In this document: positions 1 to 64,000 of the stretch, piece after piece
Layout of the letters: each line of letters opens with the position of its first letter
How positions within the stretch are numbered: the first letter of the stretch is position 1
The notes under the pieces: model-generated
Told to the model about the DNA's origin: nothing
Databases searched by the model: none
The model's input: only the letters and a program-made list of their open reading frames with translations
Assembly (NCBI GenBank): GCA_043822125.1
Contig: JBDRCB010000006.1
Coordinates: 45,662-109,661, forward strand
Source of the DNA: an archaeon
GTDB taxonomy: Archaea > Nanobdellota > Nanobdellia > Pacearchaeales > GW2011-AR1
Direction: 5' to 3'
DNA length: 64,000 bases
Translations under genes and position numbers: made by a program

Positions 1-468
1 ATAATTCATCCTGATGAAATTGATTTGCATAATGGTAACGGAACAAAATTAAATGAAGTTGAAGCTTTTGCCTGTGCAGAAATAATCAACAGAATAAACA
101 AAGGATACAAGAAAATTAGGGTTGTCCTTGACTGCCCGTCGACGAGTATTATAAAATGGCGGGATTTTTTAAAAACAAAAATAAAAAATTTATCAAATTT
201 AGAGATAATCTGCGAGCACAAAGCAGATAAAAATCACACTGCTGTTTCTGCTGCTTCAATCATAGCAAAGAGCATAAGAGAAAAAGAAATGGACAAACTT
301 AAAGAAAAATTCGGAGGGGAAATCGGCTCTGGTTATACATCTGACCCTCTAACACAAAAGTTTCTCGAAAAATTTGCAGACAAGCACAAGGATTCTGGAA
401 TTTTCAGAAAGACATGGATAACATGGAAAAGTGCCTATAAAAATTTAGGACAGAGAAAGTTGTTCTAA
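1..468 (+). CDS. rnhB: Ribonuclease HII, C-terminal part (5' end lies upstream of the window)
   Basis: Frame 1 is open from base 1. HKADKNHTAVSAASIIAKSIREKEM and GSGYTSDPLTQKFL motifs are typical of archaeal RNase HII. Confidence 0.85.
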   Translation: MIHPDEIDLHNGNGTKLNEVEAFACAEIINRINKGYKKIRVVLDCPSTSIIKWRDFLKTKIKNLSNLEIICEHKADKNHTAVSAASIIAKSIREKEMDKLKEKFGGEIGSGYTSDPLTQKFLEKFADKHKDSGIFRKTWITWKSAYKNLGQRKLF

Positions 469-500
469 ATCTTTAAAAATCCCTCTCACTTTTTCTCCTT

Positions 501-3359
501 ATGAGTTATATAAAAAAATTGGTGATGCACGGATTCAAAAGTTTTCCGAAAAAAACAGAAATACCTTTTACCCCAGGAATAAATGTTATTTTAGGTCCGA
601 ACGGAAGCGGAAAATCAAACATTTCCGACGCACTTTGTTTTGTCCTCGGACGCCTTTCAATAAAATCCATGCGCGCAGCAAAAGCAGGCAACTTAATATT
701 TCTCGGAACAAAATCCTATGCTCCGTCAAAAGAAGCGAGTGTGGAAATTGTATTCGACAATTCAAAAAACACTTTTTCAATTAATAATCGTGAGATTTCA
801 ATAAAAAGAATTGTGAGAAAAAATGGACAGAGTATATATAAAATCAACAATGAAACAAAAACCCGTCAGGAGATTTTAAGTTTGCTGGCACAAGCAGGAA
901 TAGATCCAAATGGATTTAACATCATTTTGCAGGGGGAAATTCAAAATTTTGTGAGAATGCAGCCAGATGAAAGAAGAAAAGTAGTTGAAGAGGTTTCAGG
1001 AATTTCTGTTTATGAATACAGAAAAGAGAAATCTCTGAAAGAGCTTGACAGGACAGAAGAAAAATTAAAAGAAGTTTTAGCGATTCTCAGAGAGAGAACT
1101 ATTTATCTTAATAATCTTGAAAAAGAGCGCCAACAGGCACTGCGATTTAAAAAATTAGAACAGGATGCGAAGAAATTCAAGGCAAGTATAATTTATCATG
1201 ATCTAACTAAGAAAAAAAAAGAAAAAGAATCAATAGAATCTGAAATTGAAAAAAAGAATAAGGAAATCGAGAAGATAAAAAAAGAAGTAGCAAATATAAG
1301 TACTACAATAGTATCATTGAATTCAAAGATAGATTCTATAAACTCAAGCATCCAAAAATCTGCTGGAGTTGAGCAGGAGAAGCTTAATAATGAAATAGCA
1401 AATCTGAGGGCAGAGCTTGCCGGCATGTATGTTAAGTCAGAAAATCTTGAGAAAAAACTCTCTATTATTTTAAAGCAAAAAACAGAACTTGAAAAATTTA
1501 TTTTTGATATAGAGAATTCTTTAAAAGAACTGCAGAAAGAATCTCCGTCTTCAATAAAAAAAGAAAAAGAACTTCGCGAAAAAAAACAAGAGCTTGAAAA
1601 ACTCGAGGAGAGAAGGAAGAAATTTTACATGGCGAAGTCAGAATTAAAATCCCTCTTAGAAAGAATTCAGGATAAAAAAAACCTGTTGCAGAACTACTCC
1701 AACGAGTCTGACTTCCTGCTTCGGCAGATAAATTCTGTTTCTCAGAAGCTGTTCGACAAAAAGACAAGTAGCGAAAAACTTAATGCATTAAAATCCTCTC
1801 TTTCTGAAAAAAAAGCACTTCTGGAGATAATTAATAAAAGAGAAATAGAACTTGAGAAAATTTCTTATGCACATGAATCTGAAGTTGAGAATCAGGATAA
1901 AATTATTGAAAAAATTTCAAAAATAGATATTTGTCCTCTATGCAAAAGCAAAATCACAAAAGAACATCTGCACAGCATACAAAGTGAAATTTCTCCAAGG
2001 GTGAAGTTCCTGAAGAAAGAAATTGAAAATGCAGACAGAGAGCTGAATGGGATTTACAAGAAACGCGAAGTGCTCGCAGGAGAGATTGAAAAAATAAGCA
2101 ATGAAATATTAGATAGAGAATCTGATATTGTTAAGCTGTCTGGAATCGAGGAAAAAAAAGAACAGATTAAATCTCTTCATGAAAAAATAACAAACCTGAA
2201 AAAAGAATTGGCAGAGCTTGAAAAAAAGAAAAAAAATCTTGAAGAGAGCTTTAGTGATAATTTTAACATAGAACAGAAATATGAAACTGCGAGAATTGAA
2301 GTACAGGAGATTTCCTTAAGAAGCGAAGAGACAATTAATTCTGAAATATCATTCAAACAGAGGGAATTTGAGAGAGCTAAAATTTCACTTAAACAGCTTT
2401 TAAGAGAAGAGGAAGATCTGAGTGAAGAATTTGAAGAGATGAAAAAAGAAATATCTAAAAAAGAAGATTTGCTGGAAAAAAAGAAAATTAAAGAAGAGGA
2501 GCTGAGCAGTAGATTTAAACAGCTTTTTTCAGAGCGCGACGCTGTTCATAAAAAAATCAGGGAGTGTGAATATGATTCGTCTGAGAAAAATAATTTTATT
2601 TACAGAATTGAGCAGGAGACAAATAATTTCAAAATTGAAAAAGCTCGCGTTGGTGCGGAAATAGAGAACTTTGAGATTGAAATGCTCAGTTTCCCGAATG
2701 TTGAAATTTTAAAATTAGGAAGGGATATCTTAATTCAGAAGCTGAGCAACACGCAAGAGATTCTCTCCAGAATCGGCTCTGTAAATCTGCGGGCATTGGA
2801 GGTTTATGATTCAATAAAGAAAGAATATGACGCGGTTAAAGAAAAAGTGGAGGTAATTTCAAAAGAAAAAGGGAGTGTATTGAAAATTATCAGCGAGATT
2901 GATATTAAGAAAAAAAAGACTTTTATAAAAAATTACAATGAATTAAATGAGATTTTTTCGAGGAATTTTTCCCAGCTCAGCACAAAAGGGCAGGTCTCAC
3001 TTGAACTTGAAAACAAGAAAGATCCTTTTGAAGGAGGGGTTAATATAATTGTAAAGACAGGACACGGAAAGTATTTTGATGTTAAGTCACTTTCAGGAGG
3101 GGAGCAGACACTGGTTGCACTTTCACTTATCTTCGCAATACAGGAATTAAAGCCGTATTATTTTTATATTCTCGACGAAATTGACGCTGCACTTGACAAA
3201 AGAAACTCCGAGCGCTTAGCAGGACTGCTGAAAAAATACATGCAGAAAGGGCAGTATATAATTATCACTCACAACGACGAAGTAATCACTAACGCGACAA
3301 ACCTTTACGGGGTTAGTATGCATGAAGGTATTAGTAAAATTATTAGTTTGAAAATTTGA
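501..3359 (+). CDS. smc: SMC-family chromosome segregation ATPase, short form (952 aa) with a central CxxC instead of a recognisable hinge
   Basis: N-terminal Walker A GPNGSGKSNISDALCFVLG, QGEIQNFVRMQPDERRKVVEEVSGISVY, and C-terminal LSGGEQTLVALSLIFAIQE..YILDEIDAALD. Long K/E-rich coiled coil, with CPLC at nt 1932-1943. Confidence 0.85.
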   Translation: MSYIKKLVMHGFKSFPKKTEIPFTPGINVILGPNGSGKSNISDALCFVLGRLSIKSMRAAKAGNLIFLGTKSYAPSKEASVEIVFDNSKNTFSINNREISIKRIVRKNGQSIYKINNETKTRQEILSLLAQAGIDPNGFNIILQGEIQNFVRMQPDERRKVVEEVSGISVYEYRKEKSLKELDRTEEKLKEVLAILRERTIYLNNLEKERQQALRFKKLEQDAKKFKASIIYHDLTKKKKEKESIESEIEKKNKEIEKIKKEVANISTTIVSLNSKIDSINSSIQKSAGVEQEKLNNEIANLRAELAGMYVKSENLEKKLSIILKQKTELEKFIFDIENSLKELQKESPSSIKKEKELREKKQELEKLEERRKKFYMAKSELKSLLERIQDKKNLLQNYSNESDFLLRQINSVSQKLFDKKTSSEKLNALKSSLSEKKALLEIINKREIELEKISYAHESEVENQDKIIEKISKIDICPLCKSKITKEHLHSIQSEISPRVKFLKKEIENADRELNGIYKKREVLAGEIEKISNEILDRESDIVKLSGIEEKKEQIKSLHEKITNLKKELAELEKKKKNLEESFSDNFNIEQKYETARIEVQEISLRSEETINSEISFKQREFERAKISLKQLLREEEDLSEEFEEMKKEISKKEDLLEKKKIKEEELSSRFKQLFSERDAVHKKIRECEYDSSEKNNFIYRIEQETNNFKIEKARVGAEIENFEIEMLSFPNVEILKLGRDILIQKLSNTQEILSRIGSVNLRALEVYDSIKKEYDAVKEKVEVISKEKGSVLKIISEIDIKKKKTFIKNYNELNEIFSRNFSQLSTKGQVSLELENKKDPFEGGVNIIVKTGHGKYFDVKSLSGGEQTLVALSLIFAIQELKPYYFYILDEIDAALDKRNSERLAGLLKKYMQKGQYIIITHNDEVITNATNLYGVSMHEGISKIISLKI

Positions 3360-3368
3360 GATATTAAA

Positions 3369-3977
3369 ATGAATAAAAAAGAACTCCTTGCCTCTCTTGA
3401 GAAGAAATTTCCAAAAAAAATAGTTGATGCTTTTTTAAAAGTAAAGAGAGAAGATTTTGTTATTGATTCTATGAAGTCAAGAACTTATGAAGACACTGCT
3501 CTTCCCCTCGGGCATGGACAGACAATCTCCCAGCCATATACAATTGCAGTCATGCTCTCGCTTCTTGATGTGAAGGACTCTCAGAAAATTCTAGAGGTCG
3601 GTTCTGGATGTGGTTATGTTCTCGCACTGCTTTCTGAATTGACTGGAAAAAAAGGAAAAGTTTTTGGAGTTGAATTAGTCAAAGAACTTGCAGAACAATC
3701 GAAAAAAAATTTGTATGAATATTCAAATGTGAAAGTTTATAATAAAAATGGTGCAGATGGACTGGAGGAGCATGCTCCTTTTGACAGGATTTTAATCAGT
3801 GCAGCATGCAGAGAAGTCCCTGAAAGACTGCTTGCACAGCTGAAAGACCACGGAATTCTCGTTGCTCCTGTTGGCTCTCGGTATGAGCAGACACTTGTAA
3901 AAATACAAAATAAAAAAAATAATTTTATAACAAAAGAAAAAATATCGGGATTTATTTTTGTCCCGTTTATAGAATAA
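3369..3977 (+). CDS. pcm: Protein-L-isoaspartate O-methyltransferase
   Basis: GHGQTISQPYTIAVML and the SAM-binding ILEVGSGCGY motif. Length 202 aa. Confidence 0.9.
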   Translation: MNKKELLASLEKKFPKKIVDAFLKVKREDFVIDSMKSRTYEDTALPLGHGQTISQPYTIAVMLSLLDVKDSQKILEVGSGCGYVLALLSELTGKKGKVFGVELVKELAEQSKKNLYEYSNVKVYNKNGADGLEEHAPFDRILISAACREVPERLLAQLKDHGILVAPVGSRYEQTLVKIQNKKNNFITKEKISGFIFVPFIE

Positions 3978-4015
3978 AGGAGAAAGTAATAAAAATAAAA
4001 AAATAAAAAAAGAAA

Positions 4016-5242
4016 TTAATAGTAACTTTCTCCGAATTCTTCTGTTTTTTCAGGTTTCTTTCCTAAAAGAACAATCAAGACTACCAGCAATACAATAAAG
4101 ATTATTGCCAGAACAATTGCAAGTATAACAGCTGGATTTGTTATTGAAGTACCCTCTACTTTTGCATTAAGAGTCACGCTCTCAACAAGCTGTTCTCCTG
4201 AGAAGAAATTCACATTGAATTTATATTCTCCTTCTTCACTCGCACTAACACTTATTTTAATGTTCTTGCTTGAACCTGCTGGAACAGCTACTAATGTGCT
4301 GTCTGTACTTGAAGAAATTCCTCCAGAAGATTCTGTAATTACTCTGTATACTTTCAGCTTGTTTGTTGGGTTGACAACCAGAATGTCATATTCTGCATTC
4401 TCTCCAACAGCAAAAGTTTTTCCTGTGCTATATACAACAACATTTTCTGAAAAGTCATTTTCAACAGCAATTTGTATTGTCCTGCTTTTTACAACATCGT
4501 TGTTTTCAGCTTCTACTTCAATAGTGTAAGTTCCTGCTTTAGCATCATAAGGAATATTCACATAGAATCTTCCTGTTGCTGTGTCTTCATCGTCATCACA
4601 TTCGTCTTCAGAGCATCTTGTTGTAATTATATTCCTGAAGTAAGATGTTTTTTCAATTCCTAATGCTGGAATTTTCAAAGTTACATACAAGTCTTCAAGT
4701 TCATTGTATCCAATGTTCTTGATCACAACATCAACTGGCAACATTTCACCAGCCCCTACTTTCTGCTCTGTGCTTATTGACATAAAGTCAAGATTGTATG
4801 AAGGTCTCTGAACTCTGAGAGTAATCTCAGGATGTTCTGTTTTGAAGTCGCCGTTCCAGATTTTTATATTAAGGGCAAGGTCTTCACTGACTTCGTCGTT
4901 AAGTTCATATGGAACTTTTAGAGTCAATGTTTTTTTGTATCTTTTTCCTTCCTCAATAACAAATCTTGAAGTGACTGCATCAACATCTGTTTTGTCTCCT
5001 TCAATTTCTACCCTCATCCTTACATCTGAAGCATCTTCAAGTGCGATGAATTCTACTTCTACTGTAACTGTCTCTCCGGCAGTAACACTAATATCTTCAT
5101 TGCTGTATTCATACAAATCATTGATTCTGACTTCCTGAATTCCTGCAATTTCACTTGTTGCTGCGCTGATTGTTGACACTAGAAATAAAGCACTTACAAT
5201 CGATAGGAAAAAAACCATAAGGTTTTTTGTTTTCATTTCCAT
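4016..5242 (-). CDS. Secreted cell-surface protein (N-terminal signal peptide, beta-rich repeats, C-terminal TM anchor), possible S-layer/CARDB-like protein
   Basis: N-terminus MKTKNLMVFFLSIVSALFLVSTISA. C-terminal hydrophobic AVILAIVLAIIFIVLLVVLIVLL followed by a basic tail. Confidence 0.5.
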   Translation of the reverse strand: MEMKTKNLMVFFLSIVSALFLVSTISAATSEIAGIQEVRINDLYEYSNEDISVTAGETVTVEVEFIALEDASDVRMRVEIEGDKTDVDAVTSRFVIEEGKRYKKTLTLKVPYELNDEVSEDLALNIKIWNGDFKTEHPEITLRVQRPSYNLDFMSISTEQKVGAGEMLPVDVVIKNIGYNELEDLYVTLKIPALGIEKTSYFRNIITTRCSEDECDDDEDTATGRFYVNIPYDAKAGTYTIEVEAENNDVVKSRTIQIAVENDFSENVVVYSTGKTFAVGENAEYDILVVNPTNKLKVYRVITESSGGISSSTDSTLVAVPAGSSKNIKISVSASEEGEYKFNVNFFSGEQLVESVTLNAKVEGTSITNPAVILAIVLAIIFIVLLVVLIVLLGKKPEKTEEFGESYY

Positions 5243-5374
5243 TTTAAAATTTAATTGCCAGAAACTTTGTTTTCTGGTATTTTTGAAATACTAAACTTCT
5301 TTATAAATTTTACTATTGTTGTAATTTTATAGTTACAAAGAATTTACCCTAATGTCAGGGACACTCAGTGAATG

Positions 5375-6154
5375 CTATTCGTCTTTACATATTTCTAGTC
5401 CTTTTGCAGAATCTTCGACAGGAGAAGGGCTCTCATTTATTATAATTATTTTTTTATTTTTTGGTAGATTTTTAAACAACCATTTCCAATATTTTTCTTC
5501 TGTTCTTTTGTGATTTTTTTCTCCTTTTACTCCATATTCAATTCCTGAAAAATGACAGTGCCATTCTTTTTGTGGAAATAATTTTTTTATTTTCTCCCAT
5601 TCTAATTCTTTTTCCCTAGCCAGTATATGTGCAAAATCAAGGCAGAAACCGCATCCAGTGTCTTTTACTAATTCTGCTATTTCCTCTGCACTCCCAAAAA
5701 CATTTGTCTTCCCAGTTGTTTCAGGTGCAAGTTTTGGAGTGTAATTTTTTTCTCTTCTTGCTTTCTGCAGTTTTTCAATTTCAGATTTTATTTTTCTATA
5801 TGTCTGTTCTTTTGTGCTCTTTCCATAATAGCCAGGATGAAAGACAATTTTTTCAGCATCAAGCCATGTCCCGACTTCAAGGCATCTCAGAATTCTTTTT
5901 TTGCTTTTCTCAGCAATTTCTTTTTTATCAGAATTTAGATTTATCCAGTAAGGTGCGTGGATACTTAATTCAACATCATATTTTTTCGCAGATTTTTTTA
6001 TTTTCAGAGCATCTTCTTTGTTTTTAATGTAAATTCCATAAGTGAATGCAATCTCGCATGCTTTCAAGCCGAGTTTGTGATATTCCTCAAGATTTTCAAC
6101 TGCTTCTTTCACACCCCCGAGCCCTGCAGGCCCGAATTTTATCTCCATTGTCAC
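5375..6154 (-). CDS. nfo: Endonuclease IV-like / xylose isomerase-like TIM-barrel protein
   Basis: The spacing of SIHAPYWINLNS, VFHPGYYG, CLDFAHILA and HCHFSGIEYG resembles the metal-binding motifs of AP endonuclease family 2. Confidence 0.65.
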   Translation of the reverse strand: MTMEIKFGPAGLGGVKEAVENLEEYHKLGLKACEIAFTYGIYIKNKEDALKIKKSAKKYDVELSIHAPYWINLNSDKKEIAEKSKKRILRCLEVGTWLDAEKIVFHPGYYGKSTKEQTYRKIKSEIEKLQKARREKNYTPKLAPETTGKTNVFGSAEEIAELVKDTGCGFCLDFAHILAREKELEWEKIKKLFPQKEWHCHFSGIEYGVKGEKNHKRTEEKYWKWLFKNLPKNKKIIIINESPSPVEDSAKGLEICKDE

Positions 6155-6996
6155 AGGAATTCAAGAGGAGATTTAGTGTTTATTAAATTTGGAGATGCAA
6201 TGTGAGTATAAACTAATGTTGTTTCAGGAGATTTGTGCCCCAACATTGCTTGCACATTTGTGATATCATATCCATTCTCAATTAGATGAGTTGCAAAGCT
6301 ATGTCTTAATATATGTGGAGAGATTTCTTTCCAATTTTTTAGTTTAGCTTTTTTTGAAGCATTTTTGATTATTCTTTGGATGCTCCGCATATGATATTTT
6401 TTATTCCTATTCGACTGAAATAAAGAATCTTCTCCATTTAGATTTTCAATTTCAATTAAGTTTTTTATCTTCTCCCTGACAATTTTAGACAAAATGATTA
6501 ATCTGTCTTTTCCACCTTTGCCGTTCCTTACATAGCCGTAATTTTTATCTAATTTTAAATCTTTTAATTTCATATTTAATAGTTCTGAAACTCTTAAACC
6601 AGAACCATAAAGAAATTCAATCATTAATCTGTGCTTCCAATTAGAAATTGAATTCAGCAATTTTCTAATTTCTTCTTTTGACAAAACAGAAGGAATTTTT
6701 TGCGGAGTTTTGGAGTATTTGATGTCAACCCACATCCTTCGATTCATCACATCTTCAAAAAGGAATTTTATTGCCATATGAGCAACATTTAGGGTATTTC
6801 CAGAAAGATTTTGATTATTTAACTTTTGTAGAAATGCATTAACATCTTTTTTTGAGATATATCTTAAATCTTTTCTGCTCCAATTTAGAAATCTTCTAAT
6901 CCAATAAATATATGATTTCGCAGTTCTCTCAGAATGCCTGTATCTTTTACATTTTGCCTTAACTGCTAATTCTATATCAGAAGGGAAATATACCAT
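6151..6996 (-). CDS. Tyrosine site-specific recombinase, Xer/IntI-like (281 aa)
   Basis: Catalytic signature YGSGLRVSEL (R), GKGGKDR (K), HILRHSFATH (HxxR), LGHKS and LVYTHI (Y). The N-terminal RYRHSERTAKSYIYWIRRF is SAM-like. The stop overlaps the nfo-like start (ATGA). Confidence 0.85.
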   Translation of the reverse strand: MVYFPSDIELAVKAKCKRYRHSERTAKSYIYWIRRFLNWSRKDLRYISKKDVNAFLQKLNNQNLSGNTLNVAHMAIKFLFEDVMNRRMWVDIKYSKTPQKIPSVLSKEEIRKLLNSISNWKHRLMIEFLYGSGLRVSELLNMKLKDLKLDKNYGYVRNGKGGKDRLIILSKIVREKIKNLIEIENLNGEDSLFQSNRNKKYHMRSIQRIIKNASKKAKLKNWKEISPHILRHSFATHLIENGYDITNVQAMLGHKSPETTLVYTHIASPNLINTKSPLEFL

Positions 6997-7115
6997 AATA
7001 GACTATAAAATATATTTATAAAAATGTAAGTTTTAACTTTAGAGTTAAACAAGTATTTCTTGATACTGATACAAAATTTAATTCTTTCACAGCCTAATAC
7101 AATTATTTTTATCAA

Positions 7116-7143
7116 AATTCGCATAAAGTCTGTTAAATCCAAT
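7116..7143. repeat. dif-like Xer-type site S0: AATTCGCATAA-AGTCTG-TTAAATCCAAT
   Basis: 11-6-11 architecture with inner ATAA / TTAA arm ends. TCGCATAA resembles the GCGCATAA arm of E. coli dif. It lies about 120 bp upstream of the recombinase ATG. Confidence 0.55.
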
Positions 7144-7148
7144 TGCCC

Positions 7149-7646
7149 CTACGCGCGCTCTAAGAATTTTTGAATTAAATGGGCTTTATGCTCACGATTT
7201 GTTTCTGCATAAGTTTGTGCTTCTGCCTCTAAAGTAAAACAAGGAATTTCAATATCATCAATTTTCTTCTTTGTTAATTTGTTTGCTAATAATTTGCTAA
7301 CATACTCGCCCGTATCTCTTTCTCCTAAAATTTGAACTTCTACATTTCCAATATCTAATTTGACTTCCCAACCGGGCTCGTCTGTTAGAGGTTTCAATTC
7401 CTTGACGGCAGAAGCATTATATTCTGAAAAGATTTCTCGCATTTTTTCCAAATCTTTTAACTGCACAACAATATCCAAATCGTGAGGGCTAACATCCATT
7501 CCTTGTAATTGCATATTTGTACTTCCGATTAAAGCCCATTTAATTTTATTTTCATTCATTAATTTGTGAATTATTTTGATTGCTTTTTTGAAGTTTTCAT
7601 TTATCATATATTCAAAATAATTCTTATTATTTAATAACTTTACCAT
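7149..7646 (-). CDS. Nucleotidyltransferase-fold protein (module cargo)
   Basis: ALIGSTNMQLQGMDVSPHDLDIVV matches the GS..(n)..DxD pattern of the pol-beta-type nucleotidyltransferase superfamily. Confidence 0.55.
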   Translation of the reverse strand: MVKLLNNKNYFEYMINENFKKAIKIIHKLMNENKIKWALIGSTNMQLQGMDVSPHDLDIVVQLKDLEKMREIFSEYNASAVKELKPLTDEPGWEVKLDIGNVEVQILGERDTGEYVSKLLANKLTKKKIDDIEIPCFTLEAEAQTYAETNREHKAHLIQKFLERA

Positions 7647-7725
7647 AACGCGCGCTTCGGGGCAACTCCTTCGCCTTCGGCTCGGTCACGCCTTGCAGGC
7701 TCTCACAAAATCAAAGATTTTGTTA

Positions 7726-7753
7726 GGAGGATTTAACAGCGATTAGTTTCAAT
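7726..7753. repeat. dif-like site A1: GGAGGATTTAA-CAGCGA-TTAGTTTCAAT
   Basis: Same 11-6-11 layout and orientation as the other copies. It is preceded by the CACGCCTTGCAGGCTCTCAC block (7687-7706). Confidence 0.5.
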
Positions 7754-7810
7754 TCTGGGTTTGCCTTTCAGGCACGCTTCGCTACCGAAAATTCTAATGT
7801 TGTTATCTTC

Positions 7811-7868
7811 GTTTAACGCTCCAATGCGAAATTAAAATTATCGCATAACATCGCTGATTAAACGAAAT
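7811..7868. repeat. Two decayed dif-like copies with no ORF between them (TTTAACGCTCCAATGCGAAATT and TCGCATAACATCGCTGATTAAACGAAATT)
   Basis: They share TCGCATAA with site S0 and the ..AAC..GAAATT tail with the consensus. Indels break the 6-nt spacer. Confidence 0.35.
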
Positions 7869-7901
7869 TGCTGAAAAATAAAAATAGTAGAAACGAAAGA
7901 T

Positions 7902-8438
7902 TTAATCTTTTGGAAGAATTCTTATTCTGTCTGCTCTCTTATTTCCTGCTTGAGTTTCAGGTGTAAAATAAGTTTCATTAGGGTAATCTCTATTCGCTGA
8001 ACCACCAAACCAATTTCCATGTCTCATGTTTCCAGAAGGAAAGCTTATTCTTGTTCCTTCTCCGATAATTGCATCAAGAGCTTCTTTTTTAATTGGAATT
8101 CCTGGTTTTCCATATGCTTTACCTTTTCCAAATTCATCTCCATCAATAACTGAAACTCCAATGATTCTTCCGTCATCGGTTTGAACTTTAAGAACATATT
8201 TTGATTCTAATTTTACTGTTTCATTAGAATAACTCATTAAACCATTCCAGTTTGGAACAGGCGATAATGTGTTTTGATAACTCTCTGCGAGAACGGTTCC
8301 AACAATTTGTCTTTTTCCTTCTTCAAATAATCTTTCATATTTTCTATCGGCATTTATCATACTGGAACCTGCAAAGTATGCGCCTGTAGCGATTCCTAAT
8401 GAAACCAATCCACCGATGACTTTATTTTTCAAACTCAT
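7902..8438 (-). CDS. Hypothetical membrane-anchored protein (module cargo)
   Basis: 178-aa ORF with an N-terminal hydrophobic segment VIGGLVSLGIATGAYFAG. No recognisable family. Confidence 0.45.
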   Translation of the reverse strand: MSLKNKVIGGLVSLGIATGAYFAGSSMINADRKYERLFEEGKRQIVGTVLAESYQNTLSPVPNWNGLMSYSNETVKLESKYVLKVQTDDGRIIGVSVIDGDEFGKGKAYGKPGIPIKKEALDAIIGEGTRISFPSGNMRHGNWFGGSANRDYPNETYFTPETQAGNKRADRIRILPKD

Positions 8439-8598
8439 ACTAAACAGAATAAACCAATACTTTATAAACCTTTCGGTTCTTTTACCACTTGAGAGTTAAT
8501 AATTTATTTTTCAACAATTACGATAACAACGAATTTTCGGCGAGCCCCGAACTTCTCCCTTCGGTCGACCACGTTGCACTCTCCTCCTTTCAGTCGTC

Positions 8599-8626
8599 GG
8601 GAGACATAACAGGAATTATATCCAAT
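8599..8626. repeat. dif-like site B: GGGAGACATAA-CAGGAA-TTATATCCAAT
   Basis: This is the best copy. The minus strand reads ATTGGATATAA-TTCCTG-TTATGTCTCCC, and TTATGT matches the XerD-side arm start of E. coli dif. It is preceded by CACGTTGCACTCTCC (8570-8584). Confidence 0.6.
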
Positions 8627-8645
8627 TTGGGCAAATAATTTATTC

Positions 8646-8858
8646 TTAAGTATTATGCCTATAAATTATATATTCAAAAGAGGGCTCTTTAAGAACTATT
8701 TCTTTAATTTCATTTGGAGAAGTATATTTTATCTTTAATTCATAACCTTTCTTAAAGTGCCCCATAGTATGATGTCTTTTAACATCTTCTAAATTCATTT
8801 TATTTTTAGAGATCCCTGTTGATGTAATGATTTTCTCAATTTGTTCTATAAGATCCAT
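8646..8858 (-). CDS. Hypothetical 70-aa protein (module cargo)
   Basis: ORF bounded by the perfect 10-bp inverted repeat TTTGGGCAAA (8626-8635) / TTTGCCCAAA (8892-8901). No family recognised. Confidence 0.4.
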   Translation of the reverse strand: MDLIEQIEKIITSTGISKNKMNLEDVKRHHTMGHFKKGYELKIKYTSPNEIKEIVLKEPSFEYIIYRHNT

Positions 8859-8956
8859 ATAAAATTGTTTAAATACCTTAATTTAAAAATGTTTGCCCAA
8901 ACTCAAAATCCTTAAGATTTTGCCACGCTGCGCTCTCATTTCGCTTCGCTCCATTC

Positions 8957-8984
8957 GGGAGATATAACACGAATTATATTCAAT
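8957..8984. repeat. dif-like site C: GGGAGATATAA-CACGAA-TTATATTCAAT
   Basis: 24 of 28 positions are identical to site B. It is preceded by CACGCTGCGCTCTC (8924-8937). Confidence 0.6.
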
Positions 8985-8997
8985 TGAACTTGGCGCG

Positions 8998-9450
8998 CTA
9001 TTGATGCATTACAATAATTTCTTTTAGAAGTGGACCTTTCTTTCCGAAAGGTAAATCAAACCATCTTTCTTCAAACCATTCAATTTTATGTTTTTTAACT
9101 TCTCCAAAATGTGGATCTGCCAAAATAATTTTATCTTTGTCAAAGCCTACAACCACAGAATAATGCCCTGCTTCTTCAGGAGAAAACCAATCAACTATAA
9201 CAGGAATTCCTTTTTTTACTAATTTTTTCACTTCGTTAATTGAGGAATTCTGTTTTACATATCCCTTGAAGCCAAATTCTTCTGCGGCTTTGACTATATT
9301 TTCTTCATCGCAACCTCTTGTTCTACTGCTTTTTGTTGTTTTTGCTAAATAATTTTCTGATTTATTTATTCCATAAGCAGATAGAACCATCTTTAATGAG
9401 GCAGGTCCACAATATCCTTTTGATTGTTTGAATGGTTTGAGTTTAATCAT
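8998..9450 (-). CDS. Peptidase C39-like (papain-fold cysteine peptidase) domain protein (module cargo)
   Basis: QSKGYCGPASLKMVLSAYG (catalytic Cys context) and GHYSVVVGFDKDKIILADP (His) match the C39-like pattern. Confidence 0.6.
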   Translation of the reverse strand: MIKLKPFKQSKGYCGPASLKMVLSAYGINKSENYLAKTTKSSRTRGCDEENIVKAAEEFGFKGYVKQNSSINEVKKLVKKGIPVIVDWFSPEEAGHYSVVVGFDKDKIILADPHFGEVKKHKIEWFEERWFDLPFGKKGPLLKEIIVMHQ

Positions 9451-9474
9451 AATAATATTAAAAGAAATTATTAG

Positions 9475-9484
9475 TATATAAAAA
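9475..9484 (-). promoter_or_regulatory. Candidate TATA box (minus strand TTTTATATA) for the C39-like gene
   Basis: AT-rich TTTATATA-like element centred about 30 nt upstream of the ATG at 9450. It lies between the ORF and the right inverted-repeat arm (9495-9505). Confidence 0.35.
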
Positions 9485-9557
9485 TGTTGTTTACGCGCGC
9501 CAAGTCCAACTCTAAAATTTTCCTTCGGAACGTTGCACTAAAAATCAATCCCTAACG

Positions 9558-9585
9558 GGAGAAACTAACAGGAATTCCCAGCGTA
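9558..9585. repeat. Hybrid dif-like site D1: GGAGAAACTAA-CAGGAA-TTCCCAGCGTA (left arm and spacer conserved, right arm unrelated)
   Basis: The spacer CAGGAA is identical to site B. It is preceded by AACGTTGCACT (9529-9539). The right arm lacks the TTATATyCAAT consensus. Confidence 0.45.
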
Positions 9586-9872
9586 GATAAATCGACCAAA
9601 TTTAAAATTTCATTTTTTGCCCGCCCGAGATAGAAGAAAAAAGCCCGCAGTCCTTCGGACAAATAGCTTTTTGCCGTCGGCAAAAATAGAAAAACTTCTT
9701 TTATCCGACCAACGAAAACCGAAATGAAATTTTTCAAATTTCACATAACCAAGGATAAAAGGTTCGTTTCACTCACGCAAATTTTTCATTGATAAGGGGA
9801 GTTCCTAATCCTTCGGATAATTTGTCGGCTTACGCCGAAAATGTTTTAAGGTTTATTTTTATAATTCTTTTA

Positions 9873-10694
9873 ATGAGTAATGAAATAAAAATAAAAAAGA
9901 AAACAATAAAGAATGTTTCTTATTTTGTAATCGGAATTCTTGTTTTATTGTTTCTATTCTGGCCAACACAGAATAACGAAGATTATAATCAGCCAGATAA
10001 ATATAATCAAATTATTCTTGATGAATCAGAAAATACAGGAAACGAATTAAATGAAGATAATTTTGACAAAATAGAAGAATTGCATTGGGGAAAAATCCCT
10101 ATAACATATAAATTTGAAAATGAAAATACAGAAAGACAGCTTAATTTGACAAGAAATGCTTTCTCTAAGATTGAGGAAGAAACAGGAGGAATTGTGACGT
10201 TTGAAGAAGTTTCAGAAAACCCAGATATTTCAATTTATTTCAAATCCTCAGAATATAATTCTGGTAGCGAGCATACTGTTGCAGATGCCCTTATTTCCGA
10301 AGTCGATGATTCAAGGAATTTAATTTTAAGAGGAGAATTAAATTTTTATGGGCAAGGTTTTGTCTGTAACACTGGTTACCCTGCTTTAGAAGTTCATGAA
10401 ATTCTTCATTTATTTGACATTCCCCATAACCCTCTAACTAAAAGTATAATGAGTCCATACACTGCCGAATCCTCATCTAGATGTGAAATAACAGAAATCG
10501 ATTCGGAATATATTTCTTGTTTGAGATACATATATTCCAATGGTGAAATTGAAGGAAATTGTGATTTTCCAAATGTTATTCACGAAAAAGAACCCGAATA
10601 TGTTTGCGATGAAGGTTGGTATCCTGTTGCGGGAACAGATTATTGTTGTCCTGAACCCAATATGAGAATTGTTGATGATTATTGCGAATATTAA
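9873..10694 (+). CDS. Secreted/membrane-anchored zinc metalloprotease (HExxHxxxxxH), Cys-rich C-terminus
   Basis: HEILHLFDIPHN zincin motif. N-terminal TM segment VSYFVIGILVLLFLFW. The start was moved to the ATG at 9873 because the upstream part of the track ORF runs through repeat sequence. Confidence 0.6.
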   Translation: MSNEIKIKKKTIKNVSYFVIGILVLLFLFWPTQNNEDYNQPDKYNQIILDESENTGNELNEDNFDKIEELHWGKIPITYKFENENTERQLNLTRNAFSKIEEETGGIVTFEEVSENPDISIYFKSSEYNSGSEHTVADALISEVDDSRNLILRGELNFYGQGFVCNTGYPALEVHEILHLFDIPHNPLTKSIMSPYTAESSSRCEITEIDSEYISCLRYIYSNGEIEGNCDFPNVIHEKEPEYVCDEGWYPVAGTDYCCPEPNMRIVDDYCEY

Positions 10695-10955
10695 AAACAA
10701 AAGAACCCCTCATTTTCTTTTTAGAAAAAAGAAATAAAAAAGGGCAGGCTTTTTTCTCGAATTATTTGGTCGTCGGAAACAACCATCCTCCTTTCCACCC
10801 TGAAAGAAAAATTAAAACTCACGAGGGGCTTTTTTAGCCTAGCTCGTGCCTCACTATTTCAGAGGTTCAAACCGAAAATATTATTAACAACGCCCTCTTT
10901 TGTTATATTAACATAATCCCAGGTGATCCGAAAGGGTTGCCTGATGCTTTAAAAA

Positions 10956-11480
10956 ATGAAATTTACAATTGTATTTATTGATGAGGTTATTTATCTTTTG
11001 TTTCTAAATTTTTTGGAAAAGGCAAACCACTAAAATATAAGATAGAGGTTTTTGCAAAAAACCTTGCAGAATCAAAGGGATTAGAATGTAAAAAAATTTA
11101 TTTTTATACTGCACCTCCTTATCAAGACTCAATGCCGACAAAAGAGGAGAATAGAAGAAAAGCTAGTTATGATAAATTTAATAATTGTTAGAGAAGGAAG
11201 ATGTCAAAAAATTGACAAGATTTATCAACAAAAAGGAGTAGATACCCTTTTAACAATTGACTTATCAAGAATTCCTAAAAAAGAAGGGATTTTTGATATT
11301 ATAGTTTTGACTTCAGATACAGATTTTGTTCCAATTATTAATGATTTATTTGAAGACGGAATAAATGTTATTCTCGCTTACTTTACAGATAGAAAAAGAA
11401 AGTCTGGACTTTCTCTTTCAAACTATTTGTGGAAGGCATGTAAAAATAAGATAAAAATTAAAAAAGAATTTTTTTCTTAA
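10956..11480 (+). pseudogene. NYN/LabA-like domain gene disrupted by two frameshifts
   Basis: MKFTIVFIDE (frame 0), then GYLSFVSKFFGKGKPL...YFYTAPPYQDSMPTKEENRRKASYDKFNNC* (frame 2, 10985-11191), then VREGRCQK..QQKGVDTLLTIDL..VLTSDTDFVPII (frame 0, 11169-11480). Confidence 0.6.
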
Positions 11481-11512
11481 AAAACAAAAAATTCAGGAAG
11501 AAAACTTCCTGA

Positions 11513-12670
11513 TTAAAAACTTAATAATTTTATTTTGTCGCTTGATGCTGCAAAATTTTTTGCAACTATCGCCTGACATTTTGAATCTTCAGCAGATTTT
11601 ATAACATTACCTGTTACAGCACCGTCAACCACTATTGCATAAATTTTCTCGCTGTCTTTTCTTAATGCACCACCAACTCCTTTTGCAGAAACACTTTTTA
11701 TCTCATTTAAATCTTCGTCTAAAAAAATTGCCTTTCCAGTTCCGCTGTTTTCTTCTGAAATTTTTTTCAGTTTTTCTTTTATCTCGTCGCTGATTTCTTT
11801 TATCTCACCATCTTGGACTTTTTCTCTAAAGTCTTCTGTTCTCTGCCTGTAATCTCTCCTGTTGAAAAATTCATTTACTGGAATTTTTTTTCTCAACTGC
11901 ATCCAGATTTCTTTGCCAGTAAGCTCCTCAACCTCTTTTCCGTCGGGTGCAACTGCAATGTATTTTACCTTAGCATTGTCAGCCACATTTTGGGCTATCA
12001 ATCTTCCGCCTCTGTCGCCGTCGATAAAAAGAGTAAGTTCTTTGTTATCTCCTAGTTTTATTATGTCTTCGTTGAGCTTTGTCCCATTCATTGCTATTGC
12101 ATTGTTTATTCCGTTTCTCAAAAGATTCAAAACATCTGCTCTTCCCTCGACAATAATAACTTCTTTTCCTGATAAATCTCCGCATGGTAGCTTATCTTTT
12201 CCAAATTCTTTCACACCTGCTGTTTTTGCAGAGTCTTTTATCTCATTTGAAATTTCTCTTGAGTCAGCAGAGCCGTGAATCTGCCCCATTAATTTTTTAG
12301 CCCTGTCTAAGATATAATCTCTTTTGCTTCCTCTGACATCTTCAATTCTTTCAACTTCCAGCTGAGAATCGCATGGTCCTATTCTTTCAATTGTTTCCAC
12401 TGCTGCTGCAATCAAGGTTGTTTCTGACTGGTCAAGTGCAGTCGGAATTTTTATTTTTCCTGTTGTTCTTCTGTCATTTCTCTCTAATTCAACTTCAATT
12501 CTTCCGATTTTTCCTTCTTTCTGCAGTTCTCTCATCTCCAGCTCAGCACCCAACAATCCTTCTGTCTGCCCGAAAATCGCGCCAATTACGTCAGGTTTTT
12601 CAAGTGCACCTTCTGCTGAAAAATTCACATGTATCATATATTTTATTGATACTGGACTTATTTTTGCCAT
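11513..12670 (-). CDS. dnaG: Archaeal DnaG-type primase (Toprim)
   Basis: The N-terminus IKYMIHVNFSAEGALEKPDVIGAIFGQTEGLLG is characteristic of archaeal DnaG. Toprim motifs VIIVEGRADVLNL and FIDGDRGG are present. Confidence 0.85.
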   Translation of the reverse strand: MAKISPVSIKYMIHVNFSAEGALEKPDVIGAIFGQTEGLLGAELEMRELQKEGKIGRIEVELERNDRRTTGKIKIPTALDQSETTLIAAAVETIERIGPCDSQLEVERIEDVRGSKRDYILDRAKKLMGQIHGSADSREISNEIKDSAKTAGVKEFGKDKLPCGDLSGKEVIIVEGRADVLNLLRNGINNAIAMNGTKLNEDIIKLGDNKELTLFIDGDRGGRLIAQNVADNAKVKYIAVAPDGKEVEELTGKEIWMQLRKKIPVNEFFNRRDYRQRTEDFREKVQDGEIKEISDEIKEKLKKISEENSGTGKAIFLDEDLNEIKSVSAKGVGGALRKDSEKIYAIVVDGAVTGNVIKSAEDSKCQAIVAKNFAASSDKIKLLSF

Positions 12671-12830
12671 TTTATTTTGTTTTATTTAATTAATGAAATC
12701 CCATGATTTCAATTAGAAAAATATCTGCTGTGCAGTTTCACAAATAGCTTTTGCTAAAAATGAATGTGAGGTGATAATCTAATGATATTTTCCTAATAAT
12801 CTTAAAGTAAAAATTTGTTTTTAAAAGTTT

Positions 12831-13400
12831 CTATCTTAACTTTTTCAATATCTCAGCTTCTCTGAATTTTCCGAGTTTATTATACAATTTCAAAAGTTTT
12901 TCTTTTATCTCTTGTTTTTCAATTTCCCCAGTACTCATTTCAAGAAGCTTCTCATAAATTTTTGCCGCCCTGTTCCTTTGAATTTCCCTCTCATGAACTT
13001 CTGCCTGCTTTTTGTAAAAATTTTTCACTGCAATATAAATTTCATTTCTCTGCACCGCATTTGCTTCTGCCATCGCTTTTTTCATAGCCTCATCAGCTTT
13101 GCTGAAAAATCCGCCTTTAATATAAACCTCTGATTCTTTAACATAACTTTTGATTTTCTCAGAATAAACAATTGAAGCCAAAGCAAGAACGTCATACATC
13201 TTAGCTGCATTCGCAAACATATTATTTTTCTCATAGATTAATGCTAATTTTGAGTAGACAAATTTCTTCATATCATGCGGAATATTTTCTTTTAGAAACC
13301 TGTTCAAATAATCTATTTTTACAAAATCTCCTTTAGTTGCAAGAAAATCTTCAATCTTCTGTTTTGACATATTTTTATTCAGCATATAAAAGATAAACAC
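12831..13400 (-). CDS. Hypothetical helical (TPR-like) protein
   Basis: 189-aa ORF with repetitive helical A/K/E-rich sequence. No specific family recognised. Confidence 0.35.
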   Translation of the reverse strand: MFIFYMLNKNMSKQKIEDFLATKGDFVKIDYLNRFLKENIPHDMKKFVYSKLALIYEKNNMFANAAKMYDVLALASIVYSEKIKSYVKESEVYIKGGFFSKADEAMKKAMAEANAVQRNEIYIAVKNFYKKQAEVHEREIQRNRAAKIYEKLLEMSTGEIEKQEIKEKLLKLYNKLGKFREAEILKKLR

Positions 13401-13424
13401 AAGAACTATTTAAGGATTATTGAA

Positions 13425-13796
13425 TTAATCAGAAGAATAAGGGCGAGGGTATTTTATATTTTCTTCTTCATCCATAAAACTTTGTTGTGCAGGACGAGGA
13501 CCCGCGCAATATTTACTAATGCTTCCTAGCGGATCACTATAGGGTTTGTTCCATAAAACTCTGTGCACTAATCCTTCTTTTTCAGCTAAATTAAGAACTG
13601 CTGTAATATCTCCCCTACTTAACTTTGAATCATCATGCTTTAAAATCTTAAATAATCCATCTAATTCAATACCCTCATTCTTAAATACAATCCATGCGAT
13701 ATAATCAATAAGATGTTTTATTTCAGAGTAATTAACAGGATTATTTGGTGGAAGTATGTTTTTTTCTTTATCTCCTAAAAAATAATTATCTTTCAT
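13425..13796 (-). CDS. Hypothetical protein
   Basis: 123-aa ORF in operon-like spacing downstream of tuf. It is not uS10, which would be expected here in many archaea. Confidence 0.35.
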   Translation of the reverse strand: MKDNYFLGDKEKNILPPNNPVNYSEIKHLIDYIAWIVFKNEGIELDGLFKILKHDDSKLSRGDITAVLNLAEKEGLVHRVLWNKPYSDPLGSISKYCAGPRPAQQSFMDEEENIKYPRPYSSD

Positions 13797-13803
13797 TTTA
13801 GAA

Positions 13804-15090
13804 TTATTCTTTTTTCTTTGTTATTTCAGTGCACATGCCTGCTGCAACTGTTGCACCAGCGTCCCTGACTGCGAATCTGCTCATAAAAGGATTTTCTTTT
13901 TGTGTTTCCAAACATAAGTTTCCTCTTGGTTGAATTTTAACTTTTGCAGTGTCTCCGTTTTTCAAGAAGTCAGGCTTTTCTTTAATAACCTGTCCTGTTC
14001 TTGGATCAATCTGTGCGATTAATTCAATAAACTGGCACGGAACCTGTGCAGTGTGAACATGAAATACTGGTGTGTATCCTTTTGCTAATACAGTCGGATG
14101 ATTTATTACAGTGATTGTCGCAATAAATTCTTCAACAACTGGAACAGGCTTTCCAGCTTCGCAGATAACATCTCCTCTTGCAATGTCCTTTTTTCCAACA
14201 CCTCTTATATTTATTCCAACATTGTCTCCTGCAACTGCTTCAGGCATAGATTCATGATGCATTTCAATTGTTTTTACTTCTCCTGTAATCCCCTTTCCTG
14301 TTCTTCCAGGAAGAACAATAACTTTCTGCCCTAATTTCATAACACCTGTTTCAATCTTGCCGACTGGAACTGTTCCAATCCCTGTTATTTCATAAACATC
14401 CTGACAGGGCATCCTCATTGGTAAATTAGTAGGTAGTTCTGGTGCAGGAAATAAATCTAACTGCTCAAGAATTGTTGGACCTTTATACCAAGGCATTTTA
14501 TCTGATTTTTTTGTAATATTCTCTCCTTTTAATCCAGAGCATGCAATAAATGTAGTTTTCTCAGGACTTATTCCAACACCCTGCAGTAATTTCCCAACAT
14601 CTTCTTTAACTTTTTTGTATGTTTCTTCTTTATAATCAACAGCATCCATTTTATTTATAGCAATACACAGATTTTTAACACCCATTGTTCTCAGCAACCA
14701 TAAGTGCTCTGTTGTTTGTGGCTGGACACCTGCTGGTGCAGCAATAACCAAAAAAGCAGCATCTGCCTGTGAAGCACCTGTAATCATGTTCTTGACAAAA
14801 TCTCTGTGCCCTGGCGCATCAATAATTGTAATCTGCCATTTTTGCGTCATTATCTTTTTATAAGACAAGTCAATAGTAACCCCTCTTTCTCTTTCTTCTC
14901 TTATTTTATCCATAATATAAGCAAATTCAAAACCTGCTTTACCATATTTTGCAGCCTCATCTTTTAGCTTTTTCATTTCTTGTTCAGAAACAGCACCGCT
15001 CTGAAAAAATAACTGTCCAACTATTGTTGATTTACCAGCGTCGACGTGTCCGACGAATACAATATTCATGTTTGGTTTTTCTTTAGCCAT
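13804..15090 (-). CDS. tuf: Translation elongation factor 1-alpha
   Basis: GHVDAGKST, DAPGHRDF and NKMD GTPase motifs. 428 aa. Confidence 0.95.
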   Translation of the reverse strand: MAKEKPNMNIVFVGHVDAGKSTIVGQLFFQSGAVSEQEMKKLKDEAAKYGKAGFEFAYIMDKIREERERGVTIDLSYKKIMTQKWQITIIDAPGHRDFVKNMITGASQADAAFLVIAAPAGVQPQTTEHLWLLRTMGVKNLCIAINKMDAVDYKEETYKKVKEDVGKLLQGVGISPEKTTFIACSGLKGENITKKSDKMPWYKGPTILEQLDLFPAPELPTNLPMRMPCQDVYEITGIGTVPVGKIETGVMKLGQKVIVLPGRTGKGITGEVKTIEMHHESMPEAVAGDNVGINIRGVGKKDIARGDVICEAGKPVPVVEEFIATITVINHPTVLAKGYTPVFHVHTAQVPCQFIELIAQIDPRTGQVIKEKPDFLKNGDTAKVKIQPRGNLCLETQKENPFMSRFAVRDAGATVAAGMCTEITKKKE

Positions 15091-15365
15091 TTTTAACTTG
15101 TTAATAAATGACGAGATGGAATTTTAATTCCAGCTTAGCCATTTTTCGTTTGTTTTTGAATAAATAGGTTATACGAAATCTTTTGATTTCAGTTTAGCTA
15201 TTTTAAAATTTTATTATAAAAATTTTAGTGTTATTCTAAAAAAAAATAGCTTTATAAATTTTTCTATTAAACTTCTAAATTTCTAACAATTTCTAAAAAT
15301 TGTGCTGCTGAATTTTTATTTTGTATTTTAACTAATTTTTTAAACTCCCTTTTTATTGTATTTTG

Positions 15366-16175
15366 ATGCAGACAGAAATAATACAAAATCTTTTGCTCGG
15401 AGCAGTTCAGGGAATAACAGAGTGGTTGCCAATAAGCTCTAGTGGAATTGTAATTTTGCTAAACGCAAATTTTTTTGGTGTTTCAGACATTGGGCGGTTG
15501 CTTCATATAGCTCTTTTCCTTCATCTTGGAACTTTTTTTGCTGCATTGATTTATTTTAGAAAAGATGTTGCAGAATTGATTTCCGCCTTGTTTAAATATA
15601 AATATTCAGATGATTCTTCTAAAAAAACTTTAAAGTTTTTAATAATCTCGACGATGATTAGTGGAGTTGTTGGCTTGATTATCTTAAAAACCTTAATTTC
15701 TTTTGAATCTCAGTTTGAAATTACAGGAAAAATTATCACTGGCCTCGTCGGTGTTATGCTCCTTTTCACAGGAATTATTCAGATTAAAATCCGCGGAAGA
15801 GGATTGAAAAATCCTCGTTCTTTGAAAAATACTGATGGAATTCTGCTCGGAGCAGTGCAGGGTGCTTCAACACTTCCAGGAATTTCCCGTTCTGGAATTA
15901 CTGTTTCATCTCTATTGCTAAGAAATTTCGACGACACAACAGCACTTCGGTTGAGTTTTTTAATGAGTCTGCCGATTGTTTTGATTGGAAATCTCTTTCT
16001 GAATCTTCAGGATTTTTTTAAAGTCGTGAATTCAACAGCAATTTACGGACTTCTGGCTTCTTTTATCTTCGGAATTTTAACAATCCACGGGCTGATAAAA
16101 ATATCAAGAAAAATTAACTTCGGATGGTTTGCTCTAATTTTCGCACTGCTGATGCTGGGGAGTTTATTTATTTAA
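15366..16175 (+). CDS. uppP: Undecaprenyl-diphosphatase (BacA/UppP)
   Basis: GAVQGITEWLPISSSG and GAVQGASTLPGISRSG motifs. Multi-pass membrane protein. Confidence 0.85.
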   Translation: MQTEIIQNLLLGAVQGITEWLPISSSGIVILLNANFFGVSDIGRLLHIALFLHLGTFFAALIYFRKDVAELISALFKYKYSDDSSKKTLKFLIISTMISGVVGLIILKTLISFESQFEITGKIITGLVGVMLLFTGIIQIKIRGRGLKNPRSLKNTDGILLGAVQGASTLPGISRSGITVSSLLLRNFDDTTALRLSFLMSLPIVLIGNLFLNLQDFFKVVNSTAIYGLLASFIFGILTIHGLIKISRKINFGWFALIFALLMLGSLFI

Positions 16176-16182
16176 TTCTGCA

Positions 16183-16201
16183 CTTTCCGCTACGCGGAAA
16201 G
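16183..16201 (+). terminator. Perfect hairpin CTTTCCGC-TAC-GCGGAAAG downstream of uppP
   Basis: 8-bp GC-containing stem with a 3-nt loop, 8 nt after the uppP stop, followed by a T-rich stretch. Confidence 0.35.
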
Positions 16202-16270
16202 TAGTATTTTAAAATATATAAATTTTCTTCAACCAAAACATTTAAATACAACTAACAATTATCTGTGTGT

Positions 16271-16606
16271 ATGAATATTAGTAAGGAAGATTTGTTAAGA
16301 ATCAATAAAGGTTTTGGAGGAAATTTAAGAAGTGATTCTAGTTTGGATTTTGCATTTAAAAAAATTGAAAACAGCAAAATCGGCATTTACAAACAGCTTG
16401 CTTATTTATTGAGGGCAATATTAGTGGATCATCCTTTTTCCGACGGAAACAAAAGAACTGCTACTTTTTTAGTTCTTGCTTTTGTAGAAGAGAGCAAAAA
16501 AACAGTGGATTTAGAGTTGCTTCAGCATCACATTATTTCAATTGCAAAAAATAATATTCAGGAAATAAGAAATATTGAATGGAGGATTCAAAATGCACTC
16601 AAATGA
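16271..16606 (+). CDS. Fic/Doc family protein (Doc-like toxin)
   Basis: HPFSDGNKRTA matches the Fic/Doc motif HxFx(D/E)GNKR. Confidence 0.75.
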   Translation: MNISKEDLLRINKGFGGNLRSDSSLDFAFKKIENSKIGIYKQLAYLLRAILVDHPFSDGNKRTATFLVLAFVEESKKTVDLELLQHHIISIAKNNIQEIRNIEWRIQNALK

Positions 16607-16799
16607 AATCAAAAGAATAATGAAGAAATACAAAGAAGTTTTTTTTAATTTGGAGAAATACGACAAAACCCGCGAACTCCCTTTTCAGAAAAAACGGATA
16701 GACATAACCTTATCAGTGGATACTATAAATAAATTAAGAAAATTAAAGGAAAAAACAGGCAAGCCAATCTCACAGATTATTGAAGAGAAAATTAGGTAA
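16593..16799 (+). CDS. Ribbon-helix-helix (CopG-like) protein, putative antitoxin encoded downstream of Doc
   Basis: RIDITLSVDTINKLRKLKEKTGKPISQIIEEKI fits a beta-strand plus two helices (RHH). Its start overlaps the Doc stop. Confidence 0.5.
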   Translation: MHSNEIKRIMKKYKEVFFNLEKYDKTRELPFQKKRIDITLSVDTINKLRKLKEKTGKPISQIIEEKIR

Positions 16800-16807
16800 T
16801 TATGATC

Positions 16808-17208
16808 TTAATTCATAAAATATTCAGGATTTATTAAATTTTTAGTCTTGATTGTTGTTTGAAATCCTTCCTCATCTAATATCCCCTCTTCTCTTAATTT
16901 TTCTTTATATTGTTGATAATCTCTCTGTTCTTCTCCAAACCTTTCTCTTTCTATAGTCACTTCATCATCTAAAGATTTACCCATTCTATAACTTTTTTTC
17001 TCAATGGCAGTTTCTTTAAGATCGCTTTCTAAACTTATAGTTGTTACTGTTCGCCAATTTTTTATTATTACTAACTCATTTGGAGGGGGAAGATCCCATC
17101 CGCCATCTTCAAAACTTAGAATACTTCCAATTTTTACAGTATAATCTCCAAAAAGAATTTTTTTATATTCTCTTGCGCCTAGTGCAATGTAAATTGCTGT
17201 TTTTTCAT
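16808..17208 (-). pseudogene. Unannotated ORF of about 133 aa interrupted by a frameshift in a poly-A run directly after the ATG
   Basis: ATGAAAAAACAG at 17208 runs into a stop after 9 codons. The neighbouring frame is open from 17205 down to the TAA at 16808-16810 (..TAIYIALGAREYKKILFGDYTVKIGS..). The total length of 401 nt is not a multiple of 3. Confidence 0.45.
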
Positions 17209-17266
17209 GGGATTAGCTAATAATTATTATATTTCGATATATATAAAAATAGTAGTTTAAACTAGT

Positions 17267-19435
17267 TTACTGATTCTCACTCAACCCTTTCCTATCTCTA
17301 ATTCTCCTGATAATCTCTGCCTGAATTGAGTTAGGAACTCTTTCAAACTGTTGTTCTAAAATAGACGAAGTCCCTCGCCCCTCTGTTGTGCTTCTTAAAT
17401 CATTGCTCCACCCAATCATCTCTGCAACAGGAAGTTTTGATTTCATCTTCGCCATTGTCCCCTCTTGCTGAACATCAATCATCTGCCCCCTTTTGCTTCC
17501 GACTAATTTTGTTATTGCCCCAAGGAATTTGTCAGGAATTTCAATAAGATGTATCTGCAATGGCTCTAAAATCGTCGGGTTTCCTTTATTCATTGCTCCT
17601 TTAATTGCTTCTCTAACAGCAGGATAAACCTGTGCAGGCCCTCTGTGAATTGCATCTTCATGTAGGCGGATATCGATGAGGGAAATTTTCATTTTCATGC
17701 ACGGCTCTCTTGCCAACGGTCCCTGATCTATCACCATTTCAAAAGCATCCATTACCATCTCAATAACTTCTCCAATATGAACTTCTCCTCTTGTCTCATC
17801 CATAAATAAATTTCCTTTGTAAATATCTTTTACATTTCTTATAGTGTCCCCGCTCCATCCGAGTCCAGATAAAACATTTGCAATTTCCTGATTTTTTTTC
17901 TTTAATCTCCCTTCAGGCAGTTCCCCAATTCTAATAGCTTCATAAATTTCTTCTTCTAATGGAGCAACTTTAATAAAAAAACTATTGTGTTTGTTCGGAC
18001 TTCTTCCCTCGACAACAGGCGACTGCTTTTCAACAGCTTCTCGATAAACAATTATCGGAGGAGAGGTTTTTACCTGAAGCCCTTTTTCTGTTTTAATTCT
18101 GTTTTCAATAATCTCCAGATGCAGTTCCCCCATTCCTGAAATCAAGCTCTCTCCAGTCTGCTCATTGATTTCAATTTTTATCGAGGGATCTTCTTTTCCA
18201 ACCTGCTTTAAGACTTCAACCAGCTTCGGCAAATCAGCTGCTTTTGTCGCTTCAATAGATTTTGTGACAACAGGGTCAAACAAATGTTTTATTGCTTCCA
18301 TCGGCTCCATTTCTTCTTTGCTTACTGTCTCTCCTGCAAAAACATCCTTCAGTCCGACGACGCCGATAATATTCCCCGCATTAACTTCATCGACAATAAT
18401 TCTCTGCGCTCCTCTGTAAACAGAAACTTGCTGTATTCTGACTTTTCTTTTTGCAAGATTCATATAAGCATCATCGCCTTGTTTTAAATTCCCTGAAAAT
18501 ATCCTTCCGCATGCAACTTCTCCTGCATGTTTGTCGACGACAATCTTAATAGGGACAAAAACAGCAGGTCCCTTTGAATCACAGTTTAATAATGATTTTC
18601 CAGTTTCAGAATCTATATCTCCATGCCAGATTTTTGGAATCCTGTATTTCTGAGCCTGAACAGGATTAGGATGATGCCTTATTGACATGTTTAGAACAAT
18701 CTCGTGCAGAGGAGCTTTTGCCGCAAGTTCTTTGCATGTGTCCTTTTCATATGCATCAATTACATCTTTGAATGTTATGTTTTTTCTTTTCATGTAAGGA
18801 AAGCTTAAGGCCCAGTTGTGGAATGCAGAACCGAATGCAACACTTCCGTCGCCGACACTGACTTTCCATTTTTCCTTGTATCCCTCTGGAGCAATATTTT
18901 CTATGAGTTCATTAACATGTTCAATAATTTTTATAAACCTTTTTTGCATTTCTTCTGGAGTCAATTTTACCTCCCTGATTAACCTGTCAACTTTGTTTAT
19001 GAATAAAATAGGTTTCACCAGTTCTTTCAATGCCTGTCTTAAAACTGTTTCAGTCTGAGGCATAACACCTTCGACAGCACAGCATAAAACAATGCATCCG
19101 TCAACAGCTCTCATGGCTCTTGTAACATCTCCGCCAAAATCAACATGCCCAGGAGTGTCAATTAAATTAATTAGATAATCTCCTTCTTCAGGAAGTTTGT
19201 GAACCATGCTCACCGATGCTGAATCAATTGTAATCCCTCTCGCAGCTTCGTCCTCGTGAAAATCAAGAACACACGCTTTTCCTGCAATTTCTCCAGAGAG
19301 CATTCCTGCACCTGCAAGAAGATTGTCAGAAAAAGTCGTCTTCCCGTGGTCAATGTGCGCAGCAATAGCTATATTTCTGATTCTTTCCTGATCTTTCATC
19401 AACTGCATTATTTTTTTTGTTTTTTCGTCTGCCAT
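17267..19435 (-). CDS. fusA: Translation elongation factor 2
   Basis: AHIDHGKTT, DTPGHVDF and NKVD motifs. 722 aa, archaeal EF-2 layout. Confidence 0.95.
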   Translation of the reverse strand: MADEKTKKIMQLMKDQERIRNIAIAAHIDHGKTTFSDNLLAGAGMLSGEIAGKACVLDFHEDEAARGITIDSASVSMVHKLPEEGDYLINLIDTPGHVDFGGDVTRAMRAVDGCIVLCCAVEGVMPQTETVLRQALKELVKPILFINKVDRLIREVKLTPEEMQKRFIKIIEHVNELIENIAPEGYKEKWKVSVGDGSVAFGSAFHNWALSFPYMKRKNITFKDVIDAYEKDTCKELAAKAPLHEIVLNMSIRHHPNPVQAQKYRIPKIWHGDIDSETGKSLLNCDSKGPAVFVPIKIVVDKHAGEVACGRIFSGNLKQGDDAYMNLAKRKVRIQQVSVYRGAQRIIVDEVNAGNIIGVVGLKDVFAGETVSKEEMEPMEAIKHLFDPVVTKSIEATKAADLPKLVEVLKQVGKEDPSIKIEINEQTGESLISGMGELHLEIIENRIKTEKGLQVKTSPPIIVYREAVEKQSPVVEGRSPNKHNSFFIKVAPLEEEIYEAIRIGELPEGRLKKKNQEIANVLSGLGWSGDTIRNVKDIYKGNLFMDETRGEVHIGEVIEMVMDAFEMVIDQGPLAREPCMKMKISLIDIRLHEDAIHRGPAQVYPAVREAIKGAMNKGNPTILEPLQIHLIEIPDKFLGAITKLVGSKRGQMIDVQQEGTMAKMKSKLPVAEMIGWSNDLRSTTEGRGTSSILEQQFERVPNSIQAEIIRRIRDRKGLSENQ

Positions 19436-19529
19436 TTGAAAAATAATTTTAGATTTTTCTTAACTAACTAAGAATATAATTTAATTGAGAAATTGGTTTA
19501 AAAATATTGTGATTAATTTTCTAGTAGAA

Positions 19530-19775
19530 TTATTTTTTAGCAGGATCTGCGGGAATCTCTTTAAAGTAAAGTACTTTTGCAGAAAGTTTTGTTCCAGGCG
19601 TCATAGAAGTTTCAACTACATAATAATGTGTTGCTCCTTCAGGGCTTTTATTTCTAATAGCTTTATTATCTTCATCTTTAAAGAAACCAAATTCAACTCT
19701 CCTTTGTCCAACATAACTTGCTAAAATACCATTTGATAATCTTACTGTTAATCCTTTCTCTGAAATCCTTTCCAT
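19530..19775 (-). CDS. Hypothetical 81-aa protein between rps7 and fusA
   Basis: ORF in an operon position. No family recognised. Confidence 0.35.
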   Translation of the reverse strand: MERISEKGLTVRLSNGILASYVGQRRVEFGFFKDEDNKAIRNKSPEGATHYYVVETSMTPGTKLSAKVLYFKEIPADPAKK

Positions 19776-19822
19776 TATTAAATATTATCATAATCCTTTT
19801 TAAAAATTATTATACTTGAGAA

Positions 19823-20434
19823 TTACCTAGCTGAATCAGCCTGTTTTTCTGATTCATTTTTTTTCTTAAGTGCAAAACTTTCCTGATTTCCCTCAGAAGC
19901 CATTATGATTTCTTCTGCTATTCCCTGCACAATTGTTTTCTTTTTATTGAATGCTTTATCTGAAGCTCCGTGCACAAGCCATTTTAATGCAAGACCGACT
20001 CTTCGCATAGGAGAAACATCAACTGCCTGTGGATATCTCGCACCTCCGTATTCAATAACTGTAATCTCGTCGCGTGGAGCAGAATTTTCAATTGCCTTCA
20101 CCAAAACAGCAACAGGATTTTTTCCTGTTTTTTTCTCAATAATTTTAAATGCTTCCAGAATAATTTTCATATTCTTGGAATATTTTCCAGTTGAATGTCC
20201 TAAAATTATTCTGTGTTTTTTCCCTCTGTGTCCTGCAGTTGCAAGTCTGTTCATTAATCTCTCTACAATATTCACTTTCGCCTGTCCGAACTTCTGCACA
20301 TTTCTGCCGTAGCTTTTTAATATTAATTTTGGCTCAAGATTAATCACTTTTCTTAGCCCAATGTCTTCAACATGAATTTCAGACAAATCATACATATCGA
20401 ATATCTTAAAATTCTGAGTCTGTTTTTCTTCCAT
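19823..20434 (-). CDS. rps7: Ribosomal protein uS7
   Basis: PVAVLVKAIENSAPRDEITVIEYGGARYPQAVDVSPMRRVGLALKWL is typical of uS7. Confidence 0.9.
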   Translation of the reverse strand: MEEKQTQNFKIFDMYDLSEIHVEDIGLRKVINLEPKLILKSYGRNVQKFGQAKVNIVERLMNRLATAGHRGKKHRIILGHSTGKYSKNMKIILEAFKIIEKKTGKNPVAVLVKAIENSAPRDEITVIEYGGARYPQAVDVSPMRRVGLALKWLVHGASDKAFNKKKTIVQGIAEEIIMASEGNQESFALKKKNESEKQADSAR

Positions 20435-20435
20435 T

Positions 20436-20606
20436 TTATTTTTTTATTTCTCTATTTATTTCATAAGGATAATAATCAGGATCTTTTGAAATAGAATGAA
20501 ATGTCATTAAAATCCCCTCTAAAATCATTTTTGGCATAACCCACAATGGTGTTGTTGCTTCTACAAATGTTTCATAAAATCTGTTTTTATCGTAATTCAT
20601 CTTCAT
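20436..20606 (-). CDS. Hypothetical small protein (56 aa from the ATG) inserted between rps12 and rps7
   Basis: ORF MKMNYDKNRFYETFVEATTPLW... The track's longer GTG-start version runs into the repeat element. Confidence 0.3.
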   Translation of the reverse strand: MKMNYDKNRFYETFVEATTPLWVMPKMILEGILMTFHSISKDPDYYPYEINREIKK

Positions 20607-20618
20607 TTTATCTTCTAC

Positions 20619-20680
20619 CTTCCGGCTGACCACGCTTGGGCAGTCGCAGGAAAAAATTGTTTACAATTCTTATATTCATC
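20619..20680. repeat. Solo copy of the island spacer element (CTTCCGGCTGACCACGCTTGGGCAGTCGCAGG plus degenerate dif-like AAAATTGTTTA-CAATTC-TTATATTCATC)
   Basis: Compare island copy B, CTTCGGTCGACCACGTTGCAC..CAGTCGTCGGG (8559-8601). The right arm TTATATTCA is identical to site C. The element is GC-rich in an AT-rich operon spacer. Confidence 0.4.
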
Positions 20681-21101
20681 ATCTTCTACCTTTCTCAATT
20701 TTTCCAGTCCATAATCTTGAAAGTGGCTGGTCATTTACTTTAATTATTTTGAATCTAACACCTGGAATGTCTCCTTTACTTCTTCCTTGCTTCCCTCCAA
20801 TTCTTTCAATCATAACTTCATCGTGCTCATCGATAAATTTCTGCGCGAGGTTTCCTGGGATGAATGCAGTAACCTGCTTCCCGTTTTTTTTCAGCTGGAC
20901 TTTACAGCATTTTCTCATCGCTGAGTTCGGCTGTTTTGCCTCTTTTTGAATTTTCTGCAGAACAATTCCTTTCGCTTGATTTGCACCTTCAAGTGGATCT
21001 GATTTTGCATAAAGCCCGAGAGTCTTGACTTTATAATGCCAGTCTTTCCATCTGAATTTTTTTCTTGTCTTAATTTTTTTCGTAGCGTTTTTTAATCCCA
21101 T
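20679..21101 (-). CDS. rps12: Ribosomal protein uS12
   Basis: [28 protein letters not shown] and [13 protein letters not shown] are typical of uS12. Confidence 0.9.
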
Positions 21102-21148
21102 CTTAGTATAATATTATTTTTGATAAAAATAGTTTTTAAACATTATGT

Positions 21149-21565
21149 TTAAACTATCCTGAATTCTCTCTTAAAAAAATCCCTTACAATCTTTTTCATC
21201 TCTGAAAGTCTCCGTTTATTTCTTCCGATTAGAGCTGCTTTACTCTGGCTTCCTGCAGTCAGAATTATTTCATCGTCTTTAATTTCCAAATCTTTGAACA
21301 TAACAGGATTTACAATATCTTTAATAAAATTTTTCGCTTCTCTAACACTTTTTGGATTTGAAATTATTTTTATTTTTTTTCCTAGAATTTCACACATTTT
21401 TTTCACATTTTTCCCATTCTCTCCTACTGCTTGGGAAATTTTTGTCTGCGGAACGCAGAAAATTATCGCTTCGTTGTATTTGAAGCAGAATCGAGTGCTT
21501 ACTTGAGTAATTTTATGAAACAGATTTAGATATCTGATATCCTGCATATCTATTGTGTTCACCAT
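21149..21565 (-). CDS. nusA: Archaeal NusA-like KH-domain transcription factor
   Basis: Two KH-like segments (AVGENGKNVKK, ALIGRNKRRLSEMKKIV). Conserved position downstream of rpoA. Confidence 0.75.
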   Translation of the reverse strand: MVNTIDMQDIRYLNLFHKITQVSTRFCFKYNEAIIFCVPQTKISQAVGENGKNVKKMCEILGKKIKIISNPKSVREAKNFIKDIVNPVMFKDLEIKDDEIILTAGSQSKAALIGRNKRRLSEMKKIVRDFFKREFRIV

Positions 21566-21615
21566 TTTAATAATCTTTGTAGAGAACTCCTTTTTTATAA
21601 ATATTTCTTTTCATA

Positions 21616-24600
21616 TTATTTATTCACTTTTTCAACAACTTCACTTTTTGCCTTCTTTTTTTCAGATTCTTTTTTGCTCATAGGTCCTACAACTTCGACT
21701 AAAAGCCCGGGCAGTCCTGTACCGAACGGAACCGGCTGATTTAAAATTATGTTTTCCACGACGCTGACAAGTTTATCCCTCTGCCCCTTTAATGTCGCGT
21801 TTATGAACTGCTTTATTGGTGTTTCAAAAGTTGCCCTCGCTAAAATAGAGGATTTCTGTGCTATGATACCCATTCTTGTAACTCCTTTCACAATTCCTGT
21901 ATTTGTCATAGCATCTGCAATTAATTTCAGATGCCTTATATTTATGTCAAGTCCCTGGCTGTTTAGAACTTCTTTGACTTCTTCAATTATCATCTGCCGT
22001 GCTGCCTCAATTCCAAAAATTTCAGCAACTTCATAAAAATCATTTGAAATAATTTTATCTTTATCAACTTCTTTAGATTCAATCATTTTTTTGAGGTTTG
22101 TCCCGAGTGTGAGAATAACAAAATCCCTCTCTCTTTTAACAATTAAAATCTCCTTGACTCCCTTGACGCCTGAGATTATTGTCTTTTTTAATTTTTCTTT
22201 CATCTGATAAATTTCTTTGAACTCTACATCACCTGCATTCAGAACAATCGCATTTTCTTTTTCTTTTACTTTATAGCCCATTCCTGATAATCTTTCAATG
22301 ATTGTTTTTATTGAAACATGTGTCTGCTTTAAACCCTCTTTGTCTATTTTAATCTCAATAACTCTATTACTGAAGTCAAGATTAATTTTTGATGCAATTT
22401 CTTTTAATGTAACTTCTTTTATTTTTTCAGCAAAAGCTTTGGCATTTTTTTCATTGTTGTATTCTTTATTCAAGCAAATTTCCATTTTTGGGGAAGACGG
22501 CTTTTTCATGGCGTCGAATATTTCTATCAGCCTAGGAAGCCCCATAGTAATCTGCATTTCTGCAACTCCTGCGTGGTGGAATACATTCAAAACCATTTGA
22601 GTGGAACTTTCTCCAAAAGATTGTGCAGTAACAACTCCGATTGCCTCTCCTGATTCTATTTCTCCTTTTGTGTGGAGTTTTGTAACTTCTATTCCGTCCT
22701 CGCCGTATAAAAACTGAATGATATTATTGTTGCTGTCTCTTACTGTTTTGTCATATTCAACTCTTAAATCCTGAAGCGCGTTTGCGAGTCTTCTGTAAAG
22801 ATATCCTGACTTCGGAGTTCTTAATGCAGTATCCATAATTGAATCTCTTCCTGTAAGTGCCTGAAAGAAAAATTCATGGGGCTTCAGTCCTCGGATAAAC
22901 GAACTTTTGATAAATCCCCTTGCTGTCGGAGATAAATCTTTCTTTTTGAAAAAAGATAATGTCCTCTCTGTGTATCCAATATCAATTCTTTTCCCCATAA
23001 ATGCCTGCTGTCCGACGCATGAAGCCATTTGAGTTATGTTAAGAATTTTTCCACCGCCCCCTGATTGAATCATGTGATTAACTGGATTTCTTTCTGGAAA
23101 TTCTTTTTTTACAACATCTCCTATTTTTGTTCTTACTTCATTCAGAACTTTTAATATTTTAATCTCCCTCGATTCTTCAAGTGTTTTTCCTGGGATTATT
23201 TCCAAAGTTCTGTTGTTGTAGGATTCAATTATTTCTTCTGTCTTTTTTTCCGCCCTGCTGATTATTTCCCTTCCTATACTGATTACACTCTCGTCAAGAT
23301 CCAAGTCATTAACAGAAATAGTTATCCCTCTCTCTGTAAGATAATTTATTCCGAGATTAAATGCTTTTTTCAGTGTCTCAGTTGTTATTTCTTTTCCTAA
23401 AACAGCGTCGATTTCTTTTACAAGCTCTCCGTCCTCATCTCCAAATAATGTTTTGTCTATTTTTCCCTTTTCAATTTTTCCATCTTTGATTTTTATTGAT
23501 TCATTTGAAAAATTAATTTTCGGAAGTATCTCAGAAAAAAGTTCAATTCCAGAGATATTTTTCTTCGGGATTTTTTTATTTATTCCTGCTTTGTATAATA
23601 GCTGATTTGCAAAATCTCCTGTGAATTCCTCCCGCCCAAGAAGATAATTTCCTGTGATTGCATCGCCGACGCATCCGATTAAATTGCTGTTGTTTTTTGG
23701 AGACATTAGATTTTTTTTAACTTCTAAAAGAACTTTCGCTTCAGCTCTTGCCTCTTCTGTTTGAGGGGAATGGATGTTCATTTCATCTCCGTCAAAATCT
23801 GCGTTATATGGAGCAGCAACAGCAGAATGAAGCCTGAAGGTTCTTCCTGGCATAACTTTAACATAATGAGCCATTAAACTTCCTCTGTGCAGACTCGGGT
23901 GTCTGTTGAATAGAACTATATCTCCGTCCTGCAGATGCCTCTCCACCTGATATCCTGGTTCAATCTCATTTATGATTTCTTCTTTCAGCTCAGGAGTTAT
24001 TTTTTTCCTTTTTCCATCAGGGCGGATAACATAATTTGCTCCTGGATATTCCTCTGCTTTTTCAATAAGTTTTTTTAATTTTTTAATGTTCAAATCATTT
24101 ACCATTTCAGCAACAGTTACAATTTTCGCTATTTCATAAGGAACACCAACTTCATTTATTTCTATAAATGGATCTGGAGAAATGACTGTTCTCGCAGAAT
24201 AATTCACTCTTTTTCCTGAAAGATTTTTTCTTATTCTTCCTTCTTTCCCTTTTATTCTTTCTGTAATTGTTTTCAATGGCTGTCCGCTTCTGTGCCTTGC
24301 AGGAGGCACTCTCGCGACAGTGTTGTCAAAGAATGTTGTAATGTGATACTGCAGTAGATCCCACAAATCTTCTATAATAACTTCCGGTGCTCCTGCATTA
24401 AGGTTCTCCCATAATCTCTGGTTGGCTCTTATTATATCAGAAAGTTTGTGGGTTAAATCATCTTCACTTCTTTCTCCTGATTCAAGAATAATACTCGGCC
24501 TGATTGTAACTGGAGGAACTAAAAGAGATGTCAGAACAGCCCACTCAGGTCTTGCTGTCTTGGAATTTATTCCTATTTTTTTTAATTCCTCGTCGGGAAT

Positions 24601-25101
24601 CTTAGCAAGAACCTCTCTTATTTCAGTAGGGAACCATCTTATTTTTCCAGCATAAAAACTTGTCGGCTTGTCGATTTTTATTTTTTCATTCGGTGCATTG
24701 CAGTGAGGACATTTTTTTCCATCTTTTGCTTTTTTTGCCCTTTCACTAGGAGAATATTTTTCCATATCTTTCTCAGATAAAAGGAGTTTTCCACATTCCT
24801 TGCAGAAGCATCTTAAACACAATTCAATCAACGGAACATATTTTAAATGAATAACTGCTTTTGCCAAGTCAATGCTTCCTGGATGTCCGAGGCATTCTTT
24901 TAATCTTCCTCCGCATGTTCTGCATTTTAAACCAGGGTCAATTGCTCCAAGTTTCAAGTCCATAAGTCCTCCGTCAACAGGATATCCGTCAATGTTATAA
25001 AGTTCAGGAGTCACTATTTTCGCAGCTGATAATTTTTTAATCTGCTCCGGACTGAGTAGACTGAATTTTATTTCCCCGATTTTTTTCTTTATTGGTTTCA
25101 T
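21616..25101 (-). CDS. rpoA: DNA-directed RNA polymerase subunit A, with A-prime and A-double-prime parts in one 1161-aa ORF
   Basis: N-terminal zinc motifs (CRTCGGRLKECLGHPG), catalytic NADFDGDEMNIH, and the trigger-loop region GEAIGVVTAQSFGESSTQMVLNVFHHAGVA normally found in A-double-prime. There is no internal stop. Confidence 0.9.
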   Translation of the reverse strand: MKPIKKKIGEIKFSLLSPEQIKKLSAAKIVTPELYNIDGYPVDGGLMDLKLGAIDPGLKCRTCGGRLKECLGHPGSIDLAKAVIHLKYVPLIELCLRCFCKECGKLLLSEKDMEKYSPSERAKKAKDGKKCPHCNAPNEKIKIDKPTSFYAGKIRWFPTEIREVLAKIPDEELKKIGINSKTARPEWAVLTSLLVPPVTIRPSIILESGERSEDDLTHKLSDIIRANQRLWENLNAGAPEVIIEDLWDLLQYHITTFFDNTVARVPPARHRSGQPLKTITERIKGKEGRIRKNLSGKRVNYSARTVISPDPFIEINEVGVPYEIAKIVTVAEMVNDLNIKKLKKLIEKAEEYPGANYVIRPDGKRKKITPELKEEIINEIEPGYQVERHLQDGDIVLFNRHPSLHRGSLMAHYVKVMPGRTFRLHSAVAAPYNADFDGDEMNIHSPQTEEARAEAKVLLEVKKNLMSPKNNSNLIGCVGDAITGNYLLGREEFTGDFANQLLYKAGINKKIPKKNISGIELFSEILPKINFSNESIKIKDGKIEKGKIDKTLFGDEDGELVKEIDAVLGKEITTETLKKAFNLGINYLTERGITISVNDLDLDESVISIGREIISRAEKKTEEIIESYNNRTLEIIPGKTLEESREIKILKVLNEVRTKIGDVVKKEFPERNPVNHMIQSGGGGKILNITQMASCVGQQAFMGKRIDIGYTERTLSFFKKKDLSPTARGFIKSSFIRGLKPHEFFFQALTGRDSIMDTALRTPKSGYLYRRLANALQDLRVEYDKTVRDSNNNIIQFLYGEDGIEVTKLHTKGEIESGEAIGVVTAQSFGESSTQMVLNVFHHAGVAEMQITMGLPRLIEIFDAMKKPSSPKMEICLNKEYNNEKNAKAFAEKIKEVTLKEIASKINLDFSNRVIEIKIDKEGLKQTHVSIKTIIERLSGMGYKVKEKENAIVLNAGDVEFKEIYQMKEKLKKTIISGVKGVKEILIVKRERDFVILTLGTNLKKMIESKEVDKDKIISNDFYEVAEIFGIEAARQMIIEEVKEVLNSQGLDINIRHLKLIADAMTNTGIVKGVTRMGIIAQKSSILARATFETPIKQFINATLKGQRDKLVSVVENIILNQPVPFGTGLPGLLVEVVGPMSKKESEKKKAKSEVVEKVNK

Positions 25102-28100
25102 TTATTCGTATTTGTTTTTTAATTCAAAGCCAGTATGAATGTGCATTCCCTGCAGTTCTTCTATTAATAATTTAAATGCATATGAAACTTCTACATGTTC
25201 CACATCTTCGCTGTTGCACATAGGGCAGAATATTCTGCTCCTGATGTTGTCTTCAATTCCAACGCTTCCGCATTTTGTGCAGATTGGAAGAACAACTTTG
25301 TCAGAATCATACCTTTCTTTTAATAAAAGCGATGCTCCGTGTGCAACGAGAGCCTGTTGCTCCATTTCTCCTAATCTCAATGCTCCTCCTCTCGCCCTTC
25401 CTTCTACTGGCTGTCTTGTAAGCAAAGCGACTTTTCCAGAAGCTCTTCCGTGAATTTTGTTTCCAACCATATATTTTAATTTAAGATAATATAAATTGCC
25501 GATGAAGATTTTAGAAATCATTTTTTTGCCTGTAACCCCGTTGTACATTACTTCTTTTCCGTCGTATCTGAATCCAAGTGCTTTCAGCTGTTCTTCAAGT
25601 TCTTTTTTGCTTTCTCCTGTAAATGCAGTTCCATCAACAGTCTCGCCTCTTAGGCACCCTACTTTTCCTGCAAGAAGCTCCAGCAGATAACCGACACTCA
25701 TACGGCTCGGAAGTCCGTGCGGATTAAACATAATATCTGGTCTTATTCCTCTTGCAGTAAAAGGAACATCTTCTTCTCTTACAATCATTCCTATAACTCC
25801 TTTTTGCCCGTGCGGAGTCGCGAACTTATCACCAAGTTCCGGAATTCTCTGGTCTCTTGTTTTTACTTGGACAATTTTATTCCCCTCTGAATCTTCTGTT
25901 ATGAAAACAGCCTCAACAATACCTTTTTCCTCCTGCCTCATTGTCACACTTGATTCTTTTTTATTCTTAACTGAGATTTCTCTTGCTTCTGACAGGAATT
26001 TCGGAGGAGACATTTTCCCAATTAAAACTTCTCCTTCTGCAACATCAGCTTCAGGGGTTACAATTCCGTCACTTTCCAGCAGTCTGTAACTTTCTTCTGT
26101 TTTATATCTTGAAGTGTCTTTTTCTGGAATTCCAATTTCATCTTTTAACCCTCCTGCATAATTCATCTCAACAGCTGAATATGGACGGAAGTAAAAACTT
26201 CTTCCAACACCTCTATCTAAACTTCCTTTATTGAAAACAAGTGCGTCGTCCATGTTGTATCCCTCGTATGGCATTATAGCGACGACAAGATTTTGCCCTG
26301 CCGGATAAGTATTAAGGGTGTCATAAACAAAACTTCTTACAATCGGCTTTTGCGGATATTCAAGAACACTAACATCAGTATCAACTCTGCATAAATAATT
26401 TGCAGCATATAATCCAAGAGACTGCTTGTAGCTTTTAGTTCCTTTGATTAATTTTGCGCATGAATTGTGATTTGTATAGGGAGCAAGAGCAGACACAACT
26501 CCGAATAAATCAATTAAATCGATTTCAAGGTGAGTGTGCTCTGGTGTGATATCCTCTTCATAAAGTGCAATCAGAGTGTTTTCTTCTTCAGCAGCGTCGA
26601 GATATTCAATAACGCCTTTTTTTATTAAATCACTCCATTTTATTTCTTTCTGCTCCAGTTGAACAAGATGCTCGTGAGTCAGCTTAGGCTTTCCCCCTTC
26701 AACTACTATTAACGGTCTCAAAACTCTTCCTGCTTCTGTTGAAATTGAAATTATTTTAAAATTCGTGTCGTTTCTTATGTTTAATTCTGCTGGAAGTTCT
26801 CCTTCTCTTCTTTTTTCCCTGATTCTTTTTGCAAATGATTCTGGGTCTTCAACACATCCTACAAATCTTCCGTTGAGAAAAACTTCTATTCCTGAAAATC
26901 CGTCTTTGCTTAGTTCTTTTGCTTCAAGTTCTTTTATGAATTTCTCTTCATCTAATCCTGTTCTTGTTGAAACTCTGCTGAGAATAGAAACATTTTTCCT
27001 CAATCCAACTTCTGTTCCTTCTGGTGTTTCAATCGGACAGAATCTTCCGTAATGCGTCGGATGGAGAGTTCTTGCCATGAAATTTTCCTGGTCACTCGGA
27101 AGCATACTCGAAACTCTCTGTAGTTGCGAAATTGTAGCAAGATAATTTGTCTTGTCCATGTTTTGAGTTATACCGCTTCTTTCTCCAATCCAGCTTCCTG
27201 TTGCAATTGCAGATTCAACTCTGTGCGAGAATAAAGTTGATTTTGAAATTACCTTGATTGAGAAAAATTTTCTTCTCTTGGACGACTTTTGAAGAGAATA
27301 CTGAATGTCTCGAATTAAAATTCCGAGGTTTACCCTAAAAAGAGAAGCAAGCAAATCCCCTGAAAGCCTGACTCTTTTGTTGGAATAATGATCTTTGTCT
27401 GTTCTTAAATTAGGATTTTGTTTTGCAATTAAAAACTGTTTTATAAGTTTGCAGAGAGTTACTGCTTTTTTTATTCTGTCTTCTTTTTTCTGTCCTATGT
27501 GTGGAAACAAATATGAATCAATTCTTTGCCTCACTCTGTCTAAAATTTCTTTTTTAGTTCCTTGAAGATTTGCTTTTTCTGCAATATACATCATTGCATC
27601 TTCTTTTGTAGCAATGTTGACAAAATCATATAAGTTCACAATCACACTGTCTGTTTCAACGCCGATATATTTTGCGATTTCAGATTCTTTTGTCAGTCCT
27701 AATGCCTTAAGTATAATAACTGCAGGAAGCTCTTTGAATCTCGTGAAAGTTACATTAATAATCCCTTCTTTATTTTCATTTATCGTCGCTGGAATTCTGT
27801 ATGTTCCTTTAAGTGAGAACATTCTTAAAATCGGCTCGCCTTTTTTGTCAGTTTCAACAAAAGGTTGGTTTTCAGCAAGGTCTTCTGCCATTATCATCAC
27901 CCTCTCATTTCCTTTAATAATAAAATACCCTCCAGGGTCGTTTGGGTCGCTGTAATTTTCTATCATTTCTTCCTTTGTCATTCCGTTGGTGTTGCATATC
28001 TTGCTATTTACCATAATTGGTATTTTCCCTATTTCTACAACTTCTGAATCTATGCTGTCATCTTTTTTTACAGTTATTTCAAGTGTGATTGGAGCAGAAT

Positions 28101-28365
28101 AAGTAAGGTTTCTCAGTCTTGCTTCATAAGGAAGAACTTTTGAAGAACTTCCATCAGCTTCAATTATTTTTGGTCTTCCGACCTTGATTTTACCAAGGAT
28201 AATTTCGAATTCCTCTTCATTTGTCTTCAAACTTTCTGAAATTTCATCGACAATCTCCTGCATTCTCATCTCTATAAAATTATTAAAAGAAGTAATATTA
28301 GATTCAACTAGAGAGTGCTCTTCAAAATATTTTTTTATAATTAAATGATTGTTTTTTTGAATCAT
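25102..28365 (-). CDS. rpoB: DNA-directed RNA polymerase subunit B (unsplit)
   Basis: GDKFATPHGQKGVIG, RLGEMEQQALVAHGA and a C-terminal zinc ribbon CTKCGS..CPMC. 1087 aa. Confidence 0.95.
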   Translation of the reverse strand: MIQKNNHLIIKKYFEEHSLVESNITSFNNFIEMRMQEIVDEISESLKTNEEEFEIILGKIKVGRPKIIEADGSSSKVLPYEARLRNLTYSAPITLEITVKKDDSIDSEVVEIGKIPIMVNSKICNTNGMTKEEMIENYSDPNDPGGYFIIKGNERVMIMAEDLAENQPFVETDKKGEPILRMFSLKGTYRIPATINENKEGIINVTFTRFKELPAVIILKALGLTKESEIAKYIGVETDSVIVNLYDFVNIATKEDAMMYIAEKANLQGTKKEILDRVRQRIDSYLFPHIGQKKEDRIKKAVTLCKLIKQFLIAKQNPNLRTDKDHYSNKRVRLSGDLLASLFRVNLGILIRDIQYSLQKSSKRRKFFSIKVISKSTLFSHRVESAIATGSWIGERSGITQNMDKTNYLATISQLQRVSSMLPSDQENFMARTLHPTHYGRFCPIETPEGTEVGLRKNVSILSRVSTRTGLDEEKFIKELEAKELSKDGFSGIEVFLNGRFVGCVEDPESFAKRIREKRREGELPAELNIRNDTNFKIISISTEAGRVLRPLIVVEGGKPKLTHEHLVQLEQKEIKWSDLIKKGVIEYLDAAEEENTLIALYEEDITPEHTHLEIDLIDLFGVVSALAPYTNHNSCAKLIKGTKSYKQSLGLYAANYLCRVDTDVSVLEYPQKPIVRSFVYDTLNTYPAGQNLVVAIMPYEGYNMDDALVFNKGSLDRGVGRSFYFRPYSAVEMNYAGGLKDEIGIPEKDTSRYKTEESYRLLESDGIVTPEADVAEGEVLIGKMSPPKFLSEAREISVKNKKESSVTMRQEEKGIVEAVFITEDSEGNKIVQVKTRDQRIPELGDKFATPHGQKGVIGMIVREEDVPFTARGIRPDIMFNPHGLPSRMSVGYLLELLAGKVGCLRGETVDGTAFTGESKKELEEQLKALGFRYDGKEVMYNGVTGKKMISKIFIGNLYYLKLKYMVGNKIHGRASGKVALLTRQPVEGRARGGALRLGEMEQQALVAHGASLLLKERYDSDKVVLPICTKCGSVGIEDNIRSRIFCPMCNSEDVEHVEVSYAFKLLIEELQGMHIHTGFELKNKYE

Positions 28366-28568
28366 ATAACCACCCTATAATAAACATTTATTTTGTCTCC
28401 TTCTTTTCGCGAAATTTTAATTATGTCCCCGATTTGGCATTCTTCTGGAAGTGCAGCATCGTCAGAAAGAATTTTAGGCAGTTGAGCTTTGGAAACATTT
28501 AGTTTTTGCAGTAACTCATCAGCCTCCTTTTGGCTTAATTTAGAATGTTTGGGTTGAAGAATGTGCAT
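28362..28568 (-). CDS. rpoH: DNA-directed RNA polymerase subunit H (Rpb5-like)
   Basis: HILQPKHSKLSQKEADELLQKLNVSKAQLPKILSDDAA..GDIIKISR. The start was moved to the internal ATG at 28568. It overlaps the rpoB start by 4 nt. Confidence 0.8.
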   Translation of the reverse strand: MHILQPKHSKLSQKEADELLQKLNVSKAQLPKILSDDAALPEECQIGDIIKISRKEGDKINVYYRVVI

Positions 28569-28693
28569 TTTAAAATTTAATTGGTTTACATAGCATAAGC
28601 CGGATAAAAACTTTAACAACTCCGCAATAATAAAAGACAACAAAATTTAATTTAAAAATCTTTTGGTGAGGTGGGCTTTGCACAATAACTAAA

Positions 28694-28768
28694 TGGCCCC
28701 GATGGGATTTGAACCCACGACACCTAGCTTAAAAGGCTAGTGCTCTAACCAGGCTGAGCTACGGAGCC
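28694..28768 (-). tRNA. tRNA-Lys (anticodon UUU)
   Basis: GGCTCCGTAGCTCAGCCTGGTTAGAGCACTAGCCTTTTAAGCTAGGTGTCGTGGGTTCAAATCCCATCGGGGCCA folds by hand into a cloverleaf. The 7-nt anticodon loop is CTTTTAA. No CCA is encoded. Confidence 0.9.
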
Positions 28769-28843
28769 ATATATAGTGTTTCGCTTTGCTCAACACTATT
28801 TATTATTTATCAGAAATAGTTTAAAAAATCTTTGTATACCTAA

Positions 28844-29164
28844 TCACAAATAATTTTTCAGCTTCTCCTCAAAATCTTCAGCTGACATTGCGCCTATAAA
28901 CTGCTGGACAACTTTTCCGTCTTTAAATAAGGTAAAATTGGGAATTGAACTGACTCTGAATTTTTGAGCGATTGCAGGATTGTCGCCTACATTCACTTTT
29001 CCAAATTTTATTTCTTTTTTGAATTTTTCACTTAACTCGTCGATAACTGGCGACATCATAAGGCATGGCATACACCACTCCGCGAAAAAATCTATAAGAA
29101 CAAAACCTTGTTTTACAAATTCTTCAAAACTATTGTTAGTAAGTTCAGGGACTCTTTCTGCCAT
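28844..29164 (-). CDS. trxA: Thioredoxin
   Basis: FFAEWCMPC active-site variant of WCGPC. 106 aa with thioredoxin-fold spacing. Confidence 0.85.
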   Translation of the reverse strand: MAERVPELTNNSFEEFVKQGFVLIDFFAEWCMPCLMMSPVIDELSEKFKKEIKFGKVNVGDNPAIAQKFRVSSIPNFTLFKDGKVVQQFIGAMSAEDFEEKLKNYL

Positions 29165-29208
29165 TTTATCATCTGCTATCTAAGGAAAAGAGATATTTAT
29201 AAATATTT

Positions 29209-30342
29209 TTATGATTCTGCAGCTGTTTTGACTTCCTCTGCAACTTCTATTAAATCCCTGTCAAAAATATCAGGAATAAAATAATCCCTGCTTAATCCTT
29301 TCCTTCTTGCAATTTCTGCGATTTTTCTGCATGCAAATATCATCATCTTAGAAGAAATTTTTTTTGCCCCTGCATCCAATGCTCCGCGAAAAATAAAAGG
29401 AAATACAAGAACATTATTTATCTGATTTGGATAGTCGCTTCTTCCAGTTGCAATGATGATGTCTTCGCGGGTTTTTTTCGCAGTTTCATAATCAATTTCA
29501 GGAACAGGATTTGACATAGCAAAAATAATCGGGTTTTTAGCCATACTCTTCAGCATTTTTTCATTTAAAATATTCGGACACGAAACACCAATAAAAACAT
29601 CTGCATCTTTAATCACGTCCACTAAATTTCTCATCTCTGTATCAACTGCAAATTCTTTTTTGTGTTCATTCATCTCACGCCCTTTATATAAAACCCCCTT
29701 GCTGTCGCACATGAAAATTTTTTTTGCTCCTAGTTTTTTCAGGAATTTCGCACAGGCAATTCCAGCAGCACCTGCACCTGAAAAAACAATTTTTACATCT
29801 TCAATTTTTTTCCTCGCAATCTCCAGTGCATTCAAAAGCCCTGCACAGACGACAATTGCAGTTCCCCACTGGTCGTCGTGAAAAACAGGGATATTAAGAT
29901 TTTTTTTCAGCTCTTCCTCAATATAAAAACATTCAGGAGCTTTGATGTCTTCTAAATTTATCCCTCCGTATGTTTTGGAAATTAAATTTACTGTTTTTAC
30001 AAATTCATCTTTGTCCTGTGTGTCAATCAGAACATCAATTGCATCAATTCCTGCAAATTTTTTAAATAAAAATGCTTTTCCCTGCATTACTGGTTTCCCG
30101 GCTTCAGCTCCGATATTTCCAAGTCCTAAAACAGCAGAGCCGTTTGTGATAACAGCGACGCTGTTTCTCTTATTTGTATAATCATAAATTTTTTCAGGAT
30201 TTTTTTTAATCTCTTCACACACTACAGCAATTCCAGGAGTGTATGCAACAGAAAGCTCATCCCTGTTCTTCACTTCTTTTTTCAGTTCTGTTCCAATAAT
30301 TCCTCCTTTATGATATTCTAAAATTTTTTCTTTTTCTATCAA
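29209..30342 (-). CDS. NAD(P)-dependent malic enzyme (short form)
   Basis: LSVAYTPGIA, VITNGSAVLGLGNIGAEAGKPVMQGKAFLFKKFAGIDA and the dinucleotide fold FSGAGAAG. Confidence 0.85.
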   Translation of the reverse strand: MIEKEKILEYHKGGIIGTELKKEVKNRDELSVAYTPGIAVVCEEIKKNPEKIYDYTNKRNSVAVITNGSAVLGLGNIGAEAGKPVMQGKAFLFKKFAGIDAIDVLIDTQDKDEFVKTVNLISKTYGGINLEDIKAPECFYIEEELKKNLNIPVFHDDQWGTAIVVCAGLLNALEIARKKIEDVKIVFSGAGAAGIACAKFLKKLGAKKIFMCDSKGVLYKGREMNEHKKEFAVDTEMRNLVDVIKDADVFIGVSCPNILNEKMLKSMAKNPIIFAMSNPVPEIDYETAKKTREDIIIATGRSDYPNQINNVLVFPFIFRGALDAGAKKISSKMMIFACRKIAEIARRKGLSRDYFIPDIFDRDLIEVAEEVKTAAES

Positions 30343-31037
30343 ACCCTAACCTCCACTTTTTCAAAATAATTTTCTGCAGTTTTTTTCAATTTTTTTAAAA
30401 AATCTTCTGAAGTGTCCTTAAAATCCTCAAATTTTTTTTCAATTAGTTCACCTCTACTTTTAAACCCCTGCAGGACAAATTTCTTTGGTTTTTTACCGAG
30501 AAGTTCATTCACCCATTTTCCCATTTTTATTATCTCGTCGTTATTATGAATATTTTCAATTATTGTAGTCCGAAGTTCATAATCAATTTTTGAAGCAAGT
30601 TTTACACTTTCCTCAATTTTCTCCAAATTAACTTTAACTCCTGTAAGATTTTCATATTTTTCTTTATCTGCTTTTATATCAATCGCCACAAAATCTACAA
30701 GATTTTTTTTAATTAAATTTTTCAGCTTTTCAGGAAAACTCCCGTTAGTATCTATTTTTATTAAATACCCTCTGGATTTAATCTCTTTTAAAAATTCCTC
30801 GTCGAGAGAAAGCATCGGCTCTCCACCCGAAATACAAACTCCCTCTATTTTTTCTTTTCTTTTGTCAAGAAATTCTAAAATTTCCTTTTTGGAAATGTCT
30901 TTTCTCTTCTCACATAAAACCAGTTCAGGATTATGGCAGAATCCGCATCTGAAATTACATCCAAATAAAAAAATAGTGCACCCTATTTTTTCAGGGTAAT
31001 CTATAAGAGTAAATTTTTCAATTCCTTTTATTTTCAT
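30339..31037 (-). CDS. nrdG: Anaerobic ribonucleotide reductase activating protein (radical SAM)
   Basis: CNFRCGFCHN is a CxxxCxxC radical-SAM motif. The gene sits downstream of nrdD. Confidence 0.85.
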   Translation of the reverse strand: MKIKGIEKFTLIDYPEKIGCTIFLFGCNFRCGFCHNPELVLCEKRKDISKKEILEFLDKRKEKIEGVCISGGEPMLSLDEEFLKEIKSRGYLIKIDTNGSFPEKLKNLIKKNLVDFVAIDIKADKEKYENLTGVKVNLEKIEESVKLASKIDYELRTTIIENIHNNDEIIKMGKWVNELLGKKPKKFVLQGFKSRGELIEKKFEDFKDTSEDFLKKLKKTAENYFEKVEVRV

Positions 31038-31043
31038 TTGAAA

Positions 31044-31334
31044 TTAGACTTTTTGCTTGATTTCTACCAATGCTCTAACTTTAAACATTTTTCTGTCCTC
31101 CCATTCTGCCTGCTTTCCTTCATTCCACTGCGACACAGGCCTGAAATACCCGACAACCCTTGAATAAACTTCGCACTTTGTCCTTTTTAAATCACCTGAA
31201 GTTTTTTTCTCTTCCTTTTCTGGAATCTTTGCGGACTCGTCAATTTTTTTAAGATTTCTTTCACTGATAATTTCAAACTCCTGCTTTTTGTCGCTTCCTT
31301 CTTTTTCAATAATCAAAAAATTATTTTTTTCCAT
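31044..31334 (-). CDS. Stand-alone glycyl-radical segment of class III ribonucleotide reductase (NrdD C-terminal piece)
   Basis: KCEVYSRVVGYFRPVSQWNEGKQAEWEDRKMF carries the RVxGY glycyl-radical motif. Its ATG overlaps the stop of the large nrdD ORF (TAATG). Confidence 0.7.
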   Translation of the reverse strand: MEKNNFLIIEKEGSDKKQEFEIISERNLKKIDESAKIPEKEEKKTSGDLKRTKCEVYSRVVGYFRPVSQWNEGKQAEWEDRKMFKVRALVEIKQKV

Positions 31335-33400
31335 TAAACCACCTCCTTAGAATTTAATTGAATATTTTTTATTTCATTTAATCCTTTTTTTTCTGTGTAT
31401 CCAATTTCCTCGTCGCATTTTGGACAGTACATATGTTCTCCTGAAATATAGCCGTGAATCGGGCAGACTGAAAAAGTCGGCGTTATTGTAAAATAAGGAA
31501 GGTTGAAAGTTTCAGAAATTTTTCTTACTATTTTTTTAACTGCTTCTTTTGACAGCCTCTCTCCTACAAATCCGTGGAGAACTGTCCCCCCAGTATATTG
31601 AGCTTGTAGCTCATCCTGCAATTCAAGTGCTTCAAATAAATCAGAAGTGTAATTGACAGGAAGATGGGTTGAATTAGTGTAATAAGGTTTTGCTCCGCTT
31701 TCCCTGACTGTTCCCTCATTTGCGACAATAATTCTTCCAAATCTTTTTTTATCAGCCCTCGCAAATCTGTAAGAAGTTCCCTCCCCTGGCGTTGCTTCAA
31801 GATTATAAATATTCCCTGTTTCTCCTTGGTATTCTTCTAATTTTTTCCTCATAAATTTCAGGACTTTGATTGCAAATTCTTTTCCTTTTGAAGTTGCTAT
31901 TGTCTCTCCCGGCATAAAATTCATTATTGCCTCATTCATTCCAAGCAGCCCTATTGTTGAAAAGTGATTTTTCCAGTATTGTCCGAATCTTTTATAAACC
32001 ATTCTCAGATAAAATTTAGAATAAGGATAAAGCCCCCTCTCAGTAAAATTCTCAAGTGATTTTCTTTTTATTTCAAGACTCTCTTTTGCAACTTCCATTG
32101 TCGCAGAAAGTTTTTTGAAAAAATCTTCTTCAGTCATAGATGTAAAACCTATTCTCGGCATATTTATTGTAACAACACCAATAGAGCCTGTCTGCGGATT
32201 TGCCCCAAACAAACCCCCTCCTCTTTTCCTTAATTCAGTCTGATCTAGCCTTAATCTGCAACACATACTTCTCGCATCTTCTGGTTTCATGTCTGAATTA
32301 ATAAAATTAGAAAAATATGGAATTCCATACTTAGCGGTCATTTCCCATATTAAATCATATTCAGAATTATCCCAGTCAAAATCTTTTGTAATGTTGTATG
32401 TTGGAATTGGGAATGAGAAAATCCTCCCGTCAGCATCTCCCTCTAGCATGCATTCAGCAAAAGCACGGTTAATCATATCCATCTCTCTCTGAAATTCCTT
32501 ATATGTTTCTTTTTGCATTTTACCACCGATAATAATATTCTCCTCTTTCATATATTCAGGAACTTTCAAATCCATTGTTATATTTGTAAAAGGAGTCTGG
32601 AATCCTACTCTCGTCGGAACTGCCATGTTAAATAAGAACTCCTGCATTGCCTGTTTGACTTCATTATAATTTAAATTATCATATCTTATGAAAGGAGCAA
32701 GTAGAGTGTCAAAATTTGAAAATGCCTGTGCTCCTGCTGTCTCTCCCTGAAGTGTGTAAAAAAAATTAATCACTTGTCCAAGGGCTACTCTGAGGTGTTT
32801 TGGGGGTTTTGAAGCAATTTTTCCAGGAACACCTGTAAATCCTGTCGTCAGCAAATCTTTAAGGTCCCACCCGACGCAGTACGCTCCTAATGTCCCTAAA
32901 TCATGAATGTGAATTTCAACATTCTCGTGGCTGAATCTTACTGATTCTGGGTAAATTCTACGAATCCAATAATTTGTTACGATTTTCGTCGCTATGTAAT
33001 TATTCAAACCTTGAAGAGAAAAATCCATGTTGGAATTCTCTTTAATCATCCAGTCATTTAAACTTATATAATCGTCGACAACTTCTATTGTATCAAACAA
33101 ACCCTTAACATTTCTCAGCTCCTCGTGGCTCTTTCTGTAAAGAATATATGCTTTTGCGACTTTCGCATGCCTTTCTTCAATAAGGACTTTCTCTACAATA
33201 TCCTGGACTTCTTCTACTTCTGGTATTTCTGAATCACCACATTTTTCTTCAATTTCTTTTACAATTAAATCAGCAATTTCATAAACTCTGTTTTTGTTTG
33301 TCCCACCGACAGCTTTTACAGCTTTCCAAATAGCTTCTATTATTTTGTCTTTTTGAAAAGGAACAACACTGCCGTCTCTTTTTCTTATTTTTTTAACCAT
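31334..33400 (-). CDS. nrdD: Anaerobic ribonucleoside-triphosphate reductase, large piece (ends after the zinc-ribbon region)
   Basis: N-terminal ATP-cone (VKKIRKRDGSVVPFQKDKIIEAI), SMCCRLRLD active-site region, and C-terminal CPIHG..YCPKC. Confidence 0.9.
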   Translation of the reverse strand: MVKKIRKRDGSVVPFQKDKIIEAIWKAVKAVGGTNKNRVYEIADLIVKEIEEKCGDSEIPEVEEVQDIVEKVLIEERHAKVAKAYILYRKSHEELRNVKGLFDTIEVVDDYISLNDWMIKENSNMDFSLQGLNNYIATKIVTNYWIRRIYPESVRFSHENVEIHIHDLGTLGAYCVGWDLKDLLTTGFTGVPGKIASKPPKHLRVALGQVINFFYTLQGETAGAQAFSNFDTLLAPFIRYDNLNYNEVKQAMQEFLFNMAVPTRVGFQTPFTNITMDLKVPEYMKEENIIIGGKMQKETYKEFQREMDMINRAFAECMLEGDADGRIFSFPIPTYNITKDFDWDNSEYDLIWEMTAKYGIPYFSNFINSDMKPEDARSMCCRLRLDQTELRKRGGGLFGANPQTGSIGVVTINMPRIGFTSMTEEDFFKKLSATMEVAKESLEIKRKSLENFTERGLYPYSKFYLRMVYKRFGQYWKNHFSTIGLLGMNEAIMNFMPGETIATSKGKEFAIKVLKFMRKKLEEYQGETGNIYNLEATPGEGTSYRFARADKKRFGRIIVANEGTVRESGAKPYYTNSTHLPVNYTSDLFEALELQDELQAQYTGGTVLHGFVGERLSKEAVKKIVRKISETFNLPYFTITPTFSVCPIHGYISGEHMYCPKCDEEIGYTEKKGLNEIKNIQLNSKEVV

Positions 33401-33423
33401 ATTAAATTTTAATTCGTATATTT

Positions 33424-33861
33424 TTAAAGTTTTTTTAACTCTTCTTTAAAATCAACTGCGTCTTGAAAATTCCTATATACAGACGCGAATCTCATATAAG
33501 CCACATTATCTATTTTTTTAAGTTTTCTCATGATAATCTCTCCTATAATAGAGCTTTTAATCTCTTTTTTCCCCTTTCTCCTTAAACTCTCCTCAATTTC
33601 ATTTACTATTTTTTCAATTTTTTCCCTAGGAATAGGGCGCTTTTCAAATGCTTTATTCAACCCCTTTTCAATTTTTTCTCTGCTGAATTTTTCCCTCCTC
33701 TTATCTTTTTTTATAACATACAGCTCGCTCTTCTCAGCTTTTTCGTAGGTGGTGAATCTTTTTTTGCATTTAATGCATTCTCTTCTCCGCCTAACTCCTT
33801 CAGGAGCCCTTCTTTTATCAGTAACCTTTGATTCTGTGCTAGAACAATAAGGGCATTCCAT
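33424..33861 (-). CDS. nrdR: Transcriptional repressor NrdR (zinc ribbon plus ATP-cone)
   Basis: MECPYCSS..RRRRECIKCKKRFTTYE zinc ribbon followed by an ATP-cone (VIKKDKRREKFSREKIEKGL). The start was set at the ATG at 33861. Confidence 0.85.
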   Translation of the reverse strand: MECPYCSSTESKVTDKRRAPEGVRRRRECIKCKKRFTTYEKAEKSELYVIKKDKRREKFSREKIEKGLNKAFEKRPIPREKIEKIVNEIEESLRRKGKKEIKSSIIGEIIMRKLKKIDNVAYMRFASVYRNFQDAVDFKEELKKL

Positions 33862-33871
33862 AATTATAATG

Positions 33872-33891
33872 ATATACAATATATTGTATAT
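33872..33891. promoter_or_regulatory. NrdR-box-like perfect 20-bp palindrome ATATACAATATATTGTATAT
   Basis: The core ATACAATATATTGTAT resembles the bacterial NrdR-box consensus acaCwAtATaTwGtgt. It lies 11 nt upstream of the nrdR ATG. Confidence 0.5.
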
Positions 33892-33914
33892 TGGAACTTA
33901 TTTATTACTATAGA

Positions 33915-33926
33915 TTGTATATACAA
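33915..33926. promoter_or_regulatory. Second, shorter palindrome TTGTATATACAA (possible second NrdR box)
   Basis: 12-bp perfect palindrome whose centre is 39 bp from the centre of the first box. Confidence 0.3.
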
Positions 33927-34023
33927 GAAATTTAAAATTAAAAACTATTTAAAGGTTTACAACCATCATAGAAAAGTAACATAAAAAATAAACATTTATA
34001 AATAAAAATTATTAAATATACAT

Positions 34024-34299
34024 ATGGCTGATTATTTTAATGCACTTGCATCTGAACTTGGGGTTTCTTTGTGGTTGCTGACAGTTATATTAATATGGAC
34101 TGCTGTTTGGAAATTAATTGCCCTGTGGAAATCAGCAAGAGCAGGCTCTAAAATCTGGTTCGTGATTCTTGCTTTAGTGAATACAGTAGGAATTCTTGAA
34201 ATTCTGTATATTTTTGTTTTCTCAAAAATGAAGCTTTATCAGAGAACAGCAAGAACAAAAAAGTTTACTGGAAGAAAAACTTCAAAAAGAAAAAAGTAA
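34024..34299 (+). CDS. Small membrane protein with a basic C-terminal tail
   Basis: Two hydrophobic segments (LWLLTVILIWTAVWKLIALW, IWFVILALVNTVGILEILYIFVF). Confidence 0.5.
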   Translation: MADYFNALASELGVSLWLLTVILIWTAVWKLIALWKSARAGSKIWFVILALVNTVGILEILYIFVFSKMKLYQRTARTKKFTGRKTSKRKK

Positions 34300-35097
34300 T
34301 TATTTAATTAAACTGCATTTTTTACAGATAATATTTCTCGACGGCTCTCCGCAGGTTTCACAGTAATTAACTTTTGATTTTTCTCTTTTTATTTTTTTGG
34401 ATAACTCGGTAAAATTTTTTATCATATTTTCTTTTTCTTTGTCAGTTAACCCCCAAAAAAAGTTTCTCACTTCAACTCTGTAAGTTTCTCTTCTATACGG
34501 ACAGATTTTCTTTACAATCGGAAGTTTCTTTTCTATGCAGAATTTTTCAATTTCTTTTTCTTTGACAAAAAATAATGGTTTTATTTTAATAGCAAATTTT
34601 TTGTCTTTTATTTTTAGGATAGGGCCAAAATTCACATTCAGCTTAGGACTTCCTTTTAAGATGTTCATAAAAAATGTCTGCAGTTCATCTTCTTTATGGT
34701 GTCCAGTTGCAATTTTGTCCGCCTTCAGTTCTCTTGTCTTTTTATTTAGAATCCATTTTTTAAAAACCCCACACATTGTGCAGCTGCTTAATCTCCTTTC
34801 TTTATTTTCTTTGAAAATTTTTAGCATTGTTTTCCCTGTTTCATCTTTGACATAATATTCATATAATTTTATTCCAAGTTTCTCACACAATTTTTTTACT
34901 GCTTTAGAACTCTCTTCACTATACTCTCCCAATCCAAGATTTACATGAATCCCCTCTATATTATATCCAAACTTTTTCAACACAAATGCAAGAACAGCAG
35001 AATCCTTGCCCCCTGAAAGTGCGACGAGAATTTTATCTTTTTTATCAAGCAGTTTATACTTTTGAATTGTTTTTTGTATTTGTGATTCTATGTTCAT
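34300..35097 (-). CDS. PP-loop ATPase, TtuA/Ncs6/TtcA-like tRNA 2-thiolation protein
   Basis: LVALSGGKDSAV PP-loop, central CTMCG, and C-terminal CETCGEPSRNIICKKC. Confidence 0.7.
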   Translation of the reverse strand: MNIESQIQKTIQKYKLLDKKDKILVALSGGKDSAVLAFVLKKFGYNIEGIHVNLGLGEYSEESSKAVKKLCEKLGIKLYEYYVKDETGKTMLKIFKENKERRLSSCTMCGVFKKWILNKKTRELKADKIATGHHKEDELQTFFMNILKGSPKLNVNFGPILKIKDKKFAIKIKPLFFVKEKEIEKFCIEKKLPIVKKICPYRRETYRVEVRNFFWGLTDKEKENMIKNFTELSKKIKREKSKVNYCETCGEPSRNIICKKCSLIK

Positions 35098-35308
35098 GAA
35101 GGATAAAAGAAAATTGTGTTTTAAAAACTACCTTTACATTATATTCGTTAATTAGAAGAAAAGCCAGATTCTTATAAGATAATAAACTAAAGTAAATTTT
35201 TAAATGTTTTTACAGTTTACATTGTTAAATTATTCATGATTTCCCATTAACTTCAATCTCATTTGAACTTTTCGTTTTATTTATAAATATGATATTCTTG
35301 TATAAAAT

Positions 35309-35899
35309 ATGACAAGTAAAAAATACATTATAGTTTCAATAGAGGATGAAAAAATAAAATCTCTTGCAGAAGTTCTTGGAAACAAAACCTGCAAAAAAAT
35401 AATTGATTTTCTTTCAGAAACAAATGAAGCAAGTGAAAAAGACATTTCAGATAAATTGAATATACCCTTAAACACAGCAGAATATAATTTAAGGAAATTA
35501 GTTGATGCTAAATTAGTTGAAAAATCAAAAAATTTTTTCTGGAGTAGAAAAGGAAAGAAAATTATAATGTATAAGCTTTCAAATAAATCAATTATTATCT
35601 CTCCGAAATCAAAAATATTTTCAAGTATAAAAACAATTGTCCCTGTTGCACTTATTTCAGGACTTGCTTCAGTTACAATAAGACAGTATTTTGAATTTAA
35701 AAAAAATCTCGCATTTTCCGAGGATGCAGTGCAGAGAAGCGTGGATTATTCAGGGATAATGTCAGAAGCAGTTCCAAAAACAGCAGACACTCTTTTAACA
35801 ATAAATACTTCAGGTATTTGGCTATGGTTTCTTGCAGGAGCTTTGTTCGCATTATTAGTCATTTCAATAATAAATTTGAAAGGAGGTAAAAATGAATAA
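35309..35899 (+). CDS. Winged-helix (ArsR-like) domain protein with C-terminal TM segments
   Basis: The N-terminal KTCKKIIDFLSETNEASEKDISDKLNIPLNTAEYNLRKLVDAKLVE is HTH-like. Hydrophobic segments lie near the C-terminus. Confidence 0.5.
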   Translation: MTSKKYIIVSIEDEKIKSLAEVLGNKTCKKIIDFLSETNEASEKDISDKLNIPLNTAEYNLRKLVDAKLVEKSKNFFWSRKGKKIIMYKLSNKSIIISPKSKIFSSIKTIVPVALISGLASVTIRQYFEFKKNLAFSEDAVQRSVDYSGIMSEAVPKTADTLLTINTSGIWLWFLAGALFALLVISIINLKGGKNE

Positions 35900-36641
35900 A
35901 AAAGCTATGCAAAATTCTGTGCAGATAACTTTGATAATCGTCGCCGGAGCAATTCTTCTTAGTCTTATAGGATACTATGCGTTTGCTTCAAACTCTTCGA
36001 GCAATACAATAAATGTGCAGGGATATTCAGAAATCGACGCGACTCCTGATTTGGCGACAGTTTATTTTAATGTCCAGACAAAAGGAGATACAAGTGAGGA
36101 AGCAACTCAGAAAAATTCTGAAATCGTCGATGATTTAATAACAAAGCTAGTTGTTCAAGGTTTTGAAAGAAAAGACATCCAGACCCAAGGTTTCAATGTT
36201 TATCCTGATTATGAGTGGGTGAATAATCAGAGGAGAGAAAAAGGATATGTAGCAACTCACTCCTTGAGATTAGAAATGCCAGCATCAGAATCAAGCAAGA
36301 TTGGAAAGGCGATTGATGTAGGAGTTGAAGCCGGTGCAGGAATAAACTATATAAATTTTGAACTGACTCAGGAAAAGGAAAATGAATTGAAAGCAGAAGC
36401 CATAGCTCTCGCAGCTCAGGACGCGAAGATAAAAGCAGAATCAGTTGCTGGAGGATTAGGAAAAAAAGTTGGGAAGCTTGTTTCAGTTTCAGTTAATGAA
36501 TGGAGATATAGTCCATGGATAGCATATTCTGGTTCAGGAGTTGCAGAAGATGCAGCACTTGCAAAAGAAGCATCAACGACAATCCAGCCATCAGAGCAGA
36601 AAGTGACTGCAACAGTTTCAGCAGTTTTCAGGATAAAATAA
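35892..36641 (+). CDS. SIMPL (DUF541) domain protein
   Basis: N-terminal TM then INVQGYSEIDATPDLATVYFNVQTKGDTSEEA, typical of SIMPL/DUF541 family starts. Confidence 0.65.
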   Translation: MNKKAMQNSVQITLIIVAGAILLSLIGYYAFASNSSSNTINVQGYSEIDATPDLATVYFNVQTKGDTSEEATQKNSEIVDDLITKLVVQGFERKDIQTQGFNVYPDYEWVNNQRREKGYVATHSLRLEMPASESSKIGKAIDVGVEAGAGINYINFELTQEKENELKAEAIALAAQDAKIKAESVAGGLGKKVGKLVSVSVNEWRYSPWIAYSGSGVAEDAALAKEASTTIQPSEQKVTATVSAVFRIK

Positions 36642-36777
36642 TTTTTATTTTTTATTAATTTTATATACTATAAATTTTTTGCAGTCCAGTTATATCTGCC
36701 GACTCTAAACTTCTTTTAGAAATTTCTCCTTCATTGGAATTTTCTCTTTTCATATTTTATGTAAATTTTTAATTTGC

Positions 36778-37167
36778 TTAAAGATTTTTGTTTTTTCTAT
36801 AATCTTCAATCGCCAGCTTCAGTGCATCACTCGCTAAATTAGAGCAGTGCATTTTCAAAGGCGGAAGTCCTTCTAATGAATCTGCAACATCTTTTCTTGT
36901 TATTTTCTTAGCATCTTTTAATTTTTTTCCTTTAGCCAGCTGTGTAATCATCGACGACGTGGCAATAGCAGCAGCACACCCGAATGTTTTGAATTTTATA
37001 TCTCTAATAATTTCCTCGTTATCTTTATCCTTCCCAACTTTAATATAAACCCACATAATATCGCCACACACAGGGTTTCCAATTTTTCCAACTCCATCTG
37101 GATTTTTCATCTCTCCCATGTTCTTCGGGTGCATAAAATTCTGCATGACTTTTTTTGAGTATTTCAT
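36778..37167 (-). CDS. iscU: Fe-S cluster scaffold protein IscU/NifU-like
   Basis: NPVCGDIMWVYI, FKTFGCAAAIATSS and MHCSNLA supply the three conserved cysteines. Confidence 0.85.
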   Translation of the reverse strand: MKYSKKVMQNFMHPKNMGEMKNPDGVGKIGNPVCGDIMWVYIKVGKDKDNEEIIRDIKFKTFGCAAAIATSSMITQLAKGKKLKDAKKITRKDVADSLEGLPPLKMHCSNLASDALKLAIEDYRKNKNL

Positions 37168-37466
37168 TTCCTCTTAGGATTCTTAACAAATTCCCTAAAT
37201 TTTTTTATAGGTCCTTTTTTATCTCCCTTCCCAAACTCCCAACCCATATGATTTCTGAATTTATCTTTTTCTATGTCATTTAATTTTTTAACTAATCTCT
37301 CAATTTCCTCGTCGGAAAATCCATGCGCCTTGCACCCATCTTCCAGAGTCTCCTGCTGAGCCATAGGGCACCCTACACAACCCATTCCAGATTCAAATAA
37401 GATTTCAGCTACTTCTGGTTTTTCTTGCAAGACTTTATTTAATTTTGTTTTCTGTGTTATTTTCAT
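37164..37466 (-). CDS. DUF1858-like redox-disulfide domain protein
   Basis: GMGCVGCPMAQQETLEDGCKAHG resembles the hybrid-cluster-protein-associated disulfide domain. The start was placed at the second ATG. Confidence 0.5.
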   Translation of the reverse strand: MKITQKTKLNKVLQEKPEVAEILFESGMGCVGCPMAQQETLEDGCKAHGFSDEEIERLVKKLNDIEKDKFRNHMGWEFGKGDKKGPIKKFREFVKNPKRK

Positions 37467-37468
37467 TT

Positions 37469-37570
37469 TTAACATTCACAACAGCAACACTTACATTCTG
37501 GTTTGCATATGCATGGCTCACATTCACAGCAACTGCAGACTTTTTCTGATTTTGTTTTTTTCTTTTCCAT
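37469..37570 (-). CDS. Unannotated 33-aa cysteine-rich peptide MEKKKTKSEKVCSCCECEPCICKPECKCCCCEC
   Basis: Hand translation of the minus strand. The ATG is 2 nt after the nifS stop, and the TAA is directly before the next gene. 12 of 33 residues are Cys. Confidence 0.45.
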   Translation of the reverse strand: MEKKKTKSEKVCSCCECEPCICKPECKCCCCEC

Positions 37571-37572
37571 TT

Positions 37573-38742
37573 TTAACCTCCTGTATTCAATTTAATAGGA
37601 CTTAACATCCTCAACTTATTTACCATAGACGGCAAAACTTTTAAAAAATAATCAATTTCTTCATCTGTTGTGAATTTGCTTATTGAAATTCTTATTGAAC
37701 TGTTTGCTTGAATTGGTGTTAAGCCAATTGCTTTCAAAATATGACTAGTCATTAGAGAATGTGATGCACATGCACTTCCTGTAGAAACAATTACTCCTTT
37801 CTGTTCTAAATAACCTGTAATAGCTTCTCCTTCTATATTGTTGAATGATACATTAATATTATTACATAATCTCTTTTCCCCTCGTGGCCCATTTAATTTT
37901 GTATTTGGTGTCTGCAAAATTCCTTCAATTAATATATCTCTTAATTTTTTCATTTTCTCAATACTTTCTTTATTTGCTATTTCAACAGCTTTAGCAAATC
38001 CTACGATTCCAGAAACATTTTCTGTTCCGCTCCGCAATTTTCTCTCATGCCCTCCTCCATGAAAAAATGGAGAAATTTTTACTCCCTCACGAATATACAA
38101 AACACCAACTCCTTTTGGGCCGTGAATTTTATGACTGTTTAAAGTAACTAAATCTAAATTCATTTTTTTTACATCTAATTCTGTTTTTGTAAAACTCTGG
38201 CACGCGTCTGTATGAAATAAAACTTTTTTTTCCCTGCAGATTTTCCCGATTTTTTCAAAATCCTGTATTGTCCCTACCTCATTGTTGCCTTGAATTACCG
38301 AAACAACAAATGTTTTCTCAGTAACTGAATTTTTCAACTGCTCTATATCTACAAAACCCTCGCTGTCAACATCTAAATAGGTTATTTTAGCTCCTTGTTT
38401 CTCCAGCCATTTGCATGTATTTAGAATGCAGTCATGCTCAATTTTAGTTGTTATAATATGATTTTTCCCTGTGTTATTTTCTTTGTTCCAGAAAAACAAA
38501 CCCTTCAAAGCCCAGTTATTTGATTCTGTTCCTCCTGAAGTAAAATAAATTTCAGATGTTTTTGCACCAATTGACTTCGCAATTATTTTCCTCGATTTAT
38601 CCAAAGCATTTTTTGCTTCCTGTCCTTTCATATGAACAGATGAGGCATTACCAAACTCTTCAGTAAAATAAGGTAACATTTCTTCCAAAACCTTTTCATC
38701 AACTTTTGTCGTCGCTGCATTGTCGAAATATATAGTTTTCAT
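37573..38742 (-). CDS. nifS: Cysteine desulfurase (NifS/IscS class)
   Basis: TSGGTESNN, the PLP-lysine context SHKIHGPKGVG, and the active-site loop GSACAS. Confidence 0.9.
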   Translation of the reverse strand: MKTIYFDNAATTKVDEKVLEEMLPYFTEEFGNASSVHMKGQEAKNALDKSRKIIAKSIGAKTSEIYFTSGGTESNNWALKGLFFWNKENNTGKNHIITTKIEHDCILNTCKWLEKQGAKITYLDVDSEGFVDIEQLKNSVTEKTFVVSVIQGNNEVGTIQDFEKIGKICREKKVLFHTDACQSFTKTELDVKKMNLDLVTLNSHKIHGPKGVGVLYIREGVKISPFFHGGGHERKLRSGTENVSGIVGFAKAVEIANKESIEKMKKLRDILIEGILQTPNTKLNGPRGEKRLCNNINVSFNNIEGEAITGYLEQKGVIVSTGSACASHSLMTSHILKAIGLTPIQANSSIRISISKFTTDEEIDYFLKVLPSMVNKLRMLSPIKLNTGG

Positions 38743-39230
38743 TTTAATGGCTTTAACATTTTAATTTTAAAATATTTAAATTTATTTTTAACACAAAATT
38801 TTTCAGCAAGTTTATTTCCATATACAAATTCCCATTGAATAAATTCTGTTTTATTTATGCCAGCCCACTTTTCAATTTCCTTAAAAAGTTTTCTTCCTAT
38901 TTCCTTCCTTTTTTGTTTAGAATAAATATCTACTATTTCAATAACTTTCTTATTTGTCTTACTTTCTTTTGGAGATAATATTTCTGCCTGAATAAATCCC
39001 AATAATTTTTCACTATCTTCTGCAACTAAGAACATTCTTCTAGGATTCGTTTTAATTATATTTTTTAAATCTCTTTTTAACTTTTTTCTATCAATCTTAG
39101 GTCTTTTTTTGTAAACAAATCTCCCAAACTTATTTGTATAACTTAGAAATTCAAAATATAATTCTACAACCTCATCCAAATCCCTCATCTTAACTTTTCT
39201 TATTTTTATCACTTTCCACACCCCTTGCAT
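38739..39230 (-). CDS. GNAT family N-acetyltransferase
   Basis: The acetyl-CoA-binding-like segment KQKRKEIGRKLFKEIEKWA fits the GNAT length and layout. It has a 4-nt overlap with nifS. Confidence 0.6.
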   Translation of the reverse strand: MQGVWKVIKIRKVKMRDLDEVVELYFEFLSYTNKFGRFVYKKRPKIDRKKLKRDLKNIIKTNPRRMFLVAEDSEKLLGFIQAEILSPKESKTNKKVIEIVDIYSKQKRKEIGRKLFKEIEKWAGINKTEFIQWEFVYGNKLAEKFCVKNKFKYFKIKMLKPLK

Positions 39231-39514
39231 TTCCCGTCGCAGAATTTATCAGCGTGTTTGTCAATTAACCTCAGCATAGGAACAATTGTTTTTTTGTTTA
39301 AAAAATAAATTCTCTGTTTTCCTTTTTGTTTTACCTGAACAATATTGCAGCACCTCAAAGAAGCCAATGCATGAGAGATTTTACTCTGCTCAATTTTCAA
39401 TTCTTTTACCAATCCACCAACACTTTTTTCTTTTCCACTTAGAGAGGAAACTATTTTTATCCTTAACGGATTTGCAAGATTGCTGAAAAAGATATGATAT
39501 GTAGATGAATTCAT
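39209..39514 (-). CDS. ArsR/SmtB family transcriptional regulator with a Cys-rich C-terminus
   Basis: LANPLRIKIVSSL..SVGGLVKELKIEQSKISHALASLRCCNIV is a wHTH. The C-terminus is CDGKCKGCGK. Confidence 0.75.
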   Translation of the reverse strand: MNSSTYHIFFSNLANPLRIKIVSSLSGKEKSVGGLVKELKIEQSKISHALASLRCCNIVQVKQKGKQRIYFLNKKTIVPMLRLIDKHADKFCDGKCKGCGK

Positions 39515-39558
39515 ATGAAAAATAATTCATAAGAATATTTAAATGTTTCTATAGAAAA

Positions 39559-41181
39559 TTACTTCTTTTTATTTTTAATAGCTCTAAATCCCTCCCAGGA
39601 AACGATAAATGCAAGACAAATCAAAGCAAATGAAATTATTAATAAAACCCAATCGCCTGTGAAAAAATATCCGTTTTTATTGAAAATTCCCCATACCAAC
39701 GCAGAAATTGTGGTAGAAATCATAAACAGCGAAGGGAAAATAAGAAATTTAATTTTTTGTTTATGCTCTACTAAATAAGCAGAAATTGTAATAAGTGCAA
39801 TTGCCGCGATTAACTGATTTGCACTGCCGAACATTCTCCAAATATTTGCGTAGCTGTTTGTTATTGCAAGAATATAAGCAGGAATTACAGAGATTAATAC
39901 AGCCACAATTTTTTTCTTAAAGATTTTACTCTTTAAATTTTCAGAAACAACCATTCTTGACAAACGCGCTGAAGTATCCAGCGAGGTTAAGATAAACTGG
40001 TTTACCATAAATGCGCCTATTAAACTTGCAATTGAAAAAGTCAGGAAAGGAATTTCGAGCTTGGAAATTAAGTTTCCAAAACCATTTCCAAATGCAATTA
40101 TCCAGCTGTTGTTTAAAGAATCTATGAAATTAAGTTCCCCTGAATTCCATGCAAGAGTTGAAACTAAAATTACTACGAGTAGTGCTAAAATACCTTCAGC
40201 AATCATGCCACCATATCCTATAAATCTTCCATGCCTCTCGTCAGAAAGCTGTTTTGAAGTTGTTCCTGATGCAACAAGAGAATGAAAACCTGACACAGCC
40301 CCGCATGCAACTGTAATAAAAAGAATCGGCCACATTGGAAAATTTCCTGAAATCACCGACGGAGAGTTAATAACCGGCTTGACTATTAGTACTGCTAAAA
40401 ACCCGAAAAATAAAAATAAAATAAGCTGAATAGAACTCAAATAATCCCTTGGTTGCAGAAAAACCCATACAGGAATCAGAGAAGCAACAGCACCGTAGCT
40501 TATTAAAATTGTAATCCAGATAATCCTAGAAACAGCTTCTGAAAATGGAAGAGTTATTGGGACTTTATATCCGATATACATAAAAAGAAATGCAAAAATA
40601 AGAGCAATGAAACTTGAGACAATCACATTTGTTTTATATCTGTAAACAGAAATCCCAAGTGCAACAGCAATAAAAGAAATCGCAATAATCGGAATCACCA
40701 AACTCGGCTGTGCAATAATGCTGTCAGCAGCAGAGACAGAAAAAACAGTCACAATCAGCACAAGGGTAATCCAAATCATCAAGGCAAAAATTTTCCCTGA
40801 TTTTTTGTTAAGACTTTTTTCTGTAAGTTTTGAAATTCCCTCTGCTTTATTTCTTACAGACAGCATCAGAGAAAAATAATCATGAACAGCGCCGATGAAA
40901 ATCGTTCCGAAAATAATCCACAGCGATGTTACTGCCCACCCAAAATAACTAACAGCAAGAATCGGGCCTATAATAGGGCCTGCACCTGCAATTGACGCAA
41001 AATGATGTCCGAACAGAAAAAATTTATTTGCAGGATAATAATCTGTTTTGTCTTTATTCAGAACAGCAGGAGTTTTTTTCGAAGTCGGCTTGATTTTTTT
41101 TTCAATAAATCTTCCATAAAAATAATAATTTCCAATCAGAAAAATTAGTCCTGCAACAGCAAGTAAAACAGCATTCACCAT
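39559..41181 (-). CDS. cstA: Carbon starvation protein CstA family transporter
   Basis: FGHHFASIAGAGPIIGPILA motif in a polytopic membrane protein of 540 aa. Confidence 0.85.
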   Translation of the reverse strand: MVNAVLLAVAGLIFLIGNYYFYGRFIEKKIKPTSKKTPAVLNKDKTDYYPANKFFLFGHHFASIAGAGPIIGPILAVSYFGWAVTSLWIIFGTIFIGAVHDYFSLMLSVRNKAEGISKLTEKSLNKKSGKIFALMIWITLVLIVTVFSVSAADSIIAQPSLVIPIIAISFIAVALGISVYRYKTNVIVSSFIALIFAFLFMYIGYKVPITLPFSEAVSRIIWITILISYGAVASLIPVWVFLQPRDYLSSIQLILFLFFGFLAVLIVKPVINSPSVISGNFPMWPILFITVACGAVSGFHSLVASGTTSKQLSDERHGRFIGYGGMIAEGILALLVVILVSTLAWNSGELNFIDSLNNSWIIAFGNGFGNLISKLEIPFLTFSIASLIGAFMVNQFILTSLDTSARLSRMVVSENLKSKIFKKKIVAVLISVIPAYILAITNSYANIWRMFGSANQLIAAIALITISAYLVEHKQKIKFLIFPSLFMISTTISALVWGIFNKNGYFFTGDWVLLIISFALICLAFIVSWEGFRAIKNKKK

Positions 41182-41206
41182 ATTTTATTATTGAAAAAGA
41201 GGAGTG

Positions 41207-41422
41207 TTATTTAAAGGTTTTTAAATTAAGATACTCTATATTGTCCGAAATATAATTCTTAGTCCTCTTTGCAAAATAAGATAATAATTCTCCAGAAAGA
41301 GTTGTGGCGACATTAAATATAGCCAATCTCCTCATTCCAGGAGGAAAATTAACTATATAATCTATATGTAGACGAACTAAAACAGGATGTTCGCATAATT
41401 TTTCTAAAAAATTAATAGTCAT
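41207..41422 (-). CDS. Hypothetical 71-aa protein
   Basis: ORF only. No family recognised. Confidence 0.3.
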   Translation of the reverse strand: MTINFLEKLCEHPVLVRLHIDYIVNFPPGMRRLAIFNVATTLSGELLSYFAKRTKNYISDNIEYLNLKTFK

Positions 41423-41454
41423 ATTCTAATAATTGTTTTAATTTGTATTTAAAA

Positions 41455-41525
41455 TGGGGACAGAGGGAATCGAACCCCCATCAACTGGTCTGGAGCCAGC
41501 CGGTTTACCACTAACCTATGCCCCC
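41455..41525 (-). tRNA. tRNA-Trp (anticodon CCA), no intron
   Basis: GGGGGCATAGGTTAGTGGTAAACCGGCTGGCTCCAGACCAGTTGATGGGGGTTCGATTCCCTCTGTCCCCA. The acceptor stem GGGGGCA/TGTCCCC has one G-U pair. The anticodon loop is CTCCAGA. Confidence 0.85.
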
Positions 41526-41561
41526 GATAAATTTGATTTATCTCAAAATATGATAGAATCT

Positions 41562-41878
41562 TTATTTTTTAAATCTGTCCTTGTCTCGTATTTTATATTT
41601 TTCCATAACTCTTTCAAACGCTTCACTCAAATAAATATCCTGAGAATTACAAAAACAAATTAAAGTAAAAAGAACATCACCAATTTATTTTATCATTTCT
41701 TCTCTGCTTTCAGACTCTCCTTGTTTCATATGTCTGTCTCCATAGCGATTGTTTATTACCCTCGCTAATTCGCCTGTTTCTTCAGCCAGTCCAATGCTTA
41801 GTGGTTCAAAATACGGCTTTTCAGGACTCACTCTCTTACCCATTCGTCGACAATCTTTTGCATTTCAAGAACATCCAT
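41562..41878 (-). pseudogene. MazG-like nucleotide pyrophosphohydrolase pseudogene (one frameshift, one in-frame TAA)
   Basis: MDVLEMQKIVDEWVRE* then, in another frame, SPEKPYFEPLSIGLAEETGELARVINNRYG...EEMIK*IGDVLFTLICFCNSQDIYLSEAFERVMEKYKIRDK. The EExGE and IGDVLF motifs are MazG-like. Confidence 0.6.
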
Positions 41879-41923
41879 AAAAATTTAAGGAATATTTATT
41901 AATATAGTTTTCTATGTTTTAAT

Positions 41924-42292
41924 ATGCAAGTCCTAATAGATACAAATTTCCTTGTAGTATGTGCAAAACAGAAAATAGATTTATTTGAAGAGCTGAAACT
42001 TATGGGTTTTGAAGTTTTAATTTCAGAGCAGGTGATTAATGAGCTAAAAAAAATCGCAAACTCAAAACAAAAACTTCATTCCCGTCAGGCAGCAGAACTT
42101 GCACTGAAGATTTTAAGAAAAAACAAATTCAAAAAAATTTCCATAAGTGGAAAATACGTCGACAAAGCAATTATAAATTATGCTGATAAAAATCCTAGCA
42201 CAGCAATAGCTACAATTGACAAGGAACTAAAAGGGAAAATAAAAAATAAAAAGATTATAATAAGAAATAAAAAAAGGCTAGAGGTAATATAA
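41924..42292 (+). CDS. PIN-domain nuclease (Fcf1/Utp24-like)
   Basis: VLIDTNFLV at the N-terminus and ATIDKELKGKI near the C-terminus fit the acidic PIN residues. Confidence 0.65.
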   Translation: MQVLIDTNFLVVCAKQKIDLFEELKLMGFEVLISEQVINELKKIANSKQKLHSRQAAELALKILRKNKFKKISISGKYVDKAIINYADKNPSTAIATIDKELKGKIKNKKIIIRNKKRLEVI

Positions 42293-42359
42293 GATATTTA
42301 CTATCTAAACAAATTTGCAGGATAACCTTTAAAAACCGATTTTTACTTTATTTTTCAGA

Positions 42360-42971
42360 ATGTTTTATGTAATTGAAGTTGAGGATTATGTAAGAGTCGA
42401 GCCGAAATTATTCGGACTGCCTACTCAGGAAGCTGTTGAGCAGCAGTTAAAGGAAAGTTACAATGATTATTACAACAAAGAACTAGGGAAAGTTGTAGCA
42501 GTGATTGAAATTTTGGAAATTGGAAAGGGAGTTATAATTCCTGGAGACGGTGCAGCATATTATCATTCTAAATTCAAGCTGTTAATATGGAAGCCAGAAC
42601 TGCAGGAAATTATTTATGGGATAATTTCAGAAATGACAAATTTCGGAGCATTTATTGACATGGGTGCGATGCGCGGGATGATTCACATAAGCCAAACTAT
42701 GAATGATTATGTAAGTTTCAGTAAGACAAATTCTTTTTTAGGCAAGGTTTCAAAAAGAAATTTAAAATTAGGAGATTTATGCTTCGCGAGAGTTGTTTCA
42801 GTAAGCCACAAAGGCGAAGAGCCAAAAATTGGCTTAACAATGAGACAGCCTGGACTGGGAAAATTAGAATGGATAAAAGAAGATAAATCCAAAAAACAAA
42901 AAGAAATAATTAAAGCTGCCAAAGCAGAGGAAAAAGAAGCAAAAGGAAAAAAAAGAGGAAAGAAGAAATAA
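42360..42971 (+). CDS. rpoE: DNA-directed RNA polymerase subunit E-prime (Rpb7-like, S1 domain)
   Basis: MFYVIEVEDYVRVEPKLFG..., the S1 segment GIISEMTNFGAFIDMGAMRGMIHISQ, and the conserved rpoE-spt4-rps24e-rps27ae order. Confidence 0.85.
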   Translation: MFYVIEVEDYVRVEPKLFGLPTQEAVEQQLKESYNDYYNKELGKVVAVIEILEIGKGVIIPGDGAAYYHSKFKLLIWKPELQEIIYGIISEMTNFGAFIDMGAMRGMIHISQTMNDYVSFSKTNSFLGKVSKRNLKLGDLCFARVVSVSHKGEEPKIGLTMRQPGLGKLEWIKEDKSKKQKEIIKAAKAEEKEAKGKKRGKKK

Positions 42972-42976
42972 TTAAA

Positions 42977-43168
42977 ATGCCAAAACAAAAAGCCTGCAAA
43001 ATATGCAATAAAATTTATGAGACAGAAGAAAAGTGCCCTCGGTGCGAGTCAAAAGAATCAACAGAAGGATTTAAGGGCAGAGTTGTTGTTCTTAATTCTG
43101 AGAAATCAGAAATTGCACAGAAATTAAAAATAAAAGACAAGGGAAATTTCGCGATTAAAACAAGGTAG
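42977..43168 (+). CDS. spt4: Transcription elongation factor Spt4 (RpoE-double-prime)
   Basis: CKICNKIY..CPRC zinc ribbon. 63 aa, in the conserved position. Confidence 0.8.
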   Translation: MPKQKACKICNKIYETEEKCPRCESKESTEGFKGRVVVLNSEKSEIAQKLKIKDKGNFAIKTR

Positions 43169-43175
43169 TTCTAAG

Positions 43176-43529
43176 ATGGAATTAAAAATTACAAAGGAAA
43201 AAGAAAATCCTCTATTTAACAGAAAAGAAATAATAGCAGAAATTTACTCAGAAACAGCACCGAGCAGAGAGAGTGTTATAAATCTTTTAGCTGAAAAATT
43301 TTCTGTTAATCCAGAAGTGATAAAAATAAAAAAAATTCTCGGGAAATTTGGCTCAAAAACTTTTGAACTTTCTGCAAATATATATTCTTCCAAAGAGGAA
43401 AAAGATTCTATTGAATTAAAAAAGAAAAAGGAAGCTGAGCTTGAAAAAAAATCCACAGAAGAATCTACAGAACCTTCTTCAGAACAAGAACAATCTGAAG
43501 AGCAAATAAAAGAAGAAAAAGAAATTTAA
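43176..43529 (+). CDS. rps24e: Ribosomal protein eS24
   Basis: ENPLFNRKEIIAEIYSETAPSRESV...KFGSKTFELSANIYSS is typical of eS24. It has an acidic tail. Confidence 0.85.
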   Translation: MELKITKEKENPLFNRKEIIAEIYSETAPSRESVINLLAEKFSVNPEVIKIKKILGKFGSKTFELSANIYSSKEEKDSIELKKKKEAELEKKSTEESTEPSSEQEQSEEQIKEEKEI

Positions 43530-43530
43530 A

Positions 43531-43746
43531 ATGGGAAAAAAGAAAAAATCAAAAAAGAAAGGCAAGAAACCACATAAGAACAAACCTACAAGCAAAAAAT
43601 ACAGCAAATATACTATTGAAGGAAATTCAGTTAAGAGAGAGAAAATCTGTCCTCGTTGCGGTCCTGGTGTTTTTCTGATGAAAGCAAAAGACAGAGTTTA
43701 CTGCGGAAAATGTCATTATTCTGAATTTGAGAGAGGAGAAAAATAA
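43531..43746 (+). CDS. rps27ae: Ribosomal protein eS31 (S27ae)
   Basis: Basic N-terminus and CPRCGPGVFLMKAKDRVYCGKC zinc ribbon. Confidence 0.85.
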   Translation: MGKKKKSKKKGKKPHKNKPTSKKYSKYTIEGNSVKREKICPRCGPGVFLMKAKDRVYCGKCHYSEFERGEK

Positions 43747-44049
43747 ATTTTATTAAAATTTTTAATAATAGTTGAAGAATCATAAACCCTGGGAGATTCT
43801 TCAAGTCGCCCAAATAGTTGACCTGAAGCTTCTCCTGGGGAAAAAGAGGTGATAATAAATAGAGAACACACTACTATATAAATCTTTCGTTTTTGTTACC
43901 TTTTCAAAATGACAATCGGTAATGAATATAAAGTAGTAATTCAAGATACTATTTGAAAGTTTACCTACTTAAAAATTCTTATTAGTAACTACTAACTAAT
44001 TTTAGTAATCACTTCATTATATTTATAAATATTCAAATACATTCTTTTA

Positions 44050-44925
44050 ATGGTAAAAGAGGAGATAAATGCAAAACAAGAGCAGATACAAACACTGCTG
44101 TTTGGAAGAGAAATTGGATGGCAGGATATTATTTATGATTTAATTAACACAGAACAGCTAAATCCATGGGATATTGACATTTCTGTGTTGACTGATAAAT
44201 ATCTGGAAAAAATCTCTGAATTAGAGGAAACTGATTTTTTTGTCTCAAGCAAAGTTCTCTTAGCAGCTTCTTTGTTGCTTCGCATTAAATCTGAAATTCT
44301 GCTGAACAAATATATTAAAAGTATTGATGAGATTCTTTTTGGAAAAAAAGAGGAGAAAAAATACTCAATAGAGAGAATTGAACTCGACGAGGAGATTCCT
44401 GAATTAATCCCCCGCAGTCCAATACCGAGGTTTAAAAAAGTAACATTAAAAGAATTAATGGAGGCTTTAAGCAAGGCGATTACAACTGAAAACCGCAGAA
44501 TCAAAAAAGAAATTATAAATAAAAATGCTCTTAGGGAGACAGGCATTTCACTGCCGAAAAAAAAATTCAGCATAAAAAACAAGATAAGGGAAATTTATCA
44601 AAACTTATTGCTTCAGTTAAAGGATGAAAAAAAGAAAATTTCCTACACTGAGTTCACAGGAGGGAATAAAGACGAAAAGATGATTTCTTTTTCACCTTTG
44701 CTCCATCTTGAAAATCAGCAGAAAATTTGGCTTCATCAGGACATTCATTTTGAAGAAATATACATCTGGCTGAAAAAAATATATTTAAAACACAATCCAG
44801 ATCCGTTTATAGAACTTAGAGAGGAGATTAAAAAAGAGATTAAAGAAATGGACGATGAACAGAAAAAACAGCTGGAAAAAATAAATAAAGATTTTGAAAA
44901 CCCTCTCGGAGAAATTTTTTATTAA
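44050..44925 (+). CDS. scpA: Segregation and condensation protein A (kleisin)
   Basis: IIYDLINTEQLNPWDIDISVLTDKYLEKI is typical of the ScpA N-terminus. Confidence 0.75.
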   Translation: MVKEEINAKQEQIQTLLFGREIGWQDIIYDLINTEQLNPWDIDISVLTDKYLEKISELEETDFFVSSKVLLAASLLLRIKSEILLNKYIKSIDEILFGKKEEKKYSIERIELDEEIPELIPRSPIPRFKKVTLKELMEALSKAITTENRRIKKEIINKNALRETGISLPKKKFSIKNKIREIYQNLLLQLKDEKKKISYTEFTGGNKDEKMISFSPLLHLENQQKIWLHQDIHFEEIYIWLKKIYLKHNPDPFIELREEIKKEIKEMDDEQKKQLEKINKDFENPLGEIFY

Positions 44926-44960
44926 CAAAAAAACTATAAACTTAAATGCTCTGTTAATAT

Positions 44961-46079
44961 ATGAAATTTTTTAAGGTTATCGAGAAGACATCTGCAAAAT
45001 TAAAAGATCCTTTGTCATTCATAGTCCGCGTGGTACTGGTGCTGTCGATTGTTAATTTTATCTATCATCAAAGCTGGCATCTGCTGTTTGTAAATATTCT
45101 TCTGTTAGGATTGATTTTGCTTCCATTTTTCATGCAGAGGAACTACAGCATACACATTCCAGGAGAATTTGAATTCATAATCCTTATGTTTATAATAATC
45201 AGTTTTTTCCTCGGAGAGATTAGGGGACTTTTCATACAGATATTTTTAGGAGCAGCAATAGGTTTTGTAGGTTATATGTTAATTTTTATTCTATATACAA
45301 ACAACAAAATAAGAACAAATTATTCTTTTGTTGCACTTTTCTCTTTCAGCTTCGCAGTCACAATAGGAGCAATGATGGAAATTTTAAAATATATTTTAAA
45401 ATATTTTCTGGGATTTGAATTTAATGTTTCAAATTATTTATTCACAATTCAGAGTCTGACATTAGTAGCATTGGGAGCATTTTTTGTCTCAACTCTCTGC
45501 TATGTTTTTATGAAACATAAGAAAATAAAAGCAATGAGATATTTTATAACTAAGTTTGTAAAAAGAAATCCCGCATTATTTGTAAAACAAACAGATTCTC
45601 CAGAGGAATTATTAAAACTAATTAGTAAAGGAGAAAATAAAAATTTAGAATTCAAATCAACATTAAGGACAAATCTTCACAACAATGAGATAGACAAGAG
45701 AATAGAATACTCCATTTTAAAAACCATCGTCGCATTTTTGAATTCCAACGGAGGAACATTATTGATAGGGGTTTCTGACAAAGGAGAAATTACAGGAATA
45801 GAAAAAGATAATTTCCCTGATAATGATAAATTCAATCTTCATTTTGCTAATTTGATAAAGCAGTATATAGGAAAAAAATACCTTCCTTTTCTTAGCTTTG
45901 AGATAATACAAGTTGAAGACAGGAACATTATGAAAGTAGAATGTTTGGAAAGCGACAAGCCAGTTTTCTTAAAAATCGACGGAAGAGAAGAATTTTATAC
46001 CCGTTCAGGTTCAGCAAGCACACCTCTTGAAGGAAGCGAACTCTTGGGATATATTGAACATAAATTTAAAAATAAATAG
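44961..46079 (+). CDS. Membrane protein with a C-terminal AlbA_2 (Schlafen-like, divergent AAA_4) domain
   Basis: About 5 N-terminal TM segments, then GENKNLEFKSTLRTNL...ILKTIVAFLNSNGGTLLIGVSDKGEITGI, the AlbA_2 core pattern. Confidence 0.55.
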   Translation: MKFFKVIEKTSAKLKDPLSFIVRVVLVLSIVNFIYHQSWHLLFVNILLLGLILLPFFMQRNYSIHIPGEFEFIILMFIIISFFLGEIRGLFIQIFLGAAIGFVGYMLIFILYTNNKIRTNYSFVALFSFSFAVTIGAMMEILKYILKYFLGFEFNVSNYLFTIQSLTLVALGAFFVSTLCYVFMKHKKIKAMRYFITKFVKRNPALFVKQTDSPEELLKLISKGENKNLEFKSTLRTNLHNNEIDKRIEYSILKTIVAFLNSNGGTLLIGVSDKGEITGIEKDNFPDNDKFNLHFANLIKQYIGKKYLPFLSFEIIQVEDRNIMKVECLESDKPVFLKIDGREEFYTRSGSASTPLEGSELLGYIEHKFKNK

Positions 46080-46093
46080 GGGTTTTCTTTTTT

Positions 46094-46762
46094 ATGAAAA
46101 TTGGGGTTTTGTTTTCAGGAGGCAAGGATTCAGCTTACTCAGCATATCTAGCGAAGAAAAGAGATCATGAATTATCCTGCTTAATTTCTGTATTTTCAGA
46201 AAATCCAGATTCTTATATGTTTCACACACCTTCGATAAAACGCGTAAAAAAGCAGGCAGAAGTTATGGGATTGCCTTTGATTATCCAAAAAACAAAAGGT
46301 GAGAAAGAAAAAGAATTAACTGATTTAGAAGAAGTTATAAAAATTGCTGTTGAAAAATATAAAATTGAGGGAATTGTTACAGGTGCTCTGCATTCTATTT
46401 ATCAGGCGTCAAGAATCGAGAAAATTTGCGACAAATTAGGATTAAAATGCATTAATCCTCTCTGGCATAAAGACGAGATTGAATATTTAAATGAACTGCT
46501 CAAAAACAAATTTGAGATAATTATAACTGCTGTTGCAGCTTACCCCTTAGAAGAAACATGGCTGGGGAGAAAAATAGATAAAAATTTTATAAAGGAAGTC
46601 AAGGAACTAAATACAAAATACAAAATACATCCTGCAGGTGAAGGCGGGGAATTTGAGACATTTGTTCTGAACTGCCCTCTTTTTCTGAGGGGATTAAAAA
46701 TAAAATCTTTCAAAGATTTTAAAGAAGGCGAAAACAGCTGGAGGCGAGAGATTAATATTTAA
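46094..46762 (+). CDS. dph6: Diphthine-ammonia ligase (Dph6-like PP-loop ATPase, MJ0570 family)
   Basis: MKIGVLFSGGKDSAYSAYLA and GEGGEFETFVLNCPLF. Confidence 0.8.
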   Translation: MKIGVLFSGGKDSAYSAYLAKKRDHELSCLISVFSENPDSYMFHTPSIKRVKKQAEVMGLPLIIQKTKGEKEKELTDLEEVIKIAVEKYKIEGIVTGALHSIYQASRIEKICDKLGLKCINPLWHKDEIEYLNELLKNKFEIIITAVAAYPLEETWLGRKIDKNFIKEVKELNTKYKIHPAGEGGEFETFVLNCPLFLRGLKIKSFKDFKEGENSWRREINI

Positions 46763-46998
46763 TAGTTTTCAATCAAAAATTTTTTACTCTTCCCCAATAA
46801 TCCATTATATCCCCCTAGTTTCCCGTCGGTTCTTATAACTTTATAACACGGAACTGATTTATCTTTATTTGAAGCTAAAATTTTTGCAACAGCGCGTGGA
46901 TGAGAATCAAATTTTTCAGCAAGAAATTTGTAAGTTGTTGTCTCTCCTTTTTTCATATTTTTCAAATAAGAAAATATTTGCTGTTTTAATTTAAGCAT
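46759..46998 (-). CDS. MGMT-family DNA-binding domain protein (79 aa, active-site-like PCYKV)
   Basis: GETTTYKFLAEKF..PRAVAKILASN..VPCYKVIRTDGKLGGY corresponds to the C-terminal domain of O6-alkylguanine transferases. There is no N-terminal domain. Confidence 0.65.
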   Translation of the reverse strand: MLKLKQQIFSYLKNMKKGETTTYKFLAEKFDSHPRAVAKILASNKDKSVPCYKVIRTDGKLGGYNGLLGKSKKFLIENY

Positions 46999-46999
46999 T

Positions 47000-48142
47000 T
47001 TAAATTTTCAACAAACTCTCGCGTCCTGTTTTCATATCCTTAACCTTAAGCTTTTTCTCTCTGACTTCTTTTTCCCCTATGAAAATCACTCTCTGGAAAT
47101 CACAAGAGTTTGCATATTCCAACGCCTTTGACGGTTTGCCGTAATACAAAGAGGCAATTTTATTTTGCTGTCGGAGTTTCTGAGATAATTTAACAGCCTC
47201 TTTATCTTGGTTTAATGAAATAACAAGATATTTATCTTTTTTAAAATCCAAATCTGCAAGTGTTGAAATTCTCTCCAGTCCAAATGCAATTCCAACTGCC
47301 TGGACCTCTCCGGCAGAATAAACACCTCCTCCTGCAATTGTCTCTTTATTTTTTTTATCAGCTGATTTTATCTCAAAAACAGTTCCATTATAATAAGACA
47401 GCCCTCTCACCAGCGACGGGGAAAATTTAATATCAATGCTGAAATACCCGCAGTATTTTTTTAGTTCTTCAATTTCTTTGTATGAATTATATTTTTTAAA
47501 ATAAGATTCTGGTTTTTTGAAAATATCAATTAATTTTCCTGCTCCGAATTTTTTCAAATTCGCGCGAATTTCTTTTTCAGGCAGTTTGTCAATTTTATCA
47601 ATCTCCCTCATCACCTGCTCTTTGGCTGTTGCAGAAATTTTCTGCTCTTCAAAAATCTCATTTAAAATTTTCCTGCTCCCAACATAAATTACTTTTTTTA
47701 TTTTTAATTTATTAAAAATTTCATTCGCGAGTGCAAGAATCTCAGCCTCCTCTTTGATAGTCGCTCCGACAACATCTGCATCGCACTGAGTAATCTGCCT
47801 AAATCTGTTAGCACCAGCAGGCTCGTCCCTAAAAACTTCTCCAATTTGATATCTTCTATAAGGAAGCTTTTTATTTTTCATCAAACGCTTCAGTTGAAAA
47901 GTAAACTCATACCTCAATGCAAGCTCTCTTTTTCTTTTGTCTTGCAATTTGTAAATATCTGAAACAGCCTCGTCGTTTTTATTATCTCCTTTCACAAACT
48001 CCTCGTTTTCAATTACTGGAGTTTCAGCTGGCTCAAAACCAAATTTTTCAAAAGTATCCACTATTATTTTTTTAATTTCTGCTCTCTTAACAGCCTCGTC
48101 GCCTGTAAAGTCGCGGAAGCCTTTAACAGCATCATTTTTCAT
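47000..48142 (-). CDS. hisS: Histidyl-tRNA synthetase
   Basis: VKGFRDFTGDEAVKRAEI, ALRYEFTFQLKR, YQIGEVFRDEPAGANRFRQITQCDADVVG and GLERI class II motifs. The start was set at ATG 48142 because the track's longer ORF runs through tRNA-His. Confidence 0.9.
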   Translation of the reverse strand: MKNDAVKGFRDFTGDEAVKRAEIKKIIVDTFEKFGFEPAETPVIENEEFVKGDNKNDEAVSDIYKLQDKRKRELALRYEFTFQLKRLMKNKKLPYRRYQIGEVFRDEPAGANRFRQITQCDADVVGATIKEEAEILALANEIFNKLKIKKVIYVGSRKILNEIFEEQKISATAKEQVMREIDKIDKLPEKEIRANLKKFGAGKLIDIFKKPESYFKKYNSYKEIEELKKYCGYFSIDIKFSPSLVRGLSYYNGTVFEIKSADKKNKETIAGGGVYSAGEVQAVGIAFGLERISTLADLDFKKDKYLVISLNQDKEAVKLSQKLRQQNKIASLYYGKPSKALEYANSCDFQRVIFIGEKEVREKKLKVKDMKTGRESLLKI

Positions 48143-48155
48143 TTTAATTTCTAAG

Positions 48156-48227
48156 GGTGGAAGGAGGGAGTCGAACCCTCGTCTTACGGACCACAACCGC
48201 ACATTCTACCGTTAAACTACATCCACC
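48156..48227 (-). tRNA. tRNA-His (anticodon GUG) with encoded G-1
   Basis: GGTGGATGTAGTTTAACGGTAGAATGTGCGGTTGTGGTCCGTAAGACGAGGGTTCGACTCCCTCCTTCCACC. The anticodon loop is TTGTGGT. G-1 sits opposite C73, and there is one T-T mismatch in the acceptor stem. Confidence 0.8.
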
Positions 48228-48283
48228 ATATTTAACTTAATTAAAAAGAATTTATAAGGTTTTTCAGAAAGAAGAGTAACTGT

Positions 48284-48502
48284 TTATGGATAAATTTGAT
48301 AGTCATTAACTACACTCTGCAAAAAATCTCTTGCAAAAGGATTTTCCCATCCTTCATTTTGAAGTGCGTGTTGCTCCATTGTCAAATATGTTTTTCTAAT
48401 TCCATCTTCTTTCCCATCACAAGGCCATTTTATATGCCCTGCTAATTGTAATGCAAAAGACATATCTAAAATAGTTTCATTCATCAAACCATTCCGCAAC
48501 AA
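48284..48502 (-). CDS. Hypothetical 72-aa protein
   Basis: ORF only. Confidence 0.3.
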   Translation of the reverse strand: MLRNGLMNETILDMSFALQLAGHIKWPCDGKEDGIRKTYLTMEQHALQNEGWENPFARDFLQSVVNDYQIYP

Positions 48503-48533
48503 TCTTTTTTAAACCTTCTTGTCTTTAATATTT

Positions 48534-49724
48534 ATGAAGAAAAAATACGAACTACTCGCACCAGCAGGAAACTTTCCTATGCTAATCACCGCTGTAAATG
48601 CTGGAGCAGATGCTGTCTATTTTGGATTGGAAGAATTTTCAATGCGGGCGTCTGCAAAAAATTTTACATTAAAAGATTTAGATGAAATCACAAAGATATG
48701 CGGGCCAAAAAAAGTTAAAAAATATCTGACACTGAACACAATAATTTACGACGATGAAATCCAAAAGATAGAAGAAGTAATTAAAAAAATGAAAGGAAAA
48801 ATAGATGCTGTAATCTGCTGGGATTTCGCAGTGATTAGTTTATGCAAAAAATACAAAATCCCTTTTTTTATCTCAACACAATCTTCAGTTGCAAATTCAG
48901 AGTCAGCAAAATTCTATAAAAAATTAGGAGCAAAAAGAATAATCCTAGCAAGAGAATTAAATTTAAAGCAGATAAAAAAAATTTCAAAAATAATTGATAT
49001 TGAATGTTTTGCCCACGGAGCAATGTGCGTCGCAGTTTCAGGAAGATGCTTCACTTCTCAGTTTCTCTTCGGTAAATCAGCAAACCGCGGACAATGCATC
49101 CACCCCTGCAGAAGGAGCTATATAGTAAAAGACAAGCAGGAAGGATATAAACTTGAAATTGAAAATGACAAAATTTTCTCAGCAAAAGACCTCTGCACTC
49201 TTCTGTTTATAGAAGAGCTGAAAAAAGCAGGAATAAAAAGTTTTAAAATAGAAGGAAGAGGAAGAGATGCAAGATATGTTGATAAAGTTGTAAGAATTTA
49301 CAGAAAAGCCCTCGACAAAAAACTGACAAAAAAAGAAATTGAAGAAGGAATTGAAGAGCTAAAAAAAGTTTACAATAAAGGATTTTCATCAGGATTTTAT
49401 CTGGGATTACCAACTGCAGATGATTTTTCCGCAATAGAGCATAGTTCTGCAACAGAAAAAAAACATTTCATCGGGAAAGTAACTCATTATTATCCAAATA
49501 TAAAAGTCGCTACAATAAAATTATCTTCAGATGTAAGTGTCGGAGAAGAGATTGTAGTTATAAGCAGAAAATTTGGATTAAAAAATTCAGTAATTCAGAG
49601 AATGGAAATAAACAAAAAATCAGTGCAAACAGCAAAAAAAGGTGATGAGGTTGGAATAGAACTTCCAGTAGTAAGAAAAAATGATGAAGTATATAAAATA
49701 AAAATTAAAACTGTAGTGATTTAG
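48534..49724 (+). CDS. Peptidase U32 family protein
   Basis: YELLAPAGN.., the FAHGAMCVAVSGRCFTS..C.HPCR cysteine pattern and the FKIEGRGRD motif typical of U32. Confidence 0.8.
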   Translation: MKKKYELLAPAGNFPMLITAVNAGADAVYFGLEEFSMRASAKNFTLKDLDEITKICGPKKVKKYLTLNTIIYDDEIQKIEEVIKKMKGKIDAVICWDFAVISLCKKYKIPFFISTQSSVANSESAKFYKKLGAKRIILARELNLKQIKKISKIIDIECFAHGAMCVAVSGRCFTSQFLFGKSANRGQCIHPCRRSYIVKDKQEGYKLEIENDKIFSAKDLCTLLFIEELKKAGIKSFKIEGRGRDARYVDKVVRIYRKALDKKLTKKEIEEGIEELKKVYNKGFSSGFYLGLPTADDFSAIEHSSATEKKHFIGKVTHYYPNIKVATIKLSSDVSVGEEIVVISRKFGLKNSVIQRMEINKKSVQTAKKGDEVGIELPVVRKNDEVYKIKIKTVVI

Positions 49725-50160
49725 TCTGTGTGCATATGACTTTTTTTCCTGTATTGTCTAATAGATAAGCACTCACTTCAACACTGCTTGTATTAGTCAT
49801 TTCTGAACTTGCTGTTACTAATTTTGTATCTAAAATCTCTATATCTCCTTCTTCATCAACAACTTCAGTTTCCACTCCGTTGCTGAAAACAAGCATTACT
49901 CCAGTAATTTCTTCTCCTCCAGCATTTCTTTTCAGAATTACTTCGCAGTTATCAGGTGTTGCTTCAGCAGCACATTCACCAGAAAGGGGCCTAACATCAA
50001 TTGCTAAACATCTCTGTTGTATGTCTATACTTCCCTCTTGGCTTCCCAAGAGATTTGTTACAACTACCCAGATGATTCCTACAGCGAATAAAGCCAATGC
50101 AATCATAATAAGTGTTATTATAACTGCAGACAAACCTTTTTTGTCAGATTGTTTTATCAT
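49705..50160 (-). CDS. Archaeal type IV pilin-like protein (class III signal peptide)
   Basis: MIKQSDKKGLSAVIITLIMIALALFAVGIIWVVV has a basic N-terminus, a G/S cleavage context and a hydrophobic helix. The start was moved to the internal ATG at 50160. Confidence 0.6.
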   Translation of the reverse strand: MIKQSDKKGLSAVIITLIMIALALFAVGIIWVVVTNLLGSQEGSIDIQQRCLAIDVRPLSGECAAEATPDNCEVILKRNAGGEEITGVMLVFSNGVETEVVDEEGDIEILDTKLVTASSEMTNTSSVEVSAYLLDNTGKKVICTQTKSLQF

Positions 50161-50215
50161 TGCATTGCTCCCTCTTTTATTTAAAATCAAAATAAGTGCA
50201 GATTTATAAATGTTC

Positions 50216-51421
50216 TTATTTATTAAAATAATCCAGCAGTTTATAGTACTCCTCTCTATCGATAACTTTATCTGTTTCAGAAAATCCCACTCGCTCTGCA
50301 AATTTCCAGAATGCATGTGGTTTGTAGCCTTGTTTCTTCAGCGACGCTATTGTCGGTAGTTGTGAATCGTCCCAGCCAGAATATTTTTTTTCTTCGATGT
50401 TTTTTCTCATTTTGCTCGACGACAATTCAAAATCCTTAAAATGCCATCTTCCTAAAAAAGCTGTCCATGGAAACCTTTTTCCAAGATTCTTAAAAATCAT
50501 CTCCTGTCTTTTTGCATTGTCTCTGTGATCCTTTGCCCGTATTACATGAGTAGTCTTCATTTCAATGTCATCAACAGCGACAGCAAAATTCATCAACGGC
50601 CAAACCCTGTATTTTTTCTTTTGAAGAGCATGCTCTGTTAAATTTATTCTCGCCAATGGAAAATCTCTCATCGCAGGATTTTTTCCCTTCATAGAAGATT
50701 TAAATCTCAAGACAGCCCCTCCTTCTTTAAATCCATTTTTATCGAGCATTCTTCTCCACCTATCTAAATTTTCTTTAATGCTCAATTTTCTGCATGGGCA
50801 GTCTTTTTTCTCAGAGACAAATTTTTTAAAACCGTCAGCAGAGCAGGTGCAGACATAAACAGCATTTTTTTTAATTAATTTTTCAGCATATTTATAGTAA
50901 ACCTCCATTCTCTCTGACTGCACCACAAATTCAGCAGTGTTGTCAAAAAGCCATTTCGCCTCATCTTTAATCATTTTATAAGCAGGAGAGTATATATTTT
51001 CAGGATTTGTGTCCTCGATTCTTACATAAAATTTTCCACCGTATTTTTTTACAAAAAGAAAAGATAAACACGCAGTCATAGCATGTCCAACATGCAGGGG
51101 TCCTGACGGCGAAGGAGCAATTCTCATAATAACTTTCCCTTTTTTAGCACCAGGAAGTTCAGGCAGACCTTCGCGGACTTTCCTCTCACTAATCTCACCC
51201 TCTAATTCTTCAAATTCTCTTTTCTGCTCCTCCAAAGAAAGTTTGTTTACATTTGCAACAATTTTAGAAATTTCTTTAATGTATTTTTTAACATCTTCTT
51301 TTTTCAGCCCTTCATGAAACAGCGAGGATATCACACTCCCTGGGTTTGCTTTTCCGTCGTGTGCAACTGCATTTTTCAGGGCATATGCGCGGGTTTTTTT
51401 TTCTAACTCTTTTTTATTCAT
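50216..51421 (-). CDS. gltX: Glutamyl-tRNA synthetase-like class I enzyme, with an N-terminal GatB/YqeY-like domain and no C-terminal anticodon-binding domain
   Basis: PSPSGPLHVGHA (HIGH), WPLMNFAVAVDDIEMKTTHVIRAKDH and LSSSKMRK (KMSKS). The N-terminal ALKNAVAHDGKANPGSVIS is YqeY/GatB-tail-like. The protein is only 401 aa. Confidence 0.7.
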   Translation of the reverse strand: MNKKELEKKTRAYALKNAVAHDGKANPGSVISSLFHEGLKKEDVKKYIKEISKIVANVNKLSLEEQKREFEELEGEISERKVREGLPELPGAKKGKVIMRIAPSPSGPLHVGHAMTACLSFLFVKKYGGKFYVRIEDTNPENIYSPAYKMIKDEAKWLFDNTAEFVVQSERMEVYYKYAEKLIKKNAVYVCTCSADGFKKFVSEKKDCPCRKLSIKENLDRWRRMLDKNGFKEGGAVLRFKSSMKGKNPAMRDFPLARINLTEHALQKKKYRVWPLMNFAVAVDDIEMKTTHVIRAKDHRDNAKRQEMIFKNLGKRFPWTAFLGRWHFKDFELSSSKMRKNIEEKKYSGWDDSQLPTIASLKKQGYKPHAFWKFAERVGFSETDKVIDREEYYKLLDYFNK

Positions 51422-51464
51422 AAAACAAAAAAGAAAGAGGGATTAATAAATTTGTTGTCCTAAT

Positions 51465-52100
51465 CTAATCTTCTTCTTTATCGGGTATTTCGGGGACTTG
51501 TATCTGTGCGATTCTTAATCCTAAATTATGTCCTTGGGAATAATCTCTTTTAGGTTTTTCAATCTTAACCGGTTTATCAGGAGTTCCAACTATTTTGACA
51601 TATCTAACAACATCATCTACCAAACATTTTGGATAAAATACCCCTTCTACTCCTTTATACTTTTCAATTAAAGGAAGATCTGCCCAACTATTTCTTCCTG
51701 GAAAATTAGGAACTCTAGTTTCTGAAGAATGTTCTTGTATTGTTGCCTTAACATCATCTTCAATGATAAATCCAAAATCCCTGTATGCATATTCTTGTCC
51801 TTCATCTCTTTCATGAATTAGAAAATATTCACAAGCAGGTTTCATCGATAGATCTTCTAACCCTTTTTTATTTGCAGTAAAAATATTTTTATCGAGATTA
51901 AACATCCTATTGAATTTAATCTCCCCTTTGCTTGTCTTTATTTCATTTTCTAAGAATATCCACGATTTACCCTCTTCATTATCAGCATCAATATTTGTAC
52001 ACCTAAAATCTTTTACTTTATAACCTTCATATCCTAGACGTCTAACTAAATAGCCAGTCCAAAATTCATTAGGTAATCTTCGTATATGTGAATCTTCCAT
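51465..52100 (-). CDS. Hypothetical protein
   Basis: 211-aa ORF with no recognisable family. Confidence 0.4.
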   Translation of the reverse strand: MEDSHIRRLPNEFWTGYLVRRLGYEGYKVKDFRCTNIDADNEEGKSWIFLENEIKTSKGEIKFNRMFNLDKNIFTANKKGLEDLSMKPACEYFLIHERDEGQEYAYRDFGFIIEDDVKATIQEHSSETRVPNFPGRNSWADLPLIEKYKGVEGVFYPKCLVDDVVRYVKIVGTPDKPVKIEKPKRDYSQGHNLGLRIAQIQVPEIPDKEED

Positions 52101-52200
52101 GACATTTTCTCAACTTTCATATTATTTAAACTTTTCCATTTGTAATCACTGAAGAGTTATGATACAAAAGATTTATAAAAAGAGATAAAGTGAATTTTGT

Positions 52201-52530
52201 ATGGAGAATAATGATGAATATATTAATTTAGATAGAAAATCTGAAGAGCCAATAATAAAATATCAAGAAAGACTTAATCAATATTGTGCAGGAATTATAG
52301 GGCTAATTGAATCTTATGGAAAAGAAGCAAATATTCAGAGGTTTAGAGAACTCTTACCCTTGACAAGAGAATTACTTGAAGGAGAAAATTCTGAAGCTGT
52401 AGAAAAAGTGGTTAGATTGATCAAAAAATTAAGGGAAGAAATAAAGTGGTATGATGCTCGTTATGGACCAATACTTGGGGGAACAAATCTCAAAGAAAAG
52501 AAAAAGAATTTAGATTCCTTGCTTTCTTAA
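52201..52530 (+). CDS. Hypothetical helical protein
   Basis: 109-aa ORF. Confidence 0.35.
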   Translation: MENNDEYINLDRKSEEPIIKYQERLNQYCAGIIGLIESYGKEANIQRFRELLPLTRELLEGENSEAVEKVVRLIKKLREEIKWYDARYGPILGGTNLKEKKKNLDSLLS

Positions 52531-52941
52531 TCCTTTTCCATGATGTTTAGTAGATTCTGTTTCGCTTATATGTAAATGACAATTCTCTTTGTACTTAGGA
52601 TCATTTGCTATAATTCTATCATAAAAAGCATATGCTAAATCTACATCCTTTTTACTATTCGGAAGAGAATATTTATTGGTTCCATCTTCAATTGTAAAAG
52701 AAGTTTCATGTTTATAGTTCATTCCTTTTAATTGATTACCAAAGATTTCATTAGTCTTGTTAGCTGTTTCTACAGCATCTATAACATTATTATTATGGGC
52801 TCTTTCTATCAATTTAATTTTACCTCTTATATCTGCAGTATTCAGTAAATCTATTTCTAATTTACTTAATCTTCTTTTTCTTTTAGATATAAATATCAAA
52901 ATCCCTCCAATAACCAAAACCAATCCTAATACAGAACTCAC
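52510..52941 (-). CDS. Hypothetical membrane-anchored protein (start uncertain)
   Basis: N-terminal hydrophobic VLGLVLVIGGILIFI. There is no in-frame ATG upstream. An out-of-frame ATG at 53042 is separated from it by a T8 run. Confidence 0.35.
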   Translation of the reverse strand: MSSVLGLVLVIGGILIFISKRKRRLSKLEIDLLNTADIRGKIKLIERAHNNNVIDAVETANKTNEIFGNQLKGMNYKHETSFTIEDGTNKYSLPNSKKDVDLAYAFYDRIIANDPKYKENCHLHISETESTKHHGKGLRKQGI

Positions 52942-53102
52942 ACCTCTTCCAATTGATTCAGCAACGACAAAACCAGTAATTGATGATAAGGAGTTTAAAA
53001 AAAAGAGATCCCCCCAATAATCCTCAAACCTCTTTTTCGCATATTAATTAATAATCAAAAGTATTTTTAATTATTTGGGTTTATTCAGATTCTCTATAGA
53101 AT

Positions 53103-53180
53103 TTATTTTTTTAATATCTCAATGATGCTGCTTTTTCCTACCCCTTCTGCTCCGGTTATAAAAAATGTTTTCACCATCAT
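53103..53180 (-). pseudogene. 25-codon remnant of a P-loop NTPase (MMVKTFFITGAEGVGKSSIIEILKK*)
   Basis: A Walker A motif GAEGVGKS is followed almost immediately by a stop. It begins 1 nt after the kinase stop. Confidence 0.3.
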
Positions 53181-53181
53181 T

Positions 53182-54168
53182 TCATCCCCCAATAACTTTT
53201 TCCAATCTTTTTAAAAAGTTTATATCACTTTTAATTTCTTTGATATACTCCTTAAATCTCTTTTTCTCAACTCTTGTATGGAGAATAACTCTCGAGAAAA
53301 AAGTAATGTCGGAAAAAAGTCTCCTTACAACATAATACTCCAGTGCTTTCTTATCAATTTTGTGTTTTCTATGAGAAATATATTCTTTCCAAAAAGTATT
53401 ATTCATCTTCAGACCCTTCAAAAAGAACATTAAATCTTTTTCAGGTAATGCTAATTCTAATCCATCCCAATCAAGAAGGAATATTCTATCATCACCTTTC
53501 ATTAAATTTCCCCAATGTAAATCATTATGAGAAATAATGTAATTCTTTCTTTTTTTATGAATATACTTCACCCTTTTTTCAAGAAAACTGATCCCTTTCA
53601 AGAAAATACCTTCATTCCCCAAAATTACTTTTTTTAAGACTCCACAATTACTATCCTTATGGAATCTTCCTTTTTTCAATTCTTTTATTGATTTCAGAAT
53701 CCTTTTTTCCCATTCCAAATCTATCTTTTCATTTTTTATCTTTGGGAAATGTTTCTTATTAATAAGATGAAGATTAGCCAAAATCCTTCCAAGTTTTTTA
53801 TAATCTTCCTTAGAAAGCTTTCTTAAATTTCTTCCATTGATATAGTTATACAAAACAACAGGATGCCCTTTAAATTTTGAAATAACATTTCTATGTTTAT
53901 TCTTAACTGGTAGAGGGGCATTTTGAAATCCAAACCTCTTATTGATACAGAAAAGAAAATCCATAGTAATCTTTATCTTTCGGATACTTGCATAAGCAAT
54001 AGGAAATTTGTTATACACTTTACAATAATATTTTTTGTTTCTCGTTTTAATAATATAAGACGCTCCATCCTCCCCTATTGGAAAATAATCAATTTCCTTA
54101 ACCTTAATCAAGTAATGTCTCTCAAGAAATTTTTTTACCTTCTCACTGTAAATTCCTTCTATTTTCAT
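53182..54168 (-). CDS. Aminoglycoside/choline-kinase-like phosphotransferase (APH family)
   Basis: The HNDLHWGNLM catalytic loop (HxDxxxxN) and LLDWDG are typical of the APH/ChoK fold. Confidence 0.7.
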   Translation of the reverse strand: MKIEGIYSEKVKKFLERHYLIKVKEIDYFPIGEDGASYIIKTRNKKYYCKVYNKFPIAYASIRKIKITMDFLFCINKRFGFQNAPLPVKNKHRNVISKFKGHPVVLYNYINGRNLRKLSKEDYKKLGRILANLHLINKKHFPKIKNEKIDLEWEKRILKSIKELKKGRFHKDSNCGVLKKVILGNEGIFLKGISFLEKRVKYIHKKRKNYIISHNDLHWGNLMKGDDRIFLLDWDGLELALPEKDLMFFLKGLKMNNTFWKEYISHRKHKIDKKALEYYVVRRLFSDITFFSRVILHTRVEKKRFKEYIKEIKSDINFLKRLEKVIGG

Positions 54169-54881
54169 CCTCTTTTCTCCTCTAATTTATTAATAAATTT
54201 AATTAAAAAGGGAAAATTCTTTTTCATTAATTGTTGGTCCCATTTATTTTGTTTTATTTCAAGTAAAATTTCGACAACTTTCTTCCTCTCTTTTGGAGAG
54301 TTTTTCAATACTCTGTTATATCTAAAATTATGCTTCCCTTTTTCTTTTTGATTCAGATAATGACATATATTCAAAAGAGATTTTATAAGATATTGCGTAC
54401 ATTTAAAGTCTCCTTGTTCAATTAAAGGCAAATGTCTCTTTTTTATTAAATCTATATTTAGTCTAATAGCCTCATCAAAACTTATTTTCTCAAGCTTAAA
54501 ATTTTCCCTCGAGTATTTTATTCCAGCAATATGTTTCCAATGTTCAAAATCTAATAATAGCAAACTAGGAGGAATCACTTTTGCAAGTCTACTTCTAACC
54601 CTCCCCCCATTTAATTCATTTAAATACAAATAGTTTAATTTAAAATCTTTATACTTTGGTGCATATTTTTCTAGAAGATTTTTAATTGTATCACAATCTT
54701 TTTCATCTGCAGTATTATTTACTATTCCAATGCTATCTATATCACTTAATTCAGGATTAAATTCTTCAGTTAACACAGTCCCCCACAGATAAACAGATAG
54801 CAATCCTTTATTCTTGTATTTAGAATAAATCTTAAGCAAAGCGGACTCAATAACCTTCATTTCTTTATTATCTATCTTCAT
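54165..54881 (-). CDS. Nucleotidyltransferase-domain protein (ANT/AadA-like layout)
   Basis: VYLWGTVLTEEFNPELSDIDSIGIV (G-x(n)-DxD) plus a helical C-terminal domain. It has 4-nt overlaps with both neighbours. Confidence 0.6.
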   Translation of the reverse strand: MKIDNKEMKVIESALLKIYSKYKNKGLLSVYLWGTVLTEEFNPELSDIDSIGIVNNTADEKDCDTIKNLLEKYAPKYKDFKLNYLYLNELNGGRVRSRLAKVIPPSLLLLDFEHWKHIAGIKYSRENFKLEKISFDEAIRLNIDLIKKRHLPLIEQGDFKCTQYLIKSLLNICHYLNQKEKGKHNFRYNRVLKNSPKERKKVVEILLEIKQNKWDQQLMKKNFPFLIKFINKLEEKRG

Positions 54882-56674
54882 TTCATCTCTTTCTTTAATC
54901 CATATTTCTTTAGAAGATATTTGAATTTATAATTCTTTTTTATTTCTCCTAAATTGCCATCTGCAACTATTTTTCCTCTTTCAAAATAATAAATATAATC
55001 AAATTTGTTTAAAAGATGGAGTCTATGAATCGAAGAGATTATTGTCTTATTTTTAAAATTTTTAAAAATATTTTCGTGTATTTTAGTTTCATTCAAACTA
55101 TCCACACTGCTTGTTGGCTCATCTAATAGGACAATACTGCTGTTTTTCGCCGCGAGTAATCCTCGTGCAAGAGCGAGCCGCTGTTTTTCTCCTCCACTCA
55201 GGGAAACTCCTTTTTCTAAAACATTTGTTTCAAGCCCTTTATCCAGACGCTCAACAACTTTCTTAAACTGTGCCATTGAAATAACTTTTTCAACTTCTTC
55301 TTTTCTCACAGGCAAATCCATAGCAATATTATACTTTATTGTATTATTAAAAATCTCAGGGTCTTGAGGTATCAGAGTAACTTCTTTTTTCAATTTTTCA
55401 AATCCTTTTTTTATCTCTTCTCCATCACAATAAATTTTTCCGCTTTGAGGAGGATATAATCCTCTCATAATTGCAAGAACTGTGCTCTTTCCAGAACCAC
55501 TCTCTCCAACTAAGGCAATTTTCTGCCCTCTCTTAAATTTAACATTAATATTTTCAAGATGATTTTTTTTCCATTCTTCATCATAAGTAAAATTCATATT
55601 TTTTATTTCAATCTTTTCCCATTCATAAGGTAATCTTCCATTGAGCCTTCCTTTAATTTCCTCAAATGCCTCATCAATTGGGTAAGCCCCTTCAATTCTT
55701 GCACTAGTTTTTACAATATCTCCATACAACTCTCCAAACTGAAAAAATGCGTCCCCTACTCTTTCAAGATAGCTATAAAGAATGTAAAGTGTTCCGATTA
55801 AAATAATTCCTGTAGCATAATAATCTGAATATGCTTTATATACTAAGACTAAAATAGCCATAGAAGTTATTGCAATCATACCAAAAGCCCACTTAAATTC
55901 ATCAATTATAACAACTTTTTTATGAATAGGATAACTTGCTATTAATCTTGAATCAATTTCTTTAGATACTGTTTTTTTCAGGCGAAGGGTGATGACAGTA
56001 ATAATATTACTTAAATAATCAAAAACCGAAGCACCAAGTTTATTACTAAATTTATTCAACTGAAGATAATACTTTCTTAATTTTTTATCCACTTTCATAA
56101 CACATATGAGGATAAGTGAAGAAAAAATCAAAGCAAATATTCCTATCTTAATATCTATAAAGAATAATATTATCAAAGATACAAAAATTCTTATTGCAAT
56201 ATAAATTAGTCTATATGTATACTGCTGGGAGAAACGATCTAAAGAGTTTCTTCCTCTATTTATTTTGTCAATAGTGTCTCCTGAGTGATTGTCTTTGTGC
56301 CATTTAACTGGAAGCTCCAAAATTCTTGATATTTTATTATTAGTATAATTTCTGTGAACCTGAAAACCAGTTATCTGCTCTAAGATTCTTGCTGGTCCGT
56401 GAAATATCCAAAAAACCAGTTCGATTCCTAGTAATAAAAATATTAAAAAAATTAATTTTTGAAATTCTTGAAAAGAAGTAATAGACTGTTGGATAGAATT
56501 AAAGATCGAGCCTATTACAAGAGGAGCCATTAAACCAATTGTCCCTGAAATTAAAAATAAAAACATATAAAGTAAGAAAATCTTTCTCCGACTACCTAAA
56601 AATTCCCATTCTGTTTTCAAAACATTAATTATCGGGTTCTTTCTTCTTTGTTTATTTTCTTCTTTTTCTTGCAT
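54878..56674 (-). CDS. ABC exporter, fused permease and ATPase (MsbA/MdlB type)
   Basis: Six TM segments, Walker A GESGSGKST, signature LSGGEKQR and Walker B IVLLDEPTS. The start was set at ATG 56674. Confidence 0.85.
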   Translation of the reverse strand: MQEKEENKQRRKNPIINVLKTEWEFLGSRRKIFLLYMFLFLISGTIGLMAPLVIGSIFNSIQQSITSFQEFQKLIFLIFLLLGIELVFWIFHGPARILEQITGFQVHRNYTNNKISRILELPVKWHKDNHSGDTIDKINRGRNSLDRFSQQYTYRLIYIAIRIFVSLIILFFIDIKIGIFALIFSSLILICVMKVDKKLRKYYLQLNKFSNKLGASVFDYLSNIITVITLRLKKTVSKEIDSRLIASYPIHKKVVIIDEFKWAFGMIAITSMAILVLVYKAYSDYYATGIILIGTLYILYSYLERVGDAFFQFGELYGDIVKTSARIEGAYPIDEAFEEIKGRLNGRLPYEWEKIEIKNMNFTYDEEWKKNHLENINVKFKRGQKIALVGESGSGKSTVLAIMRGLYPPQSGKIYCDGEEIKKGFEKLKKEVTLIPQDPEIFNNTIKYNIAMDLPVRKEEVEKVISMAQFKKVVERLDKGLETNVLEKGVSLSGGEKQRLALARGLLAAKNSSIVLLDEPTSSVDSLNETKIHENIFKNFKNKTIISSIHRLHLLNKFDYIYYFERGKIVADGNLGEIKKNYKFKYLLKKYGLKKEMK

Positions 56675-57009
56675 TTTAAATAATTGATATAAATTTAATT
56701 GAATATAATGAGAAAAGTCATGAACACCTCTTATAACAATTAAAGTCGAAACTGGTAACCAGCGCATTATTTTACATAATCTGAAAATAAAACAGACTAT
56801 TAACTGCCATCTATAATTTAATAAATCCCCCTTTTTAAATTTTTTTAAATAATTGGTTATATTTATATAATAGAAAACCCTGTAAATATCATGGAAAAAA
56901 GAATTGTTATGGGCGATTCAGTTATGAATAATTATTTAAAAAAGAAGAATATTAATGAAAAAGTTGAAGAAATAATTGAAGAAGAATCAGATGAAGAGTA
57001 TTAATAAAT

Positions 57010-57327
57010 TTATTCAAATCTATTTACATCAAGTTTTCTCTCCAACACTTCAATTCTCTGCTGTAAATGATAAAGCTGATTTGACAAATTCTCTAGTTGC
57101 TCTGTCATGTCTGTCAATCTTTTTGCAAGTTTCCTCCTTCTCTCCTCACTGCTTTCAGAATCTCCTGAAAAACCTTTCTGCTCAGGGGAAGTGTCAAAAA
57201 AACCAAAACCCCCTGCAGATGAATTTTCTGTCTTAACATCTTCTTTAATTCTCTGGGTCCTCTCCTGCTGTCGTCTGTATCTCTCACCTAAATCAACAAC
57301 ATCTTTTTTTCTACCAAATAATTTCAT
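57010..57327 (-). CDS. Hypothetical coiled-coil protein
   Basis: 105 aa. Basic N-terminus MKLFGRKKD, low-complexity middle, and C-terminal heptads LTDMTEQLENLSNQLYHLQQRIEVLERKL. Confidence 0.4.
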   Translation of the reverse strand: MKLFGRKKDVVDLGERYRRQQERTQRIKEDVKTENSSAGGFGFFDTSPEQKGFSGDSESSEERRRKLAKRLTDMTEQLENLSNQLYHLQQRIEVLERKLDVNRFE

Positions 57328-57408
57328 AAGAGAATGAATCTTTTTATTTATTTAAATTTAACTATAGGAACATTTTTTAAACAAATAATTCTTATAAATG
57401 ATTAAAAG

Positions 57409-58848
57409 ATGGTAGCTACTATTGAACAAATAATTGGGAAAATAAATCCAAAGCTTTATGCAGAAAATTCAAAAGAATTGCTTAAAGAATTTAAATTAAA
57501 GGAGAAAATCCCAGCAGAAAAAATAAAACCAAAAAATCTTAGTCAGCACACCCTCACTTACGACTCTTCATCTGAAACTCTTGAGCCGATTTATTTCTGG
57601 ATAATGGATTTTATGATAAATGATTTAGGTTTCGAAACTGAAAAACTCGTCGATAATTTTTCTTCAACTCCTGGCTCAGGACACTTTGCAGAGCTCGGAC
57701 AGAGAGCGACAATAATGCAGCAACAGGGAACAAAAATTCTCGCAGATATTAATACTGTTCTAAGAAGTGTGCTAAATATAATTTACGATTTGAAAGAATT
57801 CAAAATACGCCTGCAATCCTATGATGATTTAAAATCTTCTGATAAAAATATTAGTGAAGCTGCCCGACTTTCTCTGAAACAAATCTGGATGGATAAAGTA
57901 GACATTCAAAAAGGAAACTCCAGCATCAAGGCAATGGGGCTCGGGCAGGCAGGGTTTGTAACTTTAATCGACGCATTTCTCGCTGTTAAAGATGAAAAAG
58001 AAGCAGACAAACTCGATTTGAATGAAAGAATAAAAAGAATAATAAAACCAAGAATTCAGGAATTTAACATATGGGTTGAGCAGTCAGAAAAAGAACTGAA
58101 AAAAAGATATGAACTTGAAAAAAATTATTTGAGAAGCCAAGTGAATAGTTTGAAATTATATTCAAGATGGGCAAAACCTTATTTGAAAACAGCTCAGCAA
58201 CTGGAGATGAAAGAAGGGGGCAGAAACCCTGCACTTGTAAAAACATTTAATACGATTCTTTTGGAATTAACACTCCTAGGAAAAACAGAAGTAAAACCGC
58301 CTCCTGAGCACTCTGAAATAAAATCAAAAAGAAAATACTACTCTTGCGTCATCGTTGATTTTGTGTTCAGGGGAATTCCTCAGAGAGTAAATCAGCAGTC
58401 CCACTACGCATTCGGAGGGAGAGCAGATGTAACAATAAAAGGCTATGCACTAAACAGCGATGAGATAAAACAGCTTTACAGAGAATTAGACAACTCAGAT
58501 TTAGAAGATGTTTTAAAATTAATTGAGGGTGCAACAACAGAAAGTCTAGGTGCACTTCAAAAAGAAATAAATTTCTTCCTTGAAGATAAAGAAGAAGAAA
58601 GAAAAAAGCAAAAAGAAAAATCAAGCGACACTTCTAATCCTTTTCTCGCATTAATAGGACATTATGATAAAAAAGAAAACAAAGAGGAAAAAAAAGAAGA
58701 GAAGAAAGAAGAGAAAGTAAAACCAGACAACTGGGTTGAACTAAATATTTTAAGAAAAGTAGCTGCAGATGATGCTATAGAAAAGACTTTCACAGTATTC
58801 AATGTTTATAAAAAAGTTCACGGCATGGCGAACTTTGACAAATATTAA
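57409..58848 (+). CDS. Hypothetical 479-aa protein with a central coiled coil
   Basis: Long ORF divergent from the 57010-57327 gene. No family recognised by eye. Confidence 0.45.
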   Translation: MVATIEQIIGKINPKLYAENSKELLKEFKLKEKIPAEKIKPKNLSQHTLTYDSSSETLEPIYFWIMDFMINDLGFETEKLVDNFSSTPGSGHFAELGQRATIMQQQGTKILADINTVLRSVLNIIYDLKEFKIRLQSYDDLKSSDKNISEAARLSLKQIWMDKVDIQKGNSSIKAMGLGQAGFVTLIDAFLAVKDEKEADKLDLNERIKRIIKPRIQEFNIWVEQSEKELKKRYELEKNYLRSQVNSLKLYSRWAKPYLKTAQQLEMKEGGRNPALVKTFNTILLELTLLGKTEVKPPPEHSEIKSKRKYYSCVIVDFVFRGIPQRVNQQSHYAFGGRADVTIKGYALNSDEIKQLYRELDNSDLEDVLKLIEGATTESLGALQKEINFFLEDKEEERKKQKEKSSDTSNPFLALIGHYDKKENKEEKKEEKKEEKVKPDNWVELNILRKVAADDAIEKTFTVFNVYKKVHGMANFDKY

Positions 58849-58849
58849 A

Positions 58850-59032
58850 TTACTTTTTGCCTGCAAGAAACAACAAACATCCTGCTAGTATAAATAAAAT
58901 ACCAGAAAAACTGCTTCCTGCTCCTATTTTATCCACAATAAAAAAACCAGTCACCCCTTTATAGAATAGAAAAATAGTAAGAGCCCCTTTTAAAATAAAA
59001 GAAACACCAAGAATTTTCATCCATCTTTTCAT
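58850..59032 (-). CDS. Small two-TM membrane protein
   Basis: 60-aa ORF with two hydrophobic segments. Confidence 0.3.
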   Translation of the reverse strand: MKRWMKILGVSFILKGALTIFLFYKGVTGFFIVDKIGAGSSFSGILFILAGCLLFLAGKK

Positions 59033-59102
59033 TTTTACATTAAGGAAATTTGTTTTATAAACTTATCAAAAATCTTATATAATTTAAAAACTATGTAAAT
59101 CT

Positions 59103-59624
59103 ATGCCCAAAAAGAAAAAAGAAGAAGAGGAAGAGTCAGAAGAAGATTTAGAAGAATTACTAAAAGAATTAGATTCAAACATCGACGAAAACAGATTTAT
59201 TGAAATTCTTAATTTAAGCAAAAAATCAACTGCTCCTGTGCTGGAGGAAATTACCGGTGCTCAAGCTCCCTCGCCTGTTTTTTTCAGAACAAAAGGAGAA
59301 GCAGAAGAAGAAAGAGATGAAATTTCCTATGAGCCAAAAGGATATAATGCAGGAGAAGAAAGAAAATATGAAGTTAATGGTATTGCTACTACACAGCAGG
59401 AAGTGAGGAGGATTGATTTTCAGACAGTCGGAACAGACATAAGAAATCCTCATCTGACAGAAATTTCCCCGTCGCAACAGTGGTTTCAGAAAACAAAAAG
59501 TTCTGATGATTATCAGGCGAATATAAAACCAGAAAGAATCAGCGAGGCAAAACCTTTTGACAAACCCGCATCAGAATCTGACAGACTCAGCGAGGCAAAG
59601 CATAAAAAATACGAAGTGAGATAA
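59103..59624 (+). CDS. Hypothetical acidic protein
   Basis: 173-aa ORF with an E/K-rich N-terminus. Confidence 0.4.
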   Translation: MPKKKKEEEEESEEDLEELLKELDSNIDENRFIEILNLSKKSTAPVLEEITGAQAPSPVFFRTKGEAEEERDEISYEPKGYNAGEERKYEVNGIATTQQEVRRIDFQTVGTDIRNPHLTEISPSQQWFQKTKSSDDYQANIKPERISEAKPFDKPASESDRLSEAKHKKYEVR

Positions 59625-59671
59625 TTCAATAAATATATAAATAAATTTATCCTGTAAAAAATGAGGTGAAA

Positions 59672-61522
59672 ATGGATTATAAAATAATTGATTATCAGGG
59701 AGGATATTCTTCTTTAGATCCTGAAAAAAGCTACGGAAGTGTGTTTGTTAATTATCATACTGCTGCGAAAAAATTAGGAATGAGCACTGACCCTCGGACA
59801 GCAAATGTATTAAAGGAAGTTTCAGAACACTTATCTTCTGGGGTGCAGACAATTGAAATGTCTCCTATTTCTCCTGATGTTTTTGAATCAATCCCAAAAC
59901 AGCATTTAAAGGAAGTAAAAGAACTTGCTAAATTAACAGGTGCTGATATTACTCTTCACGCTCCGATTGTTGAAGCATCAGGTGTCACAGAGCAGGGATG
60001 GAGTGAAATGAACAGAGCCCGTGCAGAAAAGCAGATGGAATTTGCAGTAAAAAGAGCTCATGAAATAAACCCTGAAAAAAGCTCTCCTGTCACGTTCCAC
60101 TCTTCAGCAGGAATTCCAGGAACAGAATACAAGATTGTCGACGGAAAATTCGCTCCGCAAAAATTAATTGTAATCAACAGGGAAACAGGAAAAATGGCTC
60201 CTCTTGAAGAGGAAAAAAAATACTATCCTGATATGAGAAGGTTAAAAGAAGGTATTACAAGAGAAGAAAAAGAGAAATATTATCTCGGAGAAATATCAGA
60301 AGAAAAAATTTTTGAAAAAGTTCCTCTTGAAACAGGAAAAATAATCACTCCTGAAAAAAGAGCTGAAATTTTAAATTCAACTGAATGGGACAATTCTATA
60401 AGCCAGCTTATTTTTAACAAAGAGAGAGCAGATGAAATTCTTACACAAAATCAGGTTCAGATACAGCATTTAATAAAAGACATGGATAAAATAAATCCTG
60501 AAAATTTAAAACCAACACAGAAACAAGCATGGCTTCACCTTCAGACAGCCCAATCTTATCTTGAGGATACTTATCAGCACGCAGGAGCACTTTTCAGCAA
60601 AGCATATGAATATGGTTCTGAAGAGCAGAAAAAACATCTGAGAAAGATTTCAGAAAGATTTCAGAAAAATCTTGAAAAAAATCCTTCAGTTACAAATCAG
60701 TCAGAGGCAATTCACATGCTTCTTGTTGATTTAAAGGAGCAGAACATATCTCCGAAAATGTGGGTTCCTATTGAGCAGTTTGCAGTTGAAAAATCTTCAG
60801 AAACTTTTGCAAATATTGCATTAAAATCTTACAAGGAATTCAAAAACGAGGCTCCGATAATAAGCATTGAAAATCCTCCTGCTGGCGGAGGGCTGAGCAC
60901 AGGAGAGGACTTAAGAAAATTAGTTGAAGAATCAAGAAGAAAATTCATAGAAAAAGCCCGCACCGAGGGTATTTCAGAATCAGAAGCAAAAAAACAGGCA
61001 GAAAAATTAATTGGTGTGACTTGGGATGTCGGGCATATAAATATGATGAGGGGTATGGGATTTGAAGAAAAAGATATTATAAAAGAATCAGAAAAAATTG
61101 CTCCTTTTTTAAAGCATGTTCATCTTTCTGACAACTTCGGACTTCAACACACAGAACTGCCCATGGGTATGGGAAATGTTCCAATAAAAGAAATTATGGA
61201 GAAGCTCGGTGAAAAAGGATTTGAAGCAAAAAAAATTATTGAGGCAGGAAACTGGTGGCAGCCTTTTTCTCCAGGCGGAAAACAAGGCTCCCCATTTAAA
61301 TCTACACTGCTAGCAATGGGTTCTCCGATTTATTCAATGGAAATGACTCCTTACTGGAATCAGTCAATAGGACTTCAGCAAGGATATTTCGGAGGCTACG
61401 GCATGATGCTTCCTCAAAAAAATTATCAGATGTTTGGAGCAGGCTTCTCACAGCTTCCAGCAGAACTCGGGGGACAAATTCAAGGAGGGGGAAGTCGTAT
61501 GGGCGGAACTCCAATGGAGTAA
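59672..61522 (+). CDS. Xylose isomerase-like TIM-barrel protein with a large helical insertion and a Gly/Met-rich tail
   Basis: ITLHAPIVEASG near the N-terminus and VTWDVGHINMM..FLKHVHLSDNFG..ELPMGMGNVP near the C-terminus resemble AP-endonuclease-2/TIM-barrel motifs separated by about 280 aa. Confidence 0.5.
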   Translation: MDYKIIDYQGGYSSLDPEKSYGSVFVNYHTAAKKLGMSTDPRTANVLKEVSEHLSSGVQTIEMSPISPDVFESIPKQHLKEVKELAKLTGADITLHAPIVEASGVTEQGWSEMNRARAEKQMEFAVKRAHEINPEKSSPVTFHSSAGIPGTEYKIVDGKFAPQKLIVINRETGKMAPLEEEKKYYPDMRRLKEGITREEKEKYYLGEISEEKIFEKVPLETGKIITPEKRAEILNSTEWDNSISQLIFNKERADEILTQNQVQIQHLIKDMDKINPENLKPTQKQAWLHLQTAQSYLEDTYQHAGALFSKAYEYGSEEQKKHLRKISERFQKNLEKNPSVTNQSEAIHMLLVDLKEQNISPKMWVPIEQFAVEKSSETFANIALKSYKEFKNEAPIISIENPPAGGGLSTGEDLRKLVEESRRKFIEKARTEGISESEAKKQAEKLIGVTWDVGHINMMRGMGFEEKDIIKESEKIAPFLKHVHLSDNFGLQHTELPMGMGNVPIKEIMEKLGEKGFEAKKIIEAGNWWQPFSPGGKQGSPFKSTLLAMGSPIYSMEMTPYWNQSIGLQQGYFGGYGMMLPQKNYQMFGAGFSQLPAELGGQIQGGGSRMGGTPME

Positions 61523-61579
61523 TTTTTTATAAAATTAAAAACTTTTAAAAACAGATAATTCCTATTGTTGTCATAAAAG

Positions 61580-62449
61580 ATGGTGAAAAAAAAGAATTCT
61601 AAAAAAAAGGAGAAGGGAAAATTTTCCAAAAAGAAATCAAAAATTAATCCGAAAAACTTTCCGACTCTTAATCTAAAAAAAGAATCAGAAATTTCCCTTG
61701 ACTTTGCCACTAAAACTTATAAAAAATTTGACAAAATAATAAAATCAGTAATTCTCTTTGGTTCAGTCGCAAAGCAGACTTCTGTGGAGGGTTCTGACAT
61801 AGACATAATTATAATTATCGACGATGTTTCAATAAGATGGAATCAGGAGTTAATCGCGTGGTATAGAGAGGAGCTTGACAAACTGCTGAAAAAAAATCCA
61901 TATAACAAAAGCATCCATATAAACACCATAAAATTAAGCACTTGGTGGGAAGATTTAATCAGAGGCGATCCTGTTGTAATAAATATCCTAAGGTATGGAG
62001 AATCAATAATTGACTTTGCAGGATTTTTCACTCCGTTAAAATATCTCTTGATTAATGGAAAAATAAAAGCAACACCAGAATCAATTTACAACTGTCTTCA
62101 GAGAGCTCCACAGCATATTATTAGAAGCAAAATTTCAGAACTGAATGCGATTGAGGGATTATACTGGGCCATGGTTGACGCATCCCATGCTGCACTGATT
62201 TCTGCAAATGTCCTGCCTCCGTCGCCAGAACACATTCCAGTTGACTTAAAAGAGCATTTTGTAAACACTGGAAAATTAAAAATGAAATATGTTATATGGT
62301 ACAGAGATTTGCTTGTTCTTCATAAGGACATAGTTCACGGAAAAATAAAAAACTTAAAAGGTGCTGAAATTGACATCTGGCAGGAAAGAACAGAAGAATT
62401 CCTAGAAGTTATGGCTAAACTTGTAAAAGATTTAATTGAAACTAGTTAG
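61580..62449 (+). CDS. Nucleotidyltransferase domain fused to a HEPN-like helical domain
   Basis: ILFGSVAKQTSVEGSDIDIIIIIDD (GS..DxD). The C-terminal helical part carries RDLLVLH (Rx4-6H pattern). Confidence 0.55.
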   Translation: MVKKKNSKKKEKGKFSKKKSKINPKNFPTLNLKKESEISLDFATKTYKKFDKIIKSVILFGSVAKQTSVEGSDIDIIIIIDDVSIRWNQELIAWYREELDKLLKKNPYNKSIHINTIKLSTWWEDLIRGDPVVINILRYGESIIDFAGFFTPLKYLLINGKIKATPESIYNCLQRAPQHIIRSKISELNAIEGLYWAMVDASHAALISANVLPPSPEHIPVDLKEHFVNTGKLKMKYVIWYRDLLVLHKDIVHGKIKNLKGAEIDIWQERTEEFLEVMAKLVKDLIETS

Positions 62450-63065
62450 TTTCTTTTTTAGAATATTTCTCACAAATTTTTTCACATGCTTCTGATAAGT
62501 CAGAATAATAATTTGATTTTGCTGCCCTGACTCCTAAAGCCCTCTCATAAGCCTCTATGAGAATTCCTTTTAGTTTTAAAGCATCTTTTTCCTCTTCTGT
62601 TAATTTGCTTAAATCTACTCTTCCATTTTCAACATATTTTCCTATTATTTTATCTTCAGAATAATCTTTTAGTTTATCTGGAACTTTAACATTTTCAGCA
62701 CCGACAGATTTTGCTGCTTCTTCTAATTCACTTAATTTAGCCATTGACTGAACTTCACCAAGTTGCTGCTTTAACCTAGCAACAACATCATAATTAGAAG
62801 TATATTGTGGCTCTTCTGCAATTCCCATAGACTTTCTTTGTTTCTGCCTCTCATCATAAATTTCTGCTCTTAATTTATTAGCATAGTCCCCTTTCAAAGC
62901 ATCAGCATATGTCTGCTCTCCACCAGACAACCCCAACTGCCCATATAAAAAAGGATTTTGTTTAACTGCATTTCCTCCGACTACGTTTTGGAGTAATTCA
63001 TACTCAAGAGTATTCTTAACAATTTTAGCTCTTTGCTCTTCAGGTGATAATTCTTTTTCTGTCAT
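62442..63065 (-). CDS. Hypothetical protein
   Basis: 207-aa ORF. Confidence 0.4.
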   Translation of the reverse strand: MTEKELSPEEQRAKIVKNTLEYELLQNVVGGNAVKQNPFLYGQLGLSGGEQTYADALKGDYANKLRAEIYDERQKQRKSMGIAEEPQYTSNYDVVARLKQQLGEVQSMAKLSELEEAAKSVGAENVKVPDKLKDYSEDKIIGKYVENGRVDLSKLTEEEKDALKLKGILIEAYERALGVRAAKSNYYSDLSEACEKICEKYSKKETN

Positions 63066-63184
63066 GAAATTTCTTATACTTTAAACTATTTAAATCTTTC
63101 TCTTGTTACTACTTAATAGTAAAGTTTATAAATTACATTTTTATTAAAAAAGATATCACTAAAAAGTAATTAATTTAAAATAAA

Positions 63185-63424
63185 ATGTCAATAAGTTATA
63201 GAGAATTAACTGAAGAATGCAAAATGAGTCCAAACATAGCTGGCTACGGAAGAGAGTTTGAAAAAGCATTACTTGAAAAAGATTTTCCAACTGCAAGTTT
63301 TCTTTTAAGGATAATTAATCAAAAAACAGGAAAAAATGGGGATGGACATAAACTCCCTTCAAATAGAATTCTTAATTCTGCTTTAGAAAATCTTGATTAT
63401 TTTGAAAATAAAAAAATATTTTAA
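63185..63424 (+). CDS. Hypothetical 79-aa protein
   Basis: ORF only. Confidence 0.3.
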   Translation: MSISYRELTEECKMSPNIAGYGREFEKALLEKDFPTASFLLRIINQKTGKNGDGHKLPSNRILNSALENLDYFENKKIF

Positions 63425-63467
63425 AATGATAAATTTAATCTTGGGATTATAGGAATTACCTAAATTT

Positions 63468-64000
63468 TTATTTTGAAAGATTTTTTTCTATAATTTTCGT
63501 CCTGCACGGAAGTTTTGATTTTACCTGCTTCAAAACTTTTCTCACAAAAGAAACAGTTTTTTGTGTTGGAACAGCTACGATAAAAATTTCTGAGCCCGGC
63601 TTAACTATTGCTGCTTTCCCAACGCATTTTCCAAAAGACAACTGCATTCCTGTCTGCATTCTGTCAGCACCAGCACCAGTAAGCATTTTATTCTCTCTCT
63701 GAATATGATGGGGAAAAGGGACAACTCTAAACATATAATTTCCAGTAAGTTCCTTGTCAGTTTTTTTATTGATGTATTGTCTGCATGCTTCGAGAGCATT
63801 GTGCCTTATCTGGCAGTTTTCATCAGAAACCATAGTAAGAACATAGGGAAGTTTTCCCACTTTAAACAAATCGTCCCTGCCCATAACAAACTTCACAATC
63901 TTTTGCGGAGGTACTGTCTTAATATATGACTTTTGCTTTTTTTTGCTTACTCGAGTATACGGAACAACTTTCTTTTTAGAATATGCAGATGCTTTTCTCA
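63468..64000 (-). CDS. rpl10e: Ribosomal protein uL16 (L10e); the start lies beyond the window end
   Basis: RHNALEACRQ...FPHHIQRENKMLTGAGADRMQTGM is typical of L10e. The frame stays open upstream of the track start (..RKASAYSKKKVVPYTRVSKKKQKSYIKTVPPQKIVKFVMG) to base 64000. Confidence 0.85.
   Translation of the reverse strand, partial: RKASAYSKKKVVPYTRVSKKKQKSYIKTVPPQKIVKFVMGRDDLFKVGKLPYVLTMVSDENCQIRHNALEACRQYINKKTDKELTGNYMFRVVPFPHHIQRENKMLTGAGADRMQTGMQLSFGKCVGKAAIVKPGSEIFIVAVPTQKTVSFVRKVLKQVKSKLPCRTKIIEKNLSK

Follow-up and report, generated by a model that had tools for sequence, protein, structure and literature searches.

A probable integron-like gene-cassette platform beside a XerA-like recombinase recurs in related uncultured archaea

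In the 64-kb stretch of archaeal DNA analyzed here (the window), several small genes separated by directly repeated, dif-like sites lie next to the gene of a Xer-like recombinase, which raises the question of how these genes were assembled. An initial annotation had read them as small elements stacked by Xer-type capture beside a resident recombinase, at or next to the chromosomal dif and comparable to integron cassettes, IMEX arrays or pdif modules. It had suggested a weight-matrix scan, a comparison with published archaeal dif sites, a GC-skew test at 7116–7143, and searches of relatives for synteny variation, empty-site alleles and circular junctions. On comparative data the capture reading held at its core, including the analogy to integron cassettes or IMEX arrays, and the locus is most likely a Xer-derived, integron-like cassette platform on the chromosome, operated by a tyrosine recombinase of the XerA family. 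No prior description of such an array was found in the searchable literature.

The site coordinates of the initial annotation were all correct (Table 1), and its observation of one minus-strand ORF per interval was confirmed. It had named an equally dense chance occurrence of its 28-bp pattern as a possible refutation; a degenerate motif matched the window seven times, exceeding the 1.15 matches expected from shuffles (0 of 100 shuffles reached seven), and four of these matches are sites it had listed. A weight matrix of 30 nt, derived from 136 independent sites, identified three full sites (s1 to s3, 33–35 bits, all on the minus strand) and two half-matching junctions, all five in one orientation upstream of the recombinase gene; no other full site was found in the 64 kb, where everything else scored ≤12 bits. 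The half-matches are the proximal and distal hybrid junctions that insertions should leave. The proximal one joins the left arm of cassette 1 to spacer and right arm of the platform, and the distal one the left arm of the platform to spacer and right arm of cassette 4. A CAGACT-type spacer and TTATGCGAACT/TTTAACGAACT arm are kept upstream of the recombinase in relatives, and the flank of the distal junction (GGTCGATTTATC-G/T-ACGCTGGGAA) is also present at position 7610 of the related locus L003. The arms match the experimentally used dif of P. abyssi (ATTGGATATAA-TCGGCC-TTATATCTAAA), whose left arm is identical to that of s2, while the arms of s3 match at 10/11 and 8/11 positions.

Table 1. 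Features of the array and its surroundings in the window (slashes mark the hybrid boundaries of the two junctions).
Feature	Position	Strand	Details	Basis
XerA-family tyrosine recombinase	6151–6996	−	281 aa	Pfam, NCBIfam and structure matches
Spacer, insertion site to recombinase start codon	6997–7115	−	AT-rich; probably contains the recombinase promoter (inferred)	sequence
Proximal junction ("site 0", attI-like)	7116–7143	−	ATTGGATTTAA / CAGACT-TTATGCGAATT	matrix, left half only
Cassette 1	7133–7742	−	spacer and right arm of s1; GC-rich module 7668–7725; left arm 7133–7143; closing repeats 7650–7664 and 7144–7159	sequence, ORF calls, Pfam, folding
Nucleotidyltransferase ORF (cassette 1)	7149–7646	−		
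Full cassette site s1	7726–7753	−	ATTGAAACTAA-TCGCTG-TTAAATCCTCC	35.1 bits
Small non-coding unit	7754–7868	−	second arm type (ATTTCGTTTAA), nested palindrome	sequence
Platform-type arm remnant (in small unit)	7840–7869		TTATGCGATAA	
Cassette 2	7858–8615	−	flanking repeats 7863–7882 and 8503–8522 (90% complementary); module ~8552–8598	sequence, ORF calls, repeat complementarity
ORF of 178-aa secreted/membrane protein (cassette 2)	7902–8438		TATA-like TTTATAAAG upstream	
Full cassette site s2	8599–8626	−	ATTGGATATAA-TTCCTG-TTATGTCTCCC	34.0 bits
Cassette 3	8616–8973	−	70-aa ORF 8646–8858; closing repeats ~8627–8636 and 8892–8901; module 8902–8956, including GCGAAGC and GCGCAGC	
Full cassette site s3	8957–8984	−	ATTGAATATAA-TTCGTG-TTATATCTCCC	33.8 bits
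Cassette 4	8974–9574	−	C39-like peptidase ORF 8998–9450; closing repeats 8985–8999 and 9493–9509; module 9512–9557	
Distal junction	9558–9585	−	TACGCTGGGAA / TTCCTG-TTAGTTTCTCC	matrix, right half only
Distal flank of insertion site	9586–9880	−	conserved, non-coding, GC-rich, hairpins	alignment, blastn
Outer variable slot	9876–10855	+		comparison with L007 and L003
M10-like peptidase ORF (in slot)	9876–10694	+		
Conserved element X	10707–10855		bounds outer variable slot	

Two features had been overlooked, namely a GC-rich hairpin module of ~45–70 nt after every site and cassette-specific inverted repeats on both sides of every ORF, and the 28-bp site has to be extended to a structured element of ~107 nt. 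Two supposed decayed copies at 7811–7868 and 9738–9765 could not be upheld as simple decayed sites. The former is the small non-coding unit, conserved with L009 3470–3650; the latter lies inside the ~290-nt distal flank, which aligns with L003 7330–7670 at a mean column identity of 86% (MAFFT; blastn: 75% over an overlapping 304 nt) and has partial homologs in L007, L078, L008, L034, L064 and others. In L007 the outer variable slot is occupied by a GNAT gene, in L003 by three ORFs, and element X is 86–87% identical to L007 77–222 and L003 5477–5629. It is conceivable that this slot is an older cassette with another type of site.

Among the cassettes of the window, the right arm of cassette 1 (TTAAATCC) is the exact palindromic partner of its left arm (GGATTTAA), and its reconstituted junction has a predicted fold of −34 kcal/mol. 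Its ORF matches Aminoglyc_resit/nucleotidyltransferase in Pfam (3.9e-7); judged from sequence alone, the true start is probably Met14 (~7607), behind a TATA-like TTATTAAATAATAAG. The ORF of cassette 4 matches Peptidase_C39_2 (1.7e-20) and has homologs that are likewise cassettes in L063 and L103, while no Pfam family was found for the signal/TM protein of cassette 2 and the 70-aa protein. Cassette 2 is regarded as a mosaic because its arms are non-cognate. All four cassettes appear, by eye, to have their own promoters.

The recombinase shows the catalytic motifs LRVSEL, GKGGKDR, HILRHSFATH and LGHKSPETTLVYTH (seen by eye) and matches Phage_integrase (1.2e-41) as well as a SAM-like N-terminal domain in Pfam. 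The top solved structure is P. abyssi XerA (4a8e, 1.3e-41), and the score of 212 bits against the NCBIfam XerA model NF040815 falls short of the cut-off of 220. The enzyme is thus XerA-like, and that it is resident and not cargo was upheld by the finding that gene order 3′ of its gene is kept within sub-lineages. The coupling to nfo through an ATGA overlap, originally offered as the argument, failed: recombinase stop and nfo start form a GTGA overlap or are arranged as TGA-ca-ATG, and nfo adjoins the recombinase gene in no relative.

The same arrangement was found again in Nanoarchaeota/Woesearchaeota MAGs and on >120 metagenome contigs. In 949 kb of related loci, 345 sites of ≥12 bits were found, compared to two in shuffles. 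The 130 loci with sites contain up to 12 sites each at a median spacing of 683 nt, and none has sites on mixed strands; no sites were found in IMG/VR viral contigs. One ORF of ≥50 aa is present in 137 of 180 cassettes, with both orientations relative to the element represented (99 vs. 76). The cargo consists of diverse small enzymes (methyltransferases, APH, GNAT, nucleotidyltransferases, Fic, C39), and the 25 most frequent cargo families include no recombinase, replication or capsid family. A homolog of the recombinase (40–77% identity) is encoded on 24 site-bearing loci, counting the window. In 23 of these its gene is co-oriented with the array and located downstream of it; the exception is L007, whose single site lies 3′ of the gene. 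This linkage also holds for 13 loci retrieved by the DNA site alone. Platform-type junctions sit between array and recombinase gene, with ~120–180 bp from site to start codon in L003, L005, L006, L010, L017, L046, L091 and L098, and more in some loci (e.g., ~840 bp in L057). Some arrays, such as that of L030, end at a platform-type junction without an adjoining recombinase gene, and by our own tally no recombinase was seen on 15 of 26 site-ascertained contigs extending at least ~2.4 kb past the last scored site.

The two ends of a unit each hold half of a single structured site of ~107 nt: the arm and flanking repeat found at one end pair with their counterparts at the opposite end of that unit and not with those of array neighbors. 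Variable arm positions are complementary at 3.94 of 5 cassette-wise (105 of 190 perfect) vs. 2.18 of 5 within sites, and the median run of the closing stem is 13 cassette-wise vs. 7 in controls (Wilcoxon p = 1e-21 and 5e-25, respectively). Closing stems were identified in 141 of 180 cassettes (median 16 bp; AGT used in 129 of the 141). The predicted fold is −22.7 kcal/mol for reconstituted sites, compared to −11.5 for chimeras and −11.8 for sites as they stand in the array. For 24 sequences, picked for good closing stems and arms, RNAalifold predicted 38 pairs, of which 28 show compensatory changes; pairing cells amounted to 96.7% vs. 69.5% in shuffles (0 of 500 reached the observed value) and 31–57% with partners slid. 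By this choice helices 1–2 were partly selected for, helices 3–5 were not. As the ends pair cassette-wise, the unit is a circularly permuted, excisable cassette. In about a quarter of the cassettes the arms are non-cognate or the closing stems weak, and the sites have a mosaic make-up, in that sites identical elsewhere have exchanged their hairpin modules; both observations imply that homologous exchange between sites also shapes the arrays.

Insertion is reflected in allelic differences between relatives. In L007 the distal flank directly abuts platform spacer and arm beside the recombinase gene, without any cassette (AAGCCAAGCAA-CAAACA-TTTAACGAACT, a poor palindrome at 4/11), whereas in L078 it is joined to cassette spacer and arm. 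In addition, L136 and L068, from different samples, share one cassette at 95.9% identity amid different neighbors, and the homology stops exactly at the left arm/spacer boundary. Neither an excised circle nor a reconstituted single-cassette junction was found; closures with own flanks were weak or tandem empty units, and two contigs with terminal overlaps (L099, L117) are ambiguous. The circular intermediate is inferred.

The closing stems are almost purely Watson-Crick (GT 38 vs. AC 25) and by themselves show neither which strand folds nor whether DNA folds at all. The mini-hairpin motifs are strand-specific: GCGNAGC occurs 84 times on the recombinase sense strand (minus strand of the window) and once on the opposite strand, CGNAG 251 vs. 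10 times, and the triloop GAA 63 times vs. 5 for TTC. In A-G-x-GCA-y-C-G, the x,y pair is TA (50), CG (34) or TG (2), with no other combination. Motifs of the GCGNAGC/CGNAG type are described as "extraordinarily stable" DNA mini-hairpins (PMC13037366, PMC3201870). The bias suggests that one strand folds, an inference from the sequence alone.

In the mechanism we propose (oriented along the recombinase sense strand), the platform consists of the recombinase gene and an insertion site ~120–180 bp upstream, in which a CAGACT-type spacer lies between a weak left arm and the right arm TTATGCGAAyT. Cassettes (median ~650 bp, mostly one gene in either orientation, seemingly with its own TATA-like promoter) each bring one ~107-nt attachment site. 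In order, this site comprises a stem strand of ~13 nt that is specific to the cassette, the left arm ATT-GnAnnTAA, a spacer ending in TG, the initial 8 nt of the right arm (TTAnnTnC), a GC-rich module of 45–70 nt with mini-hairpins (among them A-G-Y-GCA-R-C-G), AGT and the complementary stem strand. Insertion would be recombination of cassette site and platform site with crossover at the left arm/spacer boundary, so that the site of each arrayed cassette is split between its two ends and two cassettes contribute to each array junction, which is thus hybrid. Cassettes would be released as circles by recombination between any two direct sites. The recombinase sense strand may fold as single-stranded DNA, with exchange of a single strand pair and completion by replication, as in integrons and CTX phage. 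That the adjacent recombinase is the catalyst is inferred from linkage alone, without biochemical evidence.

The best-surviving alternative, though unlikely, is IMEX stacking at the chromosomal dif, in which parasitic dif-mimicking elements pile up as CTX/TLC do in Vibrio, with only the housekeeping XerA, site 0 as dimer-resolution site and no dedicated platform. It is favored by a recombinase almost at the XerA equivalog cut-off, without a second homolog in the 64-kb window, and by cassette cores closely resembling a validated archaeal dif. Single-recombinase Xer systems with dif beside the gene exist (XerS/difSL). On the other hand, the empty site of L007 is unlike archaeal dif sites in its poor palindrome, and the GC skew does not switch at 7116; evidence that the insertion site is the chromosomal dif is lacking. 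Moreover, the cassettes hold single accessory genes and an elaborate conserved structured site instead of replication or transfer genes, and the search of IMG/VR viral contigs yielded no site. This alternative overlaps our preferred platform reading and differs solely in whether the site doubles as dif.

It is very improbable that the elements are structured RNAs or transcription insulators/terminators, with the 28-mers as promoter or terminator sequence. In favor of this, they stand out from an AT-rich genome by their high GC content and structure, one strand has a conserved T-G (U-G) pair through the ATT/AGT triplet, and the AT-rich arms look like TATA boxes. Against it stand the lack of an Rfam match, ORFs in both orientations, structure halves that are separated by a whole ORF and match cassette-wise, empty and occupied alleles, linkage to a recombinase gene and an orientation shared with it, triloops of the C-GNA-G form that typifies DNA mini-hairpins instead of the GNRA/UNCG tetraloops of RNA, and the absence of a G-U excess in closing stems.

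A classical integron (IntI and attC) of the kind already reported in Archaea, as suggested by a TIGR02249 "integron integrase" match of 207 bits, the topology array–site–recombinase and a conserved G/TTA at the spacer/arm border recalling G/TTRRRY, can practically be ruled out, since that score is under the family cut-off of 265 and split over two stretches, the sites have the 11-6-11 dif layout and not R″-L″...L′-R′, published archaeal attCs look different, and cassettes occur in both orientations, apparently with own promoters.

Compared with known systems, the recombinase lacks the insertion specific to integron integrases (IntI4 residues ~198–236 are skipped in the alignment), and the cassette sites are not attC. 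Since the sites are direct repeats throughout, the comparison with pdif modules does not hold. The locus is best compared to an integron-like gene-capture platform beside a XerA-like recombinase, recurrent in many related uncultured archaea.

Scanning all 64 kb of the window with a weight matrix derived from independent sites returned full sites, each composed of an 11-nt left arm, a 6-nt spacer and an 11-nt right arm, only at 7726, 8599 and 8957 (33-35 bits). The three copies reported in the initial annotation thus stand out as full sites, and the degenerate site pattern had 7 matches in the window, compared with 1.15 expected. The window is AT-rich (about 32% GC), with Nanoarchaeota/Woesearchaeota/Pacearchaeota MAGs as its closest relatives. 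Cortez et al. (PMC2958812) worked in vitro with the P. abyssi dif, ATTGGATATAA-TCGGCC-TTATATCTAAA; its arms are near those of the window sites, which therefore closely resemble a validated XerA substrate. Both the matrix scan and the comparison with published archaeal dif had been proposed in the initial annotation, as had the reading that each interval carries one minus-strand ORF, which held; these code for a nucleotidyltransferase, a 178-aa signal/TM protein, a 70-aa protein and a C39-like peptidase. TATA-like boxes, judged by eye, lie 20-35 nt upstream of these four window ORFs. An Rfam scan of 5000-12000 (E up to 5) yielded nothing but three sub-threshold chance matches, and a tRNA scan found none in the array region.

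Recombinase gene, full sites and array junctions in the window
Feature	Coordinates	Strand or reading	Sequence (left arm-spacer-right arm)	Remark
Tyrosine recombinase, 281 aa	6151-6996	minus		Pfam Phage_integrase 1.2e-41 + SAM-like N-terminal domain
Proximal junction	7116-7143	read on recombinase strand	ATTGGATTTAA-CAGACT-TTATGCGAATT	left half of matrix only
Full site	7726-7753	read on recombinase strand	ATTGAAACTAA-TCGCTG-TTAAATCCTCC	
Full site	8599-8626	read on recombinase strand	ATTGGATATAA-TTCCTG-TTATGTCTCCC	
Full site	8957-8984	read on recombinase strand	ATTGAATATAA-TTCGTG-TTATATCTCCC	
Distal junction	9558-9585	read on recombinase strand	TACGCTGGGAA-TTCCTG-TTAGTTTCTCC	right half of matrix only

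The recombinase reached 212.2 bits against the NCBIfam archaeal XerA equivalog NF040815 (cut-off 220), and its best PDB match was Pyrococcus abyssi XerA (4a8e, 1.3e-41). Against TIGR02249 it scored 207 bits in two stretches, under the cut-off of 265. Alignment to IntI4 (2a3v) matched residues 13-197 of the query with 10-197 and residues 198-279 with 237-318; a counterpart of IntI4 residues ~198-236, the IntI-specific insertion in the catalytic domain, is absent in this alignment. With the window recombinase as tblastn query, homologues (40-77% identity) were found in 24 site-bearing loci including the window, and they mapped outside the cassette intervals, a cassette being the unit between successive sites. 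In 23 of the 24 the gene lies downstream of the last site and in the same orientation, the sole exception being the related locus L007, whose one scored site is downstream of the recombinase gene. The same rule is followed by 13 contigs that were retrieved by the DNA site alone. Since the 3′ neighbours of the gene are conserved within sub-lineages and its upstream side is variable, the gene is resident rather than cargo, as the initial annotation had supposed. The translational coupling to nfo by an ATGA overlap claimed there failed: the actual arrangement is GTGA or TGAcaATG, and nfo follows the recombinase gene in the window only and in no relative.

Some individual loci show further arrangements. 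The homologue in L017 (10001-10873), with only two scored cassette sites upstream, is broken across three reading frames, possibly as a pseudogene or else through assembly errors. In the closest syntenic relative, L005 (compared with window 501-12670), the recombinase gene is directly upstream of a 952-aa gene and a 408-aa gene adjoins dnaG; in the window the 408-aa gene is separated from dnaG by nfo, the recombinase gene and the array. Thus, either the whole platform moved or the region was rearranged. In L030 (7025-9700) the gene after a platform-type junction, ATTGAACATAA-CAGACT-TTTAACGAAAT, encodes an aminoacyl-tRNA-synthetase-like protein of 782 aa and not the recombinase, so that arrays can exist without the gene in cis.

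The architecture, of which the initial annotation knew no example in this kind of archaeon, is widespread and recurs in 130 loci. A protein-guided scan of GTDB genomes yielded 18 loci whose recombinases show 51-77% identity across most of the protein (in this set, L018 shows 83% identity across a 48-residue fragment only), and a DNA-pattern scan (core plus AGYGCARCG) yielded at least 120 metagenome contigs, L020-L139, which stem from groundwater and sediment; the site-plus-motif pattern had 0 matches in IMG/VR viral contigs. In 949 kb of loci the weight matrix scored 345 sites at ≥12 bits, compared with 2 in shuffled sequence. The site-bearing loci contain at most 12 sites per contig at a median spacing of 683 nt, and 0 of the 130 have sites on both strands. 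A platform-type junction, i.e., one resembling that at the insertion site beside the recombinase gene, precedes the gene by 120-180 bp in the window, L003, L005, L006, L010, L017, L046, L091, and L098, and by about 840 bp in L057; in loci with such a junction, arrays extend only on the upstream side of the gene. This junction between array and gene consists of a cassette-type left arm, a CAGACT-like spacer and an arm of the TTATGCGAACT/TTTAACGAACT type. A dif-like core is present in every cassette. Among 213 distinct units, 33 are “empty” (under 200 nt), and 137 of the 180 larger ones carry a single ORF of ≥50 aa; the orientation of the longest ORF is opposite in 99 cassettes and the same in 76. 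The cargo comprises varied small enzymes and regulators (SAM methyltransferases, APH-type kinases, GNAT, nucleotidyltransferases, Fic, HD, MazG-like, C39, TrmB), with C39 peptidase homologues as cassettes in two further contigs. The 25 most frequent Pfam families of 150 cassette proteins include none for recombinases, replication or capsids.

The 28-bp site of the initial annotation held in part, the actual element being larger and more structured. Missed there were a GC-rich block of 45-70 nt (the module), which follows every site on the recombinase strand, and an inverted repeat flanking every ORF and unique to that ORF (the closing repeats). In the window these repeats are TGCCCCTACGCGCGC / GCGCGCTTCGGGGCA for the nucleotidyltransferase cassette, TTTGGGCAAA / TTTGCCCAAA for that of the 70-aa ORF and ACTTGGCGCGC / GCGCGCCAAGT for that of the peptidase. 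The annotated start of the nucleotidyltransferase ORF (7149-7646) abuts such a repeat; its true start is likely Met14 (~7607), with the TATA-like TTATTAAATAATAAG 20-35 nt upstream. One repeat copy directly borders the downstream site's left arm; the other comes after the GC-rich block of the upstream site. When a window unit is closed as a circle, two repeats, two arms and the GC block give a compact multi-branched fold (-19 to -34 kcal/mol); each unit is a circularly permuted element.

Complementarity was found to be cassette-wise. In a set of 190 distinct units, the downstream-end left arm and the upstream-end right arm complement each other at 3.94 of 5 variable positions, perfectly so in 105 units, compared with 2.18 of 5 for the two arms of a single site. 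When the flank preceding the downstream site was compared with the sequence beyond the upstream module, the longest stretch of pairing had a median length of 13, against 7 for the flanks of one site (Wilcoxon p of 1e-21 and 5e-25). An anchored analysis recovered good closing stems in 141 of 180 units (median 16 bp), comprising 1695 Watson-Crick pairs and 38 mismatches; they always open with the three leading bases of the left arm, ATT, and the matching triplet after the module is AGT in 129/141. From these stems, arms and ATT/AGT pairs follows the order of the reconstituted site, namely stem strand, ATT-GnAnnTAA, N4TG, TTAnnTnC, module, AGT and stem strand, with a median length of 107 nt; in effect, the module breaks a long spacer-centred palindrome after right-arm base 8. 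Folding energies were -22.7 kcal/mol for cognate reconstitutions, -11.5 for chimeras and -11.8 for flanks as found in the array. For 24 reconstituted sites of one structural class, RNAalifold returned 38 pairs in five helices, 28 of them with compensatory changes, and 96.7% of the cells were pairing, compared with 69.5% in shuffles (0/500 reach the observed value) and 31-57% with partners slid. Helices 1-2 were partly selected for by the choice of sequences; helices 3-5 were not. Excised circles were not recovered among sites whose own two flanks pair, these being weak, AT-rich, or tandem empty units. The contigs L099 (8205 nt, 7 cassette sites) and L117 (1473 nt, 3 cassette sites) have identical ends of 125 nt and 53 nt, respectively, and the overlap of L099 ends exactly one base beyond a left arm; circular multi-cassette molecules, tandem duplications and assembly artefacts at repeated sites are each possible.

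The hairpin motifs of the structured sites are strand-specific. A conserved nonamer forms the mini-hairpin A-G-Y-(GCA)-R-C-G, in which the Y/R pair is T-A in 50 cases, C-G in 34, T-G in 2 and a non-pair in 0, the search pattern having permitted all four combinations; longer variants carry the GCA loop on a longer stem (e.g., GCCT-GCA-AGGC). Triloop hairpins of the modules have GAA in 63 and TTC in 5 cases. For the motif GCGNAGC there are 84 copies on the recombinase strand and 1 on the other, and for CGNAG 251 and 10; about 34 of the 84 are due to the ascertainment pattern, the remainder being independent. GCGNAGC and C-G-closed d(GNA) loops are known as “extraordinarily stable” DNA mini-hairpins (PMC13037366, PMC3201870). 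Moreover, the recombinase strand is the more stable one in 131/141 reconstituted sites, and the conserved ATT/AGT triplet places T-G on the recombinase strand and A-C on the other; the closing stems (GT 38, AC 25) are not decisive on which strand folds. By analogy to the attC bottom strand and CTX(+) DNA, the recombinase strand may fold as single-stranded DNA, which has not been demonstrated.

A search for empty-site alleles had been proposed as a check in the initial annotation, and one such allele was found. In L007 no cassette is present: about 180 nt before the recombinase start, the platform spacer and arm directly adjoin the conserved distal flank (…aaaattaaaatttgggcgAAGCCAAGCAA|CAAACA-TTTAACGAACT…), and this empty site is poorly palindromic. 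In L078 a cassette spacer and arm come after that flank (AAGCCAAGCAA|TCAGTG-TTAGTTTCCCC). In L003, too, the conserved distal flank, which matches window 9586-9880 (86% mean column identity by MAFFT; 75% over 304 nt by blastn), is followed by a cassette-type spacer and arm. These empty and occupied alleles place the crossover between left arm and spacer, consistent with the invariant CAGACT-type spacer at the proximal junction. Furthermore, one cassette is 95.9% identical in L136 and L068, which stem from different samples, with different neighbours in each. Its homology ends exactly at the left-arm/spacer border on the right side; the left boundary lies inside the module near AGYGCARCG and is blurred by module swapping. 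Together with other mosaics, this boundary indicates that modules are also swapped between sites, likely by homologous recombination.

Several additional elements were observed in the window and the related loci. The distal border of the window array is a GC-rich, hairpin-rich non-coding region of ~290 nt (9586-9880), with a right-half-like site inside (9738-9765) and no Rfam match, parts of which recur in L007, L078, L008, L034, L064, L076 and others, sometimes several per locus. Together with a conserved element “X” (10707-10855; 86-87% identical to L007 77-222 and L003 5477-5629) it brackets a variable slot (window 9876-10694), which holds an M10-like peptidase in the window, a GNAT gene flanked by GGGCACTTTC/GAAAGTGCCC in L007 and three ORFs in L003, and which might represent an older layer of cassettes whose sites are of another type. 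A small non-coding unit with a nested palindrome lies between two cassettes (7754-7868) and is conserved in L009 (3470-3650); it contains one platform-type arm, TTATGCGATAA, as well as a second type of arm (ATTTCGTTTAA ... TTAAACGAAG), which is the palindromic counterpart of the platform's right arm. A site variant, ATTGnAnnTAA-CATCGGnn-TTAAACGAAG, is found in L046 (665-790), L063 (1004 and 1676), L038 (4535), L073 (4032), L100 (1276), and L108 (5421), with ...TCGGTTAA joined to a normal spacer and right arm ~100 nt later; it could represent a palindrome-ended mini-element of ~110 nt inserted at the left-arm/spacer border. Finally, within window 10956-11480 an NYN-domain ORF (11169-11480) covers only profile positions 71-129 of 145 and the 200 nt before it open with an ATG-led reading frame, so that a frameshifted NYN gene is conceivable.

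Site anatomy, array, recombinase linkage, cassette-wise pairing, empty and occupied alleles and junction positions are shown by these data. That they amount to an integron/IMEX-like cassette platform built on XerA and dif is inferred, without direct evidence for recombinase catalysis or excision; the observation made in the initial annotation is confirmed and the main line of its interpretation held. In the proposed mechanism, the adjacent XerA-type enzyme would recombine the site of a circular cassette with the platform site, which appears likely, even though neither its catalytic role nor the circle is directly evidenced. Recombination between direct sites would, again likely but not directly evidenced, excise cassettes. 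Because cassette spacers (TYSCTG) differ from the platform spacer (CAGACT) and junctions always lie at the left-arm border, it is tentatively proposed that only the strand cut at this border is exchanged and that replication then resolves the intermediate. Equally tentatively, the folded strand may offer an 11-bp arm duplex (8 bp of right arm plus AGT) lengthened by the cassette-specific stem, with the mini-hairpin module serving as a structural marker.

Among the alternatives, a dimer-resolution site, i.e., a single palindromic terminus site, would fit the suggestion of the initial annotation that the platform lies at or next to the chromosomal dif. This identity was not borne out, but it is not decided either way: the empty site is poorly palindromic, several direct sites are present, and no GC-skew switch, for which a test at 7116-7143 had been proposed, occurs at 7116, the skew tracking gene orientation. 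The canonical palindromic dif (ATTGnAnnTAA-N6-TTAnnTnCAAT) has 3 matches in the window versus 2.83 expected, i.e., chance level, and is absent from 139 related loci in a pattern scan; a fully palindromic dif separate from the array was not found in the window or related loci. A classical integron was rejected, since the IntI-specific insertion is absent, the cassettes are not co-oriented and the sites are not attC. Archaeal attCs from the literature (Data S9 of PMC9668308) carry ...AAC / GTTAGSC at their ends and lack a dif-type core, and the sites studied here show the 11-6-11 dif layout plus multi-branched module, not R''-L''...L'-R' boxes or a GTTRRRY core. An invertible segment or shufflon is excluded by all sites being direct, and MITE/IS elements by flanking repeats that are unique per cassette and always abut conserved arms, and by the lack of a transposase. 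A CRISPR-like array was rejected on spacing, coding content and absence of cas genes, and a split-tRNA or BHB-intron origin of the GC-rich repeats was dropped for want of a tRNA/Rfam signal and in view of DNA-like pairing.

Returning to the cassette platform, a bolder reading is that it represents a second, independently evolved “integron” in Woesearchaeales/Pacearchaeales-type DPANN archaea, whose XerA-derived recombinase would take up and stockpile single-gene cassettes via ~107-nt dif-like sites acting as folded single-stranded DNA of GNA-triloop mini-hairpins; we consider this as likely to be right as wrong. If true, it would be a living example of how Xer/dif machinery can give rise to an integron-type system and, for ultra-small archaea, a major route of gene flux. 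The platform as such would explain accessory-gene exchange in genome-reduced DPANN archaea, which have few recognised mobile elements. The full-text literature searched contained no prior description of Xer-linked cassette arrays in archaea, and IMEX and DPANN are both missing from a 2021 review on tyrosine recombinases of archaea.

With XerS/difSL and XerH/difH the system shares a single Xer recombinase and a site near its gene; to our knowledge, these have one site and neither a cassette array nor a structured extension. As with the pdif modules of Acinetobacter plasmids, Xer-type sites of 28 bp delimit small gene modules that do not themselves encode a recombinase. The sites at the two ends of a pdif module point in opposite directions (XerC-XerD / XerD-XerC). 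In contrast to these plasmid-borne, XerC/D-dependent modules, the nanoarchaeal sites are all direct repeats (0/130 loci mixed), chromosomal and located within a long structured palindrome, and this analogy of the initial annotation failed, all sites of a locus being on one strand. The archaeal XerA/dif system (Cortez et al., 2010, PMC2958812; PDB 4a8e, 5hxy) seems to involve the same protein family, the window protein staying just under the XerA model cut-off, and has the 11-6-11 layout and near-identical arms (ATTGGATATAA / TTATATCT); and flanking inverted repeats have also been noted around Thermococcales dif. However, it has one site per chromosome, not next to xerA, whereas many direct sites adjoin the gene here, the right arm is interrupted by a hairpin module and the sites bound variable genes.

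The analogies to IMEX arrays and integron cassettes held, as the system works like both. Elements integrated at dif by host XerCD (CTX, TLC, and VGJ in Vibrio; the gonococcal island) likewise lack their own recombinase, carry a dif-like site and stack in tandem at one chromosomal site, and CTX uses a folded single strand and one-strand exchange. Unlike these phages and islands with replication or transfer genes, the nanoarchaeal units are single-gene cassettes of ~0.65 kb, their target is a poor palindrome not shown to be dif, and the system is archaeal with a single XerA-type enzyme. Integrons, the textbook capture system for promoterless genes, are defined by a specialised IntI integrase and attC hairpins. 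As in integrons, including archaeal ones (Ghaly et al., 2022, PMC9668308), a tyrosine recombinase gene lies beside a dedicated insertion site from which the array extends, the cassettes are mostly single-gene without mobility genes, some “empty,” with similar accessory-enzyme cargo, and each has an imperfect palindrome of ~60-140 nt, conserved in structure, variable in sequence and split by the crossover, hence the cassette-wise complementarity; strand asymmetry suggests a folded single strand in both. In contrast to integrons, the recombinase is XerA-like without the IntI insertion, the core is of dif-type 11-6-8(+3) instead of R/L boxes, the crossover leaves ~25 nt at one cassette end and ~80 nt at the other instead of 6 nt, the cassettes occur in both orientations, seemingly with own promoters and no evident common Pc promoter, and the site is a multi-branched set of mini-hairpins instead of a single bulged hairpin. 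The nanoarchaeal array thus follows integron logic (a recombinase beside its insertion site, single-gene arrays, split, structured and variable sites) with a XerA-type enzyme and dif-type cores; it offers biochemistry a compact recombinase/site pair with unusual DNA mini-hairpin substrates and allows direct tests of the evolutionary connection that has been proposed for Xer recombinases and integron integrases.

Follow-up and report, generated by a model that had tools for sequence, protein, structure and literature searches.

Inverted-repeat arms as the inner stem of long hairpins framing the cassettes of an integron-like array next to a DPANN xerA gene

Why are neighbouring genes in this archaeal locus each enclosed by an inverted repeat of their own, and why do these repeats abut dif-like sites? 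An earlier note on the window (here, the whole 64,000-nucleotide stretch of DNA that was analysed) described such repeats and compared them with folded attC sites and the attP hairpin of CTX phage. The arms are real: in an integron-like array next to a DPANN xerA gene, every cassette is framed by a long hairpin, and the arms make up its inner stem; no description of a cassette arrangement of this sort, hairpin-framed and beside an archaeal XerA gene, was found in the literature. The reading that we favour, with a probability of roughly 0.55, is an integron-like gene-cassette array running on the archaeal XerA/dif system, in which the arms are the inner stem of a whole-cassette hairpin. The structure is well supported, the recombination reaction is proposed from sequence, and the earlier interpretation as a whole is partly supported.

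The array lies upstream of a gene encoding a XerA-like tyrosine recombinase of 281 aa (6151..6996, minus strand; Pfam Phage_integrase plus a SAM-like N domain), in the same orientation as this gene, which is the only Xer gene within the 64-kb window. The best solved relative of the recombinase is XerA of P. abyssi (4A8E, 1e-41); the archaeal model NF040815 (recomb_XerA_Arch) scored 212 bits against a cutoff of 220, and TIGR02249 scored 207 bits in two stretches against a cutoff of 265. In the alignment to the integron integrase VchIntIA (2A3V), chain residue 197 is followed directly by residue 237, the query having nothing to match residues 198-236, so the IntI-specific insertion (I2 helix region) is absent. 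Directly upstream of xerA, at least five cores are present within 2.5 kb, and each cassette between them carries one accessory gene with a core on each flank. The core is 28 bp long, consisting of imperfect inverted 11-bp arms and a 6-bp spacer; its consensus was built from 278 cores. For comparison, the dif site of P. abyssi is ATTGGATATAA TCGGCC TTATATCTAAA (PMC2958812); the left arm of the core at 8597-8625 matches it at 11/11 positions.

The proximal, attI-like core (7114..7142, minus strand) reads TTGGATTTAA CAGACT TTATGCGAA TTTT on the minus strand and is without a structured spacer. Related sites are located 140-162 nt upstream of xerA in three loci (L001, L010, and L012), of which only L001 and L010 have its conserved centre and right arm in the form CA(G/A)ACT + TTAnnCGAA. 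Cassette 1 (7143..7665, minus strand) carries a nucleotidyltransferase-like ORF (7149-7646; Pfam Aminoglyc_resit, 3.9e-7), which probably starts at an internal ATG. All arm sequences quoted earlier were found at the positions given for them, and the arms of this cassette (7143-7158 and 7650-7665) are complementary at 14/16 positions, as the earlier note had it; their stem reads as closed by G..A on the minus strand. Inter-cassette element 1 (87 nt, 7666..7752, minus strand) is composed of a structured spacer and a dif-type core (7724-7752; 31.8 bits with the PWM), and its GAG end stands immediately before the arm, like the elements of related loci. This well-formed core was apparently left out of the earlier reading.

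Cassette 2 (7753..8550, minus strand) is nested. Its outer arms (7753-7765 and 8538-8550) pair at 10/13 positions, and the outer shell is homologous to positions 3103-3642 of locus L009, whose arms match at 12/13. Both pairs of inner arms reported before are present (7868-7882 with 8503-8517, 14/15; 7890-7899 with 8470-8479, 9/10) and surround an ORF of 178 aa (7902-8438), but the dif-like site to which they had been assigned is a degenerate attI-type core with a 9-nt central region (7842-7867), overlapping an attI-type right arm TTATGCGAT (7840-7848) and situated inside the larger cassette. Of the five modules listed earlier, one is a nested composite. Element 2 (75 nt, 8551..8625, minus strand; core 8597-8625, which reads ATTGGATATAA TTCCTG TTATGTCTCCC on the minus strand with the preceding A included) is followed by cassette 3 (8626..8901, minus strand), where the 10/10 pairing of 8626-8635 with 8892-8901 around a 70-aa ORF (8646-8858) was reproduced.

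Element 3 (82 nt, 8902..8983, minus strand; core 8955-8983) forms a number of hairpins, a GCA mini-hairpin and CAAAATC/GATTTTG among them. In cassette 4 (8984..9509, minus strand), which carries a C39-like peptidase (8998-9450) with its own TATA box within the arms, the 11/11 pair 8988-8998 and 9495-9505 extends to 8984-8998 and 9495-9509 (14/15, the mismatch being a minus-strand G·T wobble), so that the arm abuts the core directly. Element 4 (9510..9584, minus strand) has a normal spacer, of Class I with the AGTGCAACG motif as in alignment A1, and a right half-site, while the left half-site of its core (9575-9584) is degenerate. The ORF-less interval (9598..9775, minus strand) contains the repeat described before (9598-9615 and 9722-9741), but the two sides are complementary only with a gap, the geometry is irregular, and on its other side the pair abuts a degenerate attI-type core at about 9742-9775; the right arm TTATGTGAA of this core (9740-9748) has one mismatch to the proximal-site arm. 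This interval is probably the decayed distal end of the array.

Terminal inverted repeats around a stretch the size of a gene normally point to a transposon, and in a window of 33% G+C short repeats are common, so the arms might belong to small transposons or MITEs inserted between tandem repeats, or be due to chance. A chance origin was ruled out by two controls. When 2,714 window positions were taken as pseudo-junctions, with an arm starting exactly there and a partner 60-1500 nt off, the arm scores at 7143 and 8626 were reached by only 1.3% of the pseudo-junctions and those at 8984 and 7868 by only 0.26%, giving a joint chance probability of about 1e-9. The same pattern was found in 138 related loci from Woesearchaeota, Nanoarchaeota, and Pacearchaeota, where perfect cassette-specific arms of 9-16 nt abut a conserved element of 55-99 nt on both sides and run right up to, and no further than, a XerA/dif core of the P. 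abyssi type (11-6-11). For 45% of the 271 cores, drawn from 140 sequences, an exact arm of 9 nt or longer ended precisely at the core, versus 5.3% at offset controls; for arms of 12 nt or longer the shares were 30% and 1.1%. The partner arm began 54-99 nt after the previous core, right after RAG, in 78 of 121 cases. In 20 loci, 58/58 cores lay upstream of xerA in the same orientation. The arms differ in nearly every cassette, with all four base-pair types at nearly every arm position, which agrees with the view that they are module-specific and not the ends of one transposon family. The transposon or MITE candidate was rejected, as family-wide terminal repeats and direct repeats flanking the arms (target-site duplications) are absent and no transposase is present; arms that are always zero-spaced against the core and the RAG end, and compensatory changes in homologous cassettes, also speak against it. 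We regard this explanation, in either form, as extremely improbable.

The pairing is not confined to the arms. Over 167 adjacent core pairs, positions L3-L7 of the downstream core and positions 20-24 of the upstream core were Watson-Crick matched in 69-83% of cases, compared with 31-59% in shuffles; in 69 units picked by their arms alone, the variable half-site positions paired at 83-94% versus 32-70% when shuffled. This covariation collapses in controls slid by one column, and none was found within a single core or in the reverse pairing. Loci L037 and L132 share one cassette (92% identical, with identical arms), and their half-sites differ between the two loci, each pair being self-complementary (AGACATAA/TTATGTCT and TCATTTAA/TTAAATGA). 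In the window, the sequence shows such pairing around cassette 1, at 8/9 positions between the left half-site of the proximal core and the right one of core 7724-7752, and the half-sites flanking cassette 3 are complementary; in cassettes 2 and 4 (2/4) the half-sites are not matched.

Folding is specific to one strand, judged from sequence patterns to be the minus strand of the window. The arm stem is closed by G..A in 28 of 68 cassettes (expected 8%, p = 8e-14), versus the mirror T..C closure in 2 of 68. "Empty cassettes" consist of a simple hairpin; the loops of hairpins read GAA, GCA, or GTTA, with GAA triloops predominant, and the loop ends of minimal hairpins are G..A in 9/16 and T..C in 0/16. 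The strand-specific signatures of selection are thus G..A caps, GNA and GNNA loops, and an invariant G·T. As G·T and A·C mismatches in stems are equally rare, wobble usage alone does not identify the strand. The structured spacer has compensatory changes in 9/9 predicted pairs. Folding energies were -32, -20, and -19 kcal/mol for closed composites versus -17, -14, and -10 for array-state junctions. The earlier suggestion that the arms close a stem around the spacer of about 90 nt containing the dif-like site needs to be revised accordingly: the arms do pair, but the loop side of their stem is the cargo, as shown by the position of the G..A cap, towards the cargo, and by the empty cassettes, which are simple hairpins. 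The site is also not left intact in the spacer, since pairing runs outward into both flanking dif half-sites; the half-sites are therefore double-stranded, and only the 6-nt central regions join successive folded units.

Sense-strand-specific folding and covarying spacer helices would also be expected of RNA, either as a long sense transcript in which each cassette sits in a processing stem, like archaeal pre-rRNA, or as structured small RNAs, one encoded by each element, with arm A as the 3' end that pairs with the far cassette end; by our reading, the TATA-like, AT-rich core arm could serve as a promoter, and T-runs are common after arm A. However, T-runs right after arm A would end the transcript before arm B, no family was matched in an Rfam search, and G·U pairs are scarce in the spacer alignment (2/126 cells). 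The GAA and GCA loops of three nucleotides, with C·G as the closing pair, are a DNA mini-hairpin motif rather than a favoured RNA loop; d(GCGAAGC) is reportedly such a hyperstable DNA mini-hairpin, from the work of Hirao et al. Cargo ORFs are 27 sense and 37 antisense, so more than half of the cassettes have antisense cargo, and the gap from arm to ATG is at least 31 nt, with TATA-like boxes inside the arms. Since cargo occurs in either orientation with its own promoter, the arms are not an mRNA feature, and the DNA-level role argued for in the earlier note is upheld. Folding at the RNA level is accordingly an improbable explanation. Single-strand DNA folding, like that of attC or CTX attP, is the best reading, as had been proposed, the evidence being the covariation and the strand-asymmetric G..A caps.

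Homologous cassettes bear on how the units may move. A homologue of the C39 cassette occurs in loci L146 and L149 (about 90% identical) and keeps perfect 15/15 arms through a compensatory double change from C·G to A·T relative to the window. The similarity of the window to both loci stops where the left half-site gives way to the central region. In these loci the cassette is accompanied by its right half-site and spacer, but not by the left half-site and central region, which differ. Shared cassettes of this kind, including that of L037 and L132, occur in differing surroundings with their breakpoints at the core or within it, an indirect sign of movement by the host Xer. Loci L079 and L122, 99.4% identical, differ at six positions of one core, spread over both of its arms and the central region, and neither simple crossover model accounts for this pattern. 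In C39 homologues outside arrays ("naked"), neither arms nor cores were found.

On the favoured reading, a whole-cassette hairpin in an integron-like array, each unit on the xerA-coding (minus) strand runs from the right dif half-site TTAnnTnC through a structured spacer of about 30-75 nt with two to three covarying hairpins and an R-A-G end, then arm A (9-16 nt), G, cargo with its own promoter in either orientation, A, arm B, and the left dif half-site (A)TTGAAnnTAA at the unit end, the 6-nt core centre being the sole joint between units. The two arms, A and B, pair with each other; A(-2) and G(-1) are able to pair with core T2 and T1; and the left half-site that follows a cassette downstream is the complement of the right half-site on its upstream side. 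Everything on the 3' side, about 25 nt made up of arm B and the left half-site, is thus base-paired, with the spacer as a bulge on the opposite strand of the stem. When the minus strand becomes single-stranded, during replication or in an excised or imported cassette, each cassette may fold so that its two ends rebuild a complete duplex 11-bp XerA-binding arm, and folded neighbours with the 6-nt linker would mimic a dif core. XerA could then cleave after TAA at two successive cores and swap the ends, by which a unit would be excised or inserted with the crossover in the central region; the likely entry point for integration is the distinct site about 146 nt upstream of xerA, which lacks a structured spacer and is presumed duplex. 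The mode of action would resemble that of integron attC bottom strands or CTX attP(+), except that the folded substrate would present a sequence-specific Xer arm paired along its whole length; no IntI-specific insertion would then be required.

The same boundaries would also result from ordinary double-strand Xer recombination of the dif-module or IMEX type, with circles carrying one core integrated serially beside xerA, and with arms and spacer hairpins serving for accessory-protein binding, replication or transcription insulation, or small-circle stability. In favour of this, the core has the full 11-6-11 layout of a XerA site, the crossover falls in the central region, and a Xer-type recombinase acting on duplex dif-like cores would give identical cassette boundaries. 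P. abyssi XerA recombines duplex dif without partners, and flanking inverted repeats are reported for the dif sites of Thermococcales and M. stadtmanae (PMC2958812); the enzyme here is also without the insertion that IntI reportedly uses on single-stranded substrates (PMC7790495). Half-site complementarity could come in part from symmetric dif "dialects" carried by each circle. This explanation leaves unexplained the complementarity of unconstrained half-site positions across the cassette, the strand-specific G..A cap and GNA loops, and the covarying spacer helices. Moreover, central regions vary among the cores of one array, which would hinder a complete two-strand exchange, and in duplex form the outer triplet of the right arm reads as CCC, not the palindromic partner of ATT; only the folded form gives A-G-T there. 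We consider duplex recombination doubtful as an account of the locus.

We tentatively suggest, giving it somewhat less than an even chance, that DPANN archaea possess a second, independent kind of "integron", a cassette-capture platform in which an insertion-less XerA-type recombinase works on cassettes that fold as single strands and rebuild a canonical duplex dif arm from their own ends, and which also captures ordinary chromosomal genes with their promoters. If true, this would be an addition to the short list of cassette systems (integrons, dif modules), in a group whose gene exchange is little understood. The shift of integron integrases from double-strand to single-strand recombination is thought to have come about through an extra helix (PMC4792948, PMC7790495); a Xer/dif system handling folded single-stranded cassettes would be a living example of a step thought to underlie integron origin. 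With a helix-less recombinase tied to sites bearing clear marks of single-strand folding, Xer handling of folded DNA becomes testable. The C39 gene, both "naked" and as a cassette with its native promoter, offers a rare view of cassette birth. Related contigs frequently end just upstream of xerA, so assemblies may be broken by such arrays, which standard attC searches also seem to overlook.

The system in the window is not a canonical integron. Like integrons, it has a tyrosine recombinase gene with a proximal entry site and arrayed one-gene cassettes beside it, cassette ends that are mutually complementary (compare the integron TTRRRY / RYYYAA), strand-specific folding, and a crossover beside a conserved G|TT (here, as proposed, TG|TTA). 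Unlike integrons, its recombinase is without the IntI insertion, its site is a dif-type 11-6-11 core plus spacer instead of an R''-L''...L'-R' hairpin (AAC/GTT boxes) after the ORF, and its cargo is within the hairpin loop with the pairing partners at opposite cassette ends. Integron cassettes are mostly promoterless and co-oriented under a common promoter, whereas those here have their own promoters and mixed orientation, and the array, oriented like the recombinase gene, is found upstream of it, an orientation opposite to that of classical integrons. Ghaly et al. 2022 reported archaeal integrons in 75 integron genomes (PMC9668308); the array-bearing assemblies JAGVWT, JAHIWS, JAHJSW, and JAFCFX predate the download of that study and are absent from these 75 genomes, maybe through quality filtering.

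As in CTX phage attP(+) and IMEX, the element itself is without a recombinase and integration leaves dif-like sites on both flanks; in CTX, too, folding of single-stranded DNA brings two distant dif-like halves together into a duplex Xer site. The host here differs in being archaeal with a presumably single recombinase, XerA, the units are one-gene cassettes and not phages, arranged in arrays of at least four beside xerA, and each has a unique arm stem and a conserved structured spacer. The pdif modules of Acinetobacter are similarly small gene modules between Xer sites, in which module-proximal half-sites travel along and shuffling occurs through crossover in the 6-bp spacer, but pdif are inversely oriented XerC/XerD sites on Rep_3 plasmids (PMC13141974), whereas the cores here are chromosomal direct repeats of the one-recombinase type; hairpin arms, a structured spacer, and strand-specific features, none reported for pdif modules, are all present in the window. 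The archaeal chromosomal Xer/dif system of P. abyssi has the recombinase's closest relative and a nearly identical core (PMC2958812); there, a single dif per chromosome, away from xerA, serves dimer resolution, whereas here many tandem cores adjoining xerA separate accessory genes.

All five inverted-repeat pairs that the earlier note had described between 7143 and 9741 were present in the sequence where it had placed them. The first four match at 14/16, 14/15 plus 9/10, 10/10, and 11/11, while the fifth is complementary only with a gap. The fourth pair can be extended to 8984-8998/9495-9509 (14/15), so that the arm touches the neighbouring site directly. As a chance control, 2,714 positions of the same window were used as pseudo-junctions, and each arm had to start exactly at the junction, with its partner at a distance of 60-1500 nt. 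Only 1.3% of these positions scored as high as the arms at 7143 and 8626, and only 0.26% as high as those at 8984 and 7868. A chance origin of the arms is excluded; the alternative that they are transposon ends or chance matches is likewise excluded, and we give it almost no weight.

The map itself required revision. A well-formed core (an 11-6-11 XerA/dif-type site with left half-site, 6-nt central region, and right half-site) at 7724-7752 had apparently not been used, and the "site" at 7842-7867, though core-like, is a degenerate proximal-type core whose central region measures 9 nt. Both this site and the 7868/8503 arms lie inside a nested cassette (7753-8550), whose outer shell is homologous to positions 3103-3642 of the related locus L009. 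The other cassettes occupy 7143-7665 (cassette 1), 8626-8901 (cassette 3), and 8984-9509 (cassette 4, with the C39-like gene), and 9585-9790 contains decayed remains. Proximal-type right arms recur at 7840-7848 (TTATGCGAT, inside the array) and, among these remains, at 9740-9748 (TTATGTGAA, at the far end of the array), which suggests a past array duplication or fusion. An inverted, proximal-type core-like sequence of 22 nt (7170-7191; TTGAATTAAA TGGGCT TTATGC on the plus strand) is located 27 nt from the proximal core, to which it is 77% complementary (7121-7142), and falls within the cassette-1 ORF at its 3' end. Part of this sequence (7173-7188) pairs perfectly over 16 nt with 7530-7545, an inverted repeat in the same ORF; the core-like sequence may be a flip switch or a remnant.

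For comparison, 18 archaeal genome loci were collected via the recombinase and 120 metagenome stretches via the core pattern, and a position weight matrix detected 319 cores in them; a scan of viral contigs with the core pattern gave no match. Read on the xerA-coding strand (minus in the window), the structure of the repeated unit is well established and conserved in this set. Between cassettes lies an element of 54-99 nt, which begins with the core TTGAAnnTAA-TnnnTG-TTAnnTnnC, continues with CCGA, a spacer with small hairpins, and a GCA mini-hairpin motif (AGTGCAACG or GCGCAGCG), and ends with another hairpin and R-A-G. A unit thus comprises right half-site, spacer, RAG, arm A, cargo, arm B, and left half-site. 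Judged by sequence, the core with its preceding A is of the archaeal dif type: dif of P. abyssi reads ATTGGATATAA TCGGCC TTATATCTAAA (PMC2958812), and the window core at 8597-8625 reads ATTGGATATAA TTCCTG TTATGTCTCCC.

The array is firmly linked to xerA: in the 20 loci with both, every one of the 58 cores is upstream of this gene and has its orientation. In the window, xerA (6151-6996, minus strand, 281 aa) was identified as a tyrosine recombinase gene by structure and profile comparison; its closest solved structure is XerA of P. abyssi (4A8E, 1e-41), and it scores 212 bits with the NCBIfam XerA model, whose cutoff is 220. Relatives of the recombinase are found in MAGs of Woesearchaeota, Nanoarchaeota, and Pacearchaeota. 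A distinct proximal site (core 7114-7142) lies about 146 nt upstream of xerA, with central region CA(G/A)ACT, right arm TTAnnCGAA, and no structured spacer. Its form is common to two related loci (L001 and L010), with a looser version in a third (L012), and it is the analogue of attI.

The window is AT-rich (~33% G+C) and chromosomal, with three tRNA genes and an ORF at 13804-15090 that, by its translation, we take to be EF-1 alpha; close to the array, ARAGORN detected neither tRNA nor tmRNA. The AP endonuclease gene downstream of xerA showed no synteny in related loci, and no conserved chromosomal neighbourhood could be assigned to xerA on this basis. Many related contigs (L001, L004, L006, L013, L016, L018) stop a few hundred bases upstream of xerA, as if arrays break metagenome assemblies. 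Near 4 kb (within 1-8000), ~3 kb from the array, both GC skew and gene orientation change sign, as would fit a replication terminus or origin close to the dif-like sites, but the window contains several other such switches. The cargo ORFs of the window are of accessory type (nucleotidyltransferase-like, C39-like peptidase, and two without a family match), and exact-protein look-ups for cassettes 1 and 4 matched no record. After the decayed array end, a matrixin-like (M10) peptidase gene (9789-10694) lies on the opposite strand, followed at 10700-10960 by a GC-rich, hairpin-rich intergenic stretch with palindromic TTGTTATATTAACATAA.

Paired arms are a rule throughout the family. Of 271 cores, 45% have an exact arm of at least 9 nt that terminates precisely at the core (5.3% of offset control positions), and 30% have one of at least 12 nt (1.1% of offset controls). 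In 78 of 121 cases, the distance from the start of the previous core to the partner arm is 54-99 nt and the arm follows RAG immediately, so that cassettes are framed at zero spacing on both sides. Once extended, the arms are typically 13-16 nt long and nearly perfect. Only four weak cases in 319 had an element whose two sides were already joined by complementary arms, a configuration that would point to circles or insertions into palindromes. Cassettes with unrelated cargo (L002 3928-4722, L003 2591-4179, L008 5644-7077, and L038) have a common outer arm (TCGTCGTGT/ACACGACGA) and common terminal sequences of 60-70 nt. Within these sequences is a further stem, inside the first, that varies from genome to genome with complementarity kept (e.g. 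GGGGTCTCGTCGCC/GGCGACGAGACCCC versus GGGGATTGCCGCC/GGCGGCAATCCCC); these termini look like a reusable cassette "chassis".

Selection for pairing acts on one specific strand. In class I spacers, compensatory changes were found in 9/9 predicted pairs. The small-hairpin loops on the xerA-coding strand are most commonly GAA, followed by GCA, GTA, GATA, and GTTA, and the arm stem is closed by G..A on the cargo side in 28 of 68 cassettes (8% expected, p = 8e-14), whereas the mirror closure T..C occurs in two of the same 68. Short inter-core intervals contain "empty cassettes", the minimal set being plain 5-8 bp hairpins exactly between RAG and TT, and mini-cassettes with longer loops having stems of up to 9 bp; of 16 minimal hairpins, nine have a loop with G first and A last, and none has T..C. 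A duplex or protein-binding palindrome would not show such strand asymmetry, which argues for single-strand folding. Mismatches within the arms (one G·T versus one A·C) are too few to identify the strand. Runs of two to four elements, spaced only by minimal hairpins or ORF-less mini-cassettes, were observed at L073 1032-1225 (minus-oriented coordinates), L057 993-1321, and L127 4084-4161, indicating that units can exist, perhaps multiply, without cargo.

Complementarity also extends to the half-sites. A core folding as its own hairpin, left on right arm, was rejected (pairing 5.73 observed versus 5.86 shuffled), and covariation of the two half-sites within one core was not found. The two half-sites that flank a cassette, the left one from the downstream core and the right one from the upstream core, complement each other at their variable positions: 167 adjacent core pairs gave 69-83% Watson-Crick pairs (31-59% in shuffles), with seven different complementary dinucleotide combinations. 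Among 69 units chosen by their arms only, the values were 83-94% versus 32-70%, and this signal collapsed in slid-column controls. The reverse combination (upstream left with downstream right half-site) gave no signal. T2 and T1 of the core are potential partners of the conserved A-G that precedes arm A. Arm B and the left half-site (~25 nt), which form the 3' side of the unit, are therefore paired throughout, and the spacer is a bulge on the opposite strand. The same cassette (92% identical), with identical arms, occurs in two related loci, L037 and L132, whose half-sites are not the same although self-complementarity is retained in each pair. The half-site rule holds for window cassettes 1 and 3 but not for cassettes 2 and 4.

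We propose that each cassette folds on single-stranded DNA of the xerA-coding strand. The folded ends would form a complete duplex 11-bp XerA arm (TTAnnTnC plus A-G-T opposite ATTGAAnnTAA), and folded neighbour units joined by a 6-nt linker would imitate a dif core. XerA might then cleave after TAA at two successive cores and swap the ends, releasing or inserting a unit, with the proximal site, taken to act as duplex, as entry point. Closed composites from window cassettes have predicted folding energies of -32, -20, and -19 kcal/mol, compared with -17, -14, and -10 for array-state junctions. According to GC skew, the folding strand would be the lagging-strand template here, a weak suggestion. 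Ordinary duplex Xer recombination at these dif-type cores, with the hairpins in another role, seems unlikely to us. The outer triplet of the duplex right arm is CCC, which is not the partner of ATT, so a near-symmetric arm is supplied only by the fold; in addition, central regions differ among cores of one array, a variation easier to reconcile with single-strand exchange than with complete two-strand exchange.

An RNA-level role of the hairpins is less likely than duplex recombination, and we consider it quite improbable. The cargo ORF has sense orientation in 27 cassettes and antisense orientation in 37, and TATA-like boxes lie in the stretch of at least 31 nt that separates the arm from the ATG. 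Both observations indicate that the arms are not an mRNA feature; the view that the arm of the C39-like gene lies outside its promoter and acts at DNA level was thereby borne out. Three-nucleotide GNA loops closed by C·G, reportedly a hyperstable DNA mini-hairpin motif (Hirao et al.), favour DNA over RNA without proving it. An Rfam scan of 6900-11000 at permissive thresholds returned only two sub-threshold chance matches.

The C39 protein has hundreds of relatives, and its gene was compared between the window (8984-9509), L146/L149, and ten further loci (L140-L145, L150, L151, L154, L156). In L146 and L149, the gene (88% identical protein) is a cassette ~90% identical in DNA to that of the window, and its arms (TTGGAATTGGCGCGC/GCGCGCCAATTCCAA) are perfect (15/15): one C·G pair of the window is replaced by A·T through changes on both sides, and where the window has a G·T wobble these loci have G·C. 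Downstream, similarity of both loci to the window ends at the boundary of left half-site and central region; upstream, L146 and L149 have right half-site and spacer in common, while left half-site and central region differ. Both breakpoints place the crossover in the central region; cassette boundaries lie in the core. Five other genomic contexts have the homologue (protein identity 75-88%) as an ordinary gene that lacks cores and arms, though its promoter is recognisably similar. Paired arms are kept in homologous cassettes but absent from non-cassette homologues: they belong to the cassette system and not to the gene. The ordinary chromosomal gene stands twice beside a prolyl-tRNA synthetase gene, and the cassette retains ~45 nt of its promoter region. 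From these sequences, the C39 cassette looks like a captured gene plus promoter, a snapshot of cassette birth.

Crossovers deduced from shared cassettes gave a mixed picture, in which most cases fit the central region and L037/L132 and L079/L122 need extra events. The arrays of L079 and L122 are 99.4% identical over 4.5 kb, with six differences in one 29-nt core (L079 247-275; left arm, central region, and right arm) and a second cluster at L079 2403-2420. Cores seem to be hot spots of change, and no simple crossover model accounts for this pair.

No description of the present system was found in the literature searched. Clusters of attC without IntI have been reported in some Pacearchaeales and Woesearchaeales (Ghaly et al., PMC9668308), and none of six array-bearing assemblies was in that genome list (0/6, compared by list), though the reported clusters may overlap with the present system. 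Unlike integrons, the system has no contiguous attC, its cassettes are neither co-oriented nor promoterless, and its recombinase lacks the IntI-specific insertion, which is skipped when the protein is aligned to the Vibrio integron integrase. The sites of dif modules are inverted, whereas those described here are direct. By their defining tests, the system falls outside the integron, CTX attP, and dif-module classes, while it would work like integron attC and CTX attP(+) and, like dif modules, is bounded by Xer half-sites.
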